Virus record (IMG/VR): IMGVR_UViG_3300035134_000066
Coordinates: 1-25,408 of that record
Length of the DNA: 25,408 nucleotides
Strand: one strand, 5' to 3'
Origin: a virus
Taxonomy: Duplodnaviria > Caudoviricetes
The notes beneath the pieces are model-generated. The model was not told the origin of the DNA, made no database searches, and saw only the letters and a list, made by a program, of their open reading frames with translations. The position numbers and the translations under genes are program-made. Below, piece after piece: positions 1 to 25,408 of this stretch; within the stretch, counting starts at the first letter, position 1, and each line of letters opens with the position of its first letter.

Positions 1-166
1 GATTCATAGACAGGGGGGGATAACTTAGGCCGAAAAATGGGATAACTCAGGATTCAGATGTGAGAAATCAGCCAAAAATCAGGGAATTTTCAGTGATTTT
101 GAAAGGAAAAATTACAATATATGTAACAAATTTTTCTATTTCTTCAACGTCAACATCAAGCTTCCT

Positions 167-1054
167 TCATTTGCTCATCTCGAAAGGATATTGACGGAGT
201 CGGAGTGACGGCGGGAAATCTTCAAGACGATTCGTGACTTTTCCGCCTTTCTCTATTTGTTTCACAAATAACGGAATACCTGCCCTTTCACCCTGCGAGA
301 CTAGAGCCAAAATCGCACCTGGCGGAGTCTGCCGCCTGCCTGGCCCTTTCTCAACTCCGGCGATTATCCAATCAATTACCGGCCGGGGGTCATTATTATA
401 CCAACACTCACAATAACCGTCACCTCTGCCATACGGCGTATCAATAACACCCTCAGCCCTAAATGTATAATTGCATTTCTTACAGCCATAAGGGAAAATC
501 CATTCTGGTTTGAGTTCTATCTCTGACAAAAGCGGTTCGGCAGATATCGCACGCCAACGGCAATTCATTTTTAATAGTATTGGGATTCTTAGGTCAGCAG
601 TTTCTTGATTTTCAGTCGAAACCCCAAACACAACATGAGGGAAAATCTCATCCGTACTTCTAATACCCTCATCCCCCACATAAGCCTCTAATACATCCTT
701 CATCCTTTCCGGCCTCTTGGTTAATATGACATATCGATGGTGGTTTTGTAGGTAAATAGTATCAAAAACATCCCAAATAAAACCGTCTGGGACATCCTTA
801 TGGAATAAATCACCCATGCTGCTAATAAAGATTATACGGGGTTTCTTCAATTTCGCAGGGTAATCAAGTCTACTTGAATCACAAACAACCTTGAATGGTT
901 CATTCTTTGGATAACCAAACCTACCGCGAAGGCGCGTCTCTGCAATCCGCTTTGCATAACAACGCTGGCAGCCCGGCGATATCGGTGTACACCCGTGATT
1001 CGGATTCCACGTGTCGGTACACCATTCAATCTTCGTGGTATTCTTGGTAGACAT
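167..1054 (-). CDS. Phage Gp37/Gp68 (DUF5131) family protein, radical-SAM-like
   Basis: N-terminal TKIEWCTDTWNP-x-GCTPISPGCQRCYA (CxxxxxxCxxC), SMGDLFH, LTKRPER, SAEPLL and IDWIIAG motifs typical of the family. Confidence 0.88.
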   Translation of the reverse strand: MSTKNTTKIEWCTDTWNPNHGCTPISPGCQRCYAKRIAETRLRGRFGYPKNEPFKVVCDSSRLDYPAKLKKPRIIFISSMGDLFHKDVPDGFIWDVFDTIYLQNHHRYVILTKRPERMKDVLEAYVGDEGIRSTDEIFPHVVFGVSTENQETADLRIPILLKMNCRWRAISAEPLLSEIELKPEWIFPYGCKKCNYTFRAEGVIDTPYGRGDGYCECWYNNDPRPVIDWIIAGVEKGPGRRQTPPGAILALVSQGERAGIPLFVKQIEKGGKVTNRLEDFPPSLRLRQYPFEMSK

Positions 1055-1538
1055 TAGCTCTTCTCCTTAACCTTAAACGGTGAAAAATGTAATTGATCCT
1101 GTAAAGCTTTTCGTTCTCTGCAGTTCTATATGAGGGAGCTAAACTCCTCATGAATATTTTTGTTTTGATGTTTAGCTCCTGGTCATCTTGAAAGCTTTCT
1201 AACAGTGAATCTTCCTGGAACGCCGTCATTTCTTCCCGGTATGCATCGTGGGATTCTAAAGTATCCGGTTCCGGGTCCGGCTGCTGCGAACCGACCTGTA
1301 ATTGAAGCCTGGTTTTGTTATTTTTATTAACCTCATACTGAAAATTCCAAAACGAACGAATCACCCGCCGTCTGGCAGCAACACGCTGGATCGATTGCCT
1401 GACTATTTCAAGAGGGATACCAGAGTTCCACCAATCACACAAAAAATGAAAATCCAGGGGGGTGATAAATTTTTGATGGCAATATATACCAAAGTATCGG
1501 ATAATTGCTGATATATATTGCTTTTCTGTCATCAACAC
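1026..1538 (-). CDS. Hypothetical protein with DnaD-like N-terminal motif
   Basis: ITPLDFHFLCDWWNSGIPLEIVRQSI resembles DnaD/DnaB_2-like helices; overlaps its neighbours in the operon. Confidence 0.5.
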   Translation of the reverse strand: MLMTEKQYISAIIRYFGIYCHQKFITPLDFHFLCDWWNSGIPLEIVRQSIQRVAARRRVIRSFWNFQYEVNKNNKTRLQLQVGSQQPDPEPDTLESHDAYREEMTAFQEDSLLESFQDDQELNIKTKIFMRSLAPSYRTAENEKLYRINYIFHRLRLRRRANVYQEYHED

Positions 1539-1789
1539 ACCTCATAACGTGTCTCTATAAGATAAATGGCAGTTGACAACGGTATGAGAATTCCACCGCG
1601 ACCGCCTGGCGTATTTTCTTTGATAATCATCTCAGGGGGAAGCCTGGAAAGAATACCAAAAAGGGTGGAAAGGGAAACGTCAAGAATTCCGGCAAGCTGT
1701 TTGCGGGTTAATACACCCTCATTTCCATCTGCAAATTCACTGGCTTTTTGCTTTTTGCCTATGATTATACTATTTGCATTCGCTGCCAT
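1532..1789 (-). CDS. Small HTH DNA-binding protein (excisionase/MerR-like; possible late-gene regulator)
   Basis: VLTRKQLAGILDVSLSTLFGIL helix-turn-helix; lies next to the GemA-like gene, where Mu-like phages carry Mor/C-type regulators. Confidence 0.6.
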   Translation of the reverse strand: MAANANSIIIGKKQKASEFADGNEGVLTRKQLAGILDVSLSTLFGILSRLPPEMIIKENTPGGRGGILIPLSTAIYLIETRYEVC

Positions 1790-2232
1790 ACTTCGTTTCT
1801 CCGTTTTTGATATTTCGCTTTAACCCTTTCAGAGAGTACCTCTATAATTTTATCGGCCTGCTCATCTGTCATGGGTTCATCCAGGCCGATATGTTCCCGG
1901 CAAAGCTTTTGGTAATCAAGCGGTTTGATTTTTGCAGTTGCTCTGAGGTTTTGGATTGCCTCTTTTTTGTCTTTTGTAATTAATTGTATTCTTTTATTAC
2001 CCTGGTTGATTTGGTGGGAATTTGAGCCATCCAGGGCGTTAGGATGGGCGATTAATAACTCAGATAGTACATCGCCCATCATTCCCGGGGTAAGCCGGGA
2101 ATCCCGGAGTGATTCACATCGAGTAACGGCCTGGAGCATCTCATAACAGGAGTTTTTACCAATAGCATGCACAAACACAAAAAATAATGCCCGCTGGCCG
2201 TCTCGAATCTTTGTTGTTTTTGGCATTTTCAC
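1765..2232 (-). CDS. GemA/gp16 (DUF1018)-like regulatory protein
   Basis: YEMLQAVTRCESLRD and MTDEQADKIIEVL resemble Mu GemA family motifs; position downstream of the transposition genes. Confidence 0.55.
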   Translation of the reverse strand: MKMPKTTKIRDGQRALFFVFVHAIGKNSCYEMLQAVTRCESLRDSRLTPGMMGDVLSELLIAHPNALDGSNSHQINQGNKRIQLITKDKKEAIQNLRATAKIKPLDYQKLCREHIGLDEPMTDEQADKIIEVLSERVKAKYQKRRNEVWQRMQIV

Positions 2233-2247
2233 TGCTCATATATACCG

Positions 2248-3324
2248 TTAAATATCGTTGATGATATCCTCTGACACCTGGGTTTCCCCGGTTAAATCCG
2301 CCTGGTAAAGTGCATAAGAACACAGTTCGTTAACTTCCTGGGGGGTTTCACATCGATTCGCAATTGCGGTCAATGACTCATCAGTAAATATATCAATGCT
2401 TCCCCCGGCTACCTCTACTTTGTGTTTGATATACTCTTTGACCTGGTCGATTTGAATTTCATTTCCTGCGTTGAAAGGGTCTAATTGAAAAAAGGATAAT
2501 CGCCTTCTGACCTCTCTGAGATTCAAGCTTTGAAGATCACTGACGACCTCTGGTTGTCCTATCAGAACAACTCCCAGCTTTGAGCTATGTACACCCAGTC
2601 CCTCATGGAACCTCTTTAGAGCTTTTAATATTTTGTGCTTCAATTGGTGTACTTCATCGAGAATAAGGGTAATGTTTTTCTTTTCTTTTTTTGCTTTCAT
2701 AACTGCCTTTGCAAGTTCCGTTGCTGTTTGGCGATGGGTTTGGGGCGGTTTTTTTCCCGTAACAGTTTCAATGATCTCCTGTGCGATATAGGATGAGGAG
2801 AAGTCTTCAATAAATAAAGGAGAATAATAAACGACGATATTACGCGGGGATTTGAGTTTTGAAAGAACTTCCTGGATTAGCACCGATTTTCCAGTGCCGG
2901 ATTCTCCGTACACTAAAAGGAAATTGTTTTTCCGGCTTGCTTCAAGAATCATGCCCAGGGCAGTCTTAAAGGTCTGGCTTTTCCAGATTTCATTTTTTGG
3001 GATATTCCCATCCTCGAATGGGTCCTTTTTAAATCCAAATTTCTTAAGAAGTGAATCTGATAACATCATTTTTAAGACCTCCTTTTTTTTCTTTTTGGTT
3101 TCTTTTGGGGGGGTTGGTTTAAATCTTTTTCTCTTTGTATCCTTCTCTAACAGGTTTAAAGCGTTTGCTATTGAATTCAACAAAGAAGTTTTTTTTGTTC
3201 GTCCTTTAAGGGCGTCATTTATTGAGCCTTTTGAGAGACCTACTATATCGGCTATTTGCTGAAATGAGGCCTCTATTTCTATTCGTTTTTGTGCTAACTG
3301 TTGATAATAAGGTATATCATGCAT
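2248..3324 (-). CDS. Transposition AAA+ ATPase (MuB/ExeA-like) with N-terminal HTH
   Basis: Walker A GESGTGKS, Walker B LILDEVH, VLIGQPE, arginine-finger region EVRRR; N-terminal HTH FQQIADIVGLSKGSINDAL; directly downstream of the transposase. Confidence 0.88.
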   Translation of the reverse strand: MHDIPYYQQLAQKRIEIEASFQQIADIVGLSKGSINDALKGRTKKTSLLNSIANALNLLEKDTKRKRFKPTPPKETKKKKKEVLKMMLSDSLLKKFGFKKDPFEDGNIPKNEIWKSQTFKTALGMILEASRKNNFLLVYGESGTGKSVLIQEVLSKLKSPRNIVVYYSPLFIEDFSSSYIAQEIIETVTGKKPPQTHRQTATELAKAVMKAKKEKKNITLILDEVHQLKHKILKALKRFHEGLGVHSSKLGVVLIGQPEVVSDLQSLNLREVRRRLSFFQLDPFNAGNEIQIDQVKEYIKHKVEVAGGSIDIFTDESLTAIANRCETPQEVNELCSYALYQADLTGETQVSEDIINDI

Positions 3325-5080
3325 TGGAACCTCCTTCCGCTGCTTTTCGACCTAATTGAATTAGATCGTATATATCGTCGATGTCCTTTTCAGTAAAGGA
3401 CTTTTTGTCTTTTGCAAGGCTTTCAAATATAGTGATATCTTCTCTATTCAAGCGGCGGCCTAATTTTTTAACAAGTTGCTTTCTGACCTGGTGTCCTGTA
3501 TACTCGACATCTTTGATATCCAGATCGCTGGTAACCTGGATGGTTTTTCCTACTTTCGGGAGTATTGCGGGGGTATCTTTGGGGATAGGGATTTTGAAGG
3601 GGTGGCCGCCTTTGGCTTGTTCTGGTAATTCGACTTTTTCGATTTTTTCAAAGGCTTTTTGGGTTTTGTTTTTGGGTGCTTTCCGGGGTTCTGTGACGGG
3701 AAGGGCATTCAGGCCGAAACCGTCTTGATCTTTTGTTGAAGGTAGAACCGTCAACGTCTGGATATCTGTTCTCAAAACGTTGTCAAGGTTGGTTGTTTTT
3801 GAAGGGTACTGAATTGTAACCGCTCCATTCTTTTCATACTCGAATGGATGGATATATACATCGATCTTTGCACCGTCAGGAAGCCCTTTGACACGATATT
3901 CCGGGCCGAACTCCGCACCCTGAACCTTAAAACTAAATTTCCCCTCTCTGACTGTCCTGGGTTCTGACTCAGAATAGAGTAAAGTTTTATACACACTCCA
4001 TTCCGGGCACTCCCGCAGGTGGTCTCCTATTCGATTGTTCCATTTTTGAAAACGGGGTTGTCCGTGCCGGGAGTGTTTTTTTGTCATTTGAAAGTATAGA
4101 CTATAAGCGAACGCCCATTCGTTCACTTCGTCAATGTCTTTGGGCTTGAATTGGTCAAGTAGAAACACGCTTTCAAACCATCGCTGCCAGACATTTATAT
4201 GCGATTCTACGCTGCCTTTCGTCCAGGGGCTATATTTTTCTAATTTCGGGACTTTGATATCCAGGTATTTGAAGAGCCGCTGCATTGCATAGGAATGCAG
4301 AGCTTTGTCATTATCGATAAAGAGGATATCCGGCAATCCGTGAAAGACGAATTTGTTATTATCTTTGATTGACCAGGCCCGGTATAGGAAATCGGCAATT
4401 TCAATCACCCGTTGATTGGTGTAATATTCGACATAAAAGGCCCCGCTGAGGTGATCTGTAATCACCATCAAACGGAGCTGCTGTTTTTTGAAAAGGGCTT
4501 CATTTTCCGGCTTATTTTTGTTATAATCGCGTTTCCACATGGGTATTAACCCTTTCTCCGGATCAAGGGCAAAATTTGAAACTGAGAAGTCAAGGGAGTG
4601 CAATTGGTTTGCATAATCGGATTTTCTTTCGTTGGTAGGAACCGGCAGCCGGGCATGGCGGCGGGAGAGTTCGAGACGGCGGAGAATATGTCTGAGTTGA
4701 TGGTCACCTGGCAGGTGGTTGGTGCTTTGGCCGCTGAGAATTTCAAAAACCTGCCTTGCCCGTTCAAGAGGCATCCGGCTTTCTTTTGCGTTTATATGTT
4801 TCGTGTGGTGATATACCGCCGCAGTGCCTTTGATTTCTTCCGAATCCTCGAAACGTTCACCCGTTGATCGTAATTTCCCGGCATCTTTTCGGAGTCTTTT
4901 CCCGGACCTCCAGCCTTCTTTCCTGGCCCAGGCATATATAGTTCTTTTATCGTAATGGAACTGCTCTGCAAAGGCTTTGACAATTGCAGTGCAGGTGTTC
5001 CCCTTTTGTGTTGCGGCAGCCATTTTTGCTGCCAGGAGTTTTTTAGTCTCCCTTGAAGGTTTAATTTTCTTTTTCATCAC
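3317..5080 (-). CDS. DDE transposase (MuA-like / integrase core)
   Basis: Catalytic triad LHSLD...LFIDND-(D-x35-E)-KGSVESH; N-terminal HTH-like TIYAWARK and RKDAGK motif; coupled to the ATPase gene. Confidence 0.88.
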   Translation of the reverse strand: MMKKKIKPSRETKKLLAAKMAAATQKGNTCTAIVKAFAEQFHYDKRTIYAWARKEGWRSGKRLRKDAGKLRSTGERFEDSEEIKGTAAVYHHTKHINAKESRMPLERARQVFEILSGQSTNHLPGDHQLRHILRRLELSRRHARLPVPTNERKSDYANQLHSLDFSVSNFALDPEKGLIPMWKRDYNKNKPENEALFKKQQLRLMVITDHLSGAFYVEYYTNQRVIEIADFLYRAWSIKDNNKFVFHGLPDILFIDNDKALHSYAMQRLFKYLDIKVPKLEKYSPWTKGSVESHINVWQRWFESVFLLDQFKPKDIDEVNEWAFAYSLYFQMTKKHSRHGQPRFQKWNNRIGDHLRECPEWSVYKTLLYSESEPRTVREGKFSFKVQGAEFGPEYRVKGLPDGAKIDVYIHPFEYEKNGAVTIQYPSKTTNLDNVLRTDIQTLTVLPSTKDQDGFGLNALPVTEPRKAPKNKTQKAFEKIEKVELPEQAKGGHPFKIPIPKDTPAILPKVGKTIQVTSDLDIKDVEYTGHQVRKQLVKKLGRRLNREDITIFESLAKDKKSFTEKDIDDIYDLIQLGRKAAEGGSNA

Positions 5081-6164
5081 CGAGCTTTTGTATTATATCT
5101 TCCGGGGTCATGATATTGCCGGCGGTATCCGTATCGAACGTCATATTAAGCATGGTTTTAAGGCTTGCATTGAGATTATCGATGTAGAAGACCGTTCCAA
5201 CAATTATCTCTAAAATTTGACCATTTGTGGGGTTTTTCTCGTAGAGTTTACGCAACCCTGTAATGACTTTCAGGAAGTCATCCTGGTAAGCCTGGCATAC
5301 CTTTTGGGTGGTTTCGACTTCTTTTCCGGGTTTGGTTTCTTCCAGGAGCTGGCCTTTTATTTCCTGGTATTTCTTGTCAAGTTCATCGGCTTCTTTCCTG
5401 GCGGTTTCGGCTTCTTTTTTCGTCTCTGCTTTTTCGAGTTGGAGCCTGGCAATAATGGCCTGGATTTTATCCTTATTTTCCGGAGTCAACTCTTCTTCAA
5501 CACCATCGATTTCTATTTTGTATCCATTTTCAGTCTGTTTGATCTCGAATTCATTATCTATTGTAGTTAAAAAATTCAGGTCACTTTGTTTTAATTTGGC
5601 ATTCGAGAGTGCCTTGTAACCCTTTACTCCTAATGCCTTTAACTGTTCACGTAATTTTTTTCCTGAACTCAGTGACAACCCGAATTGCTTACAAAATGTC
5701 GTAAAATTCTTGACCCCTAATTCTGTTTTATATCGTTTGTTTTGGCTGAATTTATGGAATTTCATTAACTTTGAGTATTCAATCAACGATTCAGCAAGTT
5801 CAAGACCTTCCACGATGCCAACATCTTCCCAAAATTCATCACGGACATTTTTTTTCATTAAGGGATTATCTGTTGTCTCTGCTGCCGCCTGGACTATTTC
5901 GGCGGCTTTTTCGAGTACATCCATTTCGTTGCCTTCATCTGGCATAATGACCTCCTTTTTGTTTTGTTTTTTGGGTTCTCCGGTACAATTTTCTATCAGG
6001 CTTTTTTTGTCTGTAACATGTATAATTGAGCTACCAAGGCCATATCTCTTACCTCTTAGCCCACACTTTTTACATTTCCACCAATCAAACCCGCCTGGTT
6101 CAGTTACCAGACTTTCTTTGTCAAAATCGTGTAAATCATCATCGATAAAAATTCCTTTTTTCAT
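5061..6164 (-). CDS. Mu-like phage protein (DUF3102-like core plus coiled coil) with N-terminal Cys-motif extension
   Basis: RYKTELGVKNFTTFCKQFGLS motif and long coiled coil; N-terminal CKKCG; SD AGGAGG upstream of the start; immediately upstream of the transposase. Confidence 0.55.
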   Translation of the reverse strand: MKKGIFIDDDLHDFDKESLVTEPGGFDWWKCKKCGLRGKRYGLGSSIIHVTDKKSLIENCTGEPKKQNKKEVIMPDEGNEMDVLEKAAEIVQAAAETTDNPLMKKNVRDEFWEDVGIVEGLELAESLIEYSKLMKFHKFSQNKRYKTELGVKNFTTFCKQFGLSLSSGKKLREQLKALGVKGYKALSNAKLKQSDLNFLTTIDNEFEIKQTENGYKIEIDGVEEELTPENKDKIQAIIARLQLEKAETKKEAETARKEADELDKKYQEIKGQLLEETKPGKEVETTQKVCQAYQDDFLKVITGLRKLYEKNPTNGQILEIIVGTVFYIDNLNASLKTMLNMTFDTDTAGNIMTPEDIIQKLGDEKEN

Positions 6165-6176
6165 GTATCCTCCTTA

Positions 6177-6377
6177 TCAATTAGGGGTGCATAATTCCCC
6201 TAAAATATATTTCCTTCCTTCGGTTTTTTTCAGGAAGCCTGCCTGGCAGGCCGCCTGGCAATACCGGCAAACGTCAACCCTATCATATCCGGTGAGTTCG
6301 ACGATTTGAGTCTGGGTGAGATTGTTGAACTTGCGAACGATTCGGACAATGGTTGACAGTTTTTCAACGGTGGTCAT
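6177..6377 (-). CDS. Small winged-HTH (IclR/MarR-like) DNA-binding protein
   Basis: LTQTQIVELTGYDRVDVCRYCQAACQAGFLKK...KYILG; ATGA overlap with the upstream gene. Confidence 0.7.
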   Translation of the reverse strand: MTTVEKLSTIVRIVRKFNNLTQTQIVELTGYDRVDVCRYCQAACQAGFLKKTEGRKYILGELCTPN

Positions 6378-7033
6378 TTTGATTTTTCCTTTTTTGATTT
6401 TTTAACTGGGAATATGGGGTCGAGAGAGGCGAAATCAAGGGAAATCATTTCTTCCTTTTTTTCAGGATCCGTCCTCTCATAAACACCATAATACAGTTTT
6501 GATGCTGCATCCCGTTCGGCTGCCGATACCAGTTCCATTGCTTTTTTCCATTTTTCATCTTTGATTTTGAGATGTTTCAATGACTTTAGCCCTTTAAAGC
6601 TTAATCGTCCATTCGCGTCGGGTTTCATGACTTGCTGGATTATTGTCTTTGCGGGAGTCTGAACGTCAGAAGTCCAACTATCCATACATTCGTTAATTAG
6701 TTGGACGGCTTGTTGAAGCCGTTCATCAAAAACAACATAAGGACTTCTGGAGCGTTTCACTTTCCTGGTGATGGAAAAGTTTGAAATGGTAAGACCGTCC
6801 TTTTCCCCACCAGCCTTAACACCATTCAGCCGGAACGAAAAATCTTCAAAATCTTCGAATATCTTGATCATTTTTCCTTTAGCTTTCCGCATTCTCTTTT
6901 GAAGATTAACCGCAATTTTGTAGATTTGTTCAGCGGCTTTGTCCCTTTTTTTGTCAATCCGTTCAACCATAGATGGGTGAACGGGGTTACCCCTGGAGTT
7001 GATCCAGTTGCCCAATTCATCTTTATCAGCCAT
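6374..7033 (-). CDS. DUF3164 family protein (Mu-like phage early gene)
   Basis: WINSRGNPVHPSMVERIDKKRD, FDERLQQAVQLINECM, WKKAMELV and ISLDFA motifs; strong SD AAGGAGGT. Confidence 0.8.
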   Translation of the reverse strand: MADKDELGNWINSRGNPVHPSMVERIDKKRDKAAEQIYKIAVNLQKRMRKAKGKMIKIFEDFEDFSFRLNGVKAGGEKDGLTISNFSITRKVKRSRSPYVVFDERLQQAVQLINECMDSWTSDVQTPAKTIIQQVMKPDANGRLSFKGLKSLKHLKIKDEKWKKAMELVSAAERDAASKLYYGVYERTDPEKKEEMISLDFASLDPIFPVKKSKKEKSK

Positions 7034-7034
7034 T

Positions 7035-7175
7035 TTATTTTACCTCCTTTTTTATAAAATGTTCATACCACGGCCAGGACCTGGGGTCCGGGCCGAACTG
7101 TGCCGAATATACCCGGTAGATTTCCGGGTTAATTTGCTTTTTAAGCTCTTCAATTTCCTTTTCTTTATTTGTCAT
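7035..7175 (-). CDS. Small hypothetical protein (46 aa, MTNKEKEIEELKK...KEVK), not in the ORF track
   Basis: Fills the gap between 7177 and 7033 exactly; ends over the next gene's SD, as other genes in this operon do. Confidence 0.55.
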   Translation of the reverse strand: MTNKEKEIEELKKQINPEIYRVYSAQFGPDPRSWPWYEHFIKKEVK

Positions 7176-7176
7176 A

Positions 7177-8040
7177 TCACACCATAAGGCAGGTCTTACA
7201 GACCGGCACTTGTTTTAATTCATTTTTCGTTTTAGTAGAGCAATTAAGAAGCACATTATCTGTACTCTCTGCATAAGTATTGAATCTCCCTTCCCTGAGT
7301 CCCCATCCATCCTTATCTGAGTCAACAAAAAGAATGAGGTCATCTTTCCGGGCCAGGTTGATATTGCTGAGAAGTGAAAGTATTTCTGTGATAAGGGTTA
7401 TCTTTATATCCAGGTATTCTTCAATTTCGGTGGGATTGTCAAGTCCCCTCATTTGCTTTAGTTGAATAAGGAGTCCCTGACTTTCTTTGAAATATTGCTT
7501 TGCTCTCAAACTCCTTATTTTGATGTTTTCGAGTGCTAAAAGGATACGATGTTTAAGCGAATGGGCAATGCCGGAAATGGGTTCCAAGAGGTCAATTGAA
7601 TCGGCAGCGAATATTCGCTGCATTCTTTTTAATAGCATTTTGTATGGAGTAAAGATTTCTTTTTGGGTTCGTTTTTTGGCTTTCCCGGGAAGCACACCGC
7701 GCAGGGCGCGTTCGACATTTCCTATTCCAGGTTTGAAATTTGTGGTTTGATAATGTCTTATATGGTATCTGTCCCGGTAGTTTTTGATGCTATCGGATTC
7801 GTACTCAGGTGAAAAGTCTGTGACTACTTCCTTCGGTATCCCATACCAGCCGGAAATCATTTGAAGAAAATTCAGTATGATAGTTTCGTTGATCTCATGA
7901 CTTGAAACGATTGTAACTTGCTGTGTGCCTTGAAAGTACGCTGCCAGGACAAAGGTTCCCAGGTTTTTGACAATGTCCAGGTAGACGGTGTCTGTAGGAT
8001 TAATTGTCATGGTTTGGTCTGATAAGCCTTTACTGGACAT
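7177..8040 (-). CDS. Protein with stand-alone integrase-core (rve/RNase H-like DDE) N-terminal domain and unknown helical C-terminal domain
   Basis: VYLD...YGIPKEVVTDFSPEY...HIRHYQTTNFKPGIGNVERA matches the retroviral-integrase/IS3-IS481 core pattern (D-x34-E); SD AAGGAGGT. Confidence 0.65.
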   Translation of the reverse strand: MSSKGLSDQTMTINPTDTVYLDIVKNLGTFVLAAYFQGTQQVTIVSSHEINETIILNFLQMISGWYGIPKEVVTDFSPEYESDSIKNYRDRYHIRHYQTTNFKPGIGNVERALRGVLPGKAKKRTQKEIFTPYKMLLKRMQRIFAADSIDLLEPISGIAHSLKHRILLALENIKIRSLRAKQYFKESQGLLIQLKQMRGLDNPTEIEEYLDIKITLITEILSLLSNINLARKDDLILFVDSDKDGWGLREGRFNTYAESTDNVLLNCSTKTKNELKQVPVCKTCLMV

Positions 8041-8041
8041 A

Positions 8042-8389
8042 TTAGACCTCCTTAATATTGAAATCCTGTCCGTTTATGCCTTTGTATTCAAAGGAATGGA
8101 CTTTGAATACATCCTGGTGGACAGGATACCAGGGGAAGTAGTTCCCCTGTTCAAGAGTTGTGATTATTCTAAAATCGGAATACTCCATTTCAATAGCATT
8201 AAATATGAGAGACTTTGTCATCAATATAAGAAATGTATTAAGCCAATTGTCCGTCTCATCAAAGGCTTTATCCCAGGCATCCTGGTCAAAGTGTTCCGCA
8301 GACATCTCAATAAGATCATAAATTTTTGTTAAGTCTATCATATAAACAATCTCGAAACCTGCAAAAAGCACCTGGATTTTTTGCATCAT
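8042..8389 (-). CDS. Hypothetical phage protein
   Basis: SD AAGGAGGT, ATGA overlap with the upstream gene, operon context. Confidence 0.6.
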   Translation of the reverse strand: MMQKIQVLFAGFEIVYMIDLTKIYDLIEMSAEHFDQDAWDKAFDETDNWLNTFLILMTKSLIFNAIEMEYSDFRIITTLEQGNYFPWYPVHQDVFKVHSFEYKGINGQDFNIKEV

Positions 8390-9198
8390 GAGACCTCCTT
8401 TTTTTTGCTCATATGGTAGATTTTGTCTTTGTCTATACCGGAGCCTTTTTCAAAGTATTCGCAAAGGTGTTCATTTACTGGTGGGAAATCGACAAGAGAG
8501 GTGTACAGTTTCCGGTAGTATTCCAGTTCGTGGAATAGCCATTCTGTGAATTCAGATGCGACCTTGATGTGGCTGATGTAATCAAGCAGTATAAAGACGT
8601 AATATTCTGAAAAAAACAGGGTGTCATCGACGAAATCGGCAAGGGGTGTTTTACCTTCTTTACGGTCAAAATTCTCTGGTAATACGCTATTTTTAAAATG
8701 GAGTGCAAGTTCAAACTGCTTAATTATAAGAGCGAAATTATAGTCGGTGATATACAACACCCCGGTATTTTCATCACGGAAAAAGGCAACGGGGATATTT
8801 TTGTACATCCGGCAAAAAGCGGGTTTAAGGCAAAGCTTTTCCCATACTTTTACTTTTTTGGTTTGAGTATCGGGGGTTATCGGTGCGCGTTGTTTGGCCC
8901 AGGAGACGAATTCTTTTGCTATGGGGAATTCTTTTATAATGTTGGCAAAGCGTTCTACCTGGTATAAGGAAATCATCTGACACATGGTTTTTGATATATA
9001 GGTGGGTTGGCCTATATGAGCATCAACAGTAATAATTTTGTTTTTTGAAATAGAAAGCCCCAGTTGACCTTCTGTAAGAAAGCCCAACGGTTTTGTGAGT
9101 TGGAAGGTAGGAAAGAAGATATTTCCGTCCGCTAAATAGAAATGAATATCAAAGTCATTGAAAAAGTCAGCTTTAAATGGTTTCATCTTTCCCCCCAT
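8386..9198 (-). CDS. Protein with two divergent Bro-N-like domains
   Basis: Two segments show the Bro-N pattern: beta-strands, then IFF..QLTKPLGF...AKEFVSWA, and LYIT...FFSEYYVFILL...ASEFTEWL. Confidence 0.5.
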   Translation of the reverse strand: MGGKMKPFKADFFNDFDIHFYLADGNIFFPTFQLTKPLGFLTEGQLGLSISKNKIITVDAHIGQPTYISKTMCQMISLYQVERFANIIKEFPIAKEFVSWAKQRAPITPDTQTKKVKVWEKLCLKPAFCRMYKNIPVAFFRDENTGVLYITDYNFALIIKQFELALHFKNSVLPENFDRKEGKTPLADFVDDTLFFSEYYVFILLDYISHIKVASEFTEWLFHELEYYRKLYTSLVDFPPVNEHLCEYFEKGSGIDKDKIYHMSKKKEVS

Positions 9199-9833
9199 AT
9201 TTGATTGACTGTCAAGCCTAACATGGCAGCCAGGGCGTCTTTTTTGGCAAACTTGCCGGTATTTATTTCAAGGTACATGCGGGCGGCGGAATCATACTCA
9301 AACATTTTTGCCACATACCCATCGGCCAGGCCGATAGTTCTAATGCAATTCTGAACAATCACATTAGGGGGTAAAGGGATACCGATCGTATCACGGAGAT
9401 ATATCCCGGCGAATGTTTCGCCGGTAGATTCGCGAATCTCACGCAAGAAAGTTGCAGAGGGAAGTTTAGGTTTTGTCTCTTTTTTAACCAGTAACCCTTG
9501 ACGGTAGGCACTGATGATTTTTGCAGCCCATACAACAAAATCCTTTGCAAGTCTGGTATTAGATTTCATCGCAATTATGTAGCAGCCAGACTCATTAAAT
9601 ATGGTTACATCTTGCTTTCCACCGGGTGTAACCAAATTGGTTACCCCTGAAAAACTTTCTAAAATATCTCTGTGCCGTTTGAAAATTTTTAGAACCGCGA
9701 TCCTGGGTTCCGAATAACCCAGTGCTTTACCGATTTCTTCGGCGGTCATCCACAATTGATTATCTTTTTCGATAATGGTGACCTCTTTTTTCCCGAAGTA
9801 CTTGACAAGTTTTTTGGTTTTTGATTGATTCAT
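9183..9833 (-). CDS. Bro-N domain protein (phage antirepressor-like)
   Basis: WMTAEEIGKALGYSEPR...TPGGKQDVTIFNESGCYIIAMKSNTRLAKDFVVWA is a canonical Bro-N motif set; SD AGGAG. Confidence 0.88.
   Translation of the reverse strand: MNQSKTKKLVKYFGKKEVTIIEKDNQLWMTAEEIGKALGYSEPRIAVLKIFKRHRDILESFSGVTNLVTPGGKQDVTIFNESGCYIIAMKSNTRLAKDFVVWAAKIISAYRQGLLVKKETKPKLPSATFLREIRESTGETFAGIYLRDTIGIPLPPNVIVQNCIRTIGLADGYVAKMFEYDSAARMYLEINTGKFAKKDALAAMLGLTVNQIWGER
9628..9644. repeat. 17-bp palindrome GTAACCAAATTGGTTAC inside the Bro-N gene (codons 64-69, VTNLVT)
   Basis: Read directly; same core and flanks (GGTG...CCCTGAAAA) as the upstream array units. Confidence 0.92.
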
Positions 9834-10180
9834 ATTGATACTCCTGATTTTTGGATTTCGTGATATTTGGTCGTAACCAGATTGGTTACGGATGGAATGT
9901 GAACCGTAATCAATTTGATTACGGATGGATATATTAAGGTGTTATCAAATTGATAACACCCTGAAAATTGAACCGTCGTCAAATTGACGACGGATGTATA
10001 ATTTAAGGTGATATCAAATTGATTCCACCCTGAAAATTGAACTGTCATCAAAATGATTACGGAAGGATATCTTAAGGTGTCGTCAAATTGACCACACCTT
10101 AAAAAGGCTTGCGATATCAAATTGATATCAGAAGGGCATGGATTTAAATTTGTGTTAATTCGTGTAATTCGTGGGCTCAT
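9830..10180 (-). CDS. Repeat-encoded ORF spanning the palindrome array (23-aa periodicity)
   Basis: Open frame with ATGA overlaps at both ends (10177-10180 and 9830-9833); whether the protein itself is functional is uncertain. Confidence 0.45.
   Translation of the reverse strand: MSPRITRINTNLNPCPSDINLISQAFLRCGQFDDTLRYPSVIILMTVQFSGWNQFDITLNYTSVVNLTTVQFSGCYQFDNTLIYPSVIKLITVHIPSVTNLVTTKYHEIQKSGVSI
9872..10129. repeat. Array of 8 palindromes/hairpins (core CAAATTG or 1-nt variant), 33-35 bp period, built on a 69-bp two-hairpin unit
   Basis: Palindrome centres at 9881, 9914, 9949, 9983, 10018, 10052, 10087 and 10121; 69-bp units start at 9904, 9973 and 10042. Confidence 0.95.
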
Positions 10181-10380
10181 CTATCTATCCCTTTTTGTTC
10201 CCGGATTTTCGTGTCTATATACAGTCTGATTGGCAGGTATGACCTTTTGGGCCTGCCGGTTTGAATCCAAATTTTTGTGATTGTATCCGGGTGGAAGAAC
10301 CGGTAATAGTCCTGCGGATAAATTGTATATGGTTTTGGGCTTATTATTCTTTGAGTATGGGGTTTCTTTTTGTTTTTCAT
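10177..10380 (-). CDS. Small basic hypothetical protein
   Basis: SD AGGAG, ATGA overlaps with both neighbours. Confidence 0.5.
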   Translation of the reverse strand: MKNKKKPHTQRIISPKPYTIYPQDYYRFFHPDTITKIWIQTGRPKRSYLPIRLYIDTKIREQKGIDR

Positions 10381-10625
10381 GGGGTATTCTCCTGGTTTTT
10401 TGCCACAGAGGACACAGAGGTCACGGAGGGGATCACCTTTTTTCCTATATAATCCCTGATTACATCATCAGGAATCCATCTAAGGATATCAAAATAATCC
10501 TCAACAGCCTTAACGATTTCGCTAGTGTATACATCGTGGAGAGTGATTTTCATTTGTCGGGATTCGTCCGGTTCTCCAAAATATGGGTCAATTTCTGCCG
10601 ATCGGCATTTAATTATTATTTTCAT
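10377..10625 (-). CDS. Hypothetical protein; C-terminus encoded by a 9-bp-period repeat
   Basis: SD GAGGTG, ATGA overlap; PSVTSVSSVA is encoded by the repeat at 10402-10428. Confidence 0.55.
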   Translation of the reverse strand: MKIIIKCRSAEIDPYFGEPDESRQMKITLHDVYTSEIVKAVEDYFDILRWIPDDVIRDYIGKKVIPSVTSVSSVAKNQENTP

Positions 10626-10993
10626 TGGATCACCTCTTTTCCGTTATGGCCGTTATGGCCGTTTTCTTTGAAGTCTGCCAATGTAATTTTGATTGCGGTG
10701 AGAAGTTTTTCCACCAATGCTTCGTTTTGAATATCGATCAATTTAGAGATATCGATATCCTTTAGGACAATCCTTAGAGGCTCATAGTTGTCAGTAATTA
10801 TGCAGACTGCCGGTAGAATGTCTATCCGGGGGAGGTGTGGATGTTCTGTTGAGTTATAGTTGTATATCATATTTGGGCTGATTACTACCCCGGTCATATC
10901 ATATATTTTCGCGCATATTTGCGCTACACTTAACGGGGAATTTTTCACCGCTTCAGCAAACGATAGCTTTAGGTCTGTTGTGATGCTGCTCAT
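10622..10993 (-). CDS. Phage regulatory protein, CII (CP76)-like DNA-binding protein
   Basis: SPLSVAQICAKIYDMTGVVISPNMIYNY...LPAVCIITDNYEPLR; start moved to ATG 10993, which overlaps the upstream TGA (ATGA). Confidence 0.6.
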   Translation of the reverse strand: MSSITTDLKLSFAEAVKNSPLSVAQICAKIYDMTGVVISPNMIYNYNSTEHPHLPRIDILPAVCIITDNYEPLRIVLKDIDISKLIDIQNEALVEKLLTAIKITLADFKENGHNGHNGKEVIQ

Positions 10994-11337
10994 TTTGAAC
11001 TCTCTAACGTCTGGAAATACTGTTGAATAGCGGTAAGGTGTGTTGAAGTGCATTTTTGATCGACATCCCGGATGAACCGGTTGAATGCTTTCAATCTGTC
11101 ATCGTCAACCAGGCCAACCAGGCGGTTGTATTCCCGCTCATGAATGATCATTCTATCTTCCTGGTCAAGGTCTGTGTCGATTTTGTGGGTATCGATAAGG
11201 GAATAAAGGTCTGCCAGGGCGATGCCGGTTGCGGCGGCGATCTGGTCGAGGCGGAAATACATGAAGAAATCCTTATTGACATTGAAATCAACCGCAGTTG
11301 TTTGATGTGTTTCGCTGAAAACCTTATTTATATCCAT
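10990..11337 (-). CDS. Divergent Bro-N-like protein
   Basis: YFRLDQIAAATGI...MIIHEREYNRLV...LKAFNRFI follows the Bro-N pattern; SD AAGGAG. Confidence 0.5.
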   Translation of the reverse strand: MDINKVFSETHQTTAVDFNVNKDFFMYFRLDQIAAATGIALADLYSLIDTHKIDTDLDQEDRMIIHEREYNRLVGLVDDDRLKAFNRFIRDVDQKCTSTHLTAIQQYFQTLESSK

Positions 11338-11360
11338 GATTTACTCCTTTGTTTTTGGAC

Positions 11361-11386
11361 TGACAAAAATAGGCGTATTTTTGTCA
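11361..11386. promoter_or_regulatory. Inverted-repeat operator TGACAAAA-N10-TTTTGTCA (copy 1)
   Basis: TGACAAAAATA-GGCG-TATTTTTGTCA; abuts the -35 box at 11387; second copy at 15649-15674. Confidence 0.6.
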
Positions 11387-11415
11387 TTGAAAAGTAGTGC
11401 GAAATGCGTTATAAT
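11387..11415 (+). promoter_or_regulatory. Sigma70 promoter pointing toward the repressor, antisense to early genes
   Basis: TTGAAA-17 bp-TATAAT. Confidence 0.7.
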
Positions 11416-11470
11416 ATTGAAGGATAGGAAAATGGCTAATCCATACAACGATTCTTTGTTGGCTTTGCGA

Positions 11471-11794
11471 TCAAGCAGCATTAGGGTATCCTTTGATATT
11501 GGCATCAAGCCAGCGGGAAAATTGCAGGGTTTCGCTGCTGCCTACAACACAGCAAAAAGTTTTGAATTCTTGAAAAGATATCAAATAGAATGGAGTTTGC
11601 CCACTCGGGAATGTGACGGTTATAGTTTCAATCTCGTGGTTTTTAAAGGAATCCAGCAAAAAACTTTCCTGGAAGAAACCAGCCGGAGCTGCCAAATCAC
11701 CGGTATCAAGCCAAATTTTACCACTATGATCTTTAAAGATGTGAATAAAACAGCCTTGATAATCGATTCTGCTTTGATAGACAAAATCTCTCAT
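11471..11794 (-). CDS. Divergent Bro-N-like protein
   Basis: IHIFKDHSGKIWLDTGDLAAPAGF...SGQTPFYLISFQEFKTF...LQFSRWL; SD GAGGTG. Confidence 0.55.
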   Translation of the reverse strand: MRDFVYQSRIDYQGCFIHIFKDHSGKIWLDTGDLAAPAGFFQESFLLDSFKNHEIETITVTFPSGQTPFYLISFQEFKTFCCVVGSSETLQFSRWLDANIKGYPNAA

Positions 11795-11803
11795 CCTGTC
11801 ACC

Positions 11804-12082
11804 TCACTTGATGCAACTGATGTAGAAATCGTCCGGGAGTCTGAGTCCGTCGATGAACTCCCGGATATTGGCGGCCTTTTTGCTGTTCCTTTCTTCCGCT
11901 ATGCTCTTGCAGACAAGAGAAAGAGAGCAGTGGAATTTATTCATTATGAATGTTTGGCTCAAACCGTTTGCCTTGAGCCGGGCATTTCTGATGTTGATAC
12001 GCTTTTGCAAGGCCCGATCGCGCTTTACCTTCCTGGCCTTGCCTTTTTTTTCTGTCGTTCTGTCAAGGTTTTGTACTTTCAT
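11804..12082 (-). CDS. Ner/Cro-like small DNA-binding protein, first gene of the early operon (probably leaderless)
   Basis: Basic protein with HTH-like LKANGLSQTFIMNKFHCSLSLVCKSI; divergent from the repressor; ATG 6 nt after a TATAAT box. Confidence 0.6.
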   Translation of the reverse strand: MKVQNLDRTTEKKGKARKVKRDRALQKRINIRNARLKANGLSQTFIMNKFHCSLSLVCKSIAEERNSKKAANIREFIDGLRLPDDFYISCIK

Positions 12083-12088
12083 GCCAAT

Positions 12089-12117
12089 ATTATAACGCAT
12101 ATTTGCTTTACTTTCAA
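12089..12117 (-). promoter_or_regulatory. Early leftward sigma70 promoter
   Basis: Minus strand TTGAAA (12117-12112)-17 bp-TATAAT (12094-12089). Confidence 0.75.
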
Positions 12118-12168
12118 CAACAATTTTAACTTTTTTGGCGATTCTGCTCTTTTTTTTGAGGCCGCGAA

Positions 12169-12606
12169 ATGAACTCTCAAAAGAAAATCATTGGAAATAG
12201 ACTGAGGGAGTTTAGAAAACAAGGCAAAAAAACCCTTCAAGAGCTTGCTAATGAGACAAATATATCACACTCAACTATAGCAAGAATAGAAAGGGGAGAG
12301 TTATTCCCAAATCTTGAATTTTTGGCATATTTGCGTAATGCATATGCAATAAACCTAAACTGGCTAATTGATGGTGTTGGGAATATGTTTAATAACAAAG
12401 ATGACAAAGAAACAACAACCCAAACGAAAAAAGAATTGATAAATCTGTTATTTGAGAATATAGACAAGAATTTGCTTTTAATTTTAGAGGCTGTAAACGA
12501 TCCAATAATGCGCAATGAAATGGCAAATGCTGTTATATATGCGACAAAGAAATTTCCTGAATATTTTAAAGAAGAACAATATACCAAATTATTGACAGGA
12601 GGGTGA
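12169..12606 (+). CDS. XRE-family HTH transcriptional repressor (immunity repressor candidate)
   Basis: IGNRLREFRK...TLQELANETNISHSTIARIERGE...INLNWLIDGVG; divergent from the early operon. Confidence 0.88.
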   Translation: MNSQKKIIGNRLREFRKQGKKTLQELANETNISHSTIARIERGELFPNLEFLAYLRNAYAINLNWLIDGVGNMFNNKDDKETTTQTKKELINLLFENIDKNLLLILEAVNDPIMRNEMANAVIYATKKFPEYFKEEQYTKLLTGG

Positions 12607-12905
12607 TAATTATGGGCGACATTATTTATATGCCAAAATATTTTAATCAAAGTAGTGATTTGATAAATGAAATTGCTTTTGTTATTCAAATACCAGAGGT
12701 AAAGCATATATTTGAAAATGAGATTGATTCTGTCAAAAAGTATTTTAGCGCTGAATTATCTCAATTAGAGCAGAATCAAACGGAAGACGAAGTTGACAAA
12801 TTATTTGGATTAGTAAAGTATAACCCTGTATTGAGAGCCACATTTTTGCAGACATTTTCACGGTATATTTATTATCTCCAAAATACAGGTGCTGGTATTA
12901 GTTAG
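12603..12905 (+). CDS. Hypothetical protein resembling the repressor C-terminal helical module, without HTH
   Basis: Coupled to the repressor (SD AGGAGG; start may be ATG 12612); IQIPEVKHIF and VKYNPVLRATFL resemble the C-termini of both XRE proteins. Confidence 0.5.
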   Translation: MIIMGDIIYMPKYFNQSSDLINEIAFVIQIPEVKHIFENEIDSVKKYFSAELSQLEQNQTEDEVDKLFGLVKYNPVLRATFLQTFSRYIYYLQNTGAGIS

Positions 12906-14815
12906 TTGATAGGTGGAGTCGTAATAATCTTATAAGTTCCGGATTCATTTAATATTATAGCTTGAAAATCTGGCGGAGGGAAAACAAAATCCGTTGAGGT
13001 GAAATTTATAAAGACTTTATCATTCTTGACAGTGTTGATTAAGTTTCCTAATTTAATCAATTCATCATTATTTTTAAGATCATTTGGTGATGTAATATTG
13101 TTGGTTATAATAAGATCAATCTTTTCTCTTGCTATTTCGATTAGGATTAATATAAAAGCCAAATTTGTCTTGTCACTAATATAGGCATTTTTAAGCTTTT
13201 CTATCATATTGGAATCGATATTTTGGCTTGAACCAATAATCTTTTGAAAAAAAGTAATAAGATCGAATAACCTTATGTCTTTGGGGAAAAAAGTATATTC
13301 CGGAATATATAAGAATGGTTTTCTATTTCTAATAATCTTACCATCAATAGTGATCAATCTATTTTCCAATTTACCGAAGAAGATATTTAAAAAGAAATCC
13401 AACACAATCTTGTTATAGTATGTTATGTGGTTATGTTCCCCAATAAGAAAATTTTTCTTTAAATTATTAAAATCTTTCTTATCTACTTTTGGGAAAATAG
13501 ATGCATTAATATTGATATATGTTCTATATGTAACAACAGTTGCATAGAAAACCGTTAGGATTATTCCTAATATAAAGTGAAATGGGATATTGCTTTTTAA
13601 GTTAAGAATGTATTTATCTCCAGTTTTAAAAGGCTTAATTTCCCCCGGTTTTGTCTCTTTAACAAATTTCTCATTAACATAAAAAGCAATAAACTCATAT
13701 TTTGTTTTCTGATTAAAGGAATAAAAATCAATGTAGCTCATTAAACCTCTACTCGATAATTCATCAAATGATGATAAAAAGAATGAAGGTGGGAATAGAG
13801 ATAATAAGAGGTGATTAAATCTTATCTTTGTCGTTATTTCATATTTCCTTCTGTTTTCGAGATTATTAAACTTTCTGTATTCTTTTTTTAGGACATTTGC
13901 AATAAGCTCTCTAATCTCTTTTGGTACTCTATTTCCACTTTTAAATGTTCCTACCTGATCCCTTGCATTCCTTTCCCATTCCATCATTATTTTTAAATTT
14001 TCAAGTCTTATACTATTATTCGACTTCATTACATCAGCGTTTATTTGAGATAATTTATTCAATCCCCAGGGAAGTATAAAAACAGCAAGGAAATAGATAA
14101 TACCTAGCAAAGCAACTTTATTTTTCTTTTTTGAACCAATATAAGCTCCTAACAAAAAGAAAAAAATAATATTCAAACTAATTAAAAAAAAGAGAATATA
14201 TAAAACCCAATTATAAAGATTTAATCCAAATGCCAATAAAACTATCGGTATAGAAAATAAAAGACAGCCAGATATTATGATAGAAATAAGAATACGTGAA
14301 GCAATGGTAAAACATAACGTACGTCTAAGACCTAATAAACTGGAAAGGCATTTCAAATATTCTTTTCTTTTGGTTATATCGAAGCCGTAGATAATACTTA
14401 AAAAAGAACTTAAAAGAAATAATATGCCTGCAAATTCCAAATAGTTTTTTGATCTACTTTTGAAAATAATACTATCCTTGAAAGGCATATATATATCTAA
14501 CGTTTCGCCTGAGTTAATATTTGAATTCATGTCAACAAATTTTCCTGAATTTGAAAAGAGTATAACTGTTATATTAGGAATTACTGATAATCCAATACCA
14601 TAACCGCCATACTGTGTAATAGTGACATAATTTTTAACCTTTTCATCTTCGAAATTTTGATATTCTTTTTTGTTCTTTTGCGAATCCCTGTATGCCATAT
14701 ATCCATCAAGTATGAATGCAAAAAGAATTATCCATATAAGAAGCAATATTATAAAATTTCGCTTTAAAATTAACCTTTTCGCTTCAAATTTGAAAATTGA
14801 AGAAAAAGTTTTCAT
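12902..14815 (-). CDS. ABC-2-type permease-like membrane protein with degenerate ATPase-like C-terminus (accessory gene)
   Basis: N-terminal IFKFEAKRLILKRNFIILLLIWIILF, multiple hydrophobic TM segments, soluble C-terminal region without an intact Walker A; visibly AT-rich. Confidence 0.65.
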   Translation of the reverse strand: MKTFSSIFKFEAKRLILKRNFIILLLIWIILFAFILDGYMAYRDSQKNKKEYQNFEDEKVKNYVTITQYGGYGIGLSVIPNITVILFSNSGKFVDMNSNINSGETLDIYMPFKDSIIFKSRSKNYLEFAGILFLLSSFLSIIYGFDITKRKEYLKCLSSLLGLRRTLCFTIASRILISIIISGCLLFSIPIVLLAFGLNLYNWVLYILFFLISLNIIFFFLLGAYIGSKKKNKVALLGIIYFLAVFILPWGLNKLSQINADVMKSNNSIRLENLKIMMEWERNARDQVGTFKSGNRVPKEIRELIANVLKKEYRKFNNLENRRKYEITTKIRFNHLLLSLFPPSFFLSSFDELSSRGLMSYIDFYSFNQKTKYEFIAFYVNEKFVKETKPGEIKPFKTGDKYILNLKSNIPFHFILGIILTVFYATVVTYRTYININASIFPKVDKKDFNNLKKNFLIGEHNHITYYNKIVLDFFLNIFFGKLENRLITIDGKIIRNRKPFLYIPEYTFFPKDIRLFDLITFFQKIIGSSQNIDSNMIEKLKNAYISDKTNLAFILILIEIAREKIDLIITNNITSPNDLKNNDELIKLGNLINTVKNDKVFINFTSTDFVFPPPDFQAIILNESGTYKIITTPPIN

Positions 14816-14835
14816 TAGCCCTCCCTAACTATATA

Positions 14836-15486
14836 CTATAGGTTCAGAAATATTTGCGATACATATTGCCCAAAAAGATTAATGTAATTATATGATTGGT
14901 TAATCTTCCAGAGTGTAGATATATCAGGTGATTTTTTTCCCATCAGCGTTGATTTTACATAATATAACTTATCTAAAATATCTTTGATGTCTATGTCCGT
15001 TTTTTCGTATACTCCTATTACATTCCCATCTTTAAGAAGATTTTCAACATCTATAAAAATGGATGGATTAAGATTGAAATTATTTTGAAATTCTGTATAA
15101 TTGAAGTTTTTCAGCTTGTCAATTATTCCTAAATCATAAGGAATGGTTTTTGCGGTATTAATTAAATTTTCATATATCCTACTTGCATGCTCAAGATTAT
15201 AGATAGCACAGTTTAGATGTTTTTCCAAAATATAGAAATCAAGTCCATACAGCTCCGCAATTTCTATCTCCTTTAAAAAATGATTTATCGCTGCCTTTGA
15301 TTCAAGAAAATAACTGGCACCTTCAATGATAAAATATCGAAGTGGATGAACTATAATACTTGCAAATTCACCATCTTTGCTACATTGTCCCTCAAATGCG
15401 CAATCCGTTTCGTTATGTACCATTAAAGGAAAAAGGTGTATTACAAATAGAATCGATAATATTAAAAACAAAATTATTCTTTTCAT
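14836..15486 (-). CDS. Secreted hypothetical protein (accessory gene)
   Basis: Signal peptide MKRIILFLILSILFVIHLFP; SD GGAGG; AT-rich. Confidence 0.7.
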   Translation of the reverse strand: MKRIILFLILSILFVIHLFPLMVHNETDCAFEGQCSKDGEFASIIVHPLRYFIIEGASYFLESKAAINHFLKEIEIAELYGLDFYILEKHLNCAIYNLEHASRIYENLINTAKTIPYDLGIIDKLKNFNYTEFQNNFNLNPSIFIDVENLLKDGNVIGVYEKTDIDIKDILDKLYYVKSTLMGKKSPDISTLWKINQSYNYINLFGQYVSQIFLNL

Positions 15487-15648
15487 TTTATCCTCCGATA
15501 ATTCTTTTAATTTTTTTTATTTGCCGGGCGGCCTGGGTAAAAAGTGAGCTATCACTCATTTCTGTTTCCTCTGGAAGTTACTATTAATCTTACATCGCCT
15601 TAAAGTTAGATTATACATATTTGACGGGTTTTGTCAAGCCTTTTTCAA

Positions 15649-15674
15649 TGACAAAATTCGATGTATTTTTGTCA
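15649..15674. promoter_or_regulatory. Inverted-repeat operator TGACAAAA-N10-TTTTGTCA (copy 2)
   Basis: Same arms and spacing as 11361-11386; upstream of the accessory operon. Confidence 0.55.
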
Positions 15675-15688
15675 ATGGGGGAAAGCGG

Positions 15689-15728
15689 TAAGTGGGTGGC
15701 TCTTCTCTTTGGGAGAACCACCCACTTA
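15689..15728 (-). terminator. Stem-loop downstream of the PEGA gene (probable terminator)
   Basis: TAAGTGGGTGG...CCACCCACTTA 11-bp arms with inner TTCTC/GAGAA pairing, 5 nt after the stop codon; no strong U-tract. Confidence 0.5.
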
Positions 15729-15733
15729 TAAAA

Positions 15734-16138
15734 TTATGGAATTGGAACCATTAATGGTTTTGGTTGCTGTTTTTCTAAAACAGCATTGAAATTCTTTTCA
15801 TTAAATACGTACCAACTTCCTGTAGCCGCATCAACAATTACAGGAAGTAATCCGCATAAAACATCAAGGACAATCCATCCCGCTCCAACTTTGTTTGTAA
15901 CTTTGAATATTTGGGGTTTAAATCCATCTTTTCGGACTTCAATGGTATATTCACCCTTTGTTTTCAAACGAAGCGTAATTGGAGTTTGTCCCATCTTTTC
16001 ACCGTTTACCCACACTTCTGCCCCTTCTGGATCAGATGTGGTTTTGATTTTTCCTCTACCGCCTGTGAAGACTGCGGCACATCCACTCAATACAAGAAAC
16101 AAACAAACAATCATTAAAATCGCTATGGTTTTGCGCAT
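15734..16138 (-). CDS. PEGA-domain lipoprotein
   Basis: Lipobox LSGC; TSDPEGAEVWVNGEKMGQTP...YTIEVRKDGF PEGA motif; C-terminal hydrophobic VDAATGSWY. Confidence 0.85.
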   Translation of the reverse strand: MRKTIAILMIVCLFLVLSGCAAVFTGGRGKIKTTSDPEGAEVWVNGEKMGQTPITLRLKTKGEYTIEVRKDGFKPQIFKVTNKVGAGWIVLDVLCGLLPVIVDAATGSWYVFNEKNFNAVLEKQQPKPLMVPIP

Positions 16139-16212
16139 TTTTCCTCCTTATATGAATTATAAATTGTTAAGATAGAAATTTCAATAGGTAGAAATACCTA
16201 TTTTTTAATTTA

Positions 16213-16394
16213 GCCACAGAGGACACAGAGGACACAGAAAAAAGCAAAAAAGCTATTGTTAACTGTTTTTTTTGCCGCGAAGGAACGCGAAGAAACGCAA
16301 AGATAAAGGGTTTTTAAAAAAATGACCGATTTTAAAAACGGTCTAAAAAAAGCCGTTTTTGGGGAAAGCCCACGAATTACACAAATTACACGAA
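16213..16394 (+). repeat. Cluster of three 9-bp-period short repeat elements
   Basis: GCCACAGAGGACACAGAGGACACAGA (16213-16238), GCCGCGAAGGAACGCGAAGAAACGCAAAG (16274-16302), GCCCACGAATTACACAAATTACACGAA (16368-16394). Confidence 0.85.
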
Positions 16395-16488
16395 AAAAAA
16401 CCAAACTAGCTATGAAAAAAAGAATTTGACCAAAAAATAAAAATAGAAATATGCATTATAAAAGCTTTTTGGGAAAATAGCCATTTTA

Positions 16489-16553
16489 AAATTGGTCAAC
16501 TTTTGACCAATTTGAGCCAAAATTTGCATTTTGGTTTTATCCTGGTGTATAAT
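16489..16553 (+). promoter_or_regulatory. Palindromic operator plus promoter of the second XRE gene
   Basis: AAATTGGTCAA-CTT-TTGACCAATTT (16489-16513); TTGCAT-18 bp-TATAAT (16524-16553). Confidence 0.55.
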
Positions 16554-16570
16554 TAAACGAGGTGATTAGT

Positions 16571-16993
16571 ATGGAATTAAAGAAAGATCAAATAGGAATA
16601 AGGTTTAAGACGTTTAGGAAGAGAATAAAGAAAAAAAGAAAAGATATCGTGGCTTTGACATCTCAAACTTACAACGTAGTGAAAAGTATTGAAAACGGCA
16701 TTAGTGCGCCATCTTCAAAACTTCTTATTGTACTTTACAGAGAGTATAACTTAAATATAAATTGGCTTCTAACCGGCAATGGAAGTATGTTTGTTGAGAA
16801 TGTGATGCCTGTAGAAACCGGGGAAACCCTGGACGATTTCAGAGAGTTTAAGTTCTATATGGAAAATGTCCCTTTTGTCAGGTATGAAGTCTTGAAGTAC
16901 TTTTCAATATTTAAGTGGGAACAAAAGGAAAGGATAGAAAGGTATCTCAAAGAAAAGGGCATTAAATGGGAAATAGAAATGCCCACCTCTTAG
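16571..16993 (+). CDS. Second XRE-family HTH regulator (paralog of 12169-12606)
   Basis: IGIRFKTFRK...SIENGISAPS...LNINWLLTGNGSMF; start placed at ATG 16571 after SD GAGGTG. Confidence 0.82.
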   Translation: MELKKDQIGIRFKTFRKRIKKKRKDIVALTSQTYNVVKSIENGISAPSSKLLIVLYREYNLNINWLLTGNGSMFVENVMPVETGETLDDFREFKFYMENVPFVRYEVLKYFSIFKWEQKERIERYLKEKGIKWEIEMPTS

Positions 16994-17218
16994 AAAATTT
17001 ATAAACTGCATCGCCGGTGCATGGCGCCACCCGGTGTAAAATGTAAAAATCGCAACCCCCCTGCTCCCTGCCCACTGCCCCCTGCTCTTACCTTCGCGGT
17101 TGGCTTTTCTGTGGCCTGTCAGTGGCTTTTCAGTGGCTTTTCTGTGTCTTGTGAATCCTGGCAAATAAAGGTTATTGGTGGTTACAGCCCGGCTTCTTTT
17201 GGGATCACTTTTTATTCA

Positions 17219-17247
17219 TTCGTGTAATTCGTGTAATTCGTGGGCTT
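17219..17247 (-). repeat. 9-bp-period element, inverted relative to 16366-16394
   Basis: Reverse complement AAGCCCACGAATTACACGAATTACACGAA differs at 1 position from 16366-16394. Confidence 0.85.
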
Positions 17248-17457
17248 CCCTTAGCAAATTCTTTGCCAAACGCCGTTTTTTAGGTGAACAAAATTGTCGG
17301 ATGTATCGATCTTATCGGAATTATCGGAATTGTCGATCTTAACGGTTTTTTGAGCTTTTTTCTCAAAAGTATGTATAATAAGTTTTGGAGGTGCAAATTG
17401 ATTGTATAAGGCGATTATAATTAAATTGAGACACTTTTAAATGGCACTAAATTTTAG

Positions 17458-17488
17458 AAAGCCCCCGGTTCTAGAGCCGGGGGCTTTT
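17458..17488 (+). terminator. Rho-independent terminator-like hairpin just upstream of the late genes
   Basis: AAAGCCCCCGG-TTCTAGAG-CCGGGGGCTTTT. Confidence 0.7.
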
Positions 17489-17507
17489 GCATTTTAGGAG
17501 GTGAAAA

Positions 17508-17645
17508 ATGAGGGTATTAAAGAGGATAGTCGAGGGAATTCAATGGTATATGTTCCATCAACACGTGAGGACTGCGGTTTTCCGCTTTTTTCATGCGATT
17601 ATCCCGTGCAAATACACGGACCCGGAGTACCTGGAGTTAGAATGA
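17508..17645 (+). CDS. Small hypothetical protein (45 aa, MRVLKRIVEG...), not in the ORF track
   Basis: SD AGGAGGTG at 17496-17503 precedes ATG 17508; stop overlaps the next ATG (ATGA). Confidence 0.55.
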   Translation: MRVLKRIVEGIQWYMFHQHVRTAVFRFFHAIIPCKYTDPEYLELE

Positions 17646-17833
17646 TGACTAAAGAATGCAAAAGCCTATGTGCAGAAATAGAGAAAGTAAGCCTTGTTTT
17701 GTTTGGGAACGGTGTAGATGGCCTGGAAAAGCGGTCAAGGCGAATGGAGAAAATGCTAATTGCATTGCTTATCCTGGTAGGAATAGTGCTGCTTAAGGAA
17801 GCAGGTGTATTGAAGCTTTTGTCTTTGATTTAG
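17642..17833 (+). CDS. Small membrane protein (holin/XhlA-like or lysis-associated)
   Basis: LFGNGVDGLEKRS motif followed by a C-terminal hydrophobic helix; precedes the terminase genes. Confidence 0.5.
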   Translation: MMTKECKSLCAEIEKVSLVLFGNGVDGLEKRSRRMEKMLIALLILVGIVLLKEAGVLKLLSLI

Positions 17834-17841
17834 GGTTCCTG

Positions 17842-18348
17842 ATGAGCATGGACTTCCAAACCTACGAGCTGGCAATGGAGCTGTATGCCAAATTAGGGAA
17901 CCTCTCTGAGGTTTGGAGAGAATTACAGAAAAAAGGCATCAAAAAAAATTACAATACCCTGGTAAAATGGCGTCAAGACAATAGGGACGAATGGGAAAAT
18001 TTAAGGGCAAAGTTTCATGGCAAAAAGAAAGAAATTTTTGTTGACAGCCTCGGAGATGAATTATTCCAGGATATCGTAGACATTAAAAAATTGCTTCTCC
18101 AAAAAGTAAAAGATGGCCTGGGGGGTGAAGAAAATAAAATCAATACCCAGGCTGTGATCTGTTTACAACGGCAGATTGAACAAGTCTCAGAACAATTGAA
18201 AGAACGTCAAAAAGACAGCCAGAAAGCGGAGAAATACGCGAAAAAACTGATTGAAGTACTTTTGAGACATAGGGTTATCGGGCCGCTCTTAAGAAGGTTT
18301 ATTGACGAAATACTGGCCGATGTCAAAAAGGAGTTGAGAAATGTCTGA
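17842..18348 (+). CDS. Terminase small subunit-like HTH protein (Mu gp27/DUF1804-like)
   Basis: N-terminal HTH AMELYAKLGNLSEVWRELQ...TLVKWRQ and coiled coil; immediately upstream of the large terminase. Confidence 0.6.
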   Translation: MSMDFQTYELAMELYAKLGNLSEVWRELQKKGIKKNYNTLVKWRQDNRDEWENLRAKFHGKKKEIFVDSLGDELFQDIVDIKKLLLQKVKDGLGGEENKINTQAVICLQRQIEQVSEQLKERQKDSQKAEKYAKKLIEVLLRHRVIGPLLRRFIDEILADVKKELRNV

Positions 18349-19975
18349 TTACAACGTTCTCAAAGACTTCAAACAACGATTAGAAGAAATCGGACAGACT
18401 CAACCCCTTGTTGACTGGGTCCTGGAAAATATATATCTCCGTTCCTTTCCTTTCACGTTTGATGAGCACCCGGAACTTGAACAGATTTACCGGGATATGC
18501 ACCCCCTGAAAGTGTTCCGGAAGTCTGTCCAGGTGGGGATATCTACTTATGCGATCTGTCTCATGCTTTGGCTTGCATGCTCTGAGGGGTCGAAATCAAT
18601 GTATTGTGGGCCCACGGATGACTGGATACGGGAGTTTTCAAAGGACCGGGTAAATAAGATCATTGCAACATCCCCGGAAATCAAAAGCAGACTCGGTCTA
18701 ACAAATACTCCCTTTCAAAAGGATATCGGATTCTCAACCCTGTACTTACACGGCCTGAAAAGCGAATCAAAAGTAACCAGTGCTGATATCGACCTTTTGA
18801 TCGTGGATGAAACCGACATAGTCGATCAAGAAAACAAATTTGTAGCAAAGGACCGGCTTGAACACTCAAACCTGGCCTGGTATATGCAATTGTCAAAACC
18901 CTCGGTTCCCGGGTTCGGGATAGACGAAGCCTTCGAGGAAGGGGATCAACACTATCGATTTTTCTTCTGTCCACATTGTGGGAAAGCTAACAATATCATT
19001 GAAAACATCTATCAAGAGCCTCTGGCAGTGCTTCAATTCAAGGGCCGAAAAAGCGGAGATTTGTATTATTTCGCCTGCGAAAAATGCGGGAAACCCCTTG
19101 ACCCGGCAAATGCAGAATGGGTGGCAAAATACCCAGGTAGAGACATCAGGAGTTATCATATTTCGCAAGCCTATTGGACCCGCAAAATAGCCCATTTTGG
19201 CAGCGTTGCAGAAAAGTTATACAAAGCAATAGTCAATGCCAATAACCTGGATTTGTTGAAGTATTTCTGGCGGTCATTGATCGGCCTGGCTTATGCAGGG
19301 GACGACCAGCCCCTCACAGATAAAATATTCAACGAAATGGCCGGAGTCCACCCGCTCCGCCCCGCCTTTGCCGGCCGCTCCGTCATGGGGGTTGACCAGG
19401 GGGAAAAATTACACGTTGCCATCGCCCACCCCCAGGGATACCGTCTCCTCTATCACTGGTTTGAAGAGCTTGACGATTTCAACCAACTCTATCCCCTGAT
19501 GAAAATACACAATGTCCGTATGTGTTACATAGATTACAAACCCAATACCCACGAAGCAAAAAAGTTTGCACTGAAATTCAAGAAAAGGGTTGCTGTTGTG
19601 GATTTCACAGGAGAAGAAATACAGGAAAAAGAAACAGAAAAAAAAGGTCAAAAATTACCTAAAATCAACCTGCCCCGTACAGAGTCACTGGATGAGTACA
19701 GCGATTGCATCAAAGGGGGAATAGCAGTATTACCCCCGAAATCAGCCGGGAAAGTCATAGTAGTAGTTAGAAAGCATCATAAAAAACTAATCAAAGAACG
19801 GGTGAAAAACGCTGCCGGGATAGATGTATACCGGTACAAACACAGAGTTGATAATCACTACGGTATGGCCGGGAACTATGCGTTACAAGCCTGGTATCAC
19901 ATTCAAAACAAAATGACACACGGCTCCGGCGTCCTGCCGGTTTCAGGGAGGTTAGGAAATGTCACTATTCACTAA
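18341..19975 (+). CDS. Terminase large subunit (lambda GpA-like family)
   Basis: KSVQVGIS Walker A-like, LLIVDETD Walker B, CPHCG...CEKCG zinc motif, GVDQG nuclease motif, C-terminal DNHY. Confidence 0.85.
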   Translation: MSDYNVLKDFKQRLEEIGQTQPLVDWVLENIYLRSFPFTFDEHPELEQIYRDMHPLKVFRKSVQVGISTYAICLMLWLACSEGSKSMYCGPTDDWIREFSKDRVNKIIATSPEIKSRLGLTNTPFQKDIGFSTLYLHGLKSESKVTSADIDLLIVDETDIVDQENKFVAKDRLEHSNLAWYMQLSKPSVPGFGIDEAFEEGDQHYRFFFCPHCGKANNIIENIYQEPLAVLQFKGRKSGDLYYFACEKCGKPLDPANAEWVAKYPGRDIRSYHISQAYWTRKIAHFGSVAEKLYKAIVNANNLDLLKYFWRSLIGLAYAGDDQPLTDKIFNEMAGVHPLRPAFAGRSVMGVDQGEKLHVAIAHPQGYRLLYHWFEELDDFNQLYPLMKIHNVRMCYIDYKPNTHEAKKFALKFKKRVAVVDFTGEEIQEKETEKKGQKLPKINLPRTESLDEYSDCIKGGIAVLPPKSAGKVIVVVRKHHKKLIKERVKNAAGIDVYRYKHRVDNHYGMAGNYALQAWYHIQNKMTHGSGVLPVSGRLGNVTIH

Positions 19976-22424
19976 TTTTTTTAGCCGCGAAGGCACGCGA
20001 AAACACGCAAAGAAGAAAAAATCATCTCTAAAATACAACCGGGGAGTACTTCCCTCCGGGGGCCGATCCAGCGTTGAAGATACTCTTAGTAATTTGATTT
20101 CCGGGATTGATAGTTTCTACGGAGTTGTAGAGCCGGATTTCCCGGTTGAATATCTCCATATCATCGACTACCTTTCCATATATCACCCCGATATCTCGAA
20201 AGCCGTTTCCGATATGGTGTCTATCGCAAATTCAGGACATGAAATTGAAGCCGTCGGAAAATCGGATAACGAAATCATGAATGCAATGGCTCGAATCAGT
20301 TCAAAGGCCGCTAACATATACCCCTATTCTGCCGGGGTAGACGGCTTAATCAATCAGTATATCCGGCAGCTATTTTGTTTTGGTGCCCTCTCCTCTGAAG
20401 ATGTCATTCAACCTGACTTTGCCGGTGTTGAGCGTGTTGTGACCGTTCCTGTCAGACAAATCAGGTTCAAACGAAAAGACGGAGAAATAGTCCCTTATCA
20501 GCAGACTTCTACTTTTATTCATCAAAAAACAAACGAATTGGGATTAGTCGAGCTTAACCTTGAAACGTACCGTTATTACGCACTTTTCAAAACTGAAAAG
20601 ACACCTTATGGGATTTCTGCCCTATTAAGTGCCTTAATGCCGCTGGGTATTCAATCAAAGGTATTTCCCAATCTCGACTCAATCATGAAAAATATGAGAC
20701 TCCTGGGATTGAATATCGCCAAAATTCCACCCCCCCCAGAATTTGAGGCGGATGAGGACCCCGATACATCCCGGCAAAAATACCAGGCTCATATCCAGGA
20801 ATTTGTTGATATTTTAGGCACCGATTCATACAAACATGGCTTTATGGGCGTACCTTTGGAGATCGAATTTGAAAATTTCCCTATCAACCCTAACATGAAG
20901 GGAATGGCGGATATCGGCAATATGATCAATCGGTATCTTTACACCGGAATCAAAAGCGATGCCGGATTGCATAATGACCATGTTAGCCGCACCGAAACCT
21001 TTCTCCTGGTCATATACAAGATATTTCTACATTTTGCTCTAAATATCAGGAATATTGTTAAAAGAAGGGTCGAGAGAACCTACTTATTCGACTTACTACT
21101 TGCAGATATTCCTATTGAAAGTATCTCCCTTTCCTTCAATAAGGATTCAGCACTCAAACCCTACGTAGACCGCCTGGCTGAAAGAACACATTCAGGAACT
21201 GTTTTGAATTTACTCAAAAACGGGGTGATTTCCCCACCACGGGCCGCAAACCTTCTCAATGAAAAAGAGTTCTATGATGAAGATCTTTTCTATAAATCCA
21301 TTACGGAAGCGGGCCTGAAAGTAAAAAAGTTTTCCTGGATTGCCAATAGACAAAAATACATGCCTGTTGAAAACCCTTTCGAGATTCAAAACTATAAAGC
21401 CACAGAGGACACAGAGATCACAGAGAGTAAAGAATTAGCCACAAAGGCGGTCGGCGACCGCAGCCAAAAAACGAATGAACACGAAGAAATAAAGAGTTTC
21501 AAGAAAGAAGATACCGAAAAAGAACGGGCTGAAAAAGTACGGGAAAAGCTAAATCAATCTATAGAACAGTACCTTAAGAAAGTATTACCCTATTTCGACG
21601 AACTAGGCCAGGACGTAACCGATTACGCCGCTGGATACTGCCAGGAACATATCGAAGAGATTTCCGAAAATTCAGAAGTATTGAAAAAAGCAGTCATTGA
21701 GTATATCCGGGAACACCCGGATTATAAAAAGATCAAAAACCCGGATTCCTGGCTAAGGAAAACAAGTGAAGCCATAACCATTAAAGCAGGAAAAGACTGG
21801 CTTGAAAAGGATGATACAATCTTTGGGGGAAAAAAGCCGGATGTCAAGTTCGTTTTCGGTGAAGGCGATAGAAACGCGATGAAATTCTATTCCCGCCTGC
21901 ATACGTTCTTTTTCAGCAGCTTTATTGACAATAAAGGATTTGGATCCAAAATTGACGGTTTTGTCAATGGCTTTCTTGAACGGGGAGAGGCCCTGTATGG
22001 CGGATGGACTGATGCCATTGAAAAAGAATTCAACAGGCTTTTTGCGGATGCAATACAAGGGGATTTCCGGTTTCAGGTTGAAAGAATAGTCAATACCGGG
22101 ATGGCAAACATCAAAAACCGGTCACACGTGATTCAACTCGACCAGGCCGGGTTCAAAAAAGGGAGAATAAACGGCTATTTGGAAACGGATTGTAAAATTT
22201 GCAAGCCGCTTCATACAAAATTAATCGAAGTATCTGCTCTGATGAAACAGGTCACGGCTCTTGAATCCGCCGAAACCCCGGAAGCTGCCCTGGAAATTAT
22301 CAAAAAGCAAAATGTCAGTATAGATGAAGCCAAAGACATCAAAGCACTTGTAAAAGCCGGTAAAGGGCTGCCGCCCTATCACCCGAACTGCAAATGCTTC
22401 GTGGAGGGACACTTTGAAGACTAA
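19959..22424 (+). CDS. Portal protein fused to head-morphogenesis (Mu gpF / SPP1 gp7-like) domain
   Basis: Follows the terminase; portal-like TPYGISALLSAL and GVISPPRAANLL; C-terminal CKIC...LPPYHPNCKC signature. Confidence 0.75.
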   Translation: MSLFTNFFSREGTRKHAKKKKSSLKYNRGVLPSGGRSSVEDTLSNLISGIDSFYGVVEPDFPVEYLHIIDYLSIYHPDISKAVSDMVSIANSGHEIEAVGKSDNEIMNAMARISSKAANIYPYSAGVDGLINQYIRQLFCFGALSSEDVIQPDFAGVERVVTVPVRQIRFKRKDGEIVPYQQTSTFIHQKTNELGLVELNLETYRYYALFKTEKTPYGISALLSALMPLGIQSKVFPNLDSIMKNMRLLGLNIAKIPPPPEFEADEDPDTSRQKYQAHIQEFVDILGTDSYKHGFMGVPLEIEFENFPINPNMKGMADIGNMINRYLYTGIKSDAGLHNDHVSRTETFLLVIYKIFLHFALNIRNIVKRRVERTYLFDLLLADIPIESISLSFNKDSALKPYVDRLAERTHSGTVLNLLKNGVISPPRAANLLNEKEFYDEDLFYKSITEAGLKVKKFSWIANRQKYMPVENPFEIQNYKATEDTEITESKELATKAVGDRSQKTNEHEEIKSFKKEDTEKERAEKVREKLNQSIEQYLKKVLPYFDELGQDVTDYAAGYCQEHIEEISENSEVLKKAVIEYIREHPDYKKIKNPDSWLRKTSEAITIKAGKDWLEKDDTIFGGKKPDVKFVFGEGDRNAMKFYSRLHTFFFSSFIDNKGFGSKIDGFVNGFLERGEALYGGWTDAIEKEFNRLFADAIQGDFRFQVERIVNTGMANIKNRSHVIQLDQAGFKKGRINGYLETDCKICKPLHTKLIEVSALMKQVTALESAETPEAALEIIKKQNVSIDEAKDIKALVKAGKGLPPYHPNCKCFVEGHFED

Positions 22425-23604
22425 AAATTATGACAAAATTGGTGAGTTTCAATTTTTGACTGATAACAAGGCTAAATGCAGCTTTCTTTTTCGTGATTCT
22501 TACCTGGAAGAAATTCCACCCATCCAGGCTGAATCATTAAAGGAAAAAGAACCCGGAAAAAAGGAAAATGTACCGGAACACATTATTGCTAAAGAGTATA
22601 GGACGTTGTCTGCCGCTGTATTGTGGCATGGCCCTATCCCTATTGATTTTTCTGATGCGGAAGTCCTGAAAGCTGCCGCCCCCCTGGTTGAAGGACAACC
22701 CCTTTTCAAAGACCACATTTACCTCACGGACTATAACATAGGCACGATTCACTCATCAAAATTTGATGAATCCACTAAACCATCCGGGATTAATTCCAAT
22801 TTCTGGATTGACAACCGCCTGGATGAAAAAACAGCTATACGGGTTCAAGAAGGATATCTCAAATGCTGCTCTGTGACGGTGCGGTACAGGTGGAAAAAAT
22901 CACATGAAAAAATGAGTGACAAAGAGTTTTTCCAAAAATTAGGTCAAACCCATTCCGGCCATCTTGTACGGCTGATTGTGACAAAAATACTCGAAATCCC
23001 GGAAGTGTCCGTGGTCTGGCTCGGTGCCGATCGGACCGCGCGGGCACTCTCTGAAACGCAAACAAATCAAAACATAAAAAATCCTGTTCAACAACAGGAT
23101 AAGGAGGTTAAAACCGCTATGGATGAAGAAACAAAAAGGCTCCTTTCTCAACTGTCAGGAAAGGAGATTTCAACACTATCGACAGATGCAGGGATTCAGG
23201 CTGCCCTGGATGCCCTGAATGAAAAGGTAAAATCACTGGAAACGGATAATACAACCTTAAAAGGCAAGGTAGACTCCCTCCAGGAATGGAAAACCGGGGT
23301 AATCGACGGATTGAAATCTAATGTTGAAACCCTGATGAAACTGGTAGACGGAATTGACCAGGAGGGGCAAAAAGTACTCCCGGAAATGAACAAAACCGCC
23401 CTGGATAATGCCGATTATGACGCCCTGGTAAAGATGAAAAAGGACTATGAATCGAAAAAAACAGCCATGTTCCCGCCTACCTGCCAGGCCTGCGGGGCAA
23501 AAGTAACGGAAATCCGATCCAGTGTGGATGAAGAGTTGCCGGGTGATGAACCGCAAAACACAGAAAATTCCATTAAACCCTGGCACTGGACAAAATCCAA
23601 ATAG
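22414..23604 (+). CDS. Prohead protease/scaffold protein (probable internal scaffold start at 23119)
   Basis: PLFKDH...IGTI...CCSVTV...EVSVVWLGAD protease-type motifs; coiled-coil C-terminal half; internal SD AAGGAGGT at 23101-23108. Confidence 0.72.
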   Translation: MKTKNYDKIGEFQFLTDNKAKCSFLFRDSYLEEIPPIQAESLKEKEPGKKENVPEHIIAKEYRTLSAAVLWHGPIPIDFSDAEVLKAAAPLVEGQPLFKDHIYLTDYNIGTIHSSKFDESTKPSGINSNFWIDNRLDEKTAIRVQEGYLKCCSVTVRYRWKKSHEKMSDKEFFQKLGQTHSGHLVRLIVTKILEIPEVSVVWLGADRTARALSETQTNQNIKNPVQQQDKEVKTAMDEETKRLLSQLSGKEISTLSTDAGIQAALDALNEKVKSLETDNTTLKGKVDSLQEWKTGVIDGLKSNVETLMKLVDGIDQEGQKVLPEMNKTALDNADYDALVKMKKDYESKKTAMFPPTCQACGAKVTEIRSSVDEELPGDEPQNTENSIKPWHWTKSK

Positions 23605-23616
23605 GAGGATTAAACC

Positions 23617-24003
23617 ATGGAAACTTTGATTTTGAACAAAAACTCATCTATCGTGAATCTCAGCATGGCGGCGGATATCACGGTGGGAAACGAAGTGAAA
23701 ATCTCCGCTGCAAAAACAATTGCCGCCGCAGGCAGTGGTGATTTTTCAATCGGTGTCCTGGAATCAAAACCGGATTCCTTTCCCGGGAACGGTGCCGTAC
23801 GTGTGAAATACAATGAACACGGTATCGTCACTTTTGGAGGTACGGTCACAGCCGGTGACCGGCTTAAACTGGGTACCCCGGGAACAGGTGGAAATCAACG
23901 CTATGTGAAATTCACCCCGGGCACCGACGAAGCGGGATTGGAAAGGGGAATTACCCTTGAAGACGGTACAGCAGACAGTACCGGTGAAATATTGAGATTT
24001 TAA
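23617..24003 (+). CDS. Head decoration/cement protein
   Basis: Small Gly/Ala/Thr-rich beta protein between scaffold and capsid genes; SD AGGAGG. Confidence 0.65.
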   Translation: METLILNKNSSIVNLSMAADITVGNEVKISAAKTIAAAGSGDFSIGVLESKPDSFPGNGAVRVKYNEHGIVTFGGTVTAGDRLKLGTPGTGGNQRYVKFTPGTDEAGLERGITLEDGTADSTGEILRF

Positions 24004-24015
24004 GGAGGTATAAAA

Positions 24016-25131
24016 ATGGTCCCAAAAAATATGCGAATAGAGCTTATCGCTCCGGAATTAAAAGCCCTGCGTCAAATCGGTATTGCAATCTGCTTTGCTG
24101 ATTACCTGACCAGGAAGTTCCCGCAGTTCTGTGCAAATGACTCAGAATACCAGGTTGAAAACTATTATTCTGAATATGGGATTGACCTGGAAGCCGATAC
24201 CCTGCAAGCCATGTTCAACATATCGGACGAAAATGTCCGAAATTGGTTAATCAAAGAGACAATCAACTCAGCATTGCATAAGGCGATTCAACTTGACACG
24301 ACATACCGGAACCTTATTGCTTTTACGGCCAGGCCGCAAACCGGCAGAGTCACACAACCCTACATCGATTTGACAAATATGCGTCCTATCATCAAAAAGG
24401 GCAAAGAAGTCCCGAAAGGGGGTAAGTTTGAAGAGGATACCATTACCCTTTCGGACAAAAGCACGAATTTCAAAAAATTCGGTAGAACCTTAAATATTCC
24501 ATACGAAGTAATCGCGGATTGTACCTTGAAAACCCTTTCAGAGTACCTCATGGGGTATGCGGCTGTCGTCAATTGGGATAAGAAAGAATACATAATCGAC
24601 ATTCTGATGAACGGTGACGGGGCAGTTGATAAGGAAAACACGGTGATCGAAGACCCCGCCGTCGTAATCGGCGTACAGGATACCAATGCAGGATTGACTT
24701 TCAAAGATATCCTCTTACCCAGCATTCGTATGAATCGCCTCGGTCGCCCGGTAAGTGCCATGGTTGCAGGTGAAACCGAAACAATCGATACAATGATGCT
24801 GCCTGAATACAAAGACAGACAGCAAGGCACACCCTATTCAAAATTACAGTTGAAAGGAGATGTTAGCACTCCTGACTCCGCATATATCGCCGATTCCGTG
24901 GGAACATCGAAAACACTTCTTGTTTCCCCGAAGTTTGCCGTTGCTGAATACATCCGCCAGTCTGTCATGATCGAAGATGACAGGAACATTACCCGGCAGC
25001 TTATCGAAGTTGTGGTCTCTGAAAGAATCTCCTACATGATTGTTTTTTCTGACTCTCGAATCGTTATCGATCACACAAAAGCTTATTCCGGCAATCCCCT
25101 CCCCCCCAGCTTTGACGTAAGGAAGTACTAA
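24016..25131 (+). CDS. Major capsid protein (HK97-fold)
   Basis: 371 aa; KKFGRTLNIPYEVI, IIDILMNGDG and VMIEDDRNITRQL motifs; strong SD; position in the head module. Confidence 0.82.
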   Translation: MVPKNMRIELIAPELKALRQIGIAICFADYLTRKFPQFCANDSEYQVENYYSEYGIDLEADTLQAMFNISDENVRNWLIKETINSALHKAIQLDTTYRNLIAFTARPQTGRVTQPYIDLTNMRPIIKKGKEVPKGGKFEEDTITLSDKSTNFKKFGRTLNIPYEVIADCTLKTLSEYLMGYAAVVNWDKKEYIIDILMNGDGAVDKENTVIEDPAVVIGVQDTNAGLTFKDILLPSIRMNRLGRPVSAMVAGETETIDTMMLPEYKDRQQGTPYSKLQLKGDVSTPDSAYIADSVGTSKTLLVSPKFAVAEYIRQSVMIEDDRNITRQLIEVVVSERISYMIVFSDSRIVIDHTKAYSGNPLPPSFDVRKY

Positions 25132-25146
25132 CTTAAGGAAGTACTG

Positions 25147-25290
25147 ATGGAAGAAAAAACAGCGATGGTAACCGTATTGGGCGGGGTTTTGCCTGATTCC
25201 CCAAAGGAGAAAGAGCAAGCCCCGCCCATGAGAGCAATAGAGCCAGGTGCTCTATTCTACGGTCAACCGCTGCTAAAAGGTACAAAATGA
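25147..25290 (+). CDS. Small hypothetical protein (47 aa)
   Basis: SD AAGGA upstream; ATGA overlap with the next ORF. Confidence 0.45.
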   Translation: MEEKTAMVTVLGGVLPDSPKEKEQAPPMRAIEPGALFYGQPLLKGTK

Positions 25291-25408
25291 GCCTGACAGA
25301 CAAAACTTTCCTTCGTGAAGACCTGGAGTTTTCCACCCGGCTGCCGTCGGACAAGTTTCTTGAAAACCGGCAACTTGAAGCTGAAATCGAACTGCGCGCC
25401 TGGATCAC
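25287..25408 (+). CDS. Partial CDS (MSLTDKTFLREDL...), probable head-tail connector, truncated by the window edge
   Basis: Open to the window end; ATGA coupling; position after the capsid gene. Confidence 0.45.
   Translation, partial: MSLTDKTFLREDLEFSTRLPSDKFLENRQLEAEIELRAWI

Follow-up and report, generated by a model that had tools for sequence, protein, structure and literature searches.

The window analyzed here, a stretch of 25,408 nucleotides, is an incomplete Mu-like phage in which Pfam and PHROG matches identify a transposase, an AAA ATPase, a DUF3164 protein, a divergent HTH repressor, a terminase and a capsid protein. An array of eight palindromes is located in its leftward early gene run. 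Downstream of the array, in the same co-oriented run, are the Mu-like transposase (3317-5080, minus strand; PHROG 310, E 1e-31) and the AAA ATPase (2248-3324, minus strand; Pfam AAA_22), and only 39 nt separate the array from the start codon of a Bro-N gene (9183..9833, minus strand) with a Shine-Dalgarno-like sequence at 9841..9845 on the same strand. The encoded protein of 216 amino acids combines an N-terminal Bro-N winged-helix domain (PF02498, E 8e-14, 52.4 bits against a cut-off of 25.6) with a predicted C-terminal XRE-type HTH, and it also matches PHROG anti-repressor families. A search of PDB sequences with this protein gave no match below E 0.2. Its AlphaFold2 model (mean pLDDT 87) resembles P22 c2 (Z 8.2, rmsd 2.8, 63 aligned) and, at middling Z scores, Mbp1 (Z 6.8, rmsd 3.3, 88 aligned) and the DNA-binding domain of pSK1 Par (Z 5.7, rmsd 1.9, 53 aligned). 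Residues 43-53, encoded at 9675..9707 on the minus strand, form the second HTH helix in the model, the predicted recognition helix, and residues 62-69 form the first strand of a beta-hairpin wing. Within that strand, the codons for wing residues 64-69 hold a ninth member of the palindrome family (9628..9644, centre 9636), which the original prediction did not include.

The array itself is spanned by a stop-free frame of 116 codons (ORF116; 9830..10180, minus strand) that overlaps both of its neighbors by ATGA, as is also seen at four other junctions of the leftward early run. Such a frame was open in 2.9% of simulated repeats, a figure that leaves the overlaps uncounted, and five of the palindromes fall in the wing reading frame within it. 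ORF116 has no Pfam family, no credible PHROG family and no homolog, and its top Atlas score was 0.83, with low recognition. It is likely to be at most a translated spacer, with translation carried on through the array. The best promoter-like match for the leftward early operon (12089..12117, minus strand; 11/12, a consensus match only) lies ~2 kb upstream, and the array would fall within an early transcript starting there. The search for promoters found 10 matches, against 7.2 in shuffles, and a single one of them, a 9/12 match on the plus strand (10122-10150), overlaps the array. A reading of the array as the Mu enhancer (IAS) was dropped because of its distance, about 2 kb, from the repressor and early promoter region.

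Several further features of the window were recorded. A separate palindrome with perfect 11-bp arms (16489-16513) lies just upstream of a second HTH gene (16562-16993) and is a possible operator. Two ORFs, 8386-9198 and 11471-11794, have no Pfam or PHROG family, look by eye like degenerate Bro-like domains and carry no palindrome matching the array; the former has one homolog, at 79%. In run X1, possibly the source of the window, one contig covers 8530-10175 with zero differences. Between the repressor and the late genes, the block at 12902-16138 holds three non-phage-looking genes (a membrane protein, an unknown and a PEGA-domain protein), and its contig depth in X1 is lower, about 12 against 17-20. 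Tandem repeats of 9-10 bp occur at 10147-10173, 10404-10429, 16215-16303, 19977-20013 and 21401-21426; these short repeats are common to many other X1 contigs and probably represent a host-type dispersed repeat.

Geometry and symmetry of the array

The palindromes reported in the original prediction were all found where they had been placed. Their centres, at 9881, 9914, 9949, 9983, 10018, 10052, 10087 and 10121, reproduce the claimed spacings of 33, 35, 34, 35, 34, 35 and 34 bp, and a spacing of 34.5 bp corresponds to a non-integer number of helical turns. The proposed 69-bp unit was borne out by TRF (period 69 bp, 3.0 copies, 79% matches, score 265), the middle six palindromes being three copies of a unit composed of an A and a B type. 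A search of the window with the pattern GTNRYCANWNTGRYNAC, built from these sites and allowing at most one mismatch, gave 7 matches against 0.30 expected, all at the array locus.

Each palindrome can be assigned to a class by its arms and to a type by its flanks. Unit 1 (9872..9890), with A-type flanks and a centre 48 nt upstream of the Bro-N start codon, is the sole ACCA site in the array. Units 2 (9904..9924; A-type, ATCA class), 3 (9938..9960; B-type, ATCA class) and 4 (9973..9993; A-type, GTCA class) have perfect arms of 9, 10 and 9 bp, respectively. Farther from the gene, unit 5 (10007..10029; B-type, ATCA class) has two mismatched pairs, unit 6 (10042..10062; A-type, ATCA class) is asymmetric, and unit 7 (10072..10102; B-type, GTCA class) forms 13/14 pairs. 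Unit 8 (10113..10129; ATCA class) has 7-bp arms and linkers unrelated to those of the other units.

The arms had been described as symmetric throughout. Symmetry is perfect in units 1-4, those nearest the gene, and over positions 1-7 of unit 8, but is broken in the units centred at 10018, 10052 and 10087; these three broken units (5-7) could reflect decay. Across arm positions 1-8, 58/64 cells are paired; exchanging right-arm bases at random between units gave a mean of 46.1, and 58 was reached in 1/100,000 shuffles, a test that ignores the relatedness of the array copies. The two innermost pairs, as well as pair 7, are constant in 8/8 units, and every unit has the CA-N3-TG core in common. The linkers had been described as largely conserved, but are roughly as variable as the arms: 7/23 linker columns vary across the three 69-mers, against 10/28 arm columns. 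Template-switch correction at hairpins is an established mechanism that maintains palindrome symmetry without selection. Given this mechanism, and given that three distal units are asymmetric, the case for a symmetry that requires selection or active regeneration is incomplete.

Regular units of ~35 bp with constant and variable parts, carried on a phage, bring CRISPR and TIGR arrays to mind. The array nevertheless departs from CRISPR in the way originally pointed out, since its variable part is itself the palindrome, which moreover mirrors a site in the adjacent gene. Palindromes and linkers are both related copies with a 69-bp period, unlike unique unrelated spacers, and a Pfam scan of 33 of the 86 listed ORFs of this incomplete contig found no Cas family. 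In TIGR-Tas systems a Nop-domain Tas protein is encoded beside the array, which is processed to unit-length RNAs; no Nop family was found among the 33 proteins, and several neighbors of the array are without any family. The 'CRISPR' described near a Bro-N gene in Liberibacter prophages consists of constant repeats about 3 kb from that gene (PMC4711790). A transcript processed to ~35-nt RNAs, or RNA structure acting in termination or antitermination, would fit the folding of the sense strand (-103 kcal/mol, z -8.5) and the U-run that follows unit 4 on that strand with a terminator-like score. Any palindrome array, however, would fold likewise, two Rfam matches fall far below gathering scores, and the pairs are strictly Watson-Crick and covary with the DNA-binding helix (see below). 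Together with the lack of Cas and Nop-domain proteins among those scanned, these points leave us giving very little credence to an RNA role.

Palindromes within Bro-N genes and the recognition helix

The best 150 of 3,327 cluster-representative matches, together with two further homologs, provided 168 aligned domain rows. Where wing DNA is palindromic, the identity of residue 68 follows from bases 1 and 2 of codon 65, and the same holds outward. This reverse-complement codon rule is obeyed by residue pair 65-68 in 94/165 domains, against 28.5 after shuffling, and the pairs 63-70, 65-68 and 64-69 are the top 3 among 664 tested, both results applying to the set drawn from the best 150 of 3,327 matches. 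At the DNA level, each arm position from 1 to 10 pairs in 26 to 36 of 42 distinct domains. Arm position 5, which is synonymous in both arms, is paired in 29/31 core-intact genes against 10.5 expected; about eight of the 42 domains were retrieved with a pattern in which the core, but not position 5, was fixed. The palindrome in the wing codons of Bro-N genes is maintained at the DNA level.

Palindrome type covaries with a small number of residues elsewhere in the domain. The test used the 86/168 rows that could be classed, omitting 76 that break the codon rule and 6 of rare types. In these 86 domains, z is 18.3, 9.4, 5.8 and 5.8 for residues 49, 46, 45 and 52, and at most 2.1 at residues 53-64. 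Outside the wing these four are the only positions of strong covariation, and they lie on helix 43-53 with spacing i, i+1, i+4, i+7. Lysine or arginine at residue 49 is found in 52/58 ACCA- or GTCA-type domains (the remaining 6/58 are exceptions) against 0/28 ATCA or CTCA domains, and asparagine in 17/18 ATCA domains; L079, in which K49 accompanies a wing palindrome of ATCA type, is another exception. Among 12 genes of the GTCA class, synonymous position 5 is C in 4/4 with E52 and in 0/8 without it (p 0.002), an association that protein-protein contact cannot account for. Lysine and arginine prefer G, asparagine A and glutamate C, and the covarying residues and bases agree with these known preferences.

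Palindrome class is largely independent of the Bro-N scaffold tree, and its distribution is close to random: on a tree made without helix and wing there are 39 changes of class against 44 when shuffled, and nearest neighbors share a class in 27/86 cases against 24 expected. Where neighboring pairs belong to different class groups, residue 49 also differs in 26/30. Helix and wing have been exchanged as a block between L117 and L118, so that shared ancestry of the module may contribute to the covariation. PCG2, a fungal APSES relative, is reported to read its site with the wing and not with the helix (PMC4862756). The occurrence of in-gene palindromes across the family, together with the covariation of helix residues, makes it likely that the palindrome of each Bro-N gene is bound by the protein which that gene encodes, probably in dimeric form.

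Some individual loci deserve mention. L117 and L118 are near-identical genes with ~300 nt of shared upstream sequence and a single differing block, comprising helix and wing; their palindromes differ, a module swap of the specificity region with no array nearby. L079 carries a second in-gene palindrome, of ACCA type, 101 nt before the wing one and a better fit to its A46/K49 helix. At L106, a stand-alone intergenic palindrome of ATCA type lies 122 nt upstream of a K49/GTCA gene; this pairing does not follow the code in a simple way, and the palindrome is a possible non-self site.

The Bro-N protein of the window has I45, A46, K49 and K52 at the covarying positions, and I45, A46 and K49 make up an ACCA-type helix. 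Its in-gene palindrome (9628..9644) is a putative self-operator, and unit 1, whose arms match the in-gene arms at 14/14 bases, is the predicted cognate operator within the array. Unit 2, which differs from unit 1 by a single paired change, is the only other site in the window with 2 or fewer mismatches to these arms. Unit 1 does not appear to be a plain copy of the gene segment, since it has array-type flanks, a loop unlike that of the in-gene site and only one paired change from unit 2.

Specificities represented in the array

Eight distinct half-sites are present in the array: four types other than the window's own, as well as its own, occur in-gene at other loci, and three were not found. 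The half-site of unit 2 is present in-gene in L151, those of unit 6 in L079, L142 and L151, and those of unit 7 in L107/L122 and L088/L136; the arms of unit 4 are identical to the in-gene sites of three E52 genes, L107, L121 and L122. No gene of the 25-kb window contains an in-gene partner of units 2-8. All unit variants belong to the three commonest classes among the homologs, and the closest subfamily has alleles of all three array classes.

We propose, at roughly even odds (about 50%), that the eight palindromes constitute a bank of Bro-N binding sites for several specificities, one of them cognate. Two of the options raised in the original prediction, a library of variant sites and an operator array, gain support here from the family palindrome carried by the Bro-N gene and from the family-wide covariation of helix residues. 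According to this proposal, unit 1 would have been selected as the cognate operator of the window's Bro-N, units 2, 3, 5, 6 and 8 (ATCA) would suit N49-type proteins, and units 4 and 7 (GTCA) would suit K/R49-type proteins, with E52 for CGTCA arms. The weakest step concerns how such a bank might act. Lying in the early transcript ahead of the Bro-N and transposition genes, it may allow foreign regulators, those of co-resident or sibling elements, or a swapped-in allele to damp that transcript; alternatively, the bank may titrate such regulators once the phage replicates. It is tempting to speculate that the code is self-referential, each Bro-N allele spelling its own operator, and that the phage uses a master-key array to eavesdrop on or sequester the regulators of competitors while tolerating a swapped-in helix-wing module, a broader scheme that we consider possible but doubtful.

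The half-sites of units 1-4 differ from the in-gene site at 0, 1, 2 and 3 positions, increasing with distance. This order, along with the core and pair 7 shared by all units, might be expected if every unit bound the window's own Bro-N with falling affinity, as a cooperative autoregulatory roadblock or a sink. The variants, however, are the site types that accompany other helix residues, and the 34.5-bp spacing sets neighboring units on different faces of the helix. Weak operators, furthermore, usually need no symmetry. A graded array of sites for a single protein is, in our judgment, quite unlikely.

The origin of the units can be sought in the Bro-N gene itself. In the frame of the ORF, the A units read Y-x-S-V-x-x-L-x-T-V, which resembles natural wings (P0072), and B-type units are accompanied (at 9959-9967 and 10028-10036) by a copy, displaced by one base, of the 9-nt flank of the in-gene palindrome (9645..9653). 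Because of this wing-like reading and the gene flank beside the B units, both types look like fragments of wing-coding Bro-N DNA. The proposed bank may have arisen when a 69-bp unit with two sites, assembled from wing-coding fragments of two Bro-N alleles, was amplified in tandem. Wing palindromes that are already in tandem within Bro-N genes, at distances of 33 bp in L114, 45 bp in L116 and 75 bp in L112, would offer a route to such an array. Across L114, L116/L130, L112 and L127, we observed tandem wing palindromes in one gene and tandem Bro-N genes with palindromes differing at a synonymous position.

The array might instead be a relic in which only unit 1 and the in-gene site work. Units 2-8 would then be former operators, belonging to past alleles or to sister genes that have decayed; slippage would have amplified them, template switching at hairpins would have maintained their symmetry, and they would have no present role. 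Such a relic would account for asymmetry that is limited to distal units 5-7, for linkers that have diverged as fast as the arms, for B units that retain the flank of the window gene's wing as if from an earlier allele, for the tandem wing duplications inside other Bro-N genes (L114, L116, L112), and for an array found at one locus only. It accommodates less readily the invariance of the inner two pairs and pair 7 in 8 units while linkers drift, the perfection of units 2-4 across 9-10 bp, the restriction of all variants to the three commonest natural classes, and a frame that is open and coupled at its ends when 2.9% of simulations kept it open. We regard a relic as unlikely; were units 2-8 to prove relics, the array would still be a record of past specificity switches.

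The units could also be donor cassettes from which gene conversion would overwrite the in-gene palindrome and so diversify the wing strand. Their cores are in register, on either strand all of them (8/8) are stop-free over wing positions 64-69, and the alleles they would supply look natural, VVKLTT being present in 10/167 rows, VVNLTT in 7 and VTKLVT in 7 of the set drawn from the best 150 of 3,327 matches. Moreover, unit 1 represents the current allele, and B units bear the 9-nt flank. Against this, the flanks are short, with that of the B type one base off and then running into an in-register stop, and unit 1 has array-type flanks and a different loop. The helix codons that vary with site type are absent from the units, and a cassette swap would therefore uncouple site and protein. 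Wing alleles also vary at 41 other, array-less domains, and L117 and L118 exchange helix and wing together. Among the 33 scanned proteins there is no recombinase or reverse transcriptase except the Mu-like transposase; a PHROG invertase match (E 0.034) covers just an HTH-sized stretch of a 98-aa ORF. The single run X1 contained no variant contig, although contigs drop rare variants. We therefore consider donor cassettes very unlikely, and prefer the bank of binding sites.

Related sequences and known systems

The original prediction held that absence of the array from close homologs would count against it. Arrays of at least 3 such palindromes upstream were found at 0/41 other distinct Bro-N domains, a result that tells only in part against the prediction, as none of these belongs to a close relative of the prophage; the nearest homologs, L117 and L118, are 44-47% identical. 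One such palindrome lies within 800 nt upstream at four of the 41. Searches for closer relatives returned 2 other homologs by word search, 0 in a first metagenome scan, and the window's own contig only in two viral protein scans.

Pattern scans were similarly unproductive. The first viral scan gave 77 loci, among which the Bro-N profile matched the window's own contig alone; 14 of its palindrome-cluster loci were inspected and set aside, as they looked like iterons or single-consensus sites. The second gave 5 loci, 4 of them foreign, and inspection of their ORFs showed none adjoining a Bro-N gene. A scan of genomes gave 9 loci, and the 5 inspected were REP-like repeats and a sugar-operon operator. 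BLASTN of the array found no match in 50,697 phages and a single match, L200, in 72,556 plasmids (30 nt, E 0.02). The L200 match is a stand-alone, perfect palindrome of unit-2 type, nearly identical to unit 2, directly upstream of a plasmid Bro-N gene that no longer carries a wing palindrome of its own and encodes N at residue 49, in agreement with the code; its product is a distant relative (17% identity) and a single case. This plasmid gene lies downstream of parAB and has a ~40-nt direct repeat at both sides (1174-1213 and 2096-2135). Within the repeat lie another palindrome and one half of the operator-like site, an arrangement that looks like insertion of the gene as a cassette.

Phage operator arrays and iterons resemble the array in clustering palindromic sites of a winged-helix or HTH protein, in some cases within the gene for that protein, and here too the palindromes are tied by sequence to a DNA-binding protein. 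In operator arrays and replication iterons all copies approach a single consensus that serves a single protein, whereas those in the window depart from one another symmetrically and correspond to several predicted specificities. Palindromes of the same shape occur within predicted replication-initiator ORFs of L066, L075 and L019. HK022 Roi, implicated in lytic growth (PMC3430580), is likewise an antirepressor-like protein.

The closest published analogue of the proposed operator bank is the BstA/aba system (PMC8585504). BstA, which is encoded by a prophage, has a DNA-binding domain of KilA-N-like type and is matched to a short variant-specific element in its own locus, and the aba element is also active in trans at high copy (PMC8585504). 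The window differs in that its palindromes lie at wing codons and upstream, that eight variants are arrayed, and that no defence activity is known; an element across the gene start with terminal direct repeats, which along with abortive infection characterizes BstA/aba, is not seen here. The Bro network of phages and satellites, in which module swapping is typical (PF02498; PMC10111431, PMC9043618), shares with the window a Bro-N member in the phage early region. Bro-N is among the commonest phage DNA-binding domains. The main texts of these two papers name no DNA site for it, use the string 'palindrom' 0 times and present no in-gene palindrome, helix code or multi-site bank (PMC10111431, PMC9043618). 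Our search of the openly accessible literature found no description of in-gene Bro-N palindromes or of such arrays, and no paper showing Bro-N binding such a site.

The covariation described here predicts Bro-N sites straight from gene sequence, by a residue-to-base code in which K/R49 goes with G-bearing arms, N49 with ATCA and E52 with C at position 5. The array would provide a natural panel of predicted sites, with unit 1 as its internal positive control. If units 2-8 were bound by foreign Bro-N alleles, mobile elements would have a new route for cross-talk or competition, one that resembles BstA/aba yet covers several specificities.

Palindromes with a CAAWTTG core were also seen in other settings. 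At seven loci of one actinobacterial genome (L096-L104) they occur as dispersed paired repeats, and at L066, L075, L019 and L093 they form iteron-like clusters within the predicted replication-initiator ORFs. At L005, KilA-N-like and Rha-like genes, named by eye, flank four intergenic palindromes of this kind whose arms differ, possibly a similar bank for other families.
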